Below, one piece after another: positions 1 through 64,000 of a DNA stretch of 64,000 nt; the stretch's first letter is position 1, and the number at the start of each line of letters is the position of its first letter. Under the pieces are notes generated by a model. The model searched no databases and had not been told where the DNA came from. It worked only from the letters and a program-made list of their open reading frames with translations. The stretch is from a virus. The translations under genes and the position numbers were made by a program. The stretch is from positions 1 to 64,000 of IMG/VR virus record IMGVR_UViG_3300049847_000494; one strand, written 5' to 3'.

Positions 1-936
1 CCTGGAAGCGGTGGTGGTGGTGGTGGTGGTGGCGGTGCTCTTGGTAGTTACAAGTTGGATAATGGCGCAGTTGGTTCTGGTGGTGGTGGCGGTGGTGGAG
101 CAGGCGGCACTGGTTGCGAATCAGTTTTAGTAAACTTAGCTGTAACACCTGGTGCTTTTTATGGTATAACAATAGGAGTTGGTGGTATACCTGGAACTGG
201 CGGGGCTGGTGCTCCTGCTGGATCCGGAGCAGGCGCCAGCCAAAGCGGCACAAATGGCGGGAATGGTGGTAATGGAAGTATATCTTCGTTTGGTACCAGT
301 ACCAAATTTGGTTATAGTACTACAATAGGTGGTTTAGGCGGATCTGGTGGTACGGGTGGAATAACACCAGGACCTAATAGTAGTGGTCCTGGTCCAGGAG
401 GTTCTGGAGGATCAGCAAACTTAAATTACGGCGGTGTTGTGGTTAGTAGTCAAGGTTTGATATTAAAAAATCAAAGTACATCGGGTGGTAATGGTGGCTT
501 TGGTGGAGGTACTGGTAGCACAGCTAGTAGCTGGAATGGTGGTAATGGTGGCACCAGCACGGCTAGTGCCCACAACATTTATGCAAATAGTAGTGTACCT
601 GGCGCTGGTGGTGGTACAGGCACAGCAGGTTTTGTTAATATTCTAGGTGGTACTGGTGGTGGCGGTGCTGGTGGTGCTGGTGGTGTGGGAGATGAAATTT
701 TTAACCTATTTTTAGGTGGTGTTGTTAGTACAGGTGGCGATGGAGGGGCTGGAGGAAATGGTGATGGTTTCAATGGTTCTTCGGGTGTAACAGGTACTAA
801 CGGGCGTGGTGGCGGTGGTGGCGGTGGTGGCGGTGGTCGCGGTGGATTTCATATTGGTGGGCAATCTGCCGCTGGAGCAGGTGCTCCTGGAGGATCAGGA
901 TCTAACGGATTAATCATGCTAATTTGGCAGGTTTAA
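1..936 (+). CDS. Glycine-rich tail fibre/adhesin protein, 5' truncated by the window edge
   Basis: Frame is open from base 1. Poly-Gly blocks with VTPGAFYGITIGVGG and C-terminal GSNGLIMLIW; paralogous to the next ORF. Confidence 0.7.
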   Translation, partial: PGSGGGGGGGGGALGSYKLDNGAVGSGGGGGGGAGGTGCESVLVNLAVTPGAFYGITIGVGGIPGTGGAGAPAGSGAGASQSGTNGGNGGNGSISSFGTSTKFGYSTTIGGLGGSGGTGGITPGPNSSGPGPGGSGGSANLNYGGVVVSSQGLILKNQSTSGGNGGFGGGTGSTASSWNGGNGGTSTASAHNIYANSSVPGAGGGTGTAGFVNILGGTGGGGAGGAGGVGDEIFNLFLGGVVSTGGDGGAGGNGDGFNGSSGVTGTNGRGGGGGGGGGGRGGFHIGGQSAAGAGAPGGSGSNGLIMLIWQV

Positions 937-939
937 TTT

Positions 940-1869
940 ATGACTATTAAAATATTCACTACTTCTAGTAGTTGGGTATGTCCTGCTGGTATCTCTGTTG
1001 CCTCTATCCACATCAGAGGAGGTGCCGGTGGAGGTGCCGGTGGAGGTGGTGGTGGTAGTGGGTTCTCCTCTTCCCCAGGTGGGGGTGGAGGCGGGGGTAC
1101 AGGAGCTGCTGCAGGTGGCGCTTGTCAATCAGTAAAATTCAGAATAACTGTTATACCAGGATCCACATATACAGTTACTATTGGCGCAGGTGGTTCGGGT
1201 GGTACAGGCGGTTCTGCTGGTACCATTGGTACAGCAGGTAACAATGGTGGAGACTCTGAAGTATTATTAGGGTCCATAGTGATAATTCGTGGTGCTGGTG
1301 GTGCTGGTGGTGGCTTTTCTTATCCAGGTAACTCTGCAACCTCATCGAGCGGAGCATCCAGTGGATCTGCTACTTTAAATAGTGCATCTTCAGGATCCAG
1401 GGAACTTATACAGGGTGTAGCTGGGGTTATAGGTAGCTACGGTAGTGATTTTGATATTGGAAACAGTGCACCACTTAATCCAGTTCAACAAAAGGAAATA
1501 CGTCATGGTACTATAATGCCTTTAGGTGTATCTGGATTACAAGGTTTAAACGTTACTGCTCTAGGTGGTGGTGGTGCTGGTGGTGCTGGTGGTTCATCTG
1601 GTATGGGAGATGAATTTCAGTTTTTTGGTTTAGTATTACCTACAGGTGGTGGTGGTGGATCTGGTGGGTCAGGTAGTAATGCTCACAACGGAACAGCTCT
1701 AATAGCTACTGCAGGTACCGCAGGTACTTCAGGGACAGGAGGGCGCGGTGGTGGCGGTGGTGGCGGTGGTGGTGGTGGTGGTGCCTATGTATCAACAGCC
1801 ACTATCAACGGCGGCTCTGGTGGAGCTGGTGGAGCTGGTAGTAATGGGTTAGTAATAATAGAATACTAG
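940..1869 (+). CDS. Glycine-rich adhesin/tail fibre protein (309 aa)
   Basis: FTTSSSWVCPAGI, VIPGSTYTVTIGAGG and GSNGLVIIEY are typical of phage glycine-rich domains. Confidence 0.7.
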   Translation: MTIKIFTTSSSWVCPAGISVASIHIRGGAGGGAGGGGGGSGFSSSPGGGGGGGTGAAAGGACQSVKFRITVIPGSTYTVTIGAGGSGGTGGSAGTIGTAGNNGGDSEVLLGSIVIIRGAGGAGGGFSYPGNSATSSSGASSGSATLNSASSGSRELIQGVAGVIGSYGSDFDIGNSAPLNPVQQKEIRHGTIMPLGVSGLQGLNVTALGGGGAGGAGGSSGMGDEFQFFGLVLPTGGGGGSGGSGSNAHNGTALIATAGTAGTSGTGGRGGGGGGGGGGGGAYVSTATINGGSGGAGGAGSNGLVIIEY

Positions 1870-1917
1870 GTGTCAGCATTCAAAGGTTATTTGATCAAAA
1901 GGTTTAGGTAGTTTTAG

Positions 1918-3171
1918 ATGGCTTTTATTCAGAAAATATACGACAACGGATTATCGCAGTTTGTATATTACACAAAAGCCATAGTTACAGCTACACCATT
2001 AACCACAGAAACCACACCAAACCACTCAGGTAGTTTAGACGCATCTACCCATGTTATTATAGGTGAAACAGGGGCTAACTTTTTAGTAAAAGACGAAGGT
2101 AATGACATAACAGTCAATACCAGGTCACTTAACTTCGTCGGCGCAGATATAACAGCTACAGCTAGTTTGGATGCAGTAACAGTAACTGTTGCAGGTTCAG
2201 GTTTAGCAGGTTCACATGCTGGTACCCACATATCTGGCGCGGTTGATCCTATAGATGGTGATAAGTTAGATATTGATTACACTCCAACAGCTTATACCAG
2301 AACGCTAGCTAGCGGTTTTTCAACAGCTACCACCCAACTAACATCTCATTTAAAAGGTATAGATAATTACTTATTAAGTATACCTTATGCCGGTGAAACG
2401 AACACAGCAAGTAACGTTGGTACTGGTACTGGTTGGTGGAAAACTAAGTTAGGTGTAGACCTTCAATTTAAATCAGCTTTAGCTGGTTACGGTCTAACGA
2501 TTACTTCAGGTACTAATGAAAACACTACCGCACTAAAAACTACAGTTACCACACTTACAGATGCTGCCACGATAGCAATAGATGCTGATGCTGGTCCTCA
2601 TTATCAAGTTACAGTAGCTGGTAATAGAATGCTCGGTAACCCCACAAATACAGCCGTAGGGAAAAAGATAGAAATACTTCTTACACAAGATTCTTCTGGT
2701 AATAGAAGACTTAGCTTTGATACTGATTGGATTCCAGTAAGTAAAATTTATCAAGTAGCACTAACGCCCAATACAGTTAGTGTTATTACAGCGATAGCCC
2801 GTGGTGGATCCACTAAGTGGTATTACACAATTGAACATTCTGAAGATACTGAAATAACAGCAACGGCGGTTACTTCTAATCAAAACAGTTGGGCACCTGA
2901 TGGTAAGGGTTTTGCGAATTTAATAAGAGCTTCAAGTGATAATAACACACGCGAGATTAGAGGTATTACCACACCTGTTCAAGGTACGGAAAATACCAGC
3001 TTTACCCTGGTATTAACTGGTAGTTTTTATTTACAGCTTAAGCATGAAAGTGCTTCTGCTGCAACAGCATCAAATAGATTATTATTACCTAACGGTGATC
3101 TAACCCTAGTTCCTAATGATGTTGTTACATTCCAATATGATTTTACTTCATTAAGGTGGCGCATAAAGTAA
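1918..3171 (+). CDS. Modular tail fibre/virion protein (417 aa)
   Basis: Thr/Ala/Gly-rich; shares the GExNTASNVGTG...TLTDAATIAID...GNR.L.NPTN module and the C-terminal YD.T..RWR module with the next gene. Confidence 0.65.
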   Translation: MAFIQKIYDNGLSQFVYYTKAIVTATPLTTETTPNHSGSLDASTHVIIGETGANFLVKDEGNDITVNTRSLNFVGADITATASLDAVTVTVAGSGLAGSHAGTHISGAVDPIDGDKLDIDYTPTAYTRTLASGFSTATTQLTSHLKGIDNYLLSIPYAGETNTASNVGTGTGWWKTKLGVDLQFKSALAGYGLTITSGTNENTTALKTTVTTLTDAATIAIDADAGPHYQVTVAGNRMLGNPTNTAVGKKIEILLTQDSSGNRRLSFDTDWIPVSKIYQVALTPNTVSVITAIARGGSTKWYYTIEHSEDTEITATAVTSNQNSWAPDGKGFANLIRASSDNNTREIRGITTPVQGTENTSFTLVLTGSFYLQLKHESASAATASNRLLLPNGDLTLVPNDVVTFQYDFTSLRWRIK

Positions 3172-3180
3172 GGTGGTAGT

Positions 3181-6100
3181 ATGTCCTTCATTCGTAGATT
3201 TGTCCAGCAAGATCATGATCTAGTTTTAGATACATCAGCTGTTGCAATTGATAACGTATTCAACACGTTTTCAAGTGTAGTTACTGCTGCTAATGCACGT
3301 AACGGTTTAACTAGGGTTAAGCTTACACAAAGTGTAACGGTAAGTAGCGGGTCTTATGACCTATCCAGGATTATCTTTGTAGGCGATTTTGACGTAGTAC
3401 CTGTCCTTACACTAAGTGGTACTACCACTGTTACAGGAAATCCTCCTAGAGAGCTTGTTAACGTTTCATTAGAAAACGGCAAAACTTCCGCATTATGGAC
3501 ACTTACCCTAGCTGCACAGATGACACTACGTGGGTTAGCTGCTATTGGCGGATCCTCAACAAGTCCTCTTATTGAATTAGACGGCAAGAACTTTGATTTA
3601 TATTTTGAAGATGGTGCTAGCTTTGCTACTACACCTTCTGGCTTTGGTGTGGTTAATAACGCTAATGCGACTACTTCAATAGTCTACTTCAAAAACAACA
3701 GCGTGTCAACACCTGATGTTAACGCTATCGCGGTTTCTGGTGCTGGTACCATGGACCTCAGGTACTTCCCTATCTCTGGGAATTTGACACATGTAGAACT
3801 ATCAACATTATTTACCACAGTAAATGCTTCACTATATAAGCAACAAGCTTACACCGTCAGCCCAGCACAGATTACAGCTACAGCAAACAACTATGCAACC
3901 GTTGGATTAGAACACGCTAACGTCTTACGGATTACATCCAATGCCGCTTACGATATTACGGGCTTTGCTGCAACTAACGCCGGTACGGGTTGGTTTAATC
4001 CATATAAACTAGTAGTAAACTCTGGAAGTTTTGCTCTTACAATCAAGCACCAAAATGCTGGATCTACTGCAAGTAACCGATTTATTACCACCAGCGGTTC
4101 TGACCTTGTGCTGTCAGCAAATGGTGGATCAGCTATTATCTATTATGATCCTACTGATTCGCGCTGGCGTGCTTTCAGTGTAAGTATTACTTCTGCAGGT
4201 GAAGTCAATACTGCAAGTAACGTTGGTACCGGTGCTGGTCTTATTTTCAAGCAAAAGACTGGTGTTGACCTAGAGTTTAAGAGGATCGCAGCTGGATATG
4301 CTGTATCAGTAACAAACGGTACCAGCGATGTAACCATTTCTCGTAGTACTGTAGTAACCACCCTTACAGATGGTGCATCGATTGCTGTAGATGCTGACTT
4401 GGGTCCCAACTACATGGTTACCTTAGGTGGTAACCGTACACTAAGTAACCCTACTAACGCGGCTGTGGGTAAAGAGCTATGGATCGCGGTAGCACAAGAT
4501 GGTACTGGTGGTAGGACACTTACTTTTGATACTAACTTTATTTCGGCTGACGGTTATACAACCCTCAATCCAACGGCTTCTGCTGTTAGTATTGTCCATG
4601 CTATAGCGCGGGATTTTGGTGGTGGTGTAAAGTGGTACTACACTGTAACATCAACAAGTGAGACGTTAGGGGAAGTAAATACTGCCAGTAACGTTGGTAC
4701 TGGTGCTACCACATTCAAGCAAAAAACTGGTTTTGACTTAGAGTTTAAGACTTCATTAGCTGGTTATGGTGCAGCGGTTACATCTGGTACGAATGAGAAT
4801 ACTTTTGCAATTAAAACTGCTGTTACTACTCTTACAGATGCAGCTACGATTGCTGTAGACGGTGCAGTAGGACCTAACTACATGGTTACTTTAGGTGGTA
4901 ACCGTACTTTAGGAAATCCTACTAACGCTGCTGTTGGTCAGCATATTGAAATAGTAATCGTTCAAGATGGTACTGGTGGTAGAACATTAGCTTTTGCGTC
5001 TGATTGGATACCTGTAGATGGTACAACTTACCTTAACCCTACAGCAGGAGCACCAAGCTATTTATATGCGGCTGCTCGTGATTTTGGTGGTGGTGTAAAA
5101 TGGTACTTTACACTAAACCATACCTTGGATACAGCTGGTGGTGAGAGTAATACTGCTTCAAACGTTGGAACTGGTACTGGTTTAGTCTTCAAGCAAAAGA
5201 CAAGCGTTGACTTAGAGTTCCGTAGTTTACTTGCTGGTTATGGTATTTCAGTAACCAATAATACCAGTGATATTACATTAGCTCAGAAAACAGCTGTTAC
5301 TACACTTACTGATGGTGCCACTATAGCGATTGATGCTGCTGTTGGTCCTAACTATGAAGTAACTATAGCTGGTAACCGTACTCTTAGCAATCCAACTAAT
5401 GGTGTTGCTGGTCAAATACTAATTATCGGTGTAAAGCAGGACGCTACAGGAAGTAGAACTTTAGCTTTCGATACTGATTTTATTGCATCTGGTCAGTTAT
5501 TCCAAGTAGCTCAAGCAGCAAGCGCGGTTAGCATGGTTGTAGCTGAAGCTCGTAGCTTTGGTGGTACATTAAAGTGGTATTATACAATTCACCATGGTGA
5601 GCCTACTTATCAGATTACACCTTCACAGCTTTTAGCTGTAGCTGCAACTGGTACACTAACATCAACAGCTAACTTTGCTAACGGTGAAACGGTTACCACG
5701 GGTACTAAGACCTATACCTTCCAAACGTCTCTGACTAACGTTGACGGTAACGTACTTATTGGTGGTAGTACAGCGGCTTCTCTATCTAATTTGATAGCAG
5801 CTATTAACTTAGGTGCTGGTTCTGGTACTGTTTATGCTGCAGCTACATCAGCTAACGGGTTCGTATCAGCATCAACAGGTGCTGGTACGAGTATGAACGT
5901 TACGGCTCTTGTAGCAGGTTCAGCGGGTAATACCATAGCTACTACAGAAACTGGGGCGAATGCTTCTTGGGGTGGTTCCACTCTAAGTGGTGGGGCTCAA
6001 AGCACCACAGATTATAATCCTACTAACTTTTCGGCGGCTACCACACTAAGAGTTAGTACTGATACTTCCCATAATCTACTTGGTATGGTTGGTACAGCTG

Positions 6101-6282
6101 CTCAGAGTCGCAAGAAGATTATAAACGTTGGGTCATTTAACTTAGTAATCAAACATCAGGATACAGGAGCTACTGCAGCTAATCGATTTATCTGCCAAGG
6201 TAGCTTAGATGTAACGATGTTACCAGATGATGCTTTAGATTTCGAATATGACAAGACAGCTTCACGCTGGCGTCTAGTCTAA
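3181..6282 (+). CDS. Modular tail fibre protein (1033 aa)
   Basis: Three tandem copies of a ~155-aa module and two copies of the KHQ...NRF...RWR module. Confidence 0.7.
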   Translation: MSFIRRFVQQDHDLVLDTSAVAIDNVFNTFSSVVTAANARNGLTRVKLTQSVTVSSGSYDLSRIIFVGDFDVVPVLTLSGTTTVTGNPPRELVNVSLENGKTSALWTLTLAAQMTLRGLAAIGGSSTSPLIELDGKNFDLYFEDGASFATTPSGFGVVNNANATTSIVYFKNNSVSTPDVNAIAVSGAGTMDLRYFPISGNLTHVELSTLFTTVNASLYKQQAYTVSPAQITATANNYATVGLEHANVLRITSNAAYDITGFAATNAGTGWFNPYKLVVNSGSFALTIKHQNAGSTASNRFITTSGSDLVLSANGGSAIIYYDPTDSRWRAFSVSITSAGEVNTASNVGTGAGLIFKQKTGVDLEFKRIAAGYAVSVTNGTSDVTISRSTVVTTLTDGASIAVDADLGPNYMVTLGGNRTLSNPTNAAVGKELWIAVAQDGTGGRTLTFDTNFISADGYTTLNPTASAVSIVHAIARDFGGGVKWYYTVTSTSETLGEVNTASNVGTGATTFKQKTGFDLEFKTSLAGYGAAVTSGTNENTFAIKTAVTTLTDAATIAVDGAVGPNYMVTLGGNRTLGNPTNAAVGQHIEIVIVQDGTGGRTLAFASDWIPVDGTTYLNPTAGAPSYLYAAARDFGGGVKWYFTLNHTLDTAGGESNTASNVGTGTGLVFKQKTSVDLEFRSLLAGYGISVTNNTSDITLAQKTAVTTLTDGATIAIDAAVGPNYEVTIAGNRTLSNPTNGVAGQILIIGVKQDATGSRTLAFDTDFIASGQLFQVAQAASAVSMVVAEARSFGGTLKWYYTIHHGEPTYQITPSQLLAVAATGTLTSTANFANGETVTTGTKTYTFQTSLTNVDGNVLIGGSTAASLSNLIAAINLGAGSGTVYAAATSANGFVSASTGAGTSMNVTALVAGSAGNTIATTETGANASWGGSTLSGGAQSTTDYNPTNFSAATTLRVSTDTSHNLLGMVGTAAQSRKKIINVGSFNLVIKHQDTGATAANRFICQGSLDVTMLPDDALDFEYDKTASRWRLV

Positions 6283-6310
6283 TCACTTCAGTTATTTCAA
6301 GAGGTTTCCT

Positions 6311-9300
6311 ATGAGTTTCATGAGACGCTTTACAGATGCAACGGTTACTACCCTAACTGATGCCTCTACGATAGCTATAGATGTTTCTACCGGACCTAAT
6401 TTTATGGTTACGTTGGGTGGTAATAGGACACTAGGAAACCCTACTAATTCTACAGCTACTAAAGAAATTTGGTTAGCTGTTTCCCAGGATGGAACTGGTG
6501 GGAGAACACTATCTTTTAGTTCTGACTGGGTAGCTGTTGACAGTACTACCACTATTAATACTACAGCTAGTGCTGTTAGCTTAGTCTATGCTATAGCCAG
6601 AGATTTTGGTGGTGGAGTTAAGTGGTACTATACTGTACAGCATGCAGCTGAAACAGGAGGTGTTACTGGTCCTGGTTCTTCAACTAATACTGGTATAGCC
6701 ACATGGAATGGTACAACAGGTACTGTTCTACTTAATAACAATCTGACTATATCAGGACAGACAATATCAGCACCAAATGCTGGAACTGCCTCTGCTATTA
6801 ATATTACTGGAGGTACTTCAACAACATCTGCTAGTGCTGGTGGTACTGTAGCTATTACAGGTGGAACACCAGGTGCAACAGGTATTGGTGGTGCTATTAC
6901 ATTAGCTGGGGGTCAAGGAGGATCAAGCAGCGGCGGAGGTGGATCTGTAACTGTGGCTGCTGGTGATGGTTTTAGTGGAGGCGGTGGTGGAGCTGGTGGC
7001 ACTTTGACGCTTAGAGGAGGAGCTGGTCAGGTAGCTGTTGGTGGCGCCATAACTCTTGAGGGAGGAGCAGCTGTTGGGGCAAACGGAGGTCAGGCTACGG
7101 TTAGGGGTGGTACTGGTAACAGTGGTGGTGGAGTCACTATCAAAGGCAGGGACGCTTCAGGCGGATCTGGTGGATCTGTAGACATAAGTGCAGGCAACGG
7201 AACGACGACTAATAGTGGCGGATTTCTAACCCTGTCTGCAGGTAATGGTGGATCTACTACAGGGCAGGGAGGGTTAGCTTCTCTAACAGGCGGAAACGCT
7301 ACTAATGGTCCAGCTGGAAGTGCAAGCGTAGTAGGAGGGACTAGCACAACAGGTGCTGGCGGGCAGGTAAACATTACAGGCGGCTCGGGGAGCACTGGTG
7401 GTAGCGTAGTTATTTCAACGTCAGTAGGATCTGTAAATATCACACCTGCTTCCAATTTTGGTGTCACTGCTGTTGGAACAGTAAGCATAACTTCGGGTCC
7501 TGGTGCAACTACAACAATAGCTGCTGGCAACCAAAGTTCGTCTGGTTCAGGTGGAGCTATTTCTATTTCAGCAGGTACATCTGGTTCTAGCAGTGGTGAT
7601 GGTGGTAACATTACACTGGTAGGTGGTAACTGTAATAGTGGCAGTGGTGTAGGTGGCACAGTAACAATACGTGGTGGTGATACAAGTACAGGAACTACAG
7701 GAGGGGCTTTATCGTTAACAGGAGGGAACGGGAATGGTAATTTCTCAGGAGGAGTAGTCACACTAACAGGTGGTACTGGTGGAACTGTTGCTAATGGTGG
7801 TGCTATTACATTAGCTGGCGGATTAGGTGGTGGTGGTGGTGGTGGTGGTGGATCAACAACACTACGTGGTGGAAATGCTACAGGTAGTAATGGTGCAGGA
7901 GGTTCTGTAAGCATCACAGGTGGTGCCCCAGTAGGAACGGGTGCCCCTGGCACAGTTACAATTGCGGGTGCTTCTGCTACAGGTGCTACAATTGCTGGTG
8001 CTGCTGTCACTATTAACTCAGGGGCTGGTAACACAAGTGGTGCTGGTGGTCTATTAACAGTACAATCAGGCCAGGGTGGTTCTACAGGAACGGGTGGCGC
8101 TCTTACATTAACAGCAGGTGCAGGTGGATCTACTTCAGGGGCTGGTGGTGCCACTACCATAAAGGGTGGTAATGCTACTACTTCAGGAGCTGGGGGTGTA
8201 TTAAACCTGCAGGGAGGAACGGGTGTTGGTACCAACCAAAATGGTGGTAATATAGTAATAGCTGGTGGTATTTCCACGGGTACTGGGTCTGATGGTTCAC
8301 TATTAATATCAACAACTAATGCTAAAGCCACAAGATTAGCCTTCTTACAAGGATCAACCCCAGTAGGTACTGCAGTTGCAAATACAATATCAGTTTATGC
8401 TCCTTCATCAGTTACAGCTCACAATTTAATACTACCTGGTACACAGGGTGGATCAAATACAGTACTAACTAATAATGGATCAGGTACACTAAGTTGGGGT
8501 ACACCAAGTGGTGTTACTGGTCCTGGTTCTTCAACTAATACTGGTATAGCCACATGGAATGGTACAACAGGTACTGTTCTACTTGATAACAATCTGACTA
8601 TATCAGGACAGACAATAACAGCACCAAATGCAGCCACAGCTTCACAAGTTAATATTACTGGAGGCACTGCTACAACATCAGCAAATAATGGTGGTGCTGT
8701 AAACATTACAGGTGGAACACCCGGATCAACAGGCGCTGCTGGTGGAGCTATAACAATTATAGGTGGCGTTGGTGGGACTACTTCTGGTGCTGGTGGTCAA
8801 GTAACAATAAGGGGAGGAAACTCCACCACTGATGGTAATGGTGGTACACTATTCCTACGTGGTGGAACTGGAGCTGGAGCCACCACAGGTAATGCTGGTA
8901 ATATATTCATCAATACTATTGATGGAACTTCTCCACTGGTTCTTTCTGGTCCTCTTGGATTAGCTTCATCTGTGGCTATATTTGGTGGTACTGCTGGGTC
9001 TACTGGTGGTAATGGTGGTACTGCATTAATTCAAGGTGGTGGTGGTAGCGCTAGTGGTGGTGTTGGTGGTGATGTAACCTTACGTGGTGGTGATGGAGTA
9101 AGCGCATCTGGTGGAGTGCTAAATCTACAGGGTGGCACTGCTGGTAGTGGCAGTCAGCAGGGTGGCAGCATATTTATTAATACCACTAATGGAAGTTCAT
9201 CATTAGTTCTTTCTACAGGAGCAGCAGCTGGATCTTCTGTAGCTATATTTGGTGGTGGTGGTGGTCCTACAGGAACTGGTGGTACTGCACGTTTTCAAGG

Positions 9301-11356
9301 TGGAAATGGTGGTTCTACTTCTGGTGCTGGTGGTGCCACTACCATAAAGGGTGGAAATGCTTCAACATCTGGGGCTGGTGGTGTACTAAACCTGCAGGGT
9401 GGTAATGGAATAGGTACAACACAAGCAGGTGGTAATATAGCTATTACTGGTGGATCTGGTGGAGCAACAACATCAGCTGGTGGTAACATAACTATCACTG
9501 GTGGTACTCCTGGTACTACGGGTGCACCAGGCACAATTACAATCACAGGAGCTGCTGCTGCTGGAGCAACAGTGGCTGGAGCTGTTGTTACTATTAACTC
9601 TGGTGCAGGTAACACTTCAGGAGCTGGTGGTTTATTAACAGTACAATCTGGTCAGGGTGGTTCTACAGGTACTGGTGGAGGACTTACACTAACAGCTGGT
9701 TTAGGTGGATCTACTTCTGGTGCTGGAGGAGATTCTACACTAAAGGGAGGGAATGCTACTACATCAGGTGCTGGGGGTGCACTAAATTTGCAGGGTGGTA
9801 CTGGATCTGGCACAAATCAAACAGGAGGAAACGTATTTATTAATACCACTAATGGAACTTCCTCATTGGTTCTTTCCACAGGGTCAGCAACAGGATCTTC
9901 TGTAGCTATATTAGGTGGAGGTGGGGGACCCACAGGTACTGGTGGTACTGCCATCTTTCAAGGAGGCAATGGTGGATCTACTTCAGGTGCTGGTGGTGTA
10001 ACAACAGTAAAGGGTGGTAATGCTACTACTTCTGGTGTTGGTGGTGTATTAAATCTACAAGGTGGAGACGCAGTATCCTCTGGTATAGGTGGTAATATTA
10101 ACCTAACTGCTGGTACAGCAGCTGGCACTAATAATGGTGCTAACATAGTATTAACACCAACAGCTTTTAGTACATCAGGTACAGATGGTTTCGTATCCAT
10201 AGCTGCGAATGCTTCAAGAGCATCACGACTTTCATTTGCACAGGGTGCTACACCAGGAACGACTGAACCTACAACAAGCGTTTCTTTTGCAGCACCTTCT
10301 TCAGTCACTTCTCACACTTACCTTCTACCAGGAACAACAGGTACTGCAAATCAAGTATTAAGTATCAATTCTATCTCTGGAACACAAGCTTCTTTAGGCT
10401 GGTCTACACCAGCAACAGGAACAGTTACAACGGTTTCAGTTGCTTCAGCTAATGGTTTTGCTGGGACTGTAGCAACGGCTTCATCTACACCAGCTATAAC
10501 ACTAACTACAACCGTAACTGGACTAATTAAAGGCAACGGAATAGCTCTTAGCGCTGCTACTCTAGGTACTGATTATGTTGGTGGTCCTGGTACTACAACA
10601 GATACAGCCATAGCGACTTGGAATGGATCTAGTGCCACTACTCTACGAAATACCACATTAACAATCTCAGGTCAAACAATTTCAACACCTTCAGCATCCG
10701 CAGGTAATGCTATTACCATTACAGCAGGTGCTGGTACTAGTACTACAGGTGGCAATCTAAATCTAAACGGTGGGGCTGCCACTTCTGGTGTTGGCGGGGC
10801 TGCTTCGCTAACAGCCGGTGCTTCAGGTGGAACAGCCTCTGGTGCTAATGCGTCAGTAACAGCTTCTGCAGGTGTCGGATCCAATCAAAATGGTGGTAAT
10901 ATTACATTAGTCCCAGGTGTAGCTACAGGCACAGGTACTCCCGGCGTCGTAAACATAACACCTGCAAGCGGTACCGCTATCATCAAAGCTGGTAGTGGAG
11001 ACTTGCTTGTTGGTGGTCTTGCTGCATCAACAGCATCTGCTGGAGCTAGCGTCGTAAGTCAAGTACCTACGGCAATATCTGCTACAGGTTCAACACTTAT
11101 AAAGGGTTCTTTTCAAGAAATTGGCGTATTAATTGTTACAGATATCGTCAATCTACCTGATCCGAACGTAAGTGCTGGTCAGTCGATTACTTTCTTTACA
11201 CCTGCTGCTAGTATTTTTCTACTAAAAAGCCCATCTGGTAACATCAATGGAACAGCTGGCACAACAGGAGTTGCCATAACAAGTAGCAATTTTGAACAAT
11301 TTATTGCAAAATGCAACGGTACAAATTGGTATGTAGCTCGAATGACAGCGGTCTAA
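6311..11356 (+). CDS. Giant Gly/Thr-rich tail fibre protein (1681 aa)
   Basis: SD GAGG upstream; N-terminal module shared with the upstream fibres; dozens of GG-x-hydrophobic-T-hydrophobic-x-GG repeats. Confidence 0.7.
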   Translation: MSFMRRFTDATVTTLTDASTIAIDVSTGPNFMVTLGGNRTLGNPTNSTATKEIWLAVSQDGTGGRTLSFSSDWVAVDSTTTINTTASAVSLVYAIARDFGGGVKWYYTVQHAAETGGVTGPGSSTNTGIATWNGTTGTVLLNNNLTISGQTISAPNAGTASAINITGGTSTTSASAGGTVAITGGTPGATGIGGAITLAGGQGGSSSGGGGSVTVAAGDGFSGGGGGAGGTLTLRGGAGQVAVGGAITLEGGAAVGANGGQATVRGGTGNSGGGVTIKGRDASGGSGGSVDISAGNGTTTNSGGFLTLSAGNGGSTTGQGGLASLTGGNATNGPAGSASVVGGTSTTGAGGQVNITGGSGSTGGSVVISTSVGSVNITPASNFGVTAVGTVSITSGPGATTTIAAGNQSSSGSGGAISISAGTSGSSSGDGGNITLVGGNCNSGSGVGGTVTIRGGDTSTGTTGGALSLTGGNGNGNFSGGVVTLTGGTGGTVANGGAITLAGGLGGGGGGGGGSTTLRGGNATGSNGAGGSVSITGGAPVGTGAPGTVTIAGASATGATIAGAAVTINSGAGNTSGAGGLLTVQSGQGGSTGTGGALTLTAGAGGSTSGAGGATTIKGGNATTSGAGGVLNLQGGTGVGTNQNGGNIVIAGGISTGTGSDGSLLISTTNAKATRLAFLQGSTPVGTAVANTISVYAPSSVTAHNLILPGTQGGSNTVLTNNGSGTLSWGTPSGVTGPGSSTNTGIATWNGTTGTVLLDNNLTISGQTITAPNAATASQVNITGGTATTSANNGGAVNITGGTPGSTGAAGGAITIIGGVGGTTSGAGGQVTIRGGNSTTDGNGGTLFLRGGTGAGATTGNAGNIFINTIDGTSPLVLSGPLGLASSVAIFGGTAGSTGGNGGTALIQGGGGSASGGVGGDVTLRGGDGVSASGGVLNLQGGTAGSGSQQGGSIFINTTNGSSSLVLSTGAAAGSSVAIFGGGGGPTGTGGTARFQGGNGGSTSGAGGATTIKGGNASTSGAGGVLNLQGGNGIGTTQAGGNIAITGGSGGATTSAGGNITITGGTPGTTGAPGTITITGAAAAGATVAGAVVTINSGAGNTSGAGGLLTVQSGQGGSTGTGGGLTLTAGLGGSTSGAGGDSTLKGGNATTSGAGGALNLQGGTGSGTNQTGGNVFINTTNGTSSLVLSTGSATGSSVAILGGGGGPTGTGGTAIFQGGNGGSTSGAGGVTTVKGGNATTSGVGGVLNLQGGDAVSSGIGGNINLTAGTAAGTNNGANIVLTPTAFSTSGTDGFVSIAANASRASRLSFAQGATPGTTEPTTSVSFAAPSSVTSHTYLLPGTTGTANQVLSINSISGTQASLGWSTPATGTVTTVSVASANGFAGTVATASSTPAITLTTTVTGLIKGNGIALSAATLGTDYVGGPGTTTDTAIATWNGSSATTLRNTTLTISGQTISTPSASAGNAITITAGAGTSTTGGNLNLNGGAATSGVGGAASLTAGASGGTASGANASVTASAGVGSNQNGGNITLVPGVATGTGTPGVVNITPASGTAIIKAGSGDLLVGGLAASTASAGASVVSQVPTAISATGSTLIKGSFQEIGVLIVTDIVNLPDPNVSAGQSITFFTPAASIFLLKSPSGNINGTAGTTGVAITSSNFEQFIAKCNGTNWYVARMTAV
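6659..8631 (+). repeat. 122-bp direct repeat within the fibre gene (6659-6780 and 8510-8631)
   Basis: GGTGTTACTGGTCCTGGTTCTTCAACT...GCACCAAATGC; I count 2 mismatches. Confidence 0.9.
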
Positions 11357-11446
11357 ATTATACTCCAAGGAGTAAGCTCCGTTAGAAAGATTATTTAATT
11401 AAGGGTGGACAAAGCCCCATTAATCAGTCTTCAGATGGAGCCTTAA

Positions 11447-11896
11447 ATGCTTACTATTCTTAAGTTTTTCGAGAATACTAATAAAACCGCAACTGATGAT
11501 AACAGTGTCATCAGCCGTACACTACTTAAAATAGCCGTGGTGAGCAGGCATTATAAAACCCAACCTAACGTTATTATGCCAAAACATGGTGAAATTTGGC
11601 GCTGTAAGATAGTCAAAGAAATTTCAAGTGGTCTAAATAAAGGTTGCTTTATCGTTGAACCTGTGGAATTATTAGATGAAAGTTCTATTGTAAGGCTTGT
11701 CCCTGGTTTATTCTGTAAGAAGGTTGTCAAAGGTAGAATGATTGTATTCCCAAAGAAACCTGGGTACAACTGGATTTTACCACTAACTCATAAAAAGATT
11801 ATGGCTGAAGAATTTGGTGCTTACTGCCTAATAGTACAGCTGGATGCATCAGAAGACGATCTATCAGAATGTAATAAAAAAAGTGAAGAGCCTTAA
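11447..11896 (+). CDS. Hypothetical protein (149 aa)
   Basis: ORF with GGAG SD. Confidence 0.7.
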   Translation: MLTILKFFENTNKTATDDNSVISRTLLKIAVVSRHYKTQPNVIMPKHGEIWRCKIVKEISSGLNKGCFIVEPVELLDESSIVRLVPGLFCKKVVKGRMIVFPKKPGYNWILPLTHKKIMAEEFGAYCLIVQLDASEDDLSECNKKSEEP

Positions 11897-12163
11897 ATGA
11901 AAATATACGCTGAAATACTAGAGCCTGTCACAACCGGTACCAGGGTACGAGTATGCCAACAAGATGGCAGGTCGGTAGCTTCAGCTAACTTTTCTAATGG
12001 AAAGCAGGGTACAATAAAAGCAATAAATGGTAAAATTGCTTTTATTGAGTTAGATCAGAATAATACACCAGCATTAGCTGTAGATTCTGGTAATGCTGTT
12101 GGTGTAACAGTTAAACTGCCTATAGTAGGCAACACGGGTTTGACAATTACTTATGAACCTTGA
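11897..12163 (+). CDS. Hypothetical protein (88 aa)
   Basis: ORF abuts the upstream stop codon. Confidence 0.65.
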   Translation: MKIYAEILEPVTTGTRVRVCQQDGRSVASANFSNGKQGTIKAINGKIAFIELDQNNTPALAVDSGNAVGVTVKLPIVGNTGLTITYEP

Positions 12164-12935
12164 AGAAGCTACTCAGCTACGTGATACGATCCAATCCAGT
12201 CTTACTGGGTATCATGCTTATTGTAAAATCTCACCAGCAGCCGATGAGGCTTATCAGGTAGTTGTTGTGCAACAAGGTGCAATTTTACCAAAGTTACCAG
12301 AAGGTATCAAAGTAATAGTTGATCCTACTTTTGAGCCGATCAGTAGCGAAGGTATGGATTTAGAGAAACCACAAAGTTTAACTAACAGAACAACTGAGCT
12401 TCCTGAGGAGATCCGCTGGCGAAACAGGGAGATACAGGATCTTGTTAAAAGGGTTGCAACTATGAGTACAATAAATAATATCGTACGAGGTATTGAAGTT
12501 TTAGCTTTAGGTAGAGACTCTCGTATTGATTCTCTTCTAGAAAGCCTACAAAGTGACCTGATGTTAAGTGGTTTAAAAGCTACTAATCCACTAGTTAGGT
12601 TACTTAACAAGGTACAAAAAAGCTATAAAGAAGATTTAGCTGATGCTCTTGTAGCTTCTTTAAAAGCAAAATACCCAGAAGCTTCTGATTTTATAATCAA
12701 AGCAAAGCATATCCACAAGCTAATAAATGAAGTTGGTGATATTAGTCCAGACGATAATAAAAAAGTGGATATAGCTAAAGAAGCTTCCCAGCTACTAAGG
12801 GAAGTAGATGTGCTATGTATGAAACTCACGACCAAGATGAAGCAGCTTGATTTAGCTGAAGAAGCACATCAGCTAAAAGCTATGTCAGGTGCTGCTAAGG
12901 ATATATTTAAAGCTGTGAGCAAGCAAATAGGGTAA
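12153..12935 (+). CDS. Hypothetical helical protein (260 aa)
   Basis: Long ORF in the operon, followed by a terminator. Confidence 0.7.
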   Translation: MNLEEATQLRDTIQSSLTGYHAYCKISPAADEAYQVVVVQQGAILPKLPEGIKVIVDPTFEPISSEGMDLEKPQSLTNRTTELPEEIRWRNREIQDLVKRVATMSTINNIVRGIEVLALGRDSRIDSLLESLQSDLMLSGLKATNPLVRLLNKVQKSYKEDLADALVASLKAKYPEASDFIIKAKHIHKLINEVGDISPDDNKKVDIAKEASQLLREVDVLCMKLTTKMKQLDLAEEAHQLKAMSGAAKDIFKAVSKQIG

Positions 12936-12961
12936 AGCAATTTGAAATTAAAATTGTAGCT

Positions 12962-12993
12962 AAAGCCAGCTTTCTAAAAAGGCTGGCTTTTTT
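12962..12993 (+). terminator. Rho-independent terminator
   Basis: AAAGCCAGC-N11-GCTGGCTTT followed by TTT. Confidence 0.8.
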
Positions 12994-13461
12994 GTGGGGT
13001 TTGCCATGATAGTACAAGTTATAAGTGGTATACTTTATGCAAATTTAATTGAATGGCTAGCCCACAAATACATCCTACATGGTTTAGGTAAAAAGAAAAA
13101 GAGCTTTTTTAGCTTTCACTGGTCTTATCACCACCGCATATCTAGAAAATTAGGTATGTATGATCCATCATACTTAGAAAGTTCTTTTTCGTCTAACAGA
13201 TGGAAAGAGGTTTGCGGAATACTATTGTTAATGGTAATACACACCCCAGTAGTATTTATACTATCTTACTTTACAATAGCAACCTGGGTATACGCTTTAC
13301 TATACCTCTATTTACACAAAAAGTGCCATATCGATGTGAAATGGTGTAAAAAGTACATGCCATGGCATTATAGGCATCATTTAGGTAAAAATCAAGATAG
13401 TGATTTTAATGTAGTTTTCCCTATTGTTGATTACCTGTTTAATACCAGAAACGGAGCTTGA
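12994..13461 (+). CDS. Fatty acid hydroxylase/sterol desaturase superfamily membrane protein
   Basis: His boxes HKYILH, HWSYHH, HKKCH and HYRHH separated by hydrophobic segments; start may be ATG 13006. Confidence 0.75.
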   Translation: MGFAMIVQVISGILYANLIEWLAHKYILHGLGKKKKSFFSFHWSYHHRISRKLGMYDPSYLESSFSSNRWKEVCGILLLMVIHTPVVFILSYFTIATWVYALLYLYLHKKCHIDVKWCKKYMPWHYRHHLGKNQDSDFNVVFPIVDYLFNTRNGA

Positions 13462-13802
13462 AAGTGGGCTGTAACTGTCGTGGGAATAACTCTTACATAC
13501 CTACAGTAAATAGAGGTACAGCACAGGTGAACAACTTGTGCTCGGTAGTCAATAAAGCACAAAATAATTTACCTTTAAATATTGACCAATCAGGTAGTCT
13601 AATACTACCTTCTACCTATTTACCAGCACATTCTTCCTTATCCTCACAGCGGTGCACTGGTGTTTACGTAGAGCGTATACTAGCAGCCGAGCTTGTTATA
13701 ACAGCTAACTTCAGTAACCCTATTTGGAAAGCTACATTCCTGAGTAAAGTAGGTAACAATCCTACTCTTGGATCTATTGAAGCTTTATTAAAAACAATTT
13801 AA
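13458..13802 (+). CDS. Hypothetical protein (114 aa) with N-terminal GCNC
   Basis: ORF overlaps the upstream stop codon. Confidence 0.55.
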   Translation: MKVGCNCRGNNSYIPTVNRGTAQVNNLCSVVNKAQNNLPLNIDQSGSLILPSTYLPAHSSLSSQRCTGVYVERILAAELVITANFSNPIWKATFLSKVGNNPTLGSIEALLKTI

Positions 13803-13805
13803 ACC

Positions 13806-13834
13806 TTGACAACAACCTACTTCATATTTAGTCT
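13806..13834 (+). promoter_or_regulatory. Sigma70-type promoter
   Basis: TTGACA-N17-TAGTCT, then SD AGAGG and ATG 13852. Confidence 0.65.
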
Positions 13835-13851
13835 ATACTAAAGAGGTTTAA

Positions 13852-14004
13852 ATGAATGATGTTAAAGTAATGAAGTATTTCTTTACAGCTTTAGCCGTTA
13901 TGGCTATAGCTGGTTTTGTTACTGGTCTTTTAGCAGAAATAAGTAAAACTGAACGGTATAAAGCCTGTATTGAAAAGTACAGTCATCAAGTTTGTTCCGA
14001 ATAA
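13852..14004 (+). CDS. Small membrane protein (50 aa; not in ORF track)
   Basis: MNDVKVMKYFFTALAVMAIAGFVTGLLAE...; SD AGAGG; one hydrophobic helix. Confidence 0.65.
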   Translation: MNDVKVMKYFFTALAVMAIAGFVTGLLAEISKTERYKACIEKYSHQVCSE

Positions 14005-14013
14005 GGAGACATT

Positions 14014-14181
14014 ATGTATACAAAAGAAATTACAATTGCGCTATTATTGACCGCGTGTGTTAAAACCCAGCAAACACCACAAAAACCTATTCCCGTAAAT
14101 GACATTGAAATTCACAATAACTACTGTGCAGCAGTTCCAGAAGCCTACGATTGCCAGCTAGAAAATGAAGAAGAGGATTGA
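14014..14181 (+). CDS. Small putative lipoprotein (55 aa; not in ORF track)
   Basis: SD AAGGAG; MYTKEITIALLLTAC with an LTAC lipobox. Confidence 0.6.
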   Translation: MYTKEITIALLLTACVKTQQTPQKPIPVNDIEIHNNYCAAVPEAYDCQLENEEED

Positions 14182-14209
14182 CCTTAGAGCTAGTACCTGC
14201 TAAGGTCAA
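14178..14209 (+). promoter_or_regulatory. Promoter overlapped by a 10-bp inverted repeat upstream of dnaJ
   Basis: TTGACCTTAG-N12-CTAAGGTCAA; also reads TTGACC-N17-TAAGGT with an extended -10 TG. Confidence 0.55.
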
Positions 14210-14229
14210 CCTAACAAGAGGTTATACAA

Positions 14230-15204
14230 GTGAAAGATTATTATAAAGTCTTAGGCGTAAGCAAAACAGCAACCGATGCAGAAATTAAGAAAGCTTATAA
14301 AAAGCTAGCAATTAAATATCATCCTGATAAGAACCCAGATAACAAAGAAGCTGAAGAAACCTTTAAGCAGATTTCAGAAGCTTACGCTACCTTGTCTGAC
14401 AAGAACAAGCGTCATGCCTATGACAACCCACAACAAGCCTATAACCCATTTGGTGGAGTCGATTTAGAATCAGCTATGGCTGATTTTATGTATCGACAAC
14501 ATCAACAAACACAAATTATTCAGCTTCAAAAGATGATCACACTGAAAGATGCCGTGTTTGGAGCTAAATTTGATATTGATCTTCAATACAATAAGCCTTG
14601 TCTTCCTTGTAAGGAAACAGGCTACAAAGATGGTAAGGTAATTACTTGCTCAAAATGCAATGGCTTAGGTATGGTTACCTTAACTAAGGGTTCCTTTAGA
14701 ATACAGCAAACTTGCCCAAGCTGTCAGGGTAAAAAGTACCAAGCAGATTCTAACGCTAAGCGTTGCTCCTCCTGTAATGGAGCAGGTGCCATAAATGCTA
14801 AAAAGAAAATCAATATTAAAGTACCTCCAGGTGTACATAGTCAACAAATCCTTGGTTTAAAGGATGTTGACTTTGAAGGTATTGGTAATAGAAATATACA
14901 TGTAATGTTACATATTCAAGATGAAGCTGATTTTCAGCAAATGAATAAGGATATTCTTACCAAGGTAGAACTTCCTGTCATTACTGCGTTGCTTGGTGGT
15001 AAGTATAAAGTCAAGGGTCTTGAGGGTAACACACACGAAGCAGAAATAAGTGCAGGTACTCAATCAGGTGAGTTTATCAAAATCAAAGAAAAGTACACAC
15101 CTACTGGTGGTGATTTCTACGGTGTAGTACACATTAAGGTACCGAAAAATCTATCAGAGGATACAAAGCAAAAGTTAGAGGAGCTACGAAAGGAATTATC
15201 CTGA
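14230..15204 (+). CDS. dnaJ: DnaJ chaperone
   Basis: J domain ([11 protein letters not shown] motif), four CxxC zinc-finger repeats and a C-terminal domain. Confidence 0.93.
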
Positions 15205-15234
15205 TCCAGGCTCAAAAAGTGTAAAACTACCTAC

Positions 15235-18200
15235 ATGCGAACCACATTAAAGCACCCCAAAACGTTTTGTGAGGGGTGCTCCCTAAATAAAACCCGTAAC
15301 AAGTTAAGTCACTACATACCTACTGATGTTTACTATAATCAAGTAAACGATGAGGGTAAGCCACAAGTAGACCTACTTATAGTAGGCGATCCCCCTGGTA
15401 AGGCAGAAGATGAGTCTTCTATGCCTTTCACCGGGGCAGCTGGTTTTGAAATAAAACAAGCCCTAGTAGATGGTAATATTACATCCTATGCTATAGCTCA
15501 TAGTGTGCGCTGTAGACCTGTAGGACCTGACGGTAAAAATCGTGCACCTACAGCAGAAGAAGCCGCTGCCTGCTCTAATTACATCAAACAAGATTTAGTA
15601 CAATTACGTCCAAAAGTAGTATTATTACTCAGTAATATAGCAAAAGATGTAATTGCACCTAAAGAATGGAAAAGTATAGGTATTAATAAGCTGCGTGGTG
15701 ATATTCTAACCACAGAAGGTACTACCTATACAGCTACAGTTAATCCAAATCAGTTTATTAGAAGCAATAACTATCTAGAAAAACAACAATTCTACCGGCA
15801 TGTCGCCAATACTAAAAGACTAATAACCGGCGAACATTCAGCGTATTCACGTAAAGGTATTACACAAGTATTAAAAACTGAAGAAGATGTTTTCAAGTTT
15901 ATTAATATATTAGAAACAGTACCCTCAGAGTACGTATTTGTTGATACAGAAACTGAAAACCTAAACCGGGTAGCACCTAATAAAGTAGCTACTATACAAT
16001 TTGCTATGGATAATGAGGTAGGCTACGTTATACCTATTGACCATTGGCAATCACCATTTAGCCCAGAAGCTACAGAGCGTATAGTATCCAGACTTGGACA
16101 ATTATTCAGCAATCCAGATCTGCCTTTTGAATGCTGGTGTGCCCATGGCACCAAATTCGATTATAACAAAATATGCCGTAGATTTAATATACATCGTACA
16201 GGTAAACCTTTCTTAGATACTATCATGCTAGAGTACCTCCGTGATGAAAATCAACGTCGAGGTGCTGATGACGATGAAGGCGGGGGTGGACAAGAAGGTG
16301 CTGGTGTAGCGTTTGACTTAAAGTCTATGGCTAAAGACAAGTTATGCTTCCGGCATTACAAATCAGAAATGCTTGAAGCCAGGAAAAGCGGCTCCTTTAT
16401 AGAGGAGCCACTATGGCTTGATAATGGCAAAATAAGTGATTTCTCCGATTATGCCGGTATGGATGTTTATGTAGGTCGAAGATTACTTTGCTATATCTTA
16501 GAGGATCTTGAAAAAACAGGTCATAAGCAAAAATCTTGGAACTTTGCCATTAAGTGGAGTTTTCGTGTTACTCACTTATTAAGTAAAATAGAAATTAATG
16601 GTGCTTTTGCTGACAAAGACCATTTGGATTACTTACAAAGTGAGTATTCACCTATTCTAACACGGATGTTAGAAATACCACAAGATATTATGGAATCACC
16701 TGAAGGTAAAAAAGCTAATGCTTTGTTGCTGGAAACAGGTAATAAAACCAAGGGTTTCCGTCCTCTGTTTGGTAAGCAACCTACCGTATTTAGTATAGAT
16801 AAAAAAGATCATAGAATAGCTCTATTGGTAAATACCTGTAAGCTTGAACCAGTTTCTTACGGTAAACTGAAAGATGAAAATGGTAAGGAGATCCGAGCTA
16901 GACGTGGTGAAGTTGATAAAGGGAATGGCATAGCCAGCATTGATAAAGCTTTTTATGCCCAGCATAAAGGTAACTACTTTTCGGATATTATACAGGAGTA
17001 TGAAGGACTAAAGAAACTCAAATCAAGTTACCTTGATTCAGTAAGAAGCTTTCTTACCGATGAGTTTATACAAACAAAACGAGGTTTGCAATCTAATGCG
17101 GATAACTTGTTTGATGGTAGAATCCATGCTACTTTCTGGGATTCCAGGACTGTAACAGGTAGATTAGCTTCTTCTGCGCCAAACATGCAGCAACAGCCGC
17201 GATCAGATACTTTTGCTAAAGCAATGATTAAAAGCCTTTATGGGGCAGCGCCAGGACACTTTATACTAGAAGCCGACTATGGACAAGCTGAAGTTAGGTG
17301 GTGGGCTCAAATAGCTAAGGATAAGGAATACGCTGCTTTATTTTGGAACATGTACCATATCATCCAGGAATATGAAGCTAACCCTACACCCGAGCTGAAG
17401 CTGCGTGTAGAAAACGAATGTGATATCCATAAGCAAGTATCATCTGCTATGAATAGGATACCTATTACAGAGGTTACTAAAGAACAAAGACAGGCAGCTA
17501 AAGGGCTTTGTGTAGCTAAAGGTACACTTATAAGAACTGAAGAAGGTTTAATTCCTATTGAAGAAGCTATTGAAAATTGGAAGGGCGAATTAAAGCTGGA
17601 AACTAGGGCAGGTGTAGAAACTGCTAATAAAGCTTATGAAATTACTGTAGATAAAACTATTAAAGTAACATCTGGTAGAGGGTTTGAATTGGAAGGTAGA
17701 CCAGAACACCCTATCTTAGCTTGGAGAGATTGCAAGCTACAGTATGTAGAGCTACAAGATCTACAAGAAACTGATAATATAGTTATTAGAAGAGAAGCTA
17801 AATTATGGCCTACCAGGGAAATACCCTTGGTGCCGTATGTGCGGGAGCGTAACGGAGGTCAGGGATCTGAACCCTACCCATGTAGCATGCCAGAATTTCT
17901 CGATGGTGATCTTGCAAGGCTTATAGGTTATATCACAAGTGAGGGTTTTTCAAATGCAGAACGTACTATTAGTATTAGTAATACAGATAGAAGAATAATA
18001 GAAGATATTAGGTATATTCTGACATCTAAATTTGGAACAACAGGCTACTCTGAGTTTGTAAACAATAAGGACAGGATTGAAATACAAGGACATAAACCAT
18101 GTACTTGTTTCAGTATCAATGCTAGTGCTAGCAGATTTTTACGTTTAAACAACTTAGTTGGTTTTGAAACGTCTTACACAAAGTATGTTTCACCTGCTAT

Positions 18201-19620
18201 ACTAAAATCACCTAAAAATGTGATTATCGAATTTCTTAGAGGTTACATTGCAGGGGACGGATCCTCTGATAAACGTCAAATAAAAGTAACATCTGCATCA
18301 GAACAGCTTATGAAAGAAATTCAGATTTTATTTATAGATCTGGGTCTTATTTCAAGTAGACGTTCTGAATACGTTGTGACTAATAAAGGAGAAGGTTTAT
18401 ACTGGAATGTGACACTTGTAGGAAAAGAAGTGGATACAGCTTGGATCCTTATACCACCTATTCGACCTTTAAAAATACCAACACCTAAGAAGTTTAACAA
18501 TTCCAATCTTGACAAGATTTTCGGCTTACATGATAAAATTAAAGAGATTAGAAAAGATAATCAACATGTAGCAGGGAACCAACATAAAGGTCATTGGCAA
18601 TATCCAGGCTTCCCTTGGACAGGTGCAAAGGAACTTACAATAGGTTTTTATAGAACACATAGAGAGCAAATAACAAAAGGATTATTAGCACGAGGTAAAA
18701 CAGAGTTAGTCGCTGACATAAATGAGATATTAGATCAAGGCTATTTCTTGGATACTTTAAAGCACAAAGAAGAAAAGACAACTAAAGGACAAGTTGTCTA
18801 TGACTTTACAGTTCCTGGAAGTCACTCATTTGTCACACAAAGTTTTCTGTCTCGTAACACATTTGGGGTCATCTTTGGCATGGTGGCTAAATCACTTTCT
18901 GTGCTTATTAAGTGTTCTGAGCAGGAGGCTCAAAAGCTAATGAACGATTTAACCAATCGCTTTGAACGTGCGGGTGGTTGGTTAACCTATATTGAAGAGT
19001 TTGCCATTGACAATGGTTATGTTATGTCACCTTATGGTAGGGTAAGGCATTTAGCCCATCTAGCTGGTGACCAGGAACACTTACTAAGGCGTTTGGCTCG
19101 TAATTCACCTATTCAAGGTGCGGCATCGGATACTACAGCTTTAGCTGCTTGGACCTTACAAGATTGGATTGAACGCAATAATAAACCATACAAAATATGG
19201 AATGTTGTGCATGATGCTATTTATACAGAAGCTCCACTTACAATGGAAGCCTTACAAGAATGTATCAGCCAAACCAAGCGTTGCATGACACAGATCGGCG
19301 GTTTACTGAAAGACGATTTTGGGATTGACTTGATCGTACCGCTTGTAGTAGATTTCAAAGTAGGCTTACGCGGTGGAAGTTGTAAAACAATTGATGCTGA
19401 AACTAATCTTGAGGATTTCCTAAAAAATCTACAAGCTCAAGACAGGCGCATGCACAATGGTGATAAGTGGTGGCAAATAGCTACAGAACTTGAAATTAAA
19501 AGCTTGCAAAAAGAGATGTCTAAGGTTGAGAAAGATAAGAAGGACGGTTTTGAAGCCAAGTTAAAGAAAATAAGCCTTCAAATAGAGCATCACAAACAAA
19601 ACTTAGAGCGAGCAAAATGA
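15235..19620 (+). CDS. polA: Family A DNA polymerase with N-terminal family-4 UDG-like domain, 3'-5' exonuclease and an intein
   Basis: UDG-like CEGC, VGDPPG..ED...PFTGAAG, RCRP; exonuclease DTET, HGTKFD, YAGMD; polymerase TGRLASSAPNMQ, ADYGQAEVR, NSPIQG, VHD. Confidence 0.92.
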   Translation: MRTTLKHPKTFCEGCSLNKTRNKLSHYIPTDVYYNQVNDEGKPQVDLLIVGDPPGKAEDESSMPFTGAAGFEIKQALVDGNITSYAIAHSVRCRPVGPDGKNRAPTAEEAAACSNYIKQDLVQLRPKVVLLLSNIAKDVIAPKEWKSIGINKLRGDILTTEGTTYTATVNPNQFIRSNNYLEKQQFYRHVANTKRLITGEHSAYSRKGITQVLKTEEDVFKFINILETVPSEYVFVDTETENLNRVAPNKVATIQFAMDNEVGYVIPIDHWQSPFSPEATERIVSRLGQLFSNPDLPFECWCAHGTKFDYNKICRRFNIHRTGKPFLDTIMLEYLRDENQRRGADDDEGGGGQEGAGVAFDLKSMAKDKLCFRHYKSEMLEARKSGSFIEEPLWLDNGKISDFSDYAGMDVYVGRRLLCYILEDLEKTGHKQKSWNFAIKWSFRVTHLLSKIEINGAFADKDHLDYLQSEYSPILTRMLEIPQDIMESPEGKKANALLLETGNKTKGFRPLFGKQPTVFSIDKKDHRIALLVNTCKLEPVSYGKLKDENGKEIRARRGEVDKGNGIASIDKAFYAQHKGNYFSDIIQEYEGLKKLKSSYLDSVRSFLTDEFIQTKRGLQSNADNLFDGRIHATFWDSRTVTGRLASSAPNMQQQPRSDTFAKAMIKSLYGAAPGHFILEADYGQAEVRWWAQIAKDKEYAALFWNMYHIIQEYEANPTPELKLRVENECDIHKQVSSAMNRIPITEVTKEQRQAAKGLCVAKGTLIRTEEGLIPIEEAIENWKGELKLETRAGVETANKAYEITVDKTIKVTSGRGFELEGRPEHPILAWRDCKLQYVELQDLQETDNIVIRREAKLWPTREIPLVPYVRERNGGQGSEPYPCSMPEFLDGDLARLIGYITSEGFSNAERTISISNTDRRIIEDIRYILTSKFGTTGYSEFVNNKDRIEIQGHKPCTCFSINASASRFLRLNNLVGFETSYTKYVSPAILKSPKNVIIEFLRGYIAGDGSSDKRQIKVTSASEQLMKEIQILFIDLGLISSRRSEYVVTNKGEGLYWNVTLVGKEVDTAWILIPPIRPLKIPTPKKFNNSNLDKIFGLHDKIKEIRKDNQHVAGNQHKGHWQYPGFPWTGAKELTIGFYRTHREQITKGLLARGKTELVADINEILDQGYFLDTLKHKEEKTTKGQVVYDFTVPGSHSFVTQSFLSRNTFGVIFGMVAKSLSVLIKCSEQEAQKLMNDLTNRFERAGGWLTYIEEFAIDNGYVMSPYGRVRHLAHLAGDQEHLLRRLARNSPIQGAASDTTALAAWTLQDWIERNNKPYKIWNVVHDAIYTEAPLTMEALQECISQTKRCMTQIGGLLKDDFGIDLIVPLVVDFKVGLRGGSCKTIDAETNLEDFLKNLQAQDRRMHNGDKWWQIATELEIKSLQKEMSKVEKDKKDGFEAKLKKISLQIEHHKQNLERAK
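17509..18858 (+). mobile_element. Intein (450 aa) with LAGLIDADG endonuclease, inserted in PolA motif B
   Basis: Starts CVAKGTLI and ends VYDFTVPGSHSF...SRN before Thr. LAGLIDADG-like LIGYITSEG and FLRGYIAGDG. Removal restores RQAAKGL/TFGVIFG. Confidence 0.9.
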
Positions 19621-19814
19621 CATTTATACTTAATATATTAGGTGATATAATACTTTTTTTGGTGTTTCTTCTAGCTGCTTGCTTTGGACTAATCTTTCTT
19701 ATGGCAATCTCTTTCTTAGCTCTAGTCGGGTTAGCTGTTACCAGCCCACTATTAACAACATTATTTGTCGGGTATGCAGCAGCAACACGACTCAAGGACC
19801 AACAAGATGATTAG
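19617..19814 (+). CDS. Small membrane protein (65 aa)
   Basis: ATGA overlap with polA; very hydrophobic. Confidence 0.65.
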   Translation: MTFILNILGDIILFLVFLLAACFGLIFLMAISFLALVGLAVTSPLLTTLFVGYAAATRLKDQQDD

Positions 19815-20031
19815 TCTAAAAGAGCTACGCCATATATGTATTTCGCATGATCCAGCTGACGAAATGTCCGAGGCTAACTTCCGTAAGTTAATTACACCTA
19901 ATGTAGTATTAGAGTTAATCAATAAAGTTGAAAGCTTGAACAATTTAGTAGTGTCGCTGGAAAATGAACATAATCAAGTCGTATCAGATCTAACAGAGGA
20001 GATAGCTTCAAAAACAGCTATTATTTTCTGA
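19807..20031 (+). CDS. Hypothetical protein (probable start ATG 19807)
   Basis: AAGGA upstream; coiled-coil C-terminus. Confidence 0.55.
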   Translation: MISLKELRHICISHDPADEMSEANFRKLITPNVVLELINKVESLNNLVVSLENEHNQVVSDLTEEIASKTAIIF

Positions 20032-20105
20032 ATTTAAAAATAAACTGTAAATTTACAAAGTAGAAAATTATGCCTATTGTAGCACCAAAAGTATAATATG
20101 TTCCC

Positions 20106-21271
20106 TTGACATCCTCCCCGTCCTAAAGGACGTGGATTCCTGGATCACTTTAGATCTAGCGTTTGATGCCCCAAACGGAGAATGTTTATTGCAGCATTTG
20201 TATCCCGGTCATGATGCCGGTTACAAGTATTACAAACCCACTCTCTTATCCCCAAACCTTCTAGTCCTCTCGGACCACCTACTGTTAAACAGTAGGAACA
20301 GGTTTGAGTTGTAAGGTGTTCACTTACCTCAGTATAATTTCCTGAATGCCTAATGGCTTTATATTTCAAGAACGTCTTAATCATACCCCAACCAGAATCA
20401 TTAACAGACTTAGCCATCTTAGTCTTTGTAAGCTTCTTACTACTTACATCACCTACAAATATATCTTGGTAGTTTTTAGCTATTTCAGTAGTAAGCTTAT
20501 GACAAGCATCTAACCTGGAGTTCTTAATTTTAGCATGGATAGCTTTAACAGCTTTCCTCTTTTTATCTTTTTGAGCAAGAGCTAGTTTTCTTTGATGTTT
20601 TTGATAGAATTTTCCGTTCTTATACTTTTTACCGTGGGATGTTGTAGCTAATGTCTTTAAACCTAAATCAATACCTACACTGGTATTTTCAGGAGCAGGT
20701 TTAAGCTGCTCTACTTCACACACGAGGTTAATATACCACCTACCTCTTGTATCCCTACCAAAAGAACCTGACTTAATTCTACCTGGTAATTTCCGGCTAT
20801 TCCAGTAATTAATTGTTTTACCACAATACTTTAGGGTATCATCATTTATTACCTTAATAGCCGAGCCTTTAAAGGGTAACCAAGGTAAAGACTTTTTACC
20901 ACGGTATCTTAGCTTAATCTTCTTAGCTTTGTTTCTTTTGTTAGCATATTCTTCACATACAACTTGTATAGAAGTAGAATGAATGTTAAGCTCTTTAGAA
21001 GTACCTGATGTAAGGTTATTTAAGTCAAAGCCAGATAACCATTTACCATCTCTTTTAATAGCATTAAAAGCAGTATTATTACAATAGTTCCATACATAAT
21101 TAACAGCACCTGAAGCTTGTTCTAACCAAGCCACACCTGAGGAATCCTTAATCCGGTAACTGAAAGTCTGAAGTATCATGTTAAACCTAATTTACAAGAA
21201 AAGATGTAAAATGAAGAAAGAAAAGCTTGCATCCCCGCCCTGCAGCTACGCTGGAAGGACGTGGTTTTATG
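20106..21271 (-). mobile_element. Non-autonomous IS200/IS605-family element, copy 1 (tnpB only)
   Basis: Right-end hairpin GAATCCACGTCCTTTAGGACGGGGAGGATGTCAA; left end resembles copy 2 and follows TTTAG; no tnpA in the window. Confidence 0.85.
20145..21179 (-). CDS. tnpB: TnpB RNA-guided endonuclease, copy 1
   Basis: GIDLG (RuvC-I), VGD plus EVSEHLTTQTC, CxxC..CxxC zinc finger, DRDTNAAINI (RuvC-III). Confidence 0.93.
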   Translation of the reverse strand: MILQTFSYRIKDSSGVAWLEQASGAVNYVWNYCNNTAFNAIKRDGKWLSGFDLNNLTSGTSKELNIHSTSIQVVCEEYANKRNKAKKIKLRYRGKKSLPWLPFKGSAIKVINDDTLKYCGKTINYWNSRKLPGRIKSGSFGRDTRGRWYINLVCEVEQLKPAPENTSVGIDLGLKTLATTSHGKKYKNGKFYQKHQRKLALAQKDKKRKAVKAIHAKIKNSRLDACHKLTTEIAKNYQDIFVGDVSSKKLTKTKMAKSVNDSGWGMIKTFLKYKAIRHSGNYTEVSEHLTTQTCSYCLTVGGPRGLEGLGIREWVCNTCNRHHDRDTNAAINILRLGHQTLDLK

Positions 21272-21288
21272 CTAAAGAGGATAAAATA

Positions 21289-21564
21289 ATGGATCTAAGA
21301 CCACCAGCCTTACCACGTATCAGTTCACGCCCAGGACAGGCTATAGCTATTATACCAACTAAAAGCTTAGTAGCTATCTTCCTTGTGGTTTTTATATTAG
21401 AAGCTATTTTAGTATTAGCTCTAAATTCCTTTACTTTGCAGATAATCAAGGAAACAGCTGCTATAAATACATCACTCAAAGCCGGTCAAGCTGATCTACA
21501 GTGGCAACTTGAAGAGCTTAAAGCTAAGAAGATTGAATGCCGAACAATTTACCTGAAAAAGTAA
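21289..21564 (+). CDS. Membrane-anchored hypothetical protein (91 aa; start reassigned from 21178)
   Basis: SD AAAGAGG before ATG 21289. The track's upstream extension lies inside the IS left end. TM helix followed by coiled coil. Confidence 0.65.
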   Translation: MDLRPPALPRISSRPGQAIAIIPTKSLVAIFLVVFILEAILVLALNSFTLQIIKETAAINTSLKAGQADLQWQLEELKAKKIECRTIYLKK

Positions 21565-21566
21565 GC

Positions 21567-22028
21567 ATGAAAAAACCTATAGAGCCTAGAAAACCAGTAG
21601 AACCACAAAAAGATAAAGAAGTATATGTAGATACGACTATACCAGATATTACCTATAGTTACAAAGTAGATTATGATGATTATGGTCAGTCAGCTACATT
21701 TGAAAATTTCACTATCAGTGTTGGTGAAGTTAGGAAGCTGCTAGCTAACATAGATCCTCAAATAGATCCTGGTACTACAATATTCTTTAGTCCATATGCT
21801 GTAGAATACCGTGTTAGTAAAACAGTCCATGATCCTAAATATGATCAGAAAAGGGCTAGGTATCTAAAAGACCTTGAACGATATGAAACTAAAAAAGTTG
21901 AGTTTGAGGAAAAATCGAAACTATACGATGCATGGTTAAAAACACATCAAGAAGAAAACCTTACTAAGGAATACGAAAAAGCTAAAAAAGACTTGTTAAA
22001 ATTAGAGAAAAAGCTTAGGTTAAGGTAA
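21567..22028 (+). CDS. Hypothetical protein
   Basis: [13 protein letters not shown] start just after the upstream stop; charged coiled-coil C-terminus. Confidence 0.65.
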
Positions 22029-22654
22029 TGGACGATTTAAACTTTAAAAAGAAATGGTATAATTATCTCCCTAAGCGGGTAACCTATTTCTACTTTAGGG
22101 TAATATGGTACCGTAAGCAATGGCTTATCAATTTATTCCAGTTTTTAGTAAATCTAACTAAGCTGATATACAGCGTAGGTATCATCCAATACCGTAAAGG
22201 TACTAAAGCTTACAATAACATGTTTAAAGCTTTAAGTAATATTTATAGCAAGTGCCATGTAGTAAAAGGCAGGTTAGAGGCTTTTGCTGAAACCGGAACT
22301 GAAGGTTTTGTATGGATGCTTAATGATGCTACTAAGTCTGGTTATGAGGCTTTGGTACCTATTGAAAATGGTGATAAACTATTGATTTTTGACCACCATG
22401 GTAAGTGCATCTTTTGTGACTATATAGAGGAGGATCATGAAGCTGGTTATCAAGCCTATCCGCTAAACCCAAAATACGGTCAACCTGAAGCTTTTGGTTG
22501 TTGGATTCATTGGACGCAACGTGGTTATACACCCCAAAAATGGGCAGCTTTGTTTTTTCATAGTGTAGTGAATACAGAAGAGCACCCACTGTTATCAAAC
22601 AATAGTGATAAGGTAGCCTATCGTGCTATACTAATTAAAAAGTGCAATACTTAA
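22028..22654 (+). CDS. Hypothetical protein (208 aa) whose 3' end is duplicated downstream
   Basis: Intact ORF with TAATG coupling; [19 protein letters not shown] is also encoded at 24244-24316. Confidence 0.8.
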
Positions 22655-22665
22655 AGAAACTGATC

Positions 22666-22694
22666 TTGACTTAGACTCGAAAAGCCCTTATAGT
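22666..22694 (+). promoter_or_regulatory. Sigma70-type promoter of the relic tnpB
   Basis: TTGACT-N17-TATAGT upstream of ATG 22708. Confidence 0.7.
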
Positions 22695-22707
22695 AACGCT
22701 ACTACTC

Positions 22708-22869
22708 ATGTTAATCTATAAACGCTATAGAATCACCAAGATTCTACTATGCTCAACGTACCCTGGCTAGAAGAAAGAAAGGATCTATAAACAGGGATAA
22801 AGCAAAGATAAAGTTAGCATGTATCCACAGGATAATCAAGAGACAACAGGAACACTTTATCGTCTTCAG
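22708..22869 (+). pseudogene. tnpB: tnpB relic, 5' fragments
   Basis: MLIYKRYRI, then in another frame IESPRFYYAQRTLARRKKGSINRDKAKIKLACIHRIIKRQQEHF, typical TnpB segments joined by deletions. Confidence 0.75.
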
Positions 22870-24005
22870 TGTAAAACCCGTCATTCAGGGCTGGGATGTA
22901 AGCTTTTATTTTCTTGTAAATTAGGTACAACGTGATAATTCAAACTTTTAGTTACCGGATTAAGGATTCATCAGGTGTAGCTTGGTTAGAACAAGCTTCA
23001 GGTGCTGTTAATTATGTATGGAACTATTGTAATAATACTGCTTTTAATGCTATCAAAAGAGATGGTAAGTGGTTATCTAGCTTCGATTTACATAACCTTA
23101 CATCAGGTACTTCTAAAGAGCTTAAGATATCTTCTACTTCTATACAAGTTGTTTGTGAAGAATATGCTAACAAAAGAAACAAAGCTAAGAAGATTAAGCT
23201 GAGATACCGTGGTAAAAAGTCTTTACCTTGGTTACCTTTTAAAGGCGCAGCTATTAAGGTAATAAGCGATGATACTATAAAGTATTGTGGTAAAACAATT
23301 AATTATTGGAATAGCCGGAAATTACCAGGTAAAATTAAAACTGGATCTTTTGGTAGAGATGCAAGAGGTAGATGGTATGTTAACCTCGTGTGTGAGGTAG
23401 AGCAATACCAACCTGCCCCTGAAGGTACCAGTGTAGGTATTGACCTTGGTTTAAAGACATTAGCTACAACATCCCATGGTAAAAAGTATAAGAACGGAAA
23501 ATTCTATCAAAAACATCAAAGAAAACTAGCTCTTGCTCAAAAAGATAAAAAGAGGAAAGCTGTTAAAGCTATCCATGCTAAAATTAAGAACTCCAGGTTA
23601 GATGCTTGTCATAAGCTTACTACTGAAATAGCTAAAAACTACCAAGATATATTTGTAGGTGATGTAAGTAGTAAGAAGCTTACAAAGACTAAGATGGCTA
23701 AGTCTGTTAATGATTCTGGTTGGGGTATGATTAAGACGTTCTTGAAATATAAAGCCATTAGGCATTCAGGAAATTATACTGAGGTAAGTGAACACCTTAC
23801 AACTCAAACCTGTTCCTACTGTTTAACAGTAGGTGGTCCGAGAGGACTAGAAGGTTTGGGGATAAGAGAGTGGGTTTGTAGTACTTGTAACCGGCATCAT
23901 GACCGGGATACAAATGCTGCAATAAACATTCTCCGTTTGGGGCATCAAACGCTAGATCTAAAGTGATCTAGGAATCCCCGTCCTTTAGGACGGGGAGGAT
24001 GTCAA
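22870..24005 (+). mobile_element. Non-autonomous IS200/IS605-family element, copy 2 (tnpB only), nested in the relic
   Basis: Left-end hairpin after TTCAG; right end GAATCCCCGTCCTTTAGGACGGGGAGGATGTCAA. Confidence 0.87.
22932..23966 (+). CDS. tnpB: TnpB RNA-guided endonuclease, copy 2
   Basis: Same motifs as copy 1; I count 16 aa differences in 344. Confidence 0.93.
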   Translation: MIIQTFSYRIKDSSGVAWLEQASGAVNYVWNYCNNTAFNAIKRDGKWLSSFDLHNLTSGTSKELKISSTSIQVVCEEYANKRNKAKKIKLRYRGKKSLPWLPFKGAAIKVISDDTIKYCGKTINYWNSRKLPGKIKTGSFGRDARGRWYVNLVCEVEQYQPAPEGTSVGIDLGLKTLATTSHGKKYKNGKFYQKHQRKLALAQKDKKRKAVKAIHAKIKNSRLDACHKLTTEIAKNYQDIFVGDVSSKKLTKTKMAKSVNDSGWGMIKTFLKYKAIRHSGNYTEVSEHLTTQTCSYCLTVGGPRGLEGLGIREWVCSTCNRHHDRDTNAAINILRLGHQTLDLK

Positions 24006-24243
24006 AGCTCGCAGACATGTTTGGGTGTGGTACTATTGATGCAGCTAATCGATTGAACCAGGCAGAGTTTTGTTGTGTAGTTTGCCAACTCAAAATGCAT
24101 GCTGATTTGAACGCTGCACTAGTTTTAAAAAGCCGTGCGAGTCGCTCGGCTCAGCCTGTGGAGGGCTCGGCAATAGCCACCCGTCGAAGCAGGAAACAGC
24201 CCAAAAGCTGAAAATCATAAAGAAAACTTATGATTGATTACTG
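24006..24243 (+). pseudogene. tnpB: tnpB relic, 3' fragment with probable omegaRNA scaffold
   Basis: SSQTC/CGTID..NR.NQAEFCCVVC...HADLNAA (zinc finger and RuvC-III); GCCTGTGGAG...GAAGCAGGAA; hairpins CAGC/GCTG and AATCATAA/TTATGATT. Confidence 0.75.
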
Positions 24244-24324
24244 CAGAAGAGCACCCACTTTTATCAAAAAAAAAAAAAATAGTGACAAAGTAGCATACCG
24301 AGCTATACTAATTAAAGCAGCCAC

Positions 24325-25053
24325 ATGACAACAGAAAATGACACCCTAAAAGAGCTTGTAACCAAACTACAAAAAGCCAATGAGGAGCTTGAAAGGTTTG
24401 CTTATGTAGCTTCTCATGATTTAAAAGCACCCTTACGTGCTATATCTAATTTAGCTGGGTGGATCAAGGAGGATATAGATTCCTGTTCTATTACAGCTGA
24501 GACACAGTCTCACCTGAAAATGATGTTATCCAGGGTTGCCCGTATGGATAAGCTCCTTGACGATCTACTAACTTATGCTAGAGTAGGTAAGAACAAGGAT
24601 AGCTTGGAGCTTATTGAAATTGACGAGTTGATTAGAAGTGTAGTAGATGTACTTACCATAAAAAAGTTTGAGATAGTTATTGAGTCTGAAATATCCAGCT
24701 TTATAGCTGAGCGTGTTCCTTTAGAGCAAGTCCTTATGAATCTAATAGGTAACTCTATAAAGCACCACACTAAAAAGAGTGGTACTATTACTATAGGCAT
24801 AATAGATAAGCAGACGAAACTTGAGTTTACCATAACAGATGACGGTCCTGGTATACCAATAAAGCAACAAGACGAAGCTTTTGAGATGTTCAAAACTTTA
24901 AAACCTCGGGATGAGGTAGAGGGATCAGGTATGGGCTTGGCTCTAGTTAAAAAGATAGTGGAAAGTCAGGGTGGTAAAATTGAAATACTACCAACGAAAA
25001 AAGGTTTAAGTGTCAGGTTTACTTGGATTAAAGAAGTAGCCACCAGTGTTTAA
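24325..25053 (+). CDS. Histidine kinase lacking a sensor domain (HisKA + HATPase)
   Basis: H-box ASHDLKAPL, N-box NLIGNSIKH, G1 DDGPGI, F-box, G2 GSGMGLALVKKIVE. Confidence 0.93.
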   Translation: MTTENDTLKELVTKLQKANEELERFAYVASHDLKAPLRAISNLAGWIKEDIDSCSITAETQSHLKMMLSRVARMDKLLDDLLTYARVGKNKDSLELIEIDELIRSVVDVLTIKKFEIVIESEISSFIAERVPLEQVLMNLIGNSIKHHTKKSGTITIGIIDKQTKLEFTITDDGPGIPIKQQDEAFEMFKTLKPRDEVEGSGMGLALVKKIVESQGGKIEILPTKKGLSVRFTWIKEVATSV

Positions 25054-25447
25054 TATACTATTAGTAGATGATGACAGTGTTGATGTCATGACGCTACAGC
25101 GGGCTTTCCGTAAACACCCAATTATGAAGAAAGCTAAGCTACTTACAGCTAAAAGTGGAAAAGACGCTTTAGATAAGCTACTTTCAGGTGAAATAGAAGA
25201 GCCAAGCATAGTATTACTTGATCTTAATATGCCAGAAATGGGTGGGTTGCAGTTTTTAGAGCATGTTCGATCTAACCCACAGCTTGCTAAATTACGTGTA
25301 ATCGTATTAACAACATCAGCTGATAAAAACGACATCAATCAAGCTACCGATAAATGTATTGTTGGTTATATCAAGAAAGCCAAAGCTGGTGATTATACCA
25401 CTCTTACAGAGCTAATTTATCATTACTGTTCTCTAACAGAGAGTTGA
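25046..25447 (+). CDS. Single-domain response regulator (Rcp1/CheY-like)
   Basis: LLVDDD, LLDLNMP, VLTTS, YIKK. Confidence 0.92.
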   Translation: MFNILLVDDDSVDVMTLQRAFRKHPIMKKAKLLTAKSGKDALDKLLSGEIEEPSIVLLDLNMPEMGGLQFLEHVRSNPQLAKLRVIVLTTSADKNDINQATDKCIVGYIKKAKAGDYTTLTELIYHYCSLTES

Positions 25448-25448
25448 C

Positions 25449-26327
25449 ATGCTAAATATTTTTCTATTAGAGGATGATGATGCAGATAGCTTGCTTATAA
25501 GCTTGACACTGAAAAAATCAGGCGTAGATTTTAAGCTAACAACCGCTAAAACCTTAGAACAAGCAAAAGAAACAATAAATACTTGTACGTTCGATTGTGC
25601 TATCCTTGATAATACCTTACCTGATGGTAAGGGTCTTACCCTATTAGATAGCTTACAAGATACACCTTGTATTATGCTAACAGGTTTGGCTGATGAAGCT
25701 TATGCTATCAAGGCAATCCAACAGGGATTGGAAGATTATATTAGTAAAGATTCTATCACGCCTAAAAATCTAATAAAATCTATAACTTATGCAATAGAAC
25801 GTAATACTATTAAAAAGCAGTTAGTGGCTACACAAAAGAAGTTAGACGATTTATCTAAAGCTGATCCACTAACAGGATTGCTAAATAGACGTGGGCTAGA
25901 TGAGGTACTAAACCGTTTAGCTACACGGGATACCTCACATGGTATCATCCTGATTGATATCGATAACTTTAAGACGATCAACGATAACTTTGGATATAAT
26001 GCTGGTGATACAGCTATCAAGTATATAGCAGACAAATTGTCAAAGGAGGTTAGACCCTTTGACATTGTATCACGTGTAGGCGGTGACGAGTTTATTATTC
26101 TTGTACAGAATGTAGATATTACTGCTTGTAAGCTAGTCGCTGAAAGAATCCGATCAGCTATTGCTTTTGAACAGGTCACCAGTGGTGACAATAAATTTAG
26201 TATAACCGTAAGTATAGGAGTATCAACAGTAAACCAAGTTTCAAAAAATATAGAACTATTGTTAAAATTAACACAAAATGCTTTAAAGCAAAGCAAATCC
26301 AAAGGAAAGAATGCCGTCTATGCGTAA
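25449..26327 (+). CDS. REC-GGDEF diguanylate cyclase
   Basis: REC motifs LLEDD, ILDNTLPDG, MLTG; DPLTGLLNRR, DIDNFKTIND, RPFD I-site and GGDEF. Confidence 0.95.
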   Translation: MLNIFLLEDDDADSLLISLTLKKSGVDFKLTTAKTLEQAKETINTCTFDCAILDNTLPDGKGLTLLDSLQDTPCIMLTGLADEAYAIKAIQQGLEDYISKDSITPKNLIKSITYAIERNTIKKQLVATQKKLDDLSKADPLTGLLNRRGLDEVLNRLATRDTSHGIILIDIDNFKTINDNFGYNAGDTAIKYIADKLSKEVRPFDIVSRVGGDEFIILVQNVDITACKLVAERIRSAIAFEQVTSGDNKFSITVSIGVSTVNQVSKNIELLLKLTQNALKQSKSKGKNAVYA

Positions 26328-26775
26328 TATATTAAGTACTATTAAACTTTTTCTAGGGTTCAAACCAAAGAAGACAGTAGCTAAGACCTATATTGATTTT
26401 GTAACCCATTTAGAAAAAACTTTACCTCATAAAGATAGTTATGTTATGCTGACTCAGCATTCTTTAGAATATGGGTTATTAACTAATAAGTTTATTCTTG
26501 TTGAAAAACCTAATAATAAGTTTGTTCTTTCCTTTTTTATCCTATCAGACCCCCAGTTTGTTGCTTTGGTATATGGTTCAGCCTTAGAATACTTTAATAA
26601 AAAGAATCTTGAGTTGCAAGCTTCTTTTGTCTACAAACTTGATGGTAGTATTTGTCTAACAACTGATCCTAACTTTCGTAAGGTCTACGAAAGTCTATTG
26701 ACACCTGGTAAGGTTTACGATAGTCTATCAACTGTACCAACGACACAACCAGTAAAAAAGTCAGAAATGAACTAA
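26311..26775 (+). CDS. Hypothetical protein
   Basis: ORF in the operon; start may be ATG 26320. Confidence 0.6.
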   Translation: MPSMRNILSTIKLFLGFKPKKTVAKTYIDFVTHLEKTLPHKDSYVMLTQHSLEYGLLTNKFILVEKPNNKFVLSFFILSDPQFVALVYGSALEYFNKKNLELQASFVYKLDGSICLTTDPNFRKVYESLLTPGKVYDSLSTVPTTQPVKKSEMN

Positions 26776-26787
26776 AGAGGAATCTAT

Positions 26788-27198
26788 ATGAATGCAAATA
26801 ATGAAAAGATCCTGTTTACTTATATTCAAGACAAAAATGAACCTTTGCGGGTCCTAACCGTTGCTAGGCAACGTATTGAAAATACTATTTACTTTTCTTA
26901 TTGCATTAATAAGGTAGCTACTGACATCAATAGGAATACACGAGAAAGTTATAAGAATTATACTATCCTAACCCAGAAAAAAGAAATTGCAGTGTTTGAT
27001 TTCCACAACAAAAAGCGTGCTAGGGAGATCGTGACAGGTAGGCTCAAATCGGAATCTAATAACTATTCTGTTACACTCCAAGGCGGCGAAAGCCCCCTAA
27101 CTGCTGTGTTGTATGCACTTATGACTGAGCATCATCATAAACATGTAAGTAAAATTGCTAAACAAGCTGTAGAAGCTGGTTTCGGTTTACCTAAGTAA
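26788..27198 (+). CDS. Hypothetical protein (136 aa)
   Basis: SD AGAGG. Confidence 0.7.
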   Translation: MNANNEKILFTYIQDKNEPLRVLTVARQRIENTIYFSYCINKVATDINRNTRESYKNYTILTQKKEIAVFDFHNKKRAREIVTGRLKSESNNYSVTLQGGESPLTAVLYALMTEHHHKHVSKIAKQAVEAGFGLPK

Positions 27199-27200
27199 CT

Positions 27201-27524
27201 ATGATTCAACTAACCCAACGAGCCACAGAAAAAATACTAGAGATTAGATCTACTGAAAACCTTGGTGACCAAGGACTAAGACTTAAAGTCATTGGAGGGG
27301 GTTGCTCCGGATTTCAGTATGATCTCCACTTTGAAGATACAGTAGCAGATACTGATGAAGTATTAAGCTTTAATAACATAGATCTTTATGTAGACATGAT
27401 TAGTTTCCAGTATCTGGATGAAACTACAATAGATTATATTGATGAATTGTACGGGTCAGGTTTTAAATTTTTGAATCCCAAAGCTAAAGCAACGTGTGGT
27501 TGCGGTTCCAGTTTTAATGTTTAG
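27201..27524 (+). CDS. A-type Fe-S cluster carrier (IscA/ErpA/HesB family)
   Basis: GGGCSGFQY and NP...TCGCGSSF. Confidence 0.93.
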   Translation: MIQLTQRATEKILEIRSTENLGDQGLRLKVIGGGCSGFQYDLHFEDTVADTDEVLSFNNIDLYVDMISFQYLDETTIDYIDELYGSGFKFLNPKAKATCGCGSSFNV

Positions 27525-27533
27525 GAGTTAAAA

Positions 27534-27983
27534 ATGCCAGAAAAATGTATGAAATGTGGGCATAATCTAACGGTACTTTTTTATACTAAAGATTGTGGTA
27601 GGTGTTCGAATAAAACATCTGAATGGTTTTATCATGGATACGTGCTATGGACAATTGTACCGGATCAGGTATGGGATGTACAAGAACATCCAGTTTTTAA
27701 ATCAGCTGAAGAAGTAGGAAAATGGTGGAAGTCCAATCAGACTTATTTAGCCAGTTTTATGGAAGTTAGAGAAGTTCTATCAAATGAACCTTTTGAATGG
27801 ATTCCTATGACATACTTCAACTGTGAAGTAGCCGATACTCGCTATAAAGTTACATCAAAGTTAACAAAAGAAAAACCTGCTAAACCAACAGTAATAATCA
27901 TACCTGCTGATGTACTCCTCCCGGAGGGGGAGAAAGTACTGCTGAATAAAGAAGACCGCAAAGCATTGGGAATAGAAGAATGA
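27534..27983 (+). CDS. Hypothetical protein with N-terminal CxxC..CxxC
   Basis: SD AGGAG; CMKC and CGRC. Confidence 0.7.
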   Translation: MPEKCMKCGHNLTVLFYTKDCGRCSNKTSEWFYHGYVLWTIVPDQVWDVQEHPVFKSAEEVGKWWKSNQTYLASFMEVREVLSNEPFEWIPMTYFNCEVADTRYKVTSKLTKEKPAKPTVIIIPADVLLPEGEKVLLNKEDRKALGIEE

Positions 27984-28438
27984 AATATATAATTTTATTA
28001 GTAGCTTTAGTAACTGGCTGTCATAACTTAAACAAATCACAGGATAATGACGTTTTCCAAGCTGTTATACGATCTTGGGAAGCTACTGGTATGATGGATG
28101 CATCTGGCTGCTTAGACGATACACATGTCCAAGTAGTATCTGATATTTCGTTTGCTACAGTTTGTGGGCAAACTACAAATCTATCCTTAGGTTGCTTCAG
28201 GGAAGAAACTAAAAATAGATTTTTTAGTAAAACAAAAGTTTTTTATATCAGTGAAAAGGTACAACAAAAGTGGCGTGACTATATACTCACACAATTAGCC
28301 TTACATGCTATGTGTGAGTGTACAGCTACAAGTCATAATGATAGACAAGATAGTCTAATGTTCCGCCCTAAGGTATGGATGGTTAACAGTAGAGAAGCCA
28401 GTGTAGAAGCTATGGCATATCGACGATTAGGGTATTAA
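27980..28438 (+). CDS. Putative lipoprotein (152 aa)
   Basis: MKYIILLVALVTGC signal peptide with lipobox; ATGA overlap. Confidence 0.65.
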   Translation: MKYIILLVALVTGCHNLNKSQDNDVFQAVIRSWEATGMMDASGCLDDTHVQVVSDISFATVCGQTTNLSLGCFREETKNRFFSKTKVFYISEKVQQKWRDYILTQLALHAMCECTATSHNDRQDSLMFRPKVWMVNSREASVEAMAYRRLGY

Positions 28439-28487
28439 TTGGTAACAGGTATCTTGTAAAGAGTAGATATGCCTACGGGAGCTTACT

Positions 28488-29543
28488 TTGATTAAATACA
28501 TTGGTTCAAAAAGACTACTGATACCACTAATAACCGAGACTATAGCTACTATACAAGCAACAGGTACAGTACTTGACCTATTTTCAGGTACATCAAGAGT
28601 AGGTCATGCTTTAAAGAAAGCTGACTATCGTGTAGTTGCTAATGATCATAATAGCTATGCTGCTATAATAGGTCGATGTTACGTGCAAGCTGATTATGAG
28701 GATCACATCAAAGATGCTACAAAACTAGTAAAAGAGTTTAACCTAATGTCAGGTATACCAGGCTACTTCACAGAAACTTTTTGTGAAAAAAGCAGGTTTT
28801 TCCAGCCTAAAAATGGTGCTAAGGTTGATGCTATTCGTGAAGCTATAACAGCTAAAGGCTTAAATCCTGAGCTTGAGGCTATTATGCTGGTTTCACTAAT
28901 GGAAGCCGCTGATAGAGTTGATAGTACTACTGGGGTACAGATGGCTTACCTAAAACAGTGGGCTAGCCGGTCATTTACTGACCTGGAACTACGTGTACCT
29001 GATATCCTCCCCAAGGCTAAAGCTGGTAAATCTGAAGCACACCAGTTAGATGCCATTATAGCAGCTTCTAAGCTTGAGGCTGATATAGCCTATATTGACC
29101 CACCGTATAACCAGCATAAATACTTAGGTAACTACCATATCTGGGAATCCCTGGTGCTATGGGATAAGCCTAAAGTTTACGGTATTGCATGTAAAAGGGT
29201 AGATGTTAGGGACAGGTCAAGTGACTTTAACTCGAAAGTTAGGGCGCGTGCTGCATTAAGCTCAGTACTTAAAAATAGTAAAGCTAAACATTTAGTAGTA
29301 TCTTTTAATGATGAAGGTTATTTTAGCAAAGATGAAATAGAATCAATGCTTAGCTTTCATAAATATGTAGTTACTATTGAACAAAACTTCAATAGGTATG
29401 TAGGCGCAAAAATTGGCATACATAATATGGATGGTAAAAAAGTTGGCAAAGTAAGCCATACTAAAAACTTAGAATACGTTTATGTAGCTACTTCTGATAA
29501 GCAGGTTGCAGCGAAAATAACTAAACTTAAGTCAAGTAAATGA
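28488..29543 (+). CDS. N6-adenine DNA methyltransferase (alpha/D12-like)
   Basis: KYIGSK, DLFSGT (motif I), YIDPPY (motif IV); SD GGGAG. Confidence 0.9.
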   Translation: MIKYIGSKRLLIPLITETIATIQATGTVLDLFSGTSRVGHALKKADYRVVANDHNSYAAIIGRCYVQADYEDHIKDATKLVKEFNLMSGIPGYFTETFCEKSRFFQPKNGAKVDAIREAITAKGLNPELEAIMLVSLMEAADRVDSTTGVQMAYLKQWASRSFTDLELRVPDILPKAKAGKSEAHQLDAIIAASKLEADIAYIDPPYNQHKYLGNYHIWESLVLWDKPKVYGIACKRVDVRDRSSDFNSKVRARAALSSVLKNSKAKHLVVSFNDEGYFSKDEIESMLSFHKYVVTIEQNFNRYVGAKIGIHNMDGKKVGKVSHTKNLEYVYVATSDKQVAAKITKLKSSK

Positions 29544-30292
29544 ACCAAAAAACATTTGGACTATCCGTTACTGGGTCTACAGTCGAAGCTATAGCTACTG
29601 GGAAAGCTTTTGAAAAAACTGTAGAATCTTTTAGAGATCACTTAAATAAAGATATTTTTCTTTTCACTAACAACTTAAATGAGTTACCTATATCAATTAA
29701 GTATGGGATAAAGCAGTTCTTTGCCTTATCGTCGAAAGAGCTTCTTAGCTCTAAACCGATAGAACCTAAACTTGGTGATATTGTTAAATCTGATTCTAAT
29801 GGTATAGTAGAAACATATACCATTAATGGATGGAAAGTTTGTAAAGAAGGTATACTACCGGATCATATACTTCTATGTAAACAAACCTCGAAAGCGGTAT
29901 TAATTGAAGTTAAATACGGTGATACAGAAGGTAATGCTCATATTGAAAGAGCTGGAGCCAGAGCAACACCACAGTTTTTAAATGCAGTTAATTATGTTTT
30001 TAGTGGCAAAGTAAGATACTTGTACATTTTCGGTGGTCCTATGGTCACAGCTAAACATGATATAGATCTTACACCGAAAGTAGCTTATAGAGGTTTAAAA
30101 GCAGGAGAAGTAATACAAGACCCGAATTACAGAAGACTCAAGTCTATCAAGTACAGAAGACAAATTGAAGTTTTGTTTGGATCAGGAGTTAGCTCCATAC
30201 ATTGGAATACCATACTATGGGATGACTATGGTATGGAAAACTTAGTTAGACTGTTTGATACTGAATTAAGTAGTTGGCTTACTTCTACCTAA
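29540..30292 (+). CDS. PD-(D/E)xK nuclease, putative type II restriction endonuclease (EcoRI/MunI-like)
   Basis: LPD..(12 aa)..IEVK then GNAHIER; ATGA overlap with the MTase. Confidence 0.65.
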   Translation: MNQKTFGLSVTGSTVEAIATGKAFEKTVESFRDHLNKDIFLFTNNLNELPISIKYGIKQFFALSSKELLSSKPIEPKLGDIVKSDSNGIVETYTINGWKVCKEGILPDHILLCKQTSKAVLIEVKYGDTEGNAHIERAGARATPQFLNAVNYVFSGKVRYLYIFGGPMVTAKHDIDLTPKVAYRGLKAGEVIQDPNYRRLKSIKYRRQIEVLFGSGVSSIHWNTILWDDYGMENLVRLFDTELSSWLTST

Positions 30293-30747
30293 AGATACCC
30301 TTTTTGACGTAGATCACTTATAACCAGGGATTCTACGTACTTAGCAATACTTACTTTTTTGCCGTTAGCTCGTATACCACTAACAAGGGTTTTTAGTCTA
30401 CCATGGACTAAGGGATCCAAGTCTAGTTCTATACGAGTTTTTGCTTTTTTCTGTCCAGTACTTTTAGCTACTGTAACAGCTTGTAATATTTCACGGACTA
30501 CACCATGGAACCTAGTGCGTTGTGCTACATCAGAGAATAATGTGTCGCATATATCAGAAGCTTCACCACTCTTACCTGTTTCTTGTAGCTGGGCTACCCG
30601 ATGGGCTGTGTTATGGCAGTTAGCACAAAGCCACACCAGGTTAGAGGCTTCATCACCACCACCTGCCATTCTAGGGCGTTCATGATGAACATGGCACGTA
30701 GATTTAGGGAATATACTGCCATGCACATAACATTTAACTGTTGACAT
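30289..30747 (-). CDS. HNH endonuclease-domain protein
   Basis: HVHHERPRMAGGGDEASNLVWLCANCH; possible ribbon-helix-helix at the C-terminus. Confidence 0.8.
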   Translation of the reverse strand: MSTVKCYVHGSIFPKSTCHVHHERPRMAGGGDEASNLVWLCANCHNTAHRVAQLQETGKSGEASDICDTLFSDVAQRTRFHGVVREILQAVTVAKSTGQKKAKTRIELDLDPLVHGRLKTLVSGIRANGKKVSIAKYVESLVISDLRQKGYL

Positions 30748-30748
30748 A

Positions 30749-30940
30749 CTAAAAATCTATAATTTTGTCATCGTTTATGACTTCGTCAATGAAACCCATA
30801 TCCTTCATAGCCGTATAATATAGAGTAAAAGCTCTACGCAAAACATCAGCTTTACTACTTTTAGTTTGTAAGGCTATAGCTTGCAGCCCTACATACATCT
30901 CGGGTGACATATTTAAGGATATATACTTTTTATTTTTCAT
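30749..30940 (-). CDS. Ribbon-helix-helix (CopG-like) DNA-binding protein
   Basis: ISLNMSPEMYVGLQAIA...SKADVLRRA. Confidence 0.65.
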   Translation of the reverse strand: MKNKKYISLNMSPEMYVGLQAIALQTKSSKADVLRRAFTLYYTAMKDMGFIDEVINDDKIIDF

Positions 30941-31934
30941 TTAGTTTTTCTTTTACACGATTTTCACGAGCTTCGTAGACAGAAACTATACGCTGGACAA
31001 CAGGGTGCCGGACAACATCTTGAGCTGTAAAATGGGTTATAGCTACGCTGGGTTCCTCCTTTAAGAGGTAAATAGCGTCCTCTAAACCATTCCGCTGATT
31101 ATTATATAGCTCAAGATCAACTTGTGAACAATCCCCATTAATAACCATTTTTGAACCTGCACCCATACGGGTAAGGAACATCTTCATCTGCTCAACGGTC
31201 GTATTCTGAGCTTCATCCAAAATGATAAAGGAGTTGTTCAAGCTGCGACCCCTAAGAAAAGCTAGGGGGGCAACTTCAATTATACCTGTTTTTATCATGT
31301 CCTGATACTTTTCAGTATCTACCATATCATCTAGAGCATCATATAGTGGTCTAAGGTAGGGATTAATCTTCTCAGCTAAGTCACCAGGAAGGAAACCAAG
31401 CTTCTCACCAGCTTCAACAGCTGGTCGACACAGGATGATTTTACGAACATCACCAGCAAAAAAAGACTCAATAGCACAAGCCATAGCAAGCCAACTCTTG
31501 CCACTACCCGCCAGACCCACACCAAAGGTAACATCATAGGTGTTTATGTTTTTAATGTACTCAGCTTGGTTATCGGTTTTTGGTACGATCACCTTTTTAG
31601 GTGTTCGTACTGAACCAGCTTTGCGTGGTACCTTAATAGTGTCTATTGTTCCAACTTGGTGGATACACTTTGTAACATCACCTGTTTCAATATTCTTACC
31701 AGATTCGGCTAAAGCTAATAAAGCAGCAAACACACCCTCAGCTGCGATTACACCAGCTGGTTGACCAGAAAGCTTTACAAGATTACCTCGTAACCATATT
31801 TTTATCTTAAAAGCTTTTTTGATAATCTTTACATTCGAGTCGTTTGGTCCTAAGACTTGTAATAATAAGTTGTTATCCGGTATTTCTAAATCTGTATACT
31901 TAGGTTCAGCCGCTAAACTTATTTTTCTAGTCAT
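30930..31934 (-). CDS. phoH: PhoH family ATPase with N-terminal KH-like region
   Basis: GLAGSGKS, RPAVEAGEKLGFLPG, RGRSL, ILDEAQN, VVRHPVV. Confidence 0.95.
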   Translation of the reverse strand: MTRKISLAAEPKYTDLEIPDNNLLLQVLGPNDSNVKIIKKAFKIKIWLRGNLVKLSGQPAGVIAAEGVFAALLALAESGKNIETGDVTKCIHQVGTIDTIKVPRKAGSVRTPKKVIVPKTDNQAEYIKNINTYDVTFGVGLAGSGKSWLAMACAIESFFAGDVRKIILCRPAVEAGEKLGFLPGDLAEKINPYLRPLYDALDDMVDTEKYQDMIKTGIIEVAPLAFLRGRSLNNSFIILDEAQNTTVEQMKMFLTRMGAGSKMVINGDCSQVDLELYNNQRNGLEDAIYLLKEEPSVAITHFTAQDVVRHPVVQRIVSVYEARENRVKEKLNEK

Positions 31935-31984
31935 TATATGGAAGTGTCCTGACGCTAGGCTTTGTTAGGTAAGACTACTTAAGA

Positions 31985-32179
31985 CTAATCTTCACCATTG
32001 TAAGGCGGTCTCAATGATCCATCAAGATTATGAATACCAGCAGCAACAGAGGAAAGAAAAACATCCCTAGGTGTCATAGCAGCTACACGATTCATGAACC
32101 TAGCGTGAGCCTCAGCATTAGGATTAGCACGAGGTTTTAAATTTCGCCAAAAGTCCAATATTTCCTTAGGTATGGTCAT
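31985..32179 (-). CDS. Hypothetical protein (64 aa)
   Basis: Overlaps the upstream stop codon. Confidence 0.55.
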   Translation of the reverse strand: MTIPKEILDFWRNLKPRANPNAEAHARFMNRVAAMTPRDVFLSSVAAGIHNLDGSLRPPYNGED

Positions 32180-33246
32180 TTAATAATCTGAGAAATACCA
32201 ACTATATGCCGAGTAAGCTTACCATGCTCCTTATGCCATATGTCACAAACTAACTCTCTACCTGATCTATAACCTTTAGAGTTATGCCAAGCATCCTTAG
32301 CAGCAAGAGTTCTGAAGGTCTCCACCATACACCCAGGATATTCCCTTGAAATTAGCGAGTGTAAATGCCCGAGATACCATTGTCGAGTGGTATTTGTACT
32401 TCGAGCCCAAGCATCTTTCTTATCGGTTGCCATTAAAAGTGGTAAATTTTCGGGTTTGACATTATGACCGTGATGTACAGCTAATAAACACTTACCAAAC
32501 TCAAACCAATGAAATGGTGTAGGTGCTGTATCAATAAAAACTCGTGGGTTATTTTGATAATGATGAGCTAAACATAGGCTAAGCATGGAAGATGAATAAT
32601 TGTCATGGTTTCCTATGGAATTTATTAAAGTTACTTTCTTATGCTTCTCAAGCGCACAATTGATACACTGAATCATTATATTAATACCAATCCGCATTAC
32701 TTTAGCCCAACGGGAATCAACATCTAGTTGAGCACCACTTTGTTCTGTTCTAGCCGCGTTATTATCAGCATGAAAGAAGTCACCAAGGTTTATAAGTAAA
32801 GCTTGCTCACTAGCCGGAGCTAAACCAACAAGTTTATTAATAGCTGCTACTAAAGTTTCTTCAGCAATCTTAAGGTCAAAATCTTCCCCAGCTTCATCTT
32901 TCCAAGCTAACATACCAATGTGAGCATCACCAATAACGTAGGTTGCAAGAAGATCTTCATTATGATCTTTTTCTACCAGTTTGATTTCAGGTGCTACTTT
33001 AATATCTCTTTCAGCCATAGCTACTTGGAAAGCATCAAGGATAGCTTGTGGGTCTTCTAAGCTTTTTTGTGTTTTAACCCAAGTTTGGGTTACGTTGCCA
33101 TCTTTATTAATTAGGGTACTAACCCCCCTTAGGTGGTAACCCAAAGGGGCTTGGTAGTTATGTAGTGCGGGATCTTTCTTAGCTTGACGCCGTGCATAAG
33201 CTTGAGCAATAATATCATCTGCTGTAAGTTTAGGATTAACTTTCAT
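32176..33246 (-). CDS. Calcineurin-like metallophosphoesterase
   Basis: GDAHIG, LGDFFH, GNHD, HHGH, GHLH. Confidence 0.85.
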   Translation of the reverse strand: MKVNPKLTADDIIAQAYARRQAKKDPALHNYQAPLGYHLRGVSTLINKDGNVTQTWVKTQKSLEDPQAILDAFQVAMAERDIKVAPEIKLVEKDHNEDLLATYVIGDAHIGMLAWKDEAGEDFDLKIAEETLVAAINKLVGLAPASEQALLINLGDFFHADNNAARTEQSGAQLDVDSRWAKVMRIGINIMIQCINCALEKHKKVTLINSIGNHDNYSSSMLSLCLAHHYQNNPRVFIDTAPTPFHWFEFGKCLLAVHHGHNVKPENLPLLMATDKKDAWARSTNTTRQWYLGHLHSLISREYPGCMVETFRTLAAKDAWHNSKGYRSGRELVCDIWHKEHGKLTRHIVGISQIIK

Positions 33247-33385
33247 TTTAACCTTTAGCTAAGAAATTGTATTTAAACGAGAGCTACACAAATATCTGGC
33301 TTTAAGCAATTTTATTTAAAGCTACAAGAACCAATTAAAACTGCTTAAAACCAGCTAGCCTCTTCAGCTAACTAGCTTTATTTAC

Positions 33386-33904
33386 TTAGAGGGAAAGTGT
33401 ACGTCCAAAGTTAGCCTTTAGCAGCCTGTTGAGGCTTGAAGTTGAACCTACATCAAGGCTGTAGTCATTATTAAGCTTAGAAATTACTTCCTGACGAGTT
33501 ACCCTCTTTGAGGCGTCTTTTGCTTTATCATTATTCCTAAGAGTACGTTCTAGGTATGATAAAGCTTGCTTCGATAACACCCTGCGCTTATTAGGATTGA
33601 CTGCTACCGTTTCATTAGTAAGTTCTGGAGATGCCCCTGTGAATGTACGTCCAAAATTAGCCTTTAGTAGGCTATTCAGCCCCTTGTAAGAACCTGACCA
33701 CCACTTATTATGACTAAGTAGATCTAAAACTTCATCACGGGTTACCTTTTCCACTCGGGAGGTACAAGTGTCGTTATACTGTAGGATCTTCCAGAGCTCA
33801 CTAATAGCTGCCTTAGGTAGATAATAAGGTGAATCCTTTGCTACAGCTAGTGTTACTGGATGGGTTCGGACAGATGAGCACTCTTCGTTCTTTTTCTTGG
33901 ACAT
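33386..33904 (-). CDS. Protein built from two tandem homologous domains (172 aa)
   Basis: ND...VTR.EV...LN.LLKANFGRT occurs twice; SD AAGGAG. Confidence 0.75.
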   Translation of the reverse strand: MSKKKNEECSSVRTHPVTLAVAKDSPYYLPKAAISELWKILQYNDTCTSRVEKVTRDEVLDLLSHNKWWSGSYKGLNSLLKANFGRTFTGASPELTNETVAVNPNKRRVLSKQALSYLERTLRNNDKAKDASKRVTRQEVISKLNNDYSLDVGSTSSLNRLLKANFGRTLSL

Positions 33905-33929
33905 ATAAGACTCCTTAATTGAATGACTA

Positions 33930-34160
33930 CTACACTATAGCCAGACTTCCATCATTTACAAGTTTTTTGAGATTAGGTGAGCTTCTTAATTGTGCAATTG
34001 TTGCGAATTCTAACAAATTGACGGGCTTACGATCTGGTTTGATAACCACATTTCGAACTTTTGCATTTGAATCGGTCCAGTAAATAATAACTTCACCAGA
34101 AATTTTATTCAAAACTGTACAGATACCTTCAGCTAACGATTTCATTAATTTTGCGGACAT
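33930..34160 (-). CDS. Hypothetical protein (76 aa)
   Basis: SD AGGAG; downstream of the tape-measure-like gene. Confidence 0.7.
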   Translation of the reverse strand: MSAKLMKSLAEGICTVLNKISGEVIIYWTDSNAKVRNVVIKPDRKPVNLLEFATIAQLRSSPNLKKLVNDGSLAIV

Positions 34161-34175
34161 TATATCTCCTAGTAT

Positions 34176-37031
34176 TTATGATGCTTGAGGCTTAAGTTGA
34201 CCACCGTCAGCCATTGCTTGATATACAGCAGGTGCGAAACCTGGTATAACCAGTGTAAAATCAAAGTTAGAACTACCATCAGGGTTCACAGTCATTGATC
34301 GTGACGTAGCCATAGCATAAACACTACCCCTGGATGGTGCTGCTGCACTTTTAGATAATAAAGGATCCCCTATATTTTTTTCTAACTTAGCTTTGGCATC
34401 ATCTACGTTAGGTGCAAATATGGATTCTACTAAACCAGTAACAGTGTTTGCTATAGTAGCATTATCTAAAATATCCTTCTCTGCTTGAGATTTCGACCCT
34501 ATACTTTTAGATATAGATACGCCAGCCCTGGACAGTAATTCAGGAGTCATAGAACCTGCTACTCCTCCTGCAAGAAGTAAGGCTGGAGCTAATAATCCTC
34601 CTGTAGCTACTGTACCACCAGCTAAAAGCGCGGTTACTGCAGCTACTCCTAACGCTCCACCGATCCTACTTAGTGCAATATCGGTGGCAACTTCACCTGC
34701 TAGTAAAGCTTTACCCTCTTCAGATGCAGCTTTTAGTCTATCTCGTTCAAGATAAAGAGAGGCACCTGCTCCTAAAGCAGTACCAATACTACCTGCTTTA
34801 GGTATCTTTACTTTAGGTATCTTGTCTACTAAATTTTTATTAAAATTCCTAAGTCCTACATTTACTCTTGATATTCTACTTAATGGCGGAGGTGTACCTG
34901 TAGGCGGTATTGTAGGTGTACCTGTAGGCGGTATTGTAGGTGTACCTGATGGTGTACCTGTAGGTTTTAGTCCAAACAAAGCTCGTTCCTCTACTGATAG
35001 GTCATCTGAAATCTCAAGCCAAGCCCTACCAGCATTATTAGCATCATTAGCAGCATTAGCAGCATTAGCAGCAGTAGAAGTAACACTAGCTGTAGCTGAA
35101 GTTGCTTGATTTACCATTCTTGAAAGCGTAGCTGACCTGCTTGCAGCCTCTGCTAGTTTAGCTGCAGCACGTTGTGCGATCATCTGTTTAGATTGTGCAC
35201 CACCTAAAGAAACTAGCAAAGATCCTGCACCTAGACCCCATTTATTTATACCTAGGTCGTTTTCAAGACTACCTAAAGCCAAAGCTAATGTATCCTGGGT
35301 AGGATCCGCACTTCTGGGTTTACCATCTGAACCTACGGCTACTCCTAATGCCTCTCGTTGTTTCTCCTCTTTACTGCCTTTAGCTGCTGCAGCGTTAGCA
35401 CCCCTAAGTAGTTGAGAAAAAGCAGCATCTGCGCCTGGAACACCGTTTGCCATATCGATTGCAACTTGTGCAAGCCTAAGCTGATCAGACGCATTAGCTG
35501 CAACTATACCTTGTCGAGATAATGCCATAGCTACTATTCTAGTGTTGTTAGAGGATCCTGATGTTTGAACTAGCTTTTTAGTATATAATTTTTGTATAGT
35601 AGGTGTATCAAGAATGGTTTTTAAAACATAACCACCTTCATATGCATTAGAACTCACACCTTCTATAAGTTGTTTTTTATCAAACTCCCTAGCCGCTTTA
35701 CCTTGAGCATCCTTAGAATATGATTTATTTTTTAGAATATCATCTACAATAGCTTCCATTTCTGCTTTTGATTTTGAACCCAAATCAGCAGCTACTAAAG
35801 CTTCTATACCATTTACATCTGTAGTTTTACCCCTAGCAGCTATACCACCTATAAGCGTTGCAGCGATTGAATTAGCTGACTCAGCCGAGGCACCATACTT
35901 AGCTACTTGTGCTGTTAGCATTGTATAAGATGCAGCAAGCCCACTTATACTACTATTTTGTGTAGCAACCGAGGCAGCAAATGCACTGGCGTGCTTACTT
36001 AAATCTTGAGCATTTTTAGCTAAAAATTGTGACGTTGCACTGGAGGCATCACCTTGAGCATCTTTTAGTTTACCTGGTAAATAGGATATAGCTACATATT
36101 CGCGACTTACACGAGCTAAATCAGCTGAGGTACCTATACCAAACTTTTTAGATTGGTTGGTAAGCTCCTCCAGCGTTATATTAGCAGGTAAAACACCTAA
36201 CTTTCGTAGATTTACAAAGTTAGTGGTAGTATCGACTATATCTTTCCTAGTTTGAGGATTTACTACATCCAAGTTACCGAGTGTTTGTAACGAATCAGTA
36301 AGATTAGCAGCTTCATCGCGTGATAGACCTAGCTTACGAGCTAAGGTAGTTACACTATAAGCCATCTTACCTTGAGCTTCAGTTTGTACCCTTATATTAG
36401 CTTCTGCTTGAGCAGCCAAATTTATATCAATACCTGTAAATGCGGTATTTTTAGCAGCCATCCCGTAATCAGCTTTACTTATCTCTAAATCTTTCCTAAA
36501 CTCTTTCTGTAATCTTATGGTATCACGGGCTGCCGTAGCATAGTTTTGATAAAAATACTTGCTTGTTTGACCAAAAACCGTGCTTGGTGATGATGAGGGG
36601 TCAGATATAGTCTTAAGATATTCTTGTGTATTTTTTAGTGCTGTTGCCCCCATAGCAACCATCTCAGCACTAACATTCCGTAAACCTTGAGGTATTTTAT
36701 TAAAGGTATTACTAATACCCTCACTTACTTTATTGATTTTTTCAGAGTTCTCAAGCAAACGTTGAAAGGGCTTATCCATTAGCTCAATATTGCGTTCGAT
36801 TTTAGCTGTTATCTTATCCTGCTCTAAAAGAGCAGTATTATGAGCTTTTAGTTGTACAGCTATATTTTTTTCTAAGTCTGCTATCTGTTGTGTAGTTAGG
36901 CTTTTATCCTCTACTAAAGAATTAATTTTAGTGGCTAACTCTTTTTCAGTGTTAGAAAGCTGATTTTTAATCTTCAACAAATTAATTTGTTGCTGAAGTG
37001 CAGCTGTCTCTTTATCTATTGGGTCAGCCAT
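34176..37031 (-). CDS. Tape-measure-like protein (951 aa)
   Basis: Long Ala-rich helical protein with hydrophobic Gly/Ala segments, directly downstream of the frameshifting chaperone pair. Confidence 0.65.
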   Translation of the reverse strand: MADPIDKETAALQQQINLLKIKNQLSNTEKELATKINSLVEDKSLTTQQIADLEKNIAVQLKAHNTALLEQDKITAKIERNIELMDKPFQRLLENSEKINKVSEGISNTFNKIPQGLRNVSAEMVAMGATALKNTQEYLKTISDPSSSPSTVFGQTSKYFYQNYATAARDTIRLQKEFRKDLEISKADYGMAAKNTAFTGIDINLAAQAEANIRVQTEAQGKMAYSVTTLARKLGLSRDEAANLTDSLQTLGNLDVVNPQTRKDIVDTTTNFVNLRKLGVLPANITLEELTNQSKKFGIGTSADLARVSREYVAISYLPGKLKDAQGDASSATSQFLAKNAQDLSKHASAFAASVATQNSSISGLAASYTMLTAQVAKYGASAESANSIAATLIGGIAARGKTTDVNGIEALVAADLGSKSKAEMEAIVDDILKNKSYSKDAQGKAAREFDKKQLIEGVSSNAYEGGYVLKTILDTPTIQKLYTKKLVQTSGSSNNTRIVAMALSRQGIVAANASDQLRLAQVAIDMANGVPGADAAFSQLLRGANAAAAKGSKEEKQREALGVAVGSDGKPRSADPTQDTLALALGSLENDLGINKWGLGAGSLLVSLGGAQSKQMIAQRAAAKLAEAASRSATLSRMVNQATSATASVTSTAANAANAANDANNAGRAWLEISDDLSVEERALFGLKPTGTPSGTPTIPPTGTPTIPPTGTPPPLSRISRVNVGLRNFNKNLVDKIPKVKIPKAGSIGTALGAGASLYLERDRLKAASEEGKALLAGEVATDIALSRIGGALGVAAVTALLAGGTVATGGLLAPALLLAGGVAGSMTPELLSRAGVSISKSIGSKSQAEKDILDNATIANTVTGLVESIFAPNVDDAKAKLEKNIGDPLLSKSAAAPSRGSVYAMATSRSMTVNPDGSSNFDFTLVIPGFAPAVYQAMADGGQLKPQAS
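34890..34964. repeat. 24-bp tandem repeat encoding a PTGTPTIP linker
   Basis: AGGTGTACCTGTAGGCGGTATTGT twice, plus partial copies. Confidence 0.85.
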
Positions 37032-37032
37032 A

Positions 37033-37593
37033 TTACCTACCTAACTTAATACCAGGACCAGGTTTGAATCCAGGTTCCTTGCGTGAACCTCGTATATACA
37101 TATCATCAGGATCACTTGCTTTACGCCCCAAGCGCTGGAAGAATTCTTCCTTACTTAATGTAGACATAGAAACAGATCCAGGTGGAGTATAAGGCATACC
37201 AGGGTCATAATTAAAGTTATCATCACCTTCAGTAGGTTCTATGTTAGAACCACCAAACCTTAATTTAAGCTCTTGAACCAGATTTGGTTTCATAATAAGT
37301 GACAAAGGATATCTTATAATATTAAGATCAGTTGCTTTAACATCCTCAATAGTATCCTCACTACCTATCATTGATTCAACAGCTTCCCGTGTCCAACGTA
37401 AACCTAGTATCTCTTCCAATCGTATAAACTGCTGGGATTCCTCTTCTTTAAAGAAAGCTAATGATATCTCAGCTTGCTCATGGGTAAGATCCAGCAGCCT
37501 TGGATCATTAATCGTGGTTTTCATTTTCGCAGCAAGCTTACCGCGACACCACAAATCATAATCTTCTTGCTTAAGCTGCTCTAGACTAAAGGG
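37033..37593 (-). CDS. Tail assembly chaperone extension (gpT-like), reached by -1 frameshift
   Basis: The -1 frame from C CCT TTA reads PFSLEQLKQEDYDLWCRGKL, in frame with ORF 37033..37554. Confidence 0.75.
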   Translation of the reverse strand, partial: PFSLEQLKQEDYDLWCRGKLAAKMKTTINDPRLLDLTHEQAEISLAFFKEEESQQFIRLEEILGLRWTREAVESMIGSEDTIEDVKATDLNIIRYPLSLIMKPNLVQELKLRFGGSNIEPTEGDDNFNYDPGMPYTPPGSVSMSTLSKEEFFQRLGRKASDPDDMYIRGSRKEPGFKPGPGIKLGR

Positions 37594-38273
37594 CTTTCAA
37601 CCTTCTCTTCACTTAGAGTCTTATATTGACCACCAATCTTTGTATCTAAAGCTTCACGTAGTTCTTCAACTAGATTAAAGAATGAACCACGCAGCTCTTC
37701 CATCAAAGCTGCAGCCGCCTCAAAACGTACGGTAGCTGGTGGGTAATAAGGATCTCTTACCTGATTATCAGTAGGTACATCAAAAACCAAGTAAGTAGGT
37801 GTTGGTAATGCAATAGGATCAAAATTAAAGTCCATAGCACAAACAGAAACTGCTATACTTGTTAAGTTCCAAGCTACAACAAGAGGCAGATCAGTTAGAT
37901 TTCTAGCCTGCTCTAATGCCCACTGAAAATCTTCATACCCCATAGCCCGTAAATGAAAGGTCATAGATAAATTCTCATCACCTTCCCCTTTATATGTGAC
38001 CGTATGTGGTACCTTAGTAATCCGCTTAATACCAAAAGCTTCACGGAATTTCTGCAACTGTAAGGATGGTTTCTTTTTAGGTGGTAGCGTTGCTTGCTTC
38101 ACAGGAGCTTTAGGCGGGACTACGGTATCAGCTGTATATACAGCGCCAAAAGGTGCTGTTACTTCCTCAGCGGAGGAGAATGGATCTTCATCTACAGGCT
38201 TATCCTGACCAGGGTAAGGTAGGTCATCATCACTAATACTGCTAACATCAATACGCTCGCCTAATTTTGACAT
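37581..38273 (-). CDS. Tail assembly chaperone (gpG-like, 230 aa)
   Basis: Lies between tube and tape-measure-like genes and ends at a slippery site; SD AAAGGA. Confidence 0.7.
   Translation of the reverse strand: MSKLGERIDVSSISDDDLPYPGQDKPVDEDPFSSAEEVTAPFGAVYTADTVVPPKAPVKQATLPPKKKPSLQLQKFREAFGIKRITKVPHTVTYKGEGDENLSMTFHLRAMGYEDFQWALEQARNLTDLPLVVAWNLTSIAVSVCAMDFNFDPIALPTPTYLVFDVPTDNQVRDPYYPPATVRFEAAAALMEELRGSFFNLVEELREALDTKIGGQYKTLSEEKVESPLV
37587..37593 (-). promoter_or_regulatory. -1 ribosomal frameshift heptamer C CCT TTA
   Basis: X XXY YYZ in the correct phase, one codon before the TAG. Confidence 0.8.
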
Positions 38274-38355
38274 GTAATAATCCTTTCAAAAGACTGCTTA
38301 ACTAGATTTACAGGAAAATTTAGCAAAAACCTACTATTAAATAACGGGTTTTAAA

Positions 38356-38405
38356 CTAAAAACCCGCTGAAAGTTAGCATGCCTTACGGCAGAGGCTCAG
38401 CGGGT
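38356..38405 (-). terminator. Terminator-like hairpin with a nested GNRA stem-loop
   Basis: Minus strand ACCCGCTGA...TGCC-GTAA-GGCA...TCAGCGGGT followed by TTTT. Confidence 0.7.
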
Positions 38406-38425
38406 GTGCTAATAATATATAACTA

Positions 38426-39634
38426 TTATACTACTGAATCAAGTAGCTTACGAAGCTTAACACCTAAAGAAGACTCCCAGTTAAGAGTGGTCCATGCGCC
38501 GTGTTCTTCAGAAGCTTCAGCAACATCATGCATTTCGTGCTCAGGGATTTCATAAATGCCCTTAGCTTCATCCTTGGTTTCAAGTACATCAAGTAGCCCA
38601 GCATCATAACCATGGCTCTTGAAGTAATCAAGAGTTTTATACTCGTCAGGCGTTAGCTGGATCGTGTAAACACCAGCCTTTTTATTTACAGGTTTTGCAA
38701 CCTTACGATCAATAAGGTCAGCAATAGCAAAAGCTGCCTTAGTCTCACCAGCTGCAGCTAGTTTCTTAGCTAGAGCATAGAGCTTTTTAGCCTGCTTTTC
38801 GTCGGATTCTTCATCTGACTTTTCATCATCTGACTTTTCAGAGGAATCGTCAGAATCTGAATCGTCATCTTCATCAGTATCTTCTGGCTTAACAGCTGGT
38901 GCCATACCACAATCTGACATTGCAGGGATCGCTGGAGCTTTAGGCATATCATCCATAAGATCGTACTTACGGAGCATAGCCTCTACATCTTCATCCATAA
39001 CATCGGAATCAGCTTTATAAGCCTTACCAGGCTCCTTGCTATCCATATCCTCTGCGTCGTCATCTTCATCATCTTCATCGTCGTCAGCATCAGCTGCATC
39101 GTCAGAATCATCATCGGAATCTGACTCATCGTCAGAATCATCATCGGAATCATCTGAATCATCTGAATCATCTGAATCTGCATCAGAATCTTCGGCGGGC
39201 ATACCATCTTCATCCGTGGTATCTACATCTTCTTTATGATCAAGATCTTCTTCTTCCTTCTTGACTTCTTCTGCATACCGGATAACATGGCGAGCTTCCT
39301 TAAGGTCACCATCCTTAATAAGCTCACTAGCAATATCAAGTAACTCTGTATGAGCAGCCTTTAAAACTCGCTTAGCATCGTGCCGGCTAACAGCCAGCTT
39401 TGGCATAGTAGACATCTTCTTCTTGTTCTTCTTACGACGCTTATTGTTTGACTTAGCAGGCTTAGGAGCAGCTTTCTTTGCTTCTACCTTAGTTACACTA
39501 ACAGGCTTATCTTCAAGTAGCTCAGCAGATACTTCATCAATAAGTCCCGCAAGATCTACATTACCCTTGCTTTCAAGCTCTGCCGCCATGAGATCAAGTT
39601 CTGCTACGATAAGTTGATTTTTTTTATGAGCCAT
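38426..39634 (-). CDS. Highly acidic low-complexity protein (402 aa), possible scaffold/internal virion protein
   Basis: Asp/Ser-rich tracts (9-bp DDS repeats), a basic KRRKKNKKK patch and repeated helical motifs. Confidence 0.7.
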   Translation of the reverse strand: MAHKKNQLIVAELDLMAAELESKGNVDLAGLIDEVSAELLEDKPVSVTKVEAKKAAPKPAKSNNKRRKKNKKKMSTMPKLAVSRHDAKRVLKAAHTELLDIASELIKDGDLKEARHVIRYAEEVKKEEEDLDHKEDVDTTDEDGMPAEDSDADSDDSDDSDDSDDDSDDESDSDDDSDDAADADDDEDDEDDDAEDMDSKEPGKAYKADSDVMDEDVEAMLRKYDLMDDMPKAPAIPAMSDCGMAPAVKPEDTDEDDDSDSDDSSEKSDDEKSDEESDEKQAKKLYALAKKLAAAGETKAAFAIADLIDRKVAKPVNKKAGVYTIQLTPDEYKTLDYFKSHGYDAGLLDVLETKDEAKGIYEIPEHEMHDVAEASEEHGAWTTLNWESSLGVKLRKLLDSVV

Positions 39635-39716
39635 TGTGCTTTTTCCTACTTTAATAAAAATCTAGCCAAAAACCTGAACCATTTCAGATTTATAGCTAAA
39701 TTTGAAAAATATTTGC

Positions 39717-40259
39717 TTATACGCCCCTGCTACGACTAACGAAAGCTAATGTTGCATTCATTTTTACAGTAGGTGTGTCTTGAGCTTTGAAACCTTCTGT
39801 ATTTCGATCAGTAAACCAACAACCACGGTAAGTCCATGTACGATTAATATTAGTACCTTGGTATAAATATTCTGTTACTGTAAATGGTCGAGTTTGATCC
39901 ATTAAATCAGCCCAGATAGCAGTATCCCCATAACCAAGAGCTTTTTCTAACTCTTGATTCCATATTTCAATTTTAGTACAATTTACAGTATAACCTTCAT
40001 TTATACCGGGTACGTAATCAACAGGACGACCAAAGGTAAAAGAATTTAACTCGTAAATATGCTCACCTTTACGTGAGTACATTTTAGGTTCCCAAGTCTG
40101 GATTCTCCCGATTAGACTATTTTCCATAACAATAGCAATACCATGATAAGTTTTAGTATCAGGAGAATCAGCCCGACTATAATCTAGCTTTGTACCTAAA
40201 ACACCGAAATTATTCTGAGAAAATCTATTCTGCTGCGGAGTAGCCATGGTATACCTCAA
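39717..40259 (-). CDS. Tail tube protein
   Basis: Downstream of the sheath; IGRIQT, TWTYRGCWF and C-terminal MNATLAF are typical of contractile tail tubes; start may be the ATG four codons in. Confidence 0.75.
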   Translation of the reverse strand: MRYTMATPQQNRFSQNNFGVLGTKLDYSRADSPDTKTYHGIAIVMENSLIGRIQTWEPKMYSRKGEHIYELNSFTFGRPVDYVPGINEGYTVNCTKIEIWNQELEKALGYGDTAIWADLMDQTRPFTVTEYLYQGTNINRTWTYRGCWFTDRNTEGFKAQDTPTVKMNATLAFVSRSRGV

Positions 40260-40322
40260 ATTTTGCTCAAATAGAGCAAAAAGTATATAAAAATAATACC
40301 TTTAAAACTTAAATAACAAGTT

Positions 40323-40760
40323 TTAATACCAAGTTGATACTAAGGCTTGCTCTAATGTTTTACCTTCAGCTAATGCTTCTCTAAACTTTAAACGAGCTTC
40401 TTCAGCGGCTTTAGCAGCTTTTCGCTTATCTGTTTGATGCTCTGCTGCTAATCTACCCGCATGCAACTCTAGATGAGAAGTTAGAACTTCCTTAATTTCA
40501 CGCTGCGAAGCTAATAAGCTTGCATTTACAGTTTTAATCTCATCTATCTCAGACTTAAGTTTGACATTCTCGCTGACTAAGTACTTACGTGTATTATCCA
40601 GATTTTCTTTTGTAGCTAAAGTAGCTAAAAATTGAGCAGCTTGAAATCCAAATAAAACTACCGAAAAGGTAGAGCCTATAACTAGGGTTACCCACGAATG
40701 TGCTTTATGCAACTTCGTGTGCAACGAAGGTATAGGCTCTGTCGCCATTACGGTCCTCAA
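40323..40760 (-). CDS. Membrane-anchored coiled-coil protein
   Basis: One TM helix then coiled coil; a lysis role is possible but unsupported. Confidence 0.6.
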   Translation of the reverse strand: MRTVMATEPIPSLHTKLHKAHSWVTLVIGSTFSVVLFGFQAAQFLATLATKENLDNTRKYLVSENVKLKSEIDEIKTVNASLLASQREIKEVLTSHLELHAGRLAAEHQTDKRKAAKAAEEARLKFREALAEGKTLEQALVSTWY

Positions 40761-40763
40761 CTA

Positions 40764-43700
40764 CTAGGATTGAGAGAATAGTTTGTCATCAACACTATAA
40801 AGACCAAATAGTCTCTTAATAGGATAACGACCATTCCAGTAATACTTGAAGTTATATAATGTCTTAGTAGTAGTATCACGAAATACTTCAATATCTGTAG
40901 AGGGATCGAATGCCCTTTCGTTACCAGCATCATCAGTGTACGCACCAATAATGCCTTTAGTAACTAGATCGCGAAGAATCTGTGCTAAGAAAGTTCTGAC
41001 AACAGCCAAGCCCGCTTGTTCACTTGGAGGAACAATAGCCACCAGACTATCATCCATCTGATCACGAACACTCTTAGTAACATACTGACGTTGATTGATT
41101 GATACGCTAATCTCGTTATTATCAGAAGACGAGGTATCAACCGTAACAGATTCTTCAATTCTAAATACAGGAGCTGCTACACTACCTTGATTAGACAAGT
41201 ATAGAACAGAAGCAGCTTCTAACTGTAGCTCTTCCGATTCTGAGAATGTTTGCATTGACTTGAAGCCTGATACAAACTGTCGTAGTAAGGGAGTACCAGG
41301 GTCTGGAAAGCTAGCATTTTTAGCAGCTATAGCAGCTTGTATAAAAGATCCATCCAAAGTTACATCACTCTGCGACCCATCAGGTAGCGTAATAGTCTTA
41401 ACAGCTTTATTGTTAGCTACTAATACGCGTGTACCATGAGCAGGGTTTGAGCCATAAACCTGTAGAGTTTTCTTAGCTGTAGCTACTGTACTACCCGCAT
41501 TAGTAACACTACCAATTAGTGTACCCACAGGTAAGCCAACCCATAAAGCTCGTTCCTTACGTTCAAAAGGATCATTCATTCTTTCATTAGAAAGCAGCGC
41601 TGTAGCAAGAGAACTGTTACCGTTAAGTACCACGATATCAGTAATCTTGTTATTACCTTCTGTTGCTAAGATAGCGTTGTTTATATCAGATGTTGATATA
41701 ATCCCATCACTATCAGCATCAAAAGCTTGACAAGTATAAACACCAGGTGCACCATTATCACGTAGTGCTAACTCAGACGCAATCAACAGGTCATTACTCT
41801 TACTGGAAGGTCCTAGAAGACGTAAAGCCTCATCATAAGTCAAGCTAAGAATAGGTGTATTATACAGTTCAGCAGGACGCTTGATATTAGCTGTAATGTA
41901 ATAGAAATTCCCAGGTGATGGCTCCTCACCACGATATTCATACGAAATTTCAATACTGCTTGTAGGAGCACTACTTGGTAAGAACCAAACAATAGGAGTA
42001 CCTAGTACATGTGTCGCAGTTAGTAACGTCTGTGTTGCTGCATCTCGGACGGATAGAACACTACCATCTATAGGTGTATGACTCAGAATTACATAAGTAG
42101 CACCGACTGTACCAGTAATAGTACTTAAACCAAGATTATCCTTGTAAAATTCCGTTGTATTGAATACTTCGTTATTAATACGAGAGTATAGATTCCAATC
42201 TATAACATTAGAATTAATAGTAGAAAAAGTAAACTCATCATTAGCCGCGTATCTGTTTTGTGCTAATAATGTACCCACGTTACGAGCATAGGTAAATATA
42301 CCACCAGGTAAACGAAGCTCACCCGTAGTACCAGAAATAGCAGCTGTACCAAACCGACCCTCTGGGGTATCAGTAGTATATTGTACTTGAACAGTATTAG
42401 CAGCTGTGCTTGTCACAGTTATAGTATAGTTACGGCTATCTTTTGCCGTAACAAACCTACGAGGTGCCTTAGCTGTAAAGGTGAATTTATCACCAATAGT
42501 AAAGTTAGAAGTACCAAAAGTAAAAGCTAAATGTATACCAAGTTCTAAAGTAGCATTTAAGTTAGTAGCTGCTGACTCCGAGATATTTATAACACCTTCC
42601 GTGCTTACAGCATGAGCTGTAGTAGCTTCACCGTAACCAACCCACCTAAAGGTAGCTAAACGATTACCAGATAAACCGCTAGCTGCAGTACATACGATGA
42701 TGTAATTACGGTTAGATGTACCAGTATACGTGAAATCTTCTCGCACATCAAGAGCTACTGTTGGATCAGTAGCTGTCTCAACTACAGCCGAAAACTCAGG
42801 ATACTGGTTAGTATTCGATAACGTAGCATCCTTTTCAAGGATGCTTGGACCCACACCTGTAAAGGTTATAAGATTATCAGTTGAAGCAGCAACACCTGTA
42901 TCGCTAAGAGATAAACGAATAATGTCATTAGTAACTGGATCAAGTATAGCAGATTTAGAAGCAGAAGCTGCTACAGTAAACCGAACAGTTTGACCACGAA
43001 CAACCGTAACAATACCCGTATAAGCTTCAGCTACTGCAGAAGCATTTGTGTAGGTGATTTGATTTAAGCCCACATTTACAGAGGCTATCGTAAAGTAACC
43101 ATTATTAGCCGCAGTAGTAGCACCCGACACAACTACAGTTTTACCTACATCTGAAGTAAGTAAGGTTATTCCAGATACTGTAAGTGTCACAGTAGGTGTA
43201 GCAAAAGCAATACCAGCACCCGTAGCAATACCATTGGTAGCTACAGTATCGGCTGTATGGTACGGAGCAGGTGCACCAACTGAGTTACCACCACTACCTA
43301 GTGTAATACGTACTTCTGCATTGATAAAACCACCACCAACCGTAAGTACATCTAAAGTATATACACGATTATAGTTATGTGTGTATGTACCAGATACGGA
43401 TAATACAGGTGTACCTGTACCAGTAACTACGGGTGTAGTGAAGCTATGAAGATTGTAGTTAGCATTAGATGTGTTAGCTGTAATAGAACTCATAGAGACA
43501 GGGATGTTATAATTAACATTCTCTATGTACTTATCTTGACCTTCTGTATCTCCGACAAACCTAACCTCACGAATATCACTAAAAGGGAGTTCATCCTGTA
43601 GGGTTCTTGAATCTGACTGATAATCAATGAAGTAATCCGAGTTAGAGTCGTAGGCTTCAGCCGTGATAAAAACCTGATCAAAGTTACCAGAGTTTACAAC

Positions 43701-44015
43701 AGACTCACGAAAAGACCAAAAAAGATTTGATACAGGGGTACCATCTTCTTTGTAGAGAGTCGAAATGTTTTGATCATTCACAGCTGTATATGCTAGTGTA
43801 GCAGTGTGAGGTGCTGATGAGGTGAAGCTTAAAAGAACACCATTTCTGTAGCTCCTACGAATAGGAATATCATAGAGAGTCTGTAAACGACTACCCTTAC
43901 CAACAAAACAAGGTAAGCGAGCAAAACCACTTAGACCAGTGGGTTGAGGTCTAAATATACGACCAATGTATGCACCAGGTTTCGTTGCACGTGTTGTAGT
44001 GAGAATATCAGCCAT
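40764..44015 (-). CDS. Contractile tail sheath protein (1083 aa) with large insertion domains
   Basis: N-terminal PGAYI..., sheath-like C-terminus (LDGSFIQAAIAA, LVTKGII, YPIKR); SD GAGGT. Confidence 0.8.
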   Translation of the reverse strand: MADILTTTRATKPGAYIGRIFRPQPTGLSGFARLPCFVGKGSRLQTLYDIPIRRSYRNGVLLSFTSSAPHTATLAYTAVNDQNISTLYKEDGTPVSNLFWSFRESVVNSGNFDQVFITAEAYDSNSDYFIDYQSDSRTLQDELPFSDIREVRFVGDTEGQDKYIENVNYNIPVSMSSITANTSNANYNLHSFTTPVVTGTGTPVLSVSGTYTHNYNRVYTLDVLTVGGGFINAEVRITLGSGGNSVGAPAPYHTADTVATNGIATGAGIAFATPTVTLTVSGITLLTSDVGKTVVVSGATTAANNGYFTIASVNVGLNQITYTNASAVAEAYTGIVTVVRGQTVRFTVAASASKSAILDPVTNDIIRLSLSDTGVAASTDNLITFTGVGPSILEKDATLSNTNQYPEFSAVVETATDPTVALDVREDFTYTGTSNRNYIIVCTAASGLSGNRLATFRWVGYGEATTAHAVSTEGVINISESAATNLNATLELGIHLAFTFGTSNFTIGDKFTFTAKAPRRFVTAKDSRNYTITVTSTAANTVQVQYTTDTPEGRFGTAAISGTTGELRLPGGIFTYARNVGTLLAQNRYAANDEFTFSTINSNVIDWNLYSRINNEVFNTTEFYKDNLGLSTITGTVGATYVILSHTPIDGSVLSVRDAATQTLLTATHVLGTPIVWFLPSSAPTSSIEISYEYRGEEPSPGNFYYITANIKRPAELYNTPILSLTYDEALRLLGPSSKSNDLLIASELALRDNGAPGVYTCQAFDADSDGIISTSDINNAILATEGNNKITDIVVLNGNSSLATALLSNERMNDPFERKERALWVGLPVGTLIGSVTNAGSTVATAKKTLQVYGSNPAHGTRVLVANNKAVKTITLPDGSQSDVTLDGSFIQAAIAAKNASFPDPGTPLLRQFVSGFKSMQTFSESEELQLEAASVLYLSNQGSVAAPVFRIEESVTVDTSSSDNNEISVSINQRQYVTKSVRDQMDDSLVAIVPPSEQAGLAVVRTFLAQILRDLVTKGIIGAYTDDAGNERAFDPSTDIEVFRDTTTKTLYNFKYYWNGRYPIKRLFGLYSVDDKLFSQS

Positions 44016-44082
44016 TTTTATGTTACCTCAGGTACTCAGCTTGCACTGTAGACCCAACTTAAAGAATAAGACTATCTAAATT

Positions 44083-44931
44083 TTACAAAGAATTTTTTCC
44101 GCCAATACCTAATTCGTCTTTAAGGCGTTGTTCAAATTTTTTAGCTTTAAACTTATTAAGGTTTATAGATTTCCATTCCTGGTATTCAGCTTCTTCTGAT
44201 TCATATTCTTTTTGTTGTTTAATTTTACGTGCTTGTTGCTCTAATTCTTCTTCCTGTTTTTTTACTATTGCTTTAGCTTTAACTAAAGCATTTTCAAAAA
44301 ATTCATCTAAATCCTCAACTATTTGAGTCAAGAATCCTTTAAAATTAGGATGCCAAGGAATTTTACCTGAAGCAAGAATCAAAGGTTTTTGATTTACTTG
44401 TTGCAAAACAGCTGTATGATTACCTGATTCTGTATCATACACTAAGCTAAGTTTAGTGTTAGCACTAACCGCCTTAGTAGCTCTAACTACAGTGTTATTT
44501 TCAGTCGAAACTTCATATTCATAAATATTATGAAGTTTTCTAGCTATAATATCAAGTACTTCTTCTTTAGGTGGACTAACTACTTTTTCTTCACCACCTA
44601 TTAACTTACGCGCTTCTTGATCAATCATTTCAGCTAAATGATAGGCAGGCTCAAAGTGAAAATCTATCTGACTCCTTTTACCATTTTTGGTACCTATTAA
44701 AACAGCATCAGATCCGAATGTAGGACTAAAAGCAATCCAAGCTATATTATCACCAATAGTTAAGCTATAACCTAAAAGGTTAGAATTCCAACCTAAAGTT
44801 TTAAGCTTAGACTTAATATCAGCTGCTCGTTCACGTTTTTCTTTGTTATTACTAGGATATTGTGCTGTCAGAGCATCGGCGTATACCTCTAAAGAGAGGG
44901 CTAATCTAGCTATATTTTTAGCTGTTGACAC
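44083..44931 (-). CDS. Hypothetical protein (282 aa)
   Basis: Long ORF in the structural region. Confidence 0.65.
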   Translation of the reverse strand: MSTAKNIARLALSLEVYADALTAQYPSNNKEKRERAADIKSKLKTLGWNSNLLGYSLTIGDNIAWIAFSPTFGSDAVLIGTKNGKRSQIDFHFEPAYHLAEMIDQEARKLIGGEEKVVSPPKEEVLDIIARKLHNIYEYEVSTENNTVVRATKAVSANTKLSLVYDTESGNHTAVLQQVNQKPLILASGKIPWHPNFKGFLTQIVEDLDEFFENALVKAKAIVKKQEEELEQQARKIKQQKEYESEEAEYQEWKSINLNKFKAKKFEQRLKDELGIGGKNSL

Positions 44932-44934
44932 AGA

Positions 44935-45345
44935 TTAGCCTTCCAAAGAATCAGCGTCCTCAATAGAAGGTTCAGGCGCCGGAGCAGGAGCCGCAGGTGC
45001 TGGCACAGCTTGATTCTGTGCTGCTTGAGCAGCTTGTGCCTTATTACGCAAGCTCATATAAAAAGCATGTAGATGCTGCTCTAAAGCATTAGCTTCATCA
45101 ATAAGCTTTTGAACTTCTTTAGCTTCCTCACTATCCTCACCATAAGTATCAATAAAGATATAGGAAAGCGATTGCCCACGATTAGAGTTCCACCAACCTA
45201 AAAAGTCAGGCCAGCTGGAAATTTCCACCTCTGACTCTTTACTGGAAGCTGCATTGATTTCCCTAATTAGCTGGGGAATTTTAGCCGAGTATTCGTGAAA
45301 ACCTTTGTCTTCAAGCTCTACAGCAAGTTTTAGCAGTTTATTCAT
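44935..45345 (-). CDS. Hypothetical virion-region protein (136 aa)
   Basis: SD GGGGA; N-terminal LLKLAVELEDKG motif. Confidence 0.7.
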   Translation of the reverse strand: MNKLLKLAVELEDKGFHEYSAKIPQLIREINAASSKESEVEISSWPDFLGWWNSNRGQSLSYIFIDTYGEDSEEAKEVQKLIDEANALEQHLHAFYMSLRNKAQAAQAAQNQAVPAPAAPAPAPEPSIEDADSLEG

Positions 45346-45409
45346 TTAATAAATCCCCAACAAAAGTTAAAATCAATACTGTAATAATACATAACAATAT
45401 TTTGTTATG

Positions 45410-46444
45410 TTAATTTGCCGAGCATTTTACTGCCCATTTCTCTTTAACTTTACCACGTTCCAACAATAAAACATTAAAATTACCAATACGTTTAGGTATG
45501 ATAATATTGTCTATTGTAACTATAGCTACACGAGGGTCATCGCTAACCAATTTAGCCTCGGCTGGTATCCAGGATAAGCCAATAGGCGTAGGCTTACCTA
45601 ACCTAACTACATCTGGTACAATAATACTAGTCACTTCAAACTGAGGATCAGGTTTAAAACCCATGCTACCATCTACATGATGTATACCATCAGGTGTAGA
45701 CCCTTCCAAATAATCACTAACTTTCATAAGTTGTGTTTGTTGGGAAAAAGCATGCTGTATTCGCGATTCAAAAGCCACTTCCAAATCTACACCAGATGTC
45801 CAAAAAGCATCCTTAGCATCAGATGTATAAAACTTACGAGATAAACCTTGTGGAGTAAACATAGCAGGTAAGCGAACTTCCCACTTGTCTTGGGGTCTAT
45901 TACTATGTAATATATGACTTTTATTAAAAATAGTAAGTGGACCAAGTATATATAATAACAAGTCTCTTAGATCGCCGCATGTTGTTTCATCATTTGCTGC
46001 AATTTCTAATGAAAGAGAAACATTAGCAAGTATCTGCGTAAATACAGTTGACGTGAAAGGGCTAATATAACCAGAACCTAATATACCACCTAAACCAGAA
46101 GGTTCATATTCTATCTTAGAATCTACTATAATAATACAAGGTAACTTAGCTCGAAGTTGTCCCCATAAACGCGCAAGTTGAAGATTATAAACAGTAGGGT
46201 CAGCCGGATCTAAAGATCCAGTAATACCTGTCTCATACTGAATAGAATAAGGAGCTGTAAGTTTGAGCTGTTCTCTATAACACCCAGTAGGACTGAAGTA
46301 CTTATCAAGATAATCTTGCATTGCACTTTTTACAGTAGATGTAACACGAGCTTCTGCTACCTGAGAAGCTGCTTGCTTGCTTGATTTAGGTACAGAACTA
46401 AATATATAATCTTCAGGTTTTTCACTGTCATCAACAATAGACAT
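45410..46444 (-). CDS. Putative neck/tail-completion structural protein (344 aa)
   Basis: Position upstream of the sheath; LPCIIIV motif; Ig-like C-terminus. Function is inferred. Confidence 0.45.
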   Translation of the reverse strand: MSIVDDSEKPEDYIFSSVPKSSKQAASQVAEARVTSTVKSAMQDYLDKYFSPTGCYREQLKLTAPYSIQYETGITGSLDPADPTVYNLQLARLWGQLRAKLPCIIIVDSKIEYEPSGLGGILGSGYISPFTSTVFTQILANVSLSLEIAANDETTCGDLRDLLLYILGPLTIFNKSHILHSNRPQDKWEVRLPAMFTPQGLSRKFYTSDAKDAFWTSGVDLEVAFESRIQHAFSQQTQLMKVSDYLEGSTPDGIHHVDGSMGFKPDPQFEVTSIIVPDVVRLGKPTPIGLSWIPAEAKLVSDDPRVAIVTIDNIIIPKRIGNFNVLLLERGKVKEKWAVKCSAN

Positions 46445-46479
46445 TTAATACCTTATAGAGGTGTATGTATACATCTTGA

Positions 46480-46920
46480 CTACGTTTTTTTAGCTTTATC
46501 TTCCTCTTCCATACGATTAATAAAGTCATAAACAGTATTACGGGACACTTTTGTTTTGTGACTCTTAACAAAGTCCTCTATTGTAATATAACGAGATGCT
46601 GCTTTAGTATGACCTGGATGGTCAAAAATGATACCTGAAATATTCTTAGCCTTAAATAGAGCAAACCTAGCTATCTTAATTAAGCTAGACTGAATTTGTT
46701 TGCCTTGTGGTCCTTGTGTTCTAGTTAGCTCAACAATAGATTCTATTAGACTAGGTTTTTGTAATAACGCATATCTATATGCTGAATCATAGGATGTAAA
46801 AACTAGAATATTATAACTACCGGTAGTAGGATCCCACTCTAAGGCAGGCAAGCCATCAGGATCCTTTACAGAAAATGCATAAAATATAGTAGTGTCTAAA
46901 TTTATAACATGCTCTGTCAT
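46480..46920 (-). CDS. Hypothetical protein (146 aa)
   Basis: ATGA overlap. Confidence 0.65.
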   Translation of the reverse strand: MTEHVINLDTTIFYAFSVKDPDGLPALEWDPTTGSYNILVFTSYDSAYRYALLQKPSLIESIVELTRTQGPQGKQIQSSLIKIARFALFKAKNISGIIFDHPGHTKAASRYITIEDFVKSHKTKVSRNTVYDFINRMEEEDKAKKT

Positions 46921-47561
46921 TTTCTAACTCTATAGTATTTGTTTTTTGTATTACCGCAATGTACTCTATAAAATAAATTTGGATTTGTTTTTATATGAGG
47001 TGCTGCCCAATCGGTAGCTCTATTAGAGCAAGAGTCAGGTATAGAACCTTCACTCCAAGCTTTTACAAAAATACGGACACTAAACCAGGAATTTTTATAA
47101 TTATTCCAACTTGCATGGCGAGGCCAACCTACAGGTTTTGTCTCACCATCTTCAGGTAAGTACTGCACCCAACGTTGTCTAGGTCGATTACGGAACCTAG
47201 GTTTAAATCCAGTACAATACGAAAACAGGAAATTCTTAAAAGTTAGGCTTGGATCCTTAGCATTAGCTTTATGCCACTTTCTTGCTAATATCCAAAGGAT
47301 AGAAGCGTATTCCCTGTCAGCCTCAAAACCCGCCTCTGATACAAGCGCACGAGATACCCAAAGTAAAGTATCCTCTGACAACTGACTTATAGGTAAAGGT
47401 GGTTTCCCTACCACTACACTTGATTCTAGTGCAACTATTCCAAGGTCATCGCAAACAAAACCCTTACGCACAAAAGAATAATCAAAACATATACTTTGAC
47501 TATAACTTTTAGGTGCGTAAACCAAAAGAAAGGATAAACTTAAAAGTAATTTAATCATCAA
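46917..47561 (-). CDS. Secreted protein, possible SleB/Hydrolase_2-like cell wall hydrolase
   Basis: N-terminal signal peptide; WVSRALVSEAG resembles the LAR....EA catalytic helix. Confidence 0.45.
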   Translation of the reverse strand: MMIKLLLSLSFLLVYAPKSYSQSICFDYSFVRKGFVCDDLGIVALESSVVVGKPPLPISQLSEDTLLWVSRALVSEAGFEADREYASILWILARKWHKANAKDPSLTFKNFLFSYCTGFKPRFRNRPRQRWVQYLPEDGETKPVGWPRHASWNNYKNSWFSVRIFVKAWSEGSIPDSCSNRATDWAAPHIKTNPNLFYRVHCGNTKNKYYRVRK

Positions 47562-48661
47562 ACCACCTTCAAAGGAGCAGTAGCCATCAACTCTAGACTC
47601 TTAATCACTACTAAGTCAAGTACATCATAAGGATCTAACGAATATTGTTTAGCTTGACTTAGACCTGTTAAATGCAAATCTAACAGTTTGATTATATGCT
47701 CTTTGGTGTAGTTTCTCTTGAAAGATTGCATAAGAAAAGAAGATACCTTAGGATCCGATGTTACACCTGTAAGTTCATATAGGATATCACGTAAAAATTT
47801 ATAAACTATATGTAGAAAATATTCAGGATTCTCCACTTGCTTTACTGATTTACAGCAAAGACGATGTGATGCATCAAGTAAATACTGAACATATTTACTT
47901 ACAAGTATCTCAGGTGGTAAACTCCCAAGCTCTTCGAAAACAGTAGGTAATATCTCTTCCAGGTTATCAGGTATTACACCTTTAGATATAACGTAATGTT
48001 GTACCTGTTCCAGTAACATCAGAGCATTCCGGGGATGCCCATCAGCTAAATTAGCTACTAAATCTATGACTTTTGAAGGGAAAGGTAGCTTTTCCTCCTC
48101 ACAAACCATTGAAAGTAATCCCTGAATATTTTTAGTTGGTACTTTCTGTAGCTTTATATGCTGACATCTACTTCTTATAGAAGCTAATATCTTCTGTGGG
48201 TCTGTAGTGCAAAGTAACCAAAGGGTTTTCTTTGGTGGTTCTTCCAGTGGCTTAAGAAGAGCTTGTGAACTGGTGGTTGTAAGCTGATGAATTTCGTCCA
48301 ATATAAAAACACGATAATTACTACGTGGTGTGAAGCTTGCAGAATTTATAAGCTCTCTTATATCATCAATACCACGCGTATTAGCTGCATTGATTTCAAT
48401 GATATCTGGATGTGTACCGTTATCAAGAGCTATACATGATTTACATACACCACAGGCGTTCCGCGTATCACAATTAACATAGCGAGCTACTATACGAGCT
48501 AATGTAGTTTTACCTACACCATATTCACCACTCAACATAATAGTAGGGTTTATCTTGTTGTTGTAGATCATACTTTCTAAAGTACCTACAGCAACCTTTT
48601 GACCTACTACATCAATAAACTTTTTTGGACGGTATTTGCCTGTAAGTTGGACGTAATCCAT
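47558..48661 (-). CDS. dnaX: Clamp loader ATPase, DNA pol III gamma/tau-like
   Basis: KYRP..F.DVVGQ, GEYGVGKTT, CGVCKSC, LDEIH, SRC. Confidence 0.92.
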   Translation of the reverse strand: MDYVQLTGKYRPKKFIDVVGQKVAVGTLESMIYNNKINPTIMLSGEYGVGKTTLARIVARYVNCDTRNACGVCKSCIALDNGTHPDIIEINAANTRGIDDIRELINSASFTPRSNYRVFILDEIHQLTTTSSQALLKPLEEPPKKTLWLLCTTDPQKILASIRSRCQHIKLQKVPTKNIQGLLSMVCEEEKLPFPSKVIDLVANLADGHPRNALMLLEQVQHYVISKGVIPDNLEEILPTVFEELGSLPPEILVSKYVQYLLDASHRLCCKSVKQVENPEYFLHIVYKFLRDILYELTGVTSDPKVSSFLMQSFKRNYTKEHIIKLLDLHLTGLSQAKQYSLDPYDVLDLVVIKSLELMATAPLKVV

Positions 48662-48674
48662 ATTTTATAACCTA

Positions 48675-49061
48675 TTAAAGTGTATTCTTTAAGAGAAGTA
48701 ACTTACTAAGTAAAGATTCAATACTTTCATTGTTACTCGCAGTATTTATATTAGGAATTTCCTCGTCCTCTTCATCCTCACCAAAGGGATCTTTAAAGAG
48801 CACTTCGTCTTTAACTAGAACGTCACACTTTTCTTCTGGTCCAGATACTGTAACAACATGACAATCAGTTGTTTCAATGGCAACATCAGGGTTTTCATAG
48901 AGGAAAGATGCCATACGTTTACAAACTTCAGCTGCCATCTCATAGTAGGAGGCTTGTAGCTTAAAAGCTTCATGCCCTGAAGTTGTTGATGTCACGCAAT
49001 GGTGCATGTCATCGCCTTTTTTATATACAGGAATTAATACTTCATAGGATTTCACACTCAT
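48675..49061 (-). CDS. Hypothetical protein (128 aa)
   Basis: SD AAGGAG. Confidence 0.7.
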   Translation of the reverse strand: MSVKSYEVLIPVYKKGDDMHHCVTSTTSGHEAFKLQASYYEMAAEVCKRMASFLYENPDVAIETTDCHVVTVSGPEEKCDVLVKDEVLFKDPFGEDEEDEEIPNINTASNNESIESLLSKLLLLKNTL

Positions 49062-49075
49062 AACATCTCCTTTAA

Positions 49076-49522
49076 TTAAAACTTACCACTACTACCAAAA
49101 CCACGATCACCACGATCGTTTACAAAGTTATCTACAAACTCAGTAACTTCAACAATATCATGAAATTCAATAGCTTTAACAACTAATTGCGCTACCCTTT
49201 CACCTGCTTTCCCATAATAAGGGAAAGGGCTGTGATTAATAAGTAAAACCAAAATTTCTGAACGAAAATCGTTATCAATTGTGCCTGGTGTATTGAGAAC
49301 CGTTAGCTGATGGTTCTTTGCTAAGCCTGACCTTGGTCGTACCTGACCTTCATAACCTTCGGGGCATTGCATTGCAATGCCTGTGGGTATACTAATCATT
49401 CTACCTGGTTGTAATGCAAAATCATGCAACGCAAATATGTCCATACCTGAGGATCTAGAACTACCAGAATATGCTGGAAGCTTTGCACTAGGATCTAGCT
49501 TTTTAAAATTTACTGTAGCCAT
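49076..49522 (-). CDS. dut: dUTPase (trimeric)
   Basis: SGMD, RPRSGLA, GTID.DFR, RVAQ, RGDRGFGSSG. Confidence 0.95.
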   Translation of the reverse strand: MATVNFKKLDPSAKLPAYSGSSRSSGMDIFALHDFALQPGRMISIPTGIAMQCPEGYEGQVRPRSGLAKNHQLTVLNTPGTIDNDFRSEILVLLINHSPFPYYGKAGERVAQLVVKAIEFHDIVEVTEFVDNFVNDRGDRGFGSSGKF

Positions 49523-49532
49523 TTTAGCCTCT

Positions 49533-50210
49533 TTATACCATGTAATAGTGGTTTTTAATTGAATTAACAGTTGTATAGCTGCTATTCTGTAATCTATAAT
49601 CGAAAAGGCAAGCCTCTTCCCAATTACCTACTCTAAGTAAATCTGCAATAAGTTGTTGTAACCAAAACTTACCAGTAACACACCCAACTATTAAATCAGG
49701 TTTAATAGTTAAACTTTCAGTTTCAGAACGATGACTATCTTTACTTGGCAAACTATCCACTCGAATTATCTGTATAATCTTACCACCTAGAGATCGTATA
49801 GCCTCAACTTCATTTATAAAGCGTGTATCAGGTATAAGTACATCACTAGCCTCTGTAACACCCATTAGTAGATTATCTACCCAGTAGCTATCCTTAGCTG
49901 ACCTTACATAATCTGTACCCACATACTGGAGTAATTCTCTGGGGGAATTCGCACTCAAATTTTTAGTACTAAGAACAAGCCCCGTAGCCTCTTGTAAGGA
50001 AGCTAGGTAGCTATCGATATGAATAGGTTTGTCAAAGAGCAGCTCTTTAAGATCAGGATCATGAAACTGGGAAAAACTTAGATTAAAAACATAACTACAT
50101 ATGTTTTTAAGTTTGGTAGCCCCATGTTCAATCCTATAAGGATTGCCTACCATTCTAGCAAAAGTATCTTTACCAGAAAACTTAGCTCCCATAATACCAT
50201 AAACAGCCAT
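49533..50210 (-). CDS. Deoxynucleoside monophosphate kinase
   Basis: GAKFSGKDT, PRELLQYVGT, DTRFINE, HRSE. Confidence 0.88.
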   Translation of the reverse strand: MAVYGIMGAKFSGKDTFARMVGNPYRIEHGATKLKNICSYVFNLSFSQFHDPDLKELLFDKPIHIDSYLASLQEATGLVLSTKNLSANSPRELLQYVGTDYVRSAKDSYWVDNLLMGVTEASDVLIPDTRFINEVEAIRSLGGKIIQIIRVDSLPSKDSHRSETESLTIKPDLIVGCVTGKFWLQQLIADLLRVGNWEEACLFDYRLQNSSYTTVNSIKNHYYMV

Positions 50211-50347
50211 ATTTTAACCTCAAGTTTAAAAGTCCTGGGATTTATAAGTGGTAACCATCCACCTATAAATCTAACGCAGCCAGGGCTACGGAACAATAGA
50301 AGTTAGCACGCCATGAGTATTAGTCACCAGCTTGTTCATCTATTGTA

Positions 50348-50596
50348 TTAATCATTATTAAGGAATCGAGAAAGCTTATAACGAGGACCAGATACAATAA
50401 AACCATCAGTAGTTTCGTCTGTAATCGAGCAATCAGGGTTTGTACGAAGGAAATTATAAAGATTTTTTGTAACTAATGCAGCTTTTTCGTAAGCTTTATA
50501 ACGATTTCCAACGTAAGACATTGGAAATGTATTTCTAGTTTCAGGTGCAATATACAACACAAAAGTAATGTCAATAATATCAGTATTAGTAGTCAT
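50348..50596 (-). CDS. Hypothetical protein (82 aa), weak paralogue of 48675..49061
   Basis: Y..AA.V.K....FL..NPD..I......VSGP is shared between the two. Confidence 0.6.
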   Translation of the reverse strand: MTTNTDIIDITFVLYIAPETRNTFPMSYVGNRYKAYEKAALVTKNLYNFLRTNPDCSITDETTDGFIVSGPRYKLSRFLNND

Positions 50597-50599
50597 AGC

Positions 50600-51154
50600 T
50601 TACTTTCTGTATGTGGTAGGACCTGATTGATGTTGATACCGAGAACCTAACGAAGGTGAACCGTAAGGAACAGCAACAGGTTTAGATAGCTGTATAAACC
50701 TTAATTGAGCAATAGGCATACCAGGGTATAATACTACATCAAAAGGACCTACATTTACAATCTCTAGTGTAATCGTACCATGAAAACCTGGTACAATGCC
50801 ACCACAAGCTACATGAGGTACTAAAAAAGTTCGAGCTAACGTAGATTTACCTTCTAACTCTAGATGTAGATCAGCTGGCAATGTCATGTATTCTACAGTA
50901 GAACCTAACACAGCTTTACCTGAGCGTAAAGTATAACTAGACCCGTTAGGTATGATATCTGTCATGGTATACTTTGTAAAATACTTAGATATGTCAGTAT
51001 ACCGTAAATCAATACTTTTAGGATTGTAGTTATCAGGTATCAAAAGGTCAGCCGCTAAACTACAATCATAAGAAGTAGGTTGTACCTTAGAAGGATCAAA
51101 ATTCTTTATAACAGAAGGACCAATATTAATAATATCAGTATCAGTTAAAAACAT
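50600..51154 (-). CDS. dcd: dCTP deaminase
   Basis: QPTSYD, EGKSTLAR, PGFHGTITLE, PGMPIAQL, YQHQSGP. Confidence 0.9.
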   Translation of the reverse strand: MFLTDTDIINIGPSVIKNFDPSKVQPTSYDCSLAADLLIPDNYNPKSIDLRYTDISKYFTKYTMTDIIPNGSSYTLRSGKAVLGSTVEYMTLPADLHLELEGKSTLARTFLVPHVACGGIVPGFHGTITLEIVNVGPFDVVLYPGMPIAQLRFIQLSKPVAVPYGSPSLGSRYQHQSGPTTYRK

Positions 51155-51169
51155 GGCACACCGTTCGTT

Positions 51170-51514
51170 CTATTTAGATAATTTTATACGGGTTTTTGCT
51201 TTGTATGAACGCATTAAATCACTTGAGTCTAAGCTACCACCTAGTTTTAGGAACTTAAATCTCCATGTGGCATTATGATAATACTGATTAGATAGTATAT
51301 GTGCTAATTCATGTAAGCACAAATTTATGTCACGCATAACCTTACGATCTTTAAAGCAAATCCAGCCTCTAAAATCATCAGAGGCTTGAACATGTGCATG
51401 AGCTAATGTATCTTTAGGTAAAGGCTTATTTTCGACACAGTTATCAACGTATACACCTTGAACATCTGCAACCTGCAGTACTTTAGGTCGTTTTCTATAA
51501 GGTATTACAGGCAT
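51170..51514 (-). CDS. Zincin/SprT-like metalloprotease-motif protein
   Basis: LHELAH......H...WR. Confidence 0.6.
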   Translation of the reverse strand: MPVIPYRKRPKVLQVADVQGVYVDNCVENKPLPKDTLAHAHVQASDDFRGWICFKDRKVMRDINLCLHELAHILSNQYYHNATWRFKFLKLGGSLDSSDLMRSYKAKTRIKLSK

Positions 51515-51517
51515 AAG

Positions 51518-52306
51518 TTACACGTCTAAAAGTTTCCAAACAGCAGGGTAGTTGTACTCAGCATGTGCTGTATACACACACAAATTATTTAAAGGTTGGT
51601 AAGTAGCTGCATCATGTGTATGACCACAAAATACATTAAATTTAACTGATGGAAAAGTTCCAGCTACATCTAACAACATATCACCAAAAGTCATATTTAC
51701 AAAATAAGGCTGTGCAAAAGGTTCTGAAATTTTACCTTTGTATAAGCTACTTTGTATGTAAGGAGGTACATGCGTAGCAAAATATACATTAGAGTATTGA
51801 TTAGCAGCTAAAGTGAGGTCAGCTTTAGCTTGTACTGCCATCTTCTCAACTACTACTTTACAAGTTTCAGATAGAGAACTTGTGGTTCTAAGAACTAAAT
51901 TTGCGGAAAAATCAGTAAGTATAAAATTAGAATTTTTAGATCCTGCTTTCATATCATAGAAGCCCATATTACCTACCAAACAAGTAGTAGGTGTTATTTC
52001 CTGTACACCAGAAACATCTAAGAAAACAAGATTACTATTAGGCTTTGCAGTTAGATTAACACACATAGCCTTAACTTTAGCAAATGTAGAATAATAAATA
52101 TCATGATTTCCTAAAGTGAAATAAACCTTACCTTTAAAGTTATCGGCAAAACTAGTAAGGTGCATATGCAATCGTTTACTATCAGAAATGTCACCAGTTA
52201 TCATAACAGCATCTGCGCCGTAACTGCTAGTTTGACGAGCAAAAGCTTTGACAGTATCTATAGATACAAAATCAAAATGACAATCTGAAATCCAAGCTAA
52301 TTTCAC
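51518..52306 (-). CDS. Metallophosphoesterase (CpdA/Icc-like)
   Basis: SDCH, TGDIS, GNHD, THVPP, GHTH. Confidence 0.88.
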   Translation of the reverse strand: MKLAWISDCHFDFVSIDTVKAFARQTSSYGADAVMITGDISDSKRLHMHLTSFADNFKGKVYFTLGNHDIYYSTFAKVKAMCVNLTAKPNSNLVFLDVSGVQEITPTTCLVGNMGFYDMKAGSKNSNFILTDFSANLVLRTTSSLSETCKVVVEKMAVQAKADLTLAANQYSNVYFATHVPPYIQSSLYKGKISEPFAQPYFVNMTFGDMLLDVAGTFPSVKFNVFCGHTHDAATYQPLNNLCVYTAHAEYNYPAVWKLLDV

Positions 52307-52315
52307 TATATTACC

Positions 52316-52639
52316 CTAGTTAAGTCGCTTTTTAGGATCAACATCAGGAAATGTCTTAATATCAAATTCAACCAAATTATCAGTAACTAACTCATCTGTT
52401 GAGTCTTCTTCTAGATCATAGGTATCTTCAATATATCCTAACTCGTCAAGATCTTCAACAAAAGATAGTGTTAGTTCAACTAAATCAGTAACAGCTATAG
52501 AATTACCGTTTTCTATACGTTCAACTAAATGCTTTAGCAGTGCTACAGCATCATCTTTATCTTCCATCAATAGAGCTGTGAGCGTACCATATAAAAGAGA
52601 AATAGTTTCAAGATCCTTTAATGATTCTTTATCTGACAT
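52316..52639 (-). CDS. Acidic hypothetical protein
   Basis: ORF in the operon. Confidence 0.65.
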   Translation of the reverse strand: MSDKESLKDLETISLLYGTLTALLMEDKDDAVALLKHLVERIENGNSIAVTDLVELTLSFVEDLDELGYIEDTYDLEEDSTDELVTDNLVEFDIKTFPDVDPKKRLN

Positions 52640-52655
52640 ATTACTACTTTCTTTG

Positions 52656-53060
52656 TTAATTAGAAACTTCTGTAGTACCTTGACTTTTTAAGTAATTTTT
52701 ATGGCTTTGCGTAGTGATCTCATGACATTCTATAAACATCAAAACTAAATGATAAAAACAAAAAATAACAAAGGCTATAAAAGCTAAAAATAAAGCTATA
52801 TAGCTTAGCAGCAGTATTATGTCAAATACTAAACTTAGAAATGGTATAGAAAGTAGCGTAACTACTAAAAGTAACAAAGCTAATACTTGATGATTCTCAG
52901 TAAAAAGAATATTAACTTTAGAAATACTTAAAGCTACTGTAACGAATATAAAAAGTGACTTTATGGGTATAAGAGTATTATTTATATCTGACGACCAATG
53001 ACTTCTTAGATTAAACTCCCAAGCATTATCCGCTAAATTCCGCCAATCACTGTTAAGCAT
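52656..53060 (-). CDS. Multi-pass membrane protein
   Basis: SD AAGGAG; about three hydrophobic segments. Confidence 0.65.
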   Translation of the reverse strand: MLNSDWRNLADNAWEFNLRSHWSSDINNTLIPIKSLFIFVTVALSISKVNILFTENHQVLALLLLVVTLLSIPFLSLVFDIILLLSYIALFLAFIAFVIFCFYHLVLMFIECHEITTQSHKNYLKSQGTTEVSN

Positions 53061-53115
53061 GTTTATCTCCTTGTCTACAGACTAAGCTAGTAGAGGAAGG
53101 AAGTAAACAAGCTAA

Positions 53116-53571
53116 TTACCAATCTTCGTCTTCATTACGTTCGCGCGACTTTTTACGAAATCTATCTCGCCTAGAATTAGGCTCCTTACCTGTAAACATA
53201 TCTTGTTGATATATTGGATAAACTGGCTTGTCTTCTCTTAAAGAGATTCGAGATTTAGCGGCTATAGGAGGATCTACCATAGCTTGTTTGTTATACTTAC
53301 TCTCTACAACAGGTGATTTCTTCCCGGAAGATTTATTCTGAGCTTCGTTTACAGTCAAAGACCTACCATCTAAATAAGCACCATGTAGTGCATTTAGCAA
53401 AGCGATTGAATTAGTAGAGTCAACATCTACAAAACCAAAACCTCTAGATTTATTAGTGGTTTTATCTAAAACTAGGCTAACAGCCTTTGGCTTAAATCCC
53501 TTAGAAGCAAAAAGATTAAAGATAGATTCTTCTGTGGAAGAGAATGATAGATTCCCGACAAATAGGCGCAC
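53116..53571 (-). CDS. RRM-domain RNA-binding protein
   Basis: RNP2 LFVGNL, RNP1 RGFGFV, DGRSLTVNEA. Confidence 0.9.
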   Translation of the reverse strand: MRLFVGNLSFSSTEESIFNLFASKGFKPKAVSLVLDKTTNKSRGFGFVDVDSTNSIALLNALHGAYLDGRSLTVNEAQNKSSGKKSPVVESKYNKQAMVDPPIAAKSRISLREDKPVYPIYQQDMFTGKEPNSRRDRFRKKSRERNEDEDW

Positions 53572-53584
53572 AACTAAATATCCT

Positions 53585-53752
53585 TTATATTAAATCAACT
53601 TTATTAATAGTATAAAACTCATACTTATAATTTGTAAGCTTTTCTAATGCGTTTTTATAAGCTAGAGCATCATCTTGCTTAAGAAAGACACGTATAGGGT
53701 AAGATTCCCCTCCTGGTATCTTACGACTAATTACATAACATTCAGTCGGCAT
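53585..53752 (-). CDS. Small hypothetical protein (55 aa; not in ORF track)
   Basis: MPTECYVISRKIPGGESYPIRVF...; fills the intergenic gap. Confidence 0.5.
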   Translation of the reverse strand: MPTECYVISRKIPGGESYPIRVFLKQDDALAYKNALEKLTNYKYEFYTINKVDLI

Positions 53753-54536
53753 TTTCTAAGAACTCCACGTCATTATCTTTGAAACGTAATTTCATAATTT
53801 CAAAAGCTTCTGGATTAGAATCAGCTAAAAGGAAGTTACGACCTGTAGTGAGAGCTGCTGCACCTGTTGTACCACTACCAGCAAAAATGTCAACAACTAA
53901 ACCACCACGTGGACAAGAAGCTCGAATAATACGACTTAAAACATCTAAAGGTTTCTGGGTAGGGTACCCAGTTTTTTCTTTGCTATTAGGTGAAACAATC
54001 GTATGCCACCAGAAATCAGTATCAGGGATATCACTCCAAGCTGACGTAGGAGTCTTGCCTTTAGCAGCTTTTTCAGGACCACATAAGCCAGGTGCTAAAT
54101 AAGGCAATCTATCTGTTTCATCGTAAGAAAAGTAATATTGATTTATATCCTTAACATACACTAAAATGTTGTTGTGTTTGTTAGACCACTTCTTTTTGTT
54201 CCTGGCACCATAATCAAATGCCCAGATAATCTCATTGAGGAAGTTATCTCTACCAAAAACCTGATCAATCATTACCTTAGCGTAATGGACTTCCCGGTAA
54301 TCCAAGTGGCAATAAAAGCTCCCAGTAGGCTTCAGTATACGATGAATTTCCTCCACACGTGGTTGTAGGAACCCAAGGAAATCGCTGAAGGTATCAGGGT
54401 AACTTGGACCATCCTTAGTACGCTTTTGAACTATCTTTGTATTGAATGGCGGATCGACATATATTAAATCGACACTGGCGTCAGTTATATGCTTTAAAAC
54501 AGCTATATTATCAGCTAAATATACTTTGTTTAACAT
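53742..54536 (-). CDS. N4-C/N6-A DNA methyltransferase (beta class)
   Basis: YVDPPF precedes YPTQKP and DIFAGSGTT. Confidence 0.92.
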   Translation of the reverse strand: MLNKVYLADNIAVLKHITDASVDLIYVDPPFNTKIVQKRTKDGPSYPDTFSDFLGFLQPRVEEIHRILKPTGSFYCHLDYREVHYAKVMIDQVFGRDNFLNEIIWAFDYGARNKKKWSNKHNNILVYVKDINQYYFSYDETDRLPYLAPGLCGPEKAAKGKTPTSAWSDIPDTDFWWHTIVSPNSKEKTGYPTQKPLDVLSRIIRASCPRGGLVVDIFAGSGTTGAAALTTGRNFLLADSNPEAFEIMKLRFKDNDVEFLENAD

Positions 54537-55324
54537 AAAACCTCGGTTAAGTTACTATATAGGTCTTCAGCTCGATTACCAGATAAACCTGACATCTGCC
54601 CGTCATTAAGCTCTACAACCTTCCATTTACCATCAGCTGTTTGAGCTACATCTATTACAAAAAAGGGTACATTAGGGGAAACTATTGAGATTACTTCATT
54701 TAACCAGCTTAGTGGTACTTCGGATATATCTGGGATATAAGGTAGATCTTCAGAAAAAGCATCCCAGTAGAAGCCACCTGTGAGGATTTGACCATGACAT
54801 ACAAAATATCTAAATTCCTTAGTAATAGGTAGACCTGTCAGGGTCGTACCTAAACGGTATAGCTCCTCATAGCGTCTAATGTAGATATGCTGTGTACCTA
54901 CAAGCGAGTCTTGTTGTAGGGCTACATGTACTTTTACAGCGTCTTCCCAAGTTTCGGCGTACATTTTAGTTAGAAACTGGTTTTTCAGGCTATTGGTAGC
55001 ACCTTTTAGTATAAAAGGTGCTTCAGACTTAGGTACCTGATCAAGTGAATACCAAGTTTGGAAAGTAAAGTTTTCTAAATCGGAATAATAGTTACCTAAA
55101 TCTGCAACATAGTTATGTTCGCTAACAGAATTAATAAGCTTAGAGTTGTTAAAGGTAATATCAGTAAAAACTTCTTGATAAAAGGGTAGCACAGAATACC
55201 TACCAATAACCAAAGAGTTAGGTGGTATTCTACTTCTAGAGGTGTAAGCTGGAAAGCTAGCCTTAATTGCCTCTATCTCAAAGCTTTCAAGCTCTGAGGG
55301 TCGATATAATATAATAGGTTTCAA
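54530..55324 (-). CDS. ATP-grasp domain protein
   Basis: PFILKG, EFRYFV, FFVIDVA...WKVVELNDGQMSG. Confidence 0.75.
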   Translation of the reverse strand: MKPIILYRPSELESFEIEAIKASFPAYTSRSRIPPNSLVIGRYSVLPFYQEVFTDITFNNSKLINSVSEHNYVADLGNYYSDLENFTFQTWYSLDQVPKSEAPFILKGATNSLKNQFLTKMYAETWEDAVKVHVALQQDSLVGTQHIYIRRYEELYRLGTTLTGLPITKEFRYFVCHGQILTGGFYWDAFSEDLPYIPDISEVPLSWLNEVISIVSPNVPFFVIDVAQTADGKWKVVELNDGQMSGLSGNRAEDLYSNLTEVLC

Positions 55325-55436
55325 ATCGTTGTGCCTCGCAACTTAGCTAAATATTTAGTAGCATTAATAGCCGTAACAGGGAGATTCACAGAAATTGTAA
55401 CAAAATCATATACTTCTGGCATAGTTTAAGTCTCAA

Positions 55437-55802
55437 TTAAAGATTAGATTTACCATCGGGTGTATTGTAGCCTAAAAATCCTATGATTACATTCTGCACA
55501 AGAGCATCAGGATCAAATTCCATCTCTTTACCATTCATGGTACTAGCTTTAATTGCATATTGCAATACTTTTCTAATACCATCTTCGTACCTTTTACGAT
55601 CAGGATCTGATGTTCCTGTTTGGAATAGGATAGGAGGCTCACCACGATCCTCGTAGACCCAATGATCCTCCGGTAAAGGCAAAGTACCTGTGAAAAAACC
55701 ACTACCATCAGGCAGCTTAGTTACCTTTGAAAATATAAAGTTTGGCTTTCGGTGCTCAGCACACGTCCAATCTTCAGCACAATCACAGTCTTCTCCAGTC
55801 AT
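55437..55802 (-). CDS. Hypothetical protein (121 aa)
   Basis: ATGA overlap. Confidence 0.65.
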   Translation of the reverse strand: MTGEDCDCAEDWTCAEHRKPNFIFSKVTKLPDGSGFFTGTLPLPEDHWVYEDRGEPPILFQTGTSDPDRKRYEDGIRKVLQYAIKASTMNGKEMEFDPDALVQNVIIGFLGYNTPDGKSNL

Positions 55803-56398
55803 TCACCACCACCTTTCTGAGCCTTTTTAACCAGTTTAGTTACTTCTTCAATAGGTGCTGGGTAGTAATCCCAAGCATCTACACCCACATGGACAGTATT
55901 TTTACTTGTTAACTTTACAGTATCGTGTGTATGACCATGAACAATTACTGTGCCATTTCTGGGTGGTCGTTTATCTTGGTGACGCATATCCTGGGAATAA
56001 CCTGCAAAAGGGTAATGTGAGTAATAAACAGGTATACCATCTATACTTGATTTAAAGTATTTAGGATAAATATCTAAAAATCCCATTTCTTTAAATTGAG
56101 CATCTTTAAACGATTTATCATGATTTCCCCTAAGTAGGTACTTTTGACCATTAAGGGATTGGGTTATTTCTTTAGCTACCAGAAAAGGTAAGAAAAAGCA
56201 ATCCCCTAAGAAAAGGACCTTGTCATTAGGACCTACTAAGGCATTGTACCTATTGATAAGCTCCTCTTCCATATGTGTTATATGGGTAAAAGGTCTGTTA
56301 GAATAGGTTATGATCGATTTATGTCCAAAATGAGTATCAGAATATAAATAAGAAAAATCAATATTTTGAGATATAATCAAGTTTATTATACCTTTCAC
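55799..56398 (-). CDS. Calcineurin-like phosphoesterase
   Basis: SDTHFGH, FLGD, RGNHD, SHYP, HGHTH; start uncertain. Confidence 0.88.
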   Translation of the reverse strand: MKGIINLIISQNIDFSYLYSDTHFGHKSIITYSNRPFTHITHMEEELINRYNALVGPNDKVLFLGDCFFLPFLVAKEITQSLNGQKYLLRGNHDKSFKDAQFKEMGFLDIYPKYFKSSIDGIPVYYSHYPFAGYSQDMRHQDKRPPRNGTVIVHGHTHDTVKLTSKNTVHVGVDAWDYYPAPIEEVTKLVKKAQKGGGE

Positions 56399-57314
56399 CT
56401 TTCATATATCTAGAGATTAATTTCAAGCAAATATCGTGCTCCTCCCAACTATTTTGATAGTATTTTATGTCATGAAAAAGTTCTTCTAAGGTTTTATTAC
56501 TACTTTTACTAAATATTTTTCTAATATTGTCACTGTGGGACATAATTGTCCTATTAGCAGGATGACGTAATATTTCAGGAAATACACCTACTTTAAAACC
56601 ATCCCATCTTGAATAAGAATGATCTCTAACAACACCTTTACTATTTGTATCTTTATTAAAAACACCTAATTTAGGTAATATTTCAGGAAATACACCTACT
56701 TTAAAACCATCCCATCTTGAATAAGAATGATCTCTAACAACACCTTTACTATTTGTATCTTTATTAAAAACACCTAATTTAGGTAATTTTTCTAGCTGTT
56801 CTTTGTCTGTAACTAAATCAAACATTTTAGAAATCCAGTTTGCTAATTTAAAATATAACTTATATTCATCTTGATCTATAAGTGGAATCCAATATCCAGA
56901 GGCTTCCATTTTTAGTCTATACTCTTTTTTATAACTATCAGTAAATTTCGCAGCAGAGGCTTTACCAATAATAGCCTTCATGTCATCACTATGAGGAGTA
57001 CCTTTTCTACCTATATTAGCTTTTGACATTTTGGCTCTAGACTCTGCAGACATTACTTTGCCTCTATGAAAATCCCCTATAGCATCTCTCCTCTCTTTTG
57101 TCATATGCGAGGATGTTCTCAAACTACCAGCAATTTTCTGCTCCTCTGTCCACTTATTCCCCAAATTTGGATTATTTTCGCCTTTAAGAGATTCTTTATA
57201 AGACAAACCTTTACATGCATTACTACAAAATATTCTGGGTCTTAGTAGGTGTTTATAGCGCTCAACTATAGTATTACATACGATACAAGCTACTTTAACT
57301 TTAATTTTAGGCAT
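56358..57314 (-). CDS. Free-standing homing endonuclease-like protein (NUMOD3-like repeats + HNH-like domain)
   Basis: CIVC/FCSNAC, ESRAKMSKA repeats, RDH...HPAN......HSDN. Confidence 0.7.
   Translation of the reverse strand: MPKIKVKVACIVCNTIVERYKHLLRPRIFCSNACKGLSYKESLKGENNPNLGNKWTEEQKIAGSLRTSSHMTKERRDAIGDFHRGKVMSAESRAKMSKANIGRKGTPHSDDMKAIIGKASAAKFTDSYKKEYRLKMEASGYWIPLIDQDEYKLYFKLANWISKMFDLVTDKEQLEKLPKLGVFNKDTNSKGVVRDHSYSRWDGFKVGVFPEILPKLGVFNKDTNSKGVVRDHSYSRWDGFKVGVFPEILRHPANRTIMSHSDNIRKIFSKSSNKTLEELFHDIKYYQNSWEEHDICLKLISRYMKGERYNKLDYISKY
56567..56787. repeat. Exact 108-bp tandem duplication
   Basis: Units start at 56567 and 56675 and are bounded by GTAAT; encodes LPKLGVFNK...GVFPEI twice. 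Confidence 0.92.
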
Positions 57315-57319
57315 GATAT

Positions 57320-57347
57320 ATTAGTAATAATAATTATTATTACTAAT
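57320..57347. repeat. Perfect 28-bp palindrome
   Basis: ATTAGTAATAATAA/TTATTATTACTAAT. Confidence 0.92.
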
Positions 57348-57382
57348 GTGCCTCAATGGGGGTCCGATATTAAAAATTATAA

Positions 57383-57574
57383 TTAGTCATACTCACGAGG
57401 ATCTGTTAGTAGAGGCTTAAAAGCTAACAAATCATTACCATTGACCCATAAATAATTAGCGGATTTAAAAGCTAACTTATTTAAGGAATCTAATGTATGC
57501 GTATTACCTTGTAAATCAGTATCACCAACAGATAACAAAGCGATTACAATATAAGGATTAGATTTTTTGACCAT
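57383..57574 (-). CDS. Hypothetical protein (63 aa)
   Basis: ORF on the coding strand. Confidence 0.5.
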   Translation of the reverse strand: MVKKSNPYIVIALLSVGDTDLQGNTHTLDSLNKLAFKSANYLWVNGNDLLAFKPLLTDPREYD

Positions 57575-57620
57575 TTATTTACGCGCCATGCTTTTGACCT
57601 AATTTACAATTATTTGTATC

Positions 57621-58712
57621 TTAAGGTGGTGTGATTGATTTATACTTATATTGTAGTACGCGCTGTACCTTAGATCTACTTAAATTTAGATAATTTAAAG
57701 CGTAGTTAGTTAGTTTTCTATTGTCAGTAATATCATTAAGTTTTACATTTTTTGTATTCAATAACCAACTTTCAAAATCTTCTAAATTCTTATCGTAAAG
57801 AATGTCAACAAATTTAGCCATTTTAGAGTCTAAACTTGATTTAATAGCATTATAAAACTCAGCAGATGAAAATTGTTGTTCAGGTGAACATTGAAGGGTA
57901 CTTGCATCTTTTAGCATAGAATCTGTAGTATCATAATCTAATCGATATGTTGAAATCTGATAATCTTCTACCTGATTAGCACAAAAACCTGTTTGCTCTC
58001 GACAAAGTTTACATGCACCACAATCTTTCTGTACACTAAATATGCGAGCCCGTTTCTTTGTCGTATAAAAATGTATAAAATTAGTTAAATAGTTCTTAAT
58101 ACCTTGTTTTACATAATTTTCTATTTTAAGTAGATCATGTATACCATTTTTATGTAGATGCTCATAATACCTTATCAACTTCAAGGCTTTAGTTTGCAGT
58201 TCACTACATAAATCTTCAGGTAGTATAGCATGATCCGCTGTAGATATAAAAGCAAGTTTTTTATAAGCTAATAATTTACAAAATTTAGTTACACCTTTAA
58301 GGACAACTGCTAAGTCTTTATCTGATAAAGGTTTGAGTAATACGTCCTCTGTTGTGGAGAATTTTATAAAAGTTGACAAATCTCTATTAGGTAGACCATC
58401 TAAACAAAAATATACGTCGGATGGACTAATATTTTCCTTTTTAGCCGAATCTTCAATAGATATACCATCACGGTATATCCTGATACAGGATCTCCAAATA
58501 GCACGAGTTAGATAAGAATCTGTGATAGCAGCTTTTAAAGGCTTCAACAATTCCTTTGATTTTAGCTTAGAGGATAAAAGATACATCATTTCATCATAAA
58601 GTTTTACATTATCCAATAAAACTAAATAGGATACGGCTCTATAGGCTAACTGTAAATCCCCATAAGTTAATGTTTCAAAAAAAGGATTTAATTTTTGACT
58701 AAATGTCTGCAT
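57621..58712 (-). CDS. Putative phage sigma-factor-like protein (363 aa)
   Basis: EDLCSEL...ALKLIRYY...NYVKQGIKNYLTNFI resembles sigma region 2; possible C-terminal HTH; SD AGGAG. Confidence 0.5.
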   Translation of the reverse strand: MQTFSQKLNPFFETLTYGDLQLAYRAVSYLVLLDNVKLYDEMMYLLSSKLKSKELLKPLKAAITDSYLTRAIWRSCIRIYRDGISIEDSAKKENISPSDVYFCLDGLPNRDLSTFIKFSTTEDVLLKPLSDKDLAVVLKGVTKFCKLLAYKKLAFISTADHAILPEDLCSELQTKALKLIRYYEHLHKNGIHDLLKIENYVKQGIKNYLTNFIHFYTTKKRARIFSVQKDCGACKLCREQTGFCANQVEDYQISTYRLDYDTTDSMLKDASTLQCSPEQQFSSAEFYNAIKSSLDSKMAKFVDILYDKNLEDFESWLLNTKNVKLNDITDNRKLTNYALNYLNLSRSKVQRVLQYKYKSITPP

Positions 58713-58723
58713 AAACTCCTAGT

Positions 58724-59494
58724 TTAGTCAAGATCTTGTTGTTTTTGTTGCTCTTTTGCGTTTTTCTCCACCTGTTCTGGATCTTGTTCGAATTCATCAC
58801 AAATATCAGACTTCTCGTATACATGCTCTTTGGTATACATGCATACACGTAAGTTTACGCAATCACCGCAATAGTTAGGCGTCTCATCAAATTCTTTATT
58901 TATCTTTGATACGGAGTCTTTCACATTTTCAAAACATATATCACAAAAGCTTTCAGCTTGAGAAATAGCATTAGGTTGTGGACATACTTGCATAATACAC
59001 CCTAAACCAAGACAATGAGCACCATCTAACTCCACCATAGAGTCAGGGTATAGCTTAGAAAGCTTATCCAAAGCACCTTGCTGTATAAGCGTGGCTTTGG
59101 TATCATTCATAAGCTCCCTTTTAGCTTTAACTTGCATAACCATCTTATGAGATCGACGACGAACAGCTTTAAGGGAATGACCGAGCTCATGTAGGGCTAT
59201 TGTACACAAGGTCTCTGCATCAGGATGTGATGCAAACATCAATTTACCCATAGATTGCCCGGCAAGAGGCTTGACGGTTTCAGCTGCTACTAACATCCTA
59301 AGATGTCCACGAGGTAAAGGCAAGCCCCAAATACCAGCTTGCTTGTAAGCAGCTTCAACATAACAAGATAAAAGCCTATCATGCTTCGCTGGTGCTTTCC
59401 GCACCATATAGTTTAAATTCATCTTGACCAGCTTCTCCAGGAAGAGCTTTAATGACATCTCTTCTGCGCCTTCAAGTAAATATATTTCTAACAC
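58724..59494 (-). CDS. Zinc metallopeptidase, archaemetzincin-like
   Basis: HELGH followed, after an insertion, by HC....CIM and FCDIC. Confidence 0.6.
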   Translation of the reverse strand: MLEIYLLEGAEEMSLKLFLEKLVKMNLNYMVRKAPAKHDRLLSCYVEAAYKQAGIWGLPLPRGHLRMLVAAETVKPLAGQSMGKLMFASHPDAETLCTIALHELGHSLKAVRRRSHKMVMQVKAKRELMNDTKATLIQQGALDKLSKLYPDSMVELDGAHCLGLGCIMQVCPQPNAISQAESFCDICFENVKDSVSKINKEFDETPNYCGDCVNLRVCMYTKEHVYEKSDICDEFEQDPEQVEKNAKEQQKQQDLD

Positions 59495-59572
59495 TGTAAC
59501 CTTCTTTGTTTTTGGTTAACTTCAACCTAACACATAGCAGAAAAATTGCAAGCTATGCAAACAAAAAATGTG

Positions 59573-59601
59573 TTGACATGTTTCAAATTTCAGGTTATTT
59601 T
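59573..59601 (+). promoter_or_regulatory. Sigma70-type promoter
   Basis: TTGACA-N17-TATTTT, then SD AAAGGA and ATG 59625. Confidence 0.55.
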
Positions 59602-59624
59602 ATCCTTCCTTAGAAAGGAATATC

Positions 59625-59879
59625 ATGTACTTACAAATTCTTGCAGTGATTTTTTTATTTGTTTTATGTTGTATAGTTTTATGGTGTGTTGGTGCTGCTT
59701 TAACATTTGAACGTAATTTAAAAACTCTGGATAAGATCGAAGATTACAATATTTATTCAGTAATACCGCCAACTTATAATATGGATAATTATATAAGTGA
59801 TGAAGTTTCTGAGGATGATATAACACAGCCGTTTATACGACTGCCTACTTTAGAAATTAAATCTAAACACGAAGCTTAA
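59625..59879 (+). CDS. Small membrane protein (84 aa) on the opposite strand to its neighbours
   Basis: Own promoter and SD; N-terminal TM helix. Confidence 0.65.
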   Translation: MYLQILAVIFLFVLCCIVLWCVGAALTFERNLKTLDKIEDYNIYSVIPPTYNMDNYISDEVSEDDITQPFIRLPTLEIKSKHEA

Positions 59880-59880
59880 A

Positions 59881-59911
59881 AAGAAAACCCACCTAGTTTG
59901 GTGGGTTTCTT
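59881..59911. terminator. Bidirectional terminator
   Basis: AAACCCACC-TAGTTT-GGTGGGTTT between convergent genes. Confidence 0.8.
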
Positions 59912-59931
59912 AGACAAAGTAAACTTACTTC

Positions 59932-60648
59932 TTATGACTGGACAGGGAAGTTAAACTTGATTCCAAGTAGACCGTCAGTTGTAGAAGGTAGCTTCGATAC
60001 GAAACCAAGTGCATTGCTTGCACCACCAGCTACGGACGAAACCTTACCACCAGCAGCAGGATACACAAGTGAACCAATTGTGTAGTTTACAGATGTATCG
60101 AACATAGAGGTAAAGATTTCACCTTCGCCCATAAGTACGCTAACCGAGCTAAAGTAGTCCTGAGCGCGGTTATTGATTGAACGCTCATGGAAGCGCTCAA
60201 GGCTCTGTTGTAGAGTTAGATTGTAACGGTAAGTTACTGTTACAGTCTCGCCCTGCTGAGCAGCTACGAAGGAGATAGCACCAGTTGCATCAACTAGGCA
60301 GTATTCGCCAGCACCAAGAGAAGCACAATCTTCAGTTAGAACGCCAGTTACCGAAGCAACTACACGCTCTGAACCAGATACGATATTGGTATTACCAAGG
60401 AATACCGTACCACCACCAGTAGGTACTGTAACAGTATCAACTACTGTCTCAGTAAGAACCTTCATAGCATCAGTAAGTGCAAAACCAGCATACTTTTGTG
60501 CAGCACCTGTAGAACAGGGTTGTACTGCCATACCACCAGCAAGGTTGTCTACGAAAACAAGAAGCTGAGCTTCTTCTGTGATCGTCTGCCCTGCCTTAAC
60601 GGCATATTCACGAGCTTCTGTATAATGGGTTTTAGTTAAATCAAACAT
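59932..60648 (-). CDS. Virion structural protein, possible head decoration/cement (238 aa)
   Basis: SD AGGAG; beta-rich; last gene of the head module. Confidence 0.55.
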   Translation of the reverse strand: MFDLTKTHYTEAREYAVKAGQTITEEAQLLVFVDNLAGGMAVQPCSTGAAQKYAGFALTDAMKVLTETVVDTVTVPTGGGTVFLGNTNIVSGSERVVASVTGVLTEDCASLGAGEYCLVDATGAISFVAAQQGETVTVTYRYNLTLQQSLERFHERSINNRAQDYFSSVSVLMGEGEIFTSMFDTSVNYTIGSLVYPAAGGKVSSVAGGASNALGFVSKLPSTTDGLLGIKFNFPVQS

Positions 60649-60663
60649 TTTATATTACTCCTA

Positions 60664-61611
60664 TTAGCGATTGATTACACGAGAGTTGTTACGTGCACGT
60701 AAGCCGAGAACACCTTTAAGCTGTTGTTTCTCGTCGGCAACTTCAAAGTCAGCTGCAGCTGTATAAGTCATGAGATTGACATTTTTACTGGCTGTGATAG
60801 TAAGGTCATCCACTTCAACAGTGGGTGTGCGCTGAGGCAGATCATTAATCTGCTCTTCAATTTCACGATAAGCTTCAGGTGAAAGCTCACCCCACTGCAT
60901 CGCTTTCTTGAAAAGAGCTTCGAAGTACTCTGAGGATTTCTCCTGGAAAGCAGCTTCAATGATTGCTACCGCACGGTCATTCTCAATACCCGCAGATGTC
61001 ATGCGAGAAAATAGAGCACCCTTAAGAGGGTTCTCCGTGATGAAGTTCTTGCTATTCGCCGTAACAACAAGATTAAGTGTATTAATCATATCATTACGTA
61101 GATTTGCCTTTGCCTTGCGAATTTCAGCTAGTCCCTCTGCCTTGACCTTAGCTTCAATAGCTGAATAAGCTGTTGAAGATTCAACCGCAGAAACATAAGG
61201 ACGAGCACGAACACTAGTAAGTACTTCATCAAGATCCATACGTGAAGCAGCGCTTGCAATGCCATTAGCATAACCGTCGGTTGTGAAAACCTTAGAAACA
61301 CTACCAACATCATCCTGGTCGCTAAGACGAATCTGAGCAACAGGCTGACCATCAGCACAAACTAGCCAATGAGGATCAGAAGATCTCTCGTTGAAAAGTT
61401 GTAGGTGAAGTTCAGCAGCCTTTGATACTGCTTTAGGATCAAGTACAGCTGCCACTAGCTTCTCTGCTACAGAGGCTGCACTTTTCTGCACGGACACTTC
61501 CTGTGAAACAACAGTCTGAGACTGAGCAGCACTAACAGCAGGCTTACTTGCAAGCCTCTGATTACGAGCTGATCTTAAGGCTGCTTTACTATCAAGAGTC
61601 ATGTTTATCAC
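60664..61611 (-). CDS. Head-module protein, possible scaffold (315 aa)
   Basis: Ala-rich and helical; lies between the protease-like and decoration-like genes. Confidence 0.5.
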   Translation of the reverse strand: MINMTLDSKAALRSARNQRLASKPAVSAAQSQTVVSQEVSVQKSAASVAEKLVAAVLDPKAVSKAAELHLQLFNERSSDPHWLVCADGQPVAQIRLSDQDDVGSVSKVFTTDGYANGIASAASRMDLDEVLTSVRARPYVSAVESSTAYSAIEAKVKAEGLAEIRKAKANLRNDMINTLNLVVTANSKNFITENPLKGALFSRMTSAGIENDRAVAIIEAAFQEKSSEYFEALFKKAMQWGELSPEAYREIEEQINDLPQRTPTVEVDDLTITASKNVNLMTYTAAADFEVADEKQQLKGVLGLRARNNSRVINR

Positions 61612-61731
61612 CTATAATACTAGCCTTTTGATTTAATTAGAAGATTTTTAGCACCATTACTAAAAAACTTCTGCTCCGGCTAACAGGAGCTATAACCCAT
61701 CGAAACGGGTTTAATTAATATTAAATAATAT

Positions 61732-61983
61732 TTATACAGTAGCGCCTTCTGCTTTTAGAGCAGATTTCAAAGAAAGAACGGATAATGTATGCACTAAACT
61801 TTCAATAGTTTTAATCTGCTCTTTAGTCGCAGGCAATGTTAATTGACCTTCAGCTAACGCTGTAAGGGCTTTAGTAAGCTTTTGGGCTGTATCCGCTTTT
61901 AATTCTTCAATATTGGAAGGTAGAGCTAGTTTCTCTAAAGACTTAGCTACTACCGTTATACGCTTTTTAATTGAATTTTTCAT
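61732..61983 (-). CDS. Hypothetical helical protein (83 aa)
   Basis: SD AAGGGT. Confidence 0.6.
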   Translation of the reverse strand: MKNSIKKRITVVAKSLEKLALPSNIEELKADTAQKLTKALTALAEGQLTLPATKEQIKTIESLVHTLSVLSLKSALKAEGATV

Positions 61984-62007
61984 GAATTACCCTTTTAAAA
62001 TTTTATT

Positions 62008-62751
62008 TTAAGCCCAAAGAGAACGCCATTTATCATATGCAGTATGATCTGCTGGATCCGTGCCAGGCAAAGCTGAAGTTTCGATGTAGTTGACCTGCTC
62101 ACAGTACTCAAAATTGAGATAACCTTGAGTTATCGTACCTTTACCTCTACCATGCTGCTGATGTGAGCAAGCAATCCTACCGTTAGAGCTGGTAGCATTA
62201 CAGTTAGGGAAACTACATCGTGTTAAGCCTACAAATGCACCCATGGAGTAACCAACAGGTTTAGATGTATTCAATATATCAGAAACAAGTTTTGCATCCT
62301 TCGTACGATCCCAGGCAGCTAAAACTACAATCTTATAAGAACCATCTGCTAGTTTCTGTAGTTGTGAATCAAGATGCACCCCACGAGCTTTCTTAATATC
62401 TTTGTTGTCATGATCCCGATGGGTGGGCTTGCCTATAAAAGTCTGATAAGCTATTCTACCAATTTCAGGATTGAACTTAGTTACAGCACTAAAAGAGAAA
62501 GCATCCAAGTTTCGATTAGGAACATCTACAGTAACTATAGGGATCTCATTAATAACATAATCTTTAATATCAGGTGATATATTATAATCTTCAGAAGCTA
62601 TTGGCAACCAACTAATATCAATATGACCCGTATTATTAAATATATGATTAGAAGCGAGCTTGAGCTTACCAGATTTAGGATCTAGAAACTGCTCACATTT
62701 GTAACCTTCAAAATGGCGTATAGCAGATGTAGCTTCCCCAAGTTTAATCAT
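62008..62751 (-). CDS. Putative prohead protease-like protein
   Basis: PNRNLD, FIGKPTHRDH, YSMG, IETS...DPA pattern of HK97/herpes-fold maturation proteases; follows the portal-like gene. Confidence 0.6.
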   Translation of the reverse strand: MIKLGEATSAIRHFEGYKCEQFLDPKSGKLKLASNHIFNNTGHIDISWLPIASEDYNISPDIKDYVINEIPIVTVDVPNRNLDAFSFSAVTKFNPEIGRIAYQTFIGKPTHRDHDNKDIKKARGVHLDSQLQKLADGSYKIVVLAAWDRTKDAKLVSDILNTSKPVGYSMGAFVGLTRCSFPNCNATSSNGRIACSHQQHGRGKGTITQGYLNFEYCEQVNYIETSALPGTDPADHTAYDKWRSLWA

Positions 62752-62798
62752 AGTTAGTATACCACCTATCTAAAATAGATAATAATTTAAAATTATAG

Positions 62799-64000
62799 CT
62801 AACTAATATCTTCAAATATTTTTTTGTTGCTCGTAAACCCTGTAAGAAGGGTATTAGGTGTTTTTTCTTGAAAAGATTTACTACTTTTAATTATATTACC
62901 TAAAGTTTCCCCAGTCTTTTCGGGTGGTTTGCCCATAACTTCAGGTTTAGCTAGTGTATAAGCATACACATAATAAAGCTCGTTTTTAAGAGCTGTCTTG
63001 TCTTTTACAGTAGCAAGAAGCTTATCAGTTACTTCTTCAGCTAAATCGTTACGTAAATAAATACCATGTAAAATACCGGCACGAGCTAATATATACTGAA
63101 GAATTTGGTCTCTATTAGAGTTACCTGTGCTAACTAATTGTTCTACTGCTACCTTCGATAAAACTTGTCTATCAGTACCTTCTAGCAAACCAATAAGTTT
63201 ACGTGCCGCAACTTCAGCTTGTTCCAACGTTACACCTAAAAAGGGTGTAGTACCTACCCAATGAGGTAAGGATTTAAGCTCTCTGATGGATTCGCTATCC
63301 CCAACAAAAGCACCTTTGAATACAGGAGTTTGTTTAGGTGTACGATCCCAACGATGACCAATACCAGCACCGACAGTAGGTAGGGAAATATTAGGTGGTG
63401 CCTCTGGTGTTACCTCACTTGGTTCCGTGGGCAAACCAGTAGGTTCAGGAGGTGTTGTTTCAGTACCTGTATCAAGACCTGATAGATCCGATGTACCTAA
63501 ACCCGTACCAGTATCTAGGTCCATACCTAAACCAGCGCTACCTCCACCTAAACCTCCACCCAAACCACCAATATCACTAGCAGGACCGGTACTAGAACCA
63601 CCACCAGCTAAAGTCTCAGGAGCTTGCTCTTGAATCTTTTTAGCATGTGCTGATAACACTTTACGGAGGTCTAAATCATCATCAAACTGATTTATCTCAG
63701 AATCAATATTAATACCACCAGCAGCTGCCCAAGAACGCATAGTAACAGGTATACCCTTACCCTGCATAAACTCTAAAATAGCTAAGTAGTCACGGTCAGC
63801 GCTAGGGCGTAGTGACTTTTCCCACTTAAAATCAGGAAGTATATAATCTTCTAAGGTAGAAGATCTACTGACCCTAATACGATGAGATAACTCTGCTTCT
63901 GTACGCTTGACAAAACCATGTTTTTGTGCTAATGGTTTTAAAATACGATCGATAAGTAAATAATGGGTAAAGAAATTTCTGTGTGCTCGTATTTTCTCAA
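62799..64000 (-). CDS. Portal-like protein, C-terminal part (5' end beyond the window)
   Basis: Frame stays open to the window edge (EKIRAHRNFF...ILPDFKWEKSL...); Gly/Pro-rich linker; upstream of the protease-like gene. Confidence 0.55.
   Translation of the reverse strand, partial: EKIRAHRNFFTHYLLIDRILKPLAQKHGFVKRTEAELSHRIRVSRSSTLEDYILPDFKWEKSLRPSADRDYLAILEFMQGKGIPVTMRSWAAAGGINIDSEINQFDDDLDLRKVLSAHAKKIQEQAPETLAGGGSSTGPASDIGGLGGGLGGGSAGLGMDLDTGTGLGTSDLSGLDTGTETTPPEPTGLPTEPSEVTPEAPPNISLPTVGAGIGHRWDRTPKQTPVFKGAFVGDSESIRELKSLPHWVGTTPFLGVTLEQAEVAARKLIGLLEGTDRQVLSKVAVEQLVSTGNSNRDQILQYILARAGILHGIYLRNDLAEEVTDKLLATVKDKTALKNELYYVYAYTLAKPEVMGKPPEKTGETLGNIIKSSKSFQEKTPNTLLTGFTSNKKIFEDIS

Follow-up and report, generated by a model that had tools for sequence, protein, structure and literature searches.

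The end of one gene, here called gene X, is present twice in the window (the whole 64,000 nt stretch of phage DNA that was analysed, part of a 133-kb record), with tnpB sequence between the two copies. The first-pass annotation read this arrangement as a candidate RNA-guided homing system, in which a tnpB cassette invades a gene and supplies it with a recoded end. The question is whether the locus is a gene-replacement system of this kind or has been left behind by ordinary mobile elements. The features of the locus are listed in Table 1.

Table 1. Features of the gene X locus and copies of IS-A (window coordinates unless stated)
Feature	Position	Strand	Basis or remarks
IS-A sister copy, inverted	20106..21280	-	tnpB at 20145-21179
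Gene X, live copy, 208 aa	22028..22654	+	ORF; conserved C-terminal family motif present
Spacer U	22655..22720	.	Holds sigma-70-like TTGACT-17-TATAGT at 22666-22694
tnpB-B relic, middle piece	22721..22860	+	About residues 198-252 of intact relatives
IS-A, intact tnpB-only IS200/IS605-family element, 1145 nt	22861..24005	+	Domains, ends, copies
tnpB-B relic, C-terminal piece with degenerate omegaRNA/right end	24006..24241	+	Profile, Pfam, identity
32-codon open frame	24230..24328	+	Starts in relic right end, crosses A run, stops at kinase-overlapping TGA (translation)
Displaced gene X end (allele 2)	24242..24328	+	Guide position of relic omegaRNA; ends in kinase-overlapping TGA
Histidine kinase, 242 aa, HisKA + HATPase_c	24325..25053	+	Directly downstream of displaced gene end
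IS-A third copy	123098-124194 of record, outside window		Sequence match

The two ends of gene X

Not counting itself, gene X has 23 homologues, of which the nearest is 64% identical; it matched no Pfam or PHROG family and has no paralogue within the 133-kb record. The duplication of its end downstream of the ORF is borne out by a repeat search, which pairs 22575-22602 with 24244-24271 at 93% (D4) and 22597-22639 with 24274-24316 at 86% (D1), and by BLAST within the genome, which pairs the two gene ends with an E value of 7.6e-13 and flank against flank with an E value of 2.6e-15. One extra base pair matches to the left, so that the copies run from 22573 to 22639 (upstream, allele 1) and from 24242 to 24316 (downstream, allele 2).

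The six substitutions listed earlier are all present and are all synonymous third positions. The leftward extension adds one non-synonymous difference (ACA/GCA), giving 6 synonymous differences against 1 non-synonymous (dS 0.59, dN 0.021, dN/dS 0.035), and this synonymous excess is significant (binomial p 9e-4, Fisher p 4.5e-4). Neutral decay of an unused copy would give mostly non-synonymous changes. The divergence is therefore older than the juxtaposition and one copy comes from another lineage: purifying selection acted on both gene ends while they diverged, and only later were they brought together. The copies begin with 16 identical nt, to which attention had been drawn; at the observed synonymous divergence this could be due to chance (p ~0.07-0.12).

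Allele 1 lies in frame within gene X on the plus strand, and the family's conserved C-terminal motif is encoded by both copies. In the downstream copy the reading frame is broken by 14 consecutive A (24266-24279). This copy was said to end in ...LIKAAT-TGA with the stop codon overlapping the start of the kinase gene, and this is correct (TGA at 24326-24328, ATG at 24325). The proposal that the downstream copy is the displaced original gene end is the best reading; the coupling to the kinase start is kept.

An intact tnpB-only element between the copies

The tnpB gene at 22932-23966 had been described as a relic that lacks a TCAA right end. Neither point holds. The gene (tnpB-A) is an intact open frame of 344 codons with a GTG start; the relic is another tnpB, split around tnpB-A. 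TCAA is present at 24002-24005, where it is a property of the intact element, IS-A, whose right end reads ...GGATGTCAA. IS-A further consists of a left end with a hairpin and an omegaRNA 3' hairpin (23975-23996). The product of tnpB-A matches OrfB_IS605 (PF01385, E 2.4e-17) and Cas12f1-like TNB (PF07282, E 7.4e-19) in Pfam, both passing the cut-offs, and is a phrog_506 transposase (E 2e-72). The fold z-score of IS-A is -8.2, and Rfam gives weak sub-threshold matches to HgcC and sot0042.

There are three copies of IS-A in the 133-kb record, at 93-95% identity, all of them intact and with dN/dS of 0.19-0.21. In all three the left end follows directly after TTTAT and the right end is ...GTCAA. 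A hairpin and TCAA end, beyond which the sequences diverge, is also found in 10/11 bacterial relatives of IS-A that were examined. A duplicated flank is absent at both sister copies (0/2), and 0/11 IS-A relatives have a displaced gene end.

The RuvC-I and RuvC-III aspartates are kept in the IS-A TnpB. At the RuvC-II Glu column there is a Gly in all 6 members of the IS-A family that have sequence there (the seventh, L031, is gapped); the Glu is present in the IS-B relatives and in the Aeromonas phage TnpB. Work on Fanzor and TnpB indicates that a relocated catalytic Glu is possible. A tblastn search with a family tnpA gave no match at E values up to 10 in the 133-kb record, which is about 34% of the genome. 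With tnpA absent from the record, IS-A is tnpB-only (IS1341 type) and would need TnpA in trans. The guide of IS-A (24006 onward) points into the tnpB-B relic, and loose ends in run X2 begin directly behind 24005. IS-A is the only live part of the locus today.

The tnpB-B relic

The pieces on either side of IS-A belong to a second element, IS-B. The middle piece has 49% identity to P0025 over 55 aa (tblastn) and 56% identity to residues 215-250 of the Aeromonas phage phiA009 TnpB, and nhmmer places 22750-22859 on positions 860-969 of the IS-B profile (E 2e-8). It ends in TTTAT (22856-22860), the five bases targeted by IS-A. The C-terminal piece carries the zinc finger (SSQTC...), the HADLNAA motif and a frameshift; it has 66-79% identity to P0025-P0030, its nhmmer match (24004-24197) covers profile positions 1165-1359 (E 2e-30), and its Pfam TNB match (E 1e-4) is below the curated cut-off.

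The right end of the relic is GATTAC at 24236-24241, which aligns with the family end and forms the border to the displaced gene end, the window reading ...GATTGATTAC up to 24241 and TGCAGAAGAGC from 24242. This is the exact right-end boundary of IS-B. An omegaRNA-like region had been proposed to end right at the downstream copy; the region does abut the copy, and its end is at 24241, two bases before the 24244 given for it. An AT-rich hairpin (24213-24235) replaces the GC-rich terminal hairpin of the IS-B family.

Missing from the relic are the left end, about 197 codons at the N-terminus and an internal stretch of about 195 nt. The IS-B profile has no match upstream of 22750, and a hairpin left end after TCAT was not found. 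These losses mean that the left junction of the relic is a secondary rearrangement and not the border of a cassette. Nothing in the tnpB-B relic is able to act today.

Spacer U, between allele 1 and the relic, shows no similarity to the IS-B family profile and has no further copy in the genome. The promoter that had been placed there is a consensus match: the region has 8 such matches and 7.5 are expected from shuffles.

Intact relatives of IS-B are ordinary IS605 elements

If IS-B had been a cassette that moves without transposase and without IS ends, as was first supposed, its intact relatives would be expected to look the same. They are instead of the ordinary IS605 type. In 65/68 IS-B loci a terminal hairpin and NNTTAC are followed by unrelated DNA, with 54 distinct flanks among the 65, and the left flank is TCAT in 24/30 regex matches (judged by eye). 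A divergent Y1-transposase gene or a fragment of one lies within 100 nt upstream in 39/87 loci; the one tnpA from these loci that was tested in Pfam matched Y1_Tnp (E 2e-38). Both IS families at the locus have ordinary ends.

The relatives had also been predicted to be routinely flanked by a recoded duplicate of the upstream gene end. A copy of the upstream flank starting at the right end was found in 0/48 IS-B loci. Ordinary ends and absent recoded duplicates in intact homologues had been named as findings that would refute the cassette, and this is what the homologues show.

The displaced gene end occupies the guide position

Since the structured 3' region reaches the IS right end, the next bases are the guide. 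The displaced gene end starts at 24242, directly after the GATTAC of the relic, and so the suggestion that it occupies the guide position is confirmed. A guide taken from this position would have directed an active TnpB-B to the uninterrupted allele. The upstream copy, in turn, escapes this guide. The bases directly 5' of allele 1 are TGAA and differ from the TCAT flank of the relic's IS-B family, and at position 2 of the guide allele 1 reads A, not G. Because of the missing TCAT flank and this mismatch the live copy is not a target. The native gene core beside the left end of IS-B is gone, and with it the flank of the original target, which can no longer be read.

Discussion

Taken together, the locus looks like a three-layer scar of ordinary mobile elements, and not like a working gene-replacement system. 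It probably arose when an ordinary IS605 element inserted into gene X of one lineage and a diverged phage later contributed an intact gene end through recombination. The steps could have been as follows. A canonical IS200/IS605-family element, IS-B, with a TnpB nuclease would have entered gene X of an ancestral phage lineage at a point some 26 codons short of the end of the gene, so that the native end (allele 2) and the kinase gene, coupled to it in translation, came to lie directly behind the right end of the IS. The broken gene would then have been mended by recombination with a diverged related phage, from which came an intact gene X end (allele 1) together with about 70 nt that follow the gene in that phage. 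On the right, the crossover would have been illegitimate and would have fallen within tnpB-B, taking away the left end of the IS and the N-terminal half of tnpB-B. What was left of tnpB-B may have decayed further by the internal deletion of about 195 nt, the frameshift and the loss of the GC-rich terminal hairpin. Finally, the intact tnpB-only IS-A would have inserted at TTTAT inside the relic, and the A run would have grown in the displaced gene end. We infer this order from parsimony, as no close relative showing either parental arrangement was found. The foreign end would have come from a one-off recombination that was selected for restoring gene X, and not from RNA-guided homing.

An alternative, which we consider unlikely, is that the locus descends from an RNA-guided TnpB cassette that spread among related phages together with a target-resistant gene end and whose nuclease died later. 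The cassette would have been a composite of the foreign gene end, the spacer with its promoter, tnpB-B and an omegaRNA guided by the displaced native end. TnpB-B would have cut uninterrupted allele-2 genes at TCAT followed by TGCAGAAGAGCACCCA, and repair would have copied the cassette in by homology to the gene core on one side and to the native end on the other. As the imported end would be immune and would keep gene X working, the invasion of a useful gene would cost the phage nothing. The locus would then be the corpse of an RNA-guided counterpart to the mobile-ORF hybrid genes of mitochondria, overrun by a second IS.

The occupied guide position is what this alternative predicts, and a live copy that the guide of the relic does not target is exactly what a homing cassette needs, which speaks against a one-off recombination. 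The layout, too, is exactly that of the mobile-ORF hybrid genes, whose mobility is described as driven by endonuclease homing (PMC3630166), and the spread of an IS605 insertion among plasmids, facilitated by TnpB without TnpA, has been called 'non-restorative homing' (PMC13565253).

On the other side, such a flank is absent from all 48 of the intact IS-B relatives tested for it; the family has ordinary ends and often a tnpA. The cassette requires the same founding recombination as the scar and, in addition, one extra deletion of the N-terminal half. That a diverged allele should be immune at a 4-nt flank is the chance expectation, and the promoter-like site is no commoner than by chance. The nuclease is now dead, and no second carrier, empty allele or relative was found: no relatives of gene X above 64% identity turned up and none in the viral collection searched, 9 distant loci have neither a tnpB nor a duplicate and are not syntenic, and an uninterrupted gene X before the kinase was not found in the Logan contigs examined.

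It is very improbable that the gene end was replaced by a site-specific integrating element, or by an insertion with a long target duplication. Two diverged gene-end copies do bracket foreign DNA, and their identical first 16 nt could pass as a core site, but this identity is compatible with chance, there is no recombinase gene between or beside the copies (family matches are to tnpB-A and the tnpB-B relic only), and the right border of the insert is a precise IS605-family right end.

We regard an assembly chimera, in which two strains or loci were joined through the repeated IS-A, as extremely improbable. IS-A is multi-copy in the sample. Run X1, whose sample may be the one behind the window, yields Logan contigs that stop within IS-A (at 23007 and 23950), and depth there is 129-229 as against 47; continuity across IS-A depends on the original assembly and on the order and orientation of the two relic pieces. 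These flanking pieces, however, derive from one and the same rare tnpB-B and lie in the correct order and orientation. Depth is equal on the two sides of IS-A (47.3 and 47.0), each outer junction is bridged within one contig without a difference (21102-23007 and 23950-27000), and identical fragments are found in runs of two further studies.

A tandem duplication in place, with the copies later drifting apart, would explain an insertion flanked by direct repeats, but is contradicted by the substitution pattern and can be practically dismissed, because a drifting unused copy would give about 3 non-synonymous changes per synonymous one and not 6:1 the other way at dS 0.59 (p 9e-4).

The general properties of the TnpB/omegaRNA family were reportedly set out in 2021 by Karvelis and by Altae-Tran. 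Those of the IS200/IS605 elements (IS605 type with tnpA and tnpB, IS1341 type with tnpB only) are covered in a recent review (PMC13565253). IS-A and IS-B resemble these elements in sharing OrfB_IS605 and TNB domains and subterminal hairpins, in their fixed left flank (TTTAT for IS-A, TCAT for IS-B) and right-end tetranucleotide (TCAA and TTAC), and in making no target duplication. In contrast to the usual members, they lie in a large phage genome without tnpA in the 133-kb record, IS-B is gutted and IS-A has the RuvC-II Gly.

The closest parallel in layout is provided by the mobile-ORF hybrid genes with a carboxy-terminal duplication in fungal mitochondria, namely atp6 in Allomyces and atp6, atp9, cox2 and nad3 in Glomus (PMC3630166). 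The order is the same (gene core, foreign C-terminus in frame, nuclease gene, which is a relic here, and native C-terminus), and the copies differ mainly at synonymous sites. In those genes the enzyme is a protein-guided LAGLIDADG or GIY-YIG endonuclease and relatives reveal the native end (PMC3630166), whereas the present locus holds a dead RNA-guided TnpB within an ordinary IS.

Homing of TnpB transposons as a concept is treated in the 2026 review (PMC13565253) and by Meers et al., and 'non-restorative homing' there denotes TnpA-independent, TnpB-facilitated spread of IS605. The locus is similar in that the displaced end sits where the guide is read; the homing described in the pertinent passages of the review reinstalls or copies the IS alone, without a spare gene end. 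The same passages deal with intronless homing in T-even phages, in which free-standing endonuclease genes (Seg, Mob) move with co-conversion of flanking markers. There, as here, a phage nuclease gene lies beside a resistant allele of a neighbouring gene, and the foreign end presumably stems from exchange between related phages in a co-infection. Those cases differ from this locus in that no duplicate stays behind when the allele is replaced and in that a protein recognizes the target. A limited literature search turned up no paper on a TnpB element that carries a spare gene end.

Prophages and islands integrate into the 3' ends of genes and bring a substitute end, as in tRNA genes and in icd with e14. 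A diverged copy likewise replaces the gene end there and the original is displaced downstream, but this needs an integrase and an att core, neither of which is present at the locus.

The locus indicates that in a large freshwater phage TnpB elements of the IS605 family have enough activity to strike genes and to nest in one another, and that one of them disrupted a phage gene which was probably mended by taking in a diverged end. Although its layout fits a homing cassette, its nuclease is dead and it lacks relatives, so that it motivates the question of homing cassettes and cannot decide it. It is a data point on whether phage TnpB elements can become homing cassettes with a resistant spare end, like the protein-guided endonuclease ORFs of mitochondria.

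Two diverged ends of gene X

The source record is 132,976 bp long with a GC content of 37.5%, is about 34% complete according to CheckV, and has the window as its first 64 kb. Gene X has 23 homologues besides itself in a large protein collection, the nearest at 64% identity, and in all of them a conserved C-terminal motif is followed by a variable tail. Scans of a viral collection, from which near relatives of this record may be absent, gave no relative of gene X or of the histidine kinase. No close relative of the phage and no empty allele were found, and MAG contigs yielded nine distant loci of gene X, all of them without tnpB, duplicate or synteny. The genes of the signalling module downstream overlap at their starts and stops. 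The features of the locus are listed in the table.

Features of the gene X locus and related IS-A copies
Feature	Position	Strand	Description
Gene X	22028-22654	+	208 aa; no Pfam or PHROG family
Allele 1	22573-22639		live upstream end of gene X
Spacer U	22655-22720		between gene X stop and relic
IS-B, left piece	22721-22860		tnpB relic
IS-A	22861-24005	+	intact tnpB-only element
tnpB-A	22932-23966		open, 344 codons; OrfB_IS605 and TNB domains
IS-B, right piece	24006-24241		tnpB relic
Allele 2	24242-24328		displaced end of gene X
Open frame	24230-24328		32 codons; starts inside relic right end, stops on TGA overlapping kinase ATG
Histidine kinase	24325-25053
Signalling module	24325-26327		histidine kinase (242 aa, sensor-less), receiver-only (133 aa), receiver-GGDEF (292 aa)
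IS-A sister copy	20106-21280	-	match 20106-21202
IS-A third copy	123098-124194 of the record	-

The end of gene X is repeated at 24244-24316 (repeat search: D4, 93%; D1, 86%; BLAST within the genome, E = 7.6e-13). Once one further matching base pair is added on the left, the copies run from 22573 to 22639 and from 24242 to 24316. The duplication and its synonymous pattern, both described in the first-pass annotation, are real: in frame, and with the codons of the A-run excluded, there are six synonymous differences and one non-synonymous difference (S 14.7, N 48.3; dS 0.59, dN 0.021, dN/dS 0.035; synonymous excess, binomial p = 9e-4 and Fisher p = 4.5e-4). An unused copy drifting to a dS of about 0.6 would be expected to carry mostly non-synonymous changes. 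The two ends must therefore have separated while each served a functional gene X in its own lineage, before they were brought together, and this excludes an origin by duplication in situ.

The first 16 nt are identical between the copies, which requires no special cause (p ~0.07-0.12); reading them as a mark of guide-driven conversion was dropped, as the identity is compatible with chance. Eighteen exact matches to the shared 16-mer proved unrelated when compared by blastn and tblastx. In the downstream copy a run of 14 A (24266-24279) shifts the reading frame, and the terminal TGA of this copy overlaps the start codon (ATG) of the 242-aa histidine kinase. It is the 14-A run that creates the 32-codon open frame; with a run of 6 A, the length that the upstream copy implies, the stop would be a TAG 45 nt earlier.

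IS-A is an intact element nested in a relic

A single tnpB relic had been described between the copies. There are in fact two elements, one nested in the other: the intact IS-A and, around it, the relic IS-B. The three copies of IS-A in the record are 93-95% identical and all have an open tnpB (pairwise dN/dS 0.19-0.21, dS 0.14-0.20). Each copy starts after TTTAT and ends ...GGAGGATGTCAA, and the flanks beyond are unrelated. We found 15 bacterial loci with relatives of IS-A at 41-52% identity (Oligoflexus, Bdellovibrionales and others), 11 of which were used for the right-end count; of the other four, L028 and L032 stop with the match itself, and L037 and L038 are incomplete. After the stop codon the same hairpin and (G/A)TCAA are present in 10 of the 11 loci examined, and the sequences then diverge. 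The last 226 nt of IS-A fold far better than shuffled sequences (z = -8.2); Rfam gave sub-threshold matches only for the 3' region (HgcC and sot0042). In sequencing run X2, some nine contigs depart from IS-A at 24005 and continue into DNA of various other kinds, suggesting that IS-A-like elements are multi-copy in that community. Taken together, the conserved hairpin and TCAA ends, the fold and the contig breaks place a TCAA right end at 24005. The first-pass annotation had reported that such an end was missing; it is present, on IS-A. The omegaRNA of the live IS-A is predicted to end at 24005 as well, with the relic DNA behind it as guide.

Logan contigs do not cross the IS-A repeat, and the sequencing runs gave neither a joint nor a contig that would connect gene X straight to the kinase or leave IS-A out, although these are contigs and such absence proves nothing. 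A joint of 23996 to 22904 was rejected as a circle junction: it is the left end of another IS-A copy, and aligns to the right-end hairpin because the left and right hairpins of IS-A are alike. Window-identical fragments (19000-27000) occur at low depth in runs X2, X3 and X4, from two further studies of freshwater and aquatic metagenomes.

The tnpB-A gene starts with GTG at 22932, compared with ATG in the other two copies (21179, and 124171 of the record). The RuvC-II Glu column is Gly in all six IS-A-family TnpB proteins with sequence there (tnpB-A and relatives from L025-L034; L031 is gapped). Despite this Gly the three phage copies are under purifying selection (dN/dS ~0.2); this points to a rearranged active site or else to a function other than that of a nuclease.

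IS-A and its sister copy are inverted relative to each other, with 95% identity over 1097 nt, and lie about 1.6 kb apart with gene X and two small ORFs between them. Recombination between the two could invert this segment. TnpB is reportedly mentioned in a 2026 preprint that deals with 'genomic isomerism' in cyanophages. At 21281-21291 the left flank motif of the sister copy is 3 nt from the ATG (21289) of a membrane-protein-like ORF that extends to 21564, which places this copy directly on the start region of that ORF.

IS-B is a degenerate IS605-type element

The left piece of IS-B encodes the middle of a different TnpB, with 56% identity over 36 aa to a protein of Aeromonas phage phiA009 and 49% over 55 aa to P0025, an intact relative of the IS-B TnpB. 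In the right piece, 24006-24211 codes for the region with the SSQTC zinc finger and HADLNAA, and contains a single frameshift. A protein search with the 70-aa piece gave six intact relatives (394-430 aa, 66-79% identity). On the family DNA profile the left piece aligns to positions 860-969 (E = 2e-8) and the right piece to positions 1165-1359 (E = 2e-30); about 195 nt between the pieces are missing, as is everything before position 860, left end included. Judged by its sequence, the nuclease of the relic is dead. In the viral collection scan, where near relatives may be absent, the C-terminal piece had no relative; a 24-nt pattern from the relic omegaRNA region had no match, and the phage database gave only short matches, in 5 records. 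Spacer U (~70 nt) has no match in the IS-B profile or the genome. It contains a sigma-70-like site, but the region has 8 matches of this kind in all, where 7.5 are expected, so the promoter previously placed between the copies is not above chance.

The ends of the family were defined from 7 genomic and 80 metagenomic loci. The C-terminal anchor was followed by 100 nt or more of sequence in 68 loci, and in 65 of these a GC-rich hairpin is followed by NNTTAC (48 GATTAC, 10 GTTTAC, 4 CATTAC and 3 GCTTAC), with 54 distinct flanks behind it. The right border in the window (...TTATGATTGATTAC before it, TGCAGAAGAGC behind it) matches this family right end. IS-B therefore ends at 24241, immediately followed by the displaced gene end; the earlier placement of the downstream copy directly at the end of the omegaRNA region was right to within two bases (24241/24242). 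In the window an AT-rich hairpin (24213-24235) stands in place of the family hairpin, and the alignment to the profile extends no further than 24197. Degeneration of the relic includes its guide-RNA scaffold.

On the left, TCAT directly precedes the element in 24 of 30 regex matches read by eye (TTCAT in 16 of these); the other six comprise three inside tnpA, one CCAT and two unclear cases. A divergent Y1-transposase gene or fragment is located at most 100 nt upstream of tnpB in 39/87 loci, and one such transposase was confirmed as Y1_Tnp (E = 2e-38). The TTAC right end, the TCAT flank and tnpA mark IS-B as an ordinary IS605-type element.

The TnpB families of IS-A and IS-B share only about 23% protein identity. 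Nearly the same end hairpins are present in IS-A (22880-22905 and 23975-23996) and in IS-B relatives (L039-L125), AAACCCCGTCCTT... on the left and CCCCGTCCTTTAGGACGGGG on the right, and the two families might be moved by related TnpA enzymes.

Relatives carry no spare gene end

A flank repeat was found only at the window locus; the two sister IS-A copies, 11 IS-A relatives and four IS-B relatives had none. A wider flank test was run on 51 loci, three of which were dropped (L100, L115 and L123: self-overlaps, wrong N-terminal anchor); in none of the remaining 48 IS-B loci does a copy of the upstream flank start at the right end. The sole candidate, a tblastx match at the right end of L125, disappeared under a low-complexity filter. 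Weak matches in L097 and L113 have the reverse orientation, and weaker matches in L024, L031, L035 and L039 and 76 'other' matches do not start at the right end. Intact relatives thus have ordinary IS ends and no recoded duplicate, which contradicts the first-pass proposal of a homing cassette.

Origin of the locus

We consider it probable that the locus is the scar of an IS insertion that was repaired by recombination and now holds a live nested IS; known processes suffice for this. Only an insertion of IS-B into gene X of allele 2 explains why its right end adjoins the allele-2 gene end. This would have been an ordinary transposition 3' of TCAT, removing the conserved C-terminal motif of gene X. 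Gene X is now whole because the allele-1 end, with about 70 nt of foreign downstream DNA, occupies the place of the left end of the IS and the N-terminal half of its tnpB. A single illegitimate crossover within this tnpB, joining the genome that had the IS to that of a diverged co-infecting phage in which allele 1 was followed by U, would produce precisely this arrangement.

A past RNA-guided home-and-rescue element is, by comparison, an unlikely explanation of the locus. Its parts follow one another as in the 'hybrid genes' of fungal mitochondrial mobile ORFs (gene core, in-frame foreign end, nuclease gene, native end), where PMC3630166 holds the endonuclease responsible for mobility and describes the two ends as differing mainly at synonymous sites. 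A 2026 review applies 'non-restorative homing' to the TnpA-independent, TnpB-facilitated spread of an IS605 insertion among plasmids and counts co-infecting phages among the possible targets (PMC13565253). The displaced end does occupy the guide position of the TnpB relic, as first annotated. Once assembled, the composite would have possessed the features required of such a cassette: its guide matches allele 2 when uninterrupted, it has a homology arm at either side, and the live gene end has TGAA instead of the TCAT flank and a mismatch at guide position 2. However, the guide match, the arms and the live-end mismatches are no more than chance would give for a diverged allele, and home-and-rescue needs the same founding event plus one further deletion. 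Additionally, no second carrier was found, the nuclease is dead, the relatives show no such cassettes and the parts are ordinary IS605-family elements.

Two other routes were rejected: excision of IS-B with the gene end from the upstream TTCAT in allele 1 (22557-22561) would leave the pre-insertion gene out of frame with the displaced end, and an inversion between the inverted IS-A copies was dropped as the source of the layout because the relic pieces are co-oriented and in order, which makes the present order the simpler ancestral one.

If the locus is a repaired insertion scar, the crossover product would have been selected because gene X was restored. Later decay would have comprised an internal deletion, the frameshift, loss of the hairpin, insertion of IS-A at a TTTAT in the relic and expansion of the A-run, a step by which translational coupling with the kinase may have been regained.
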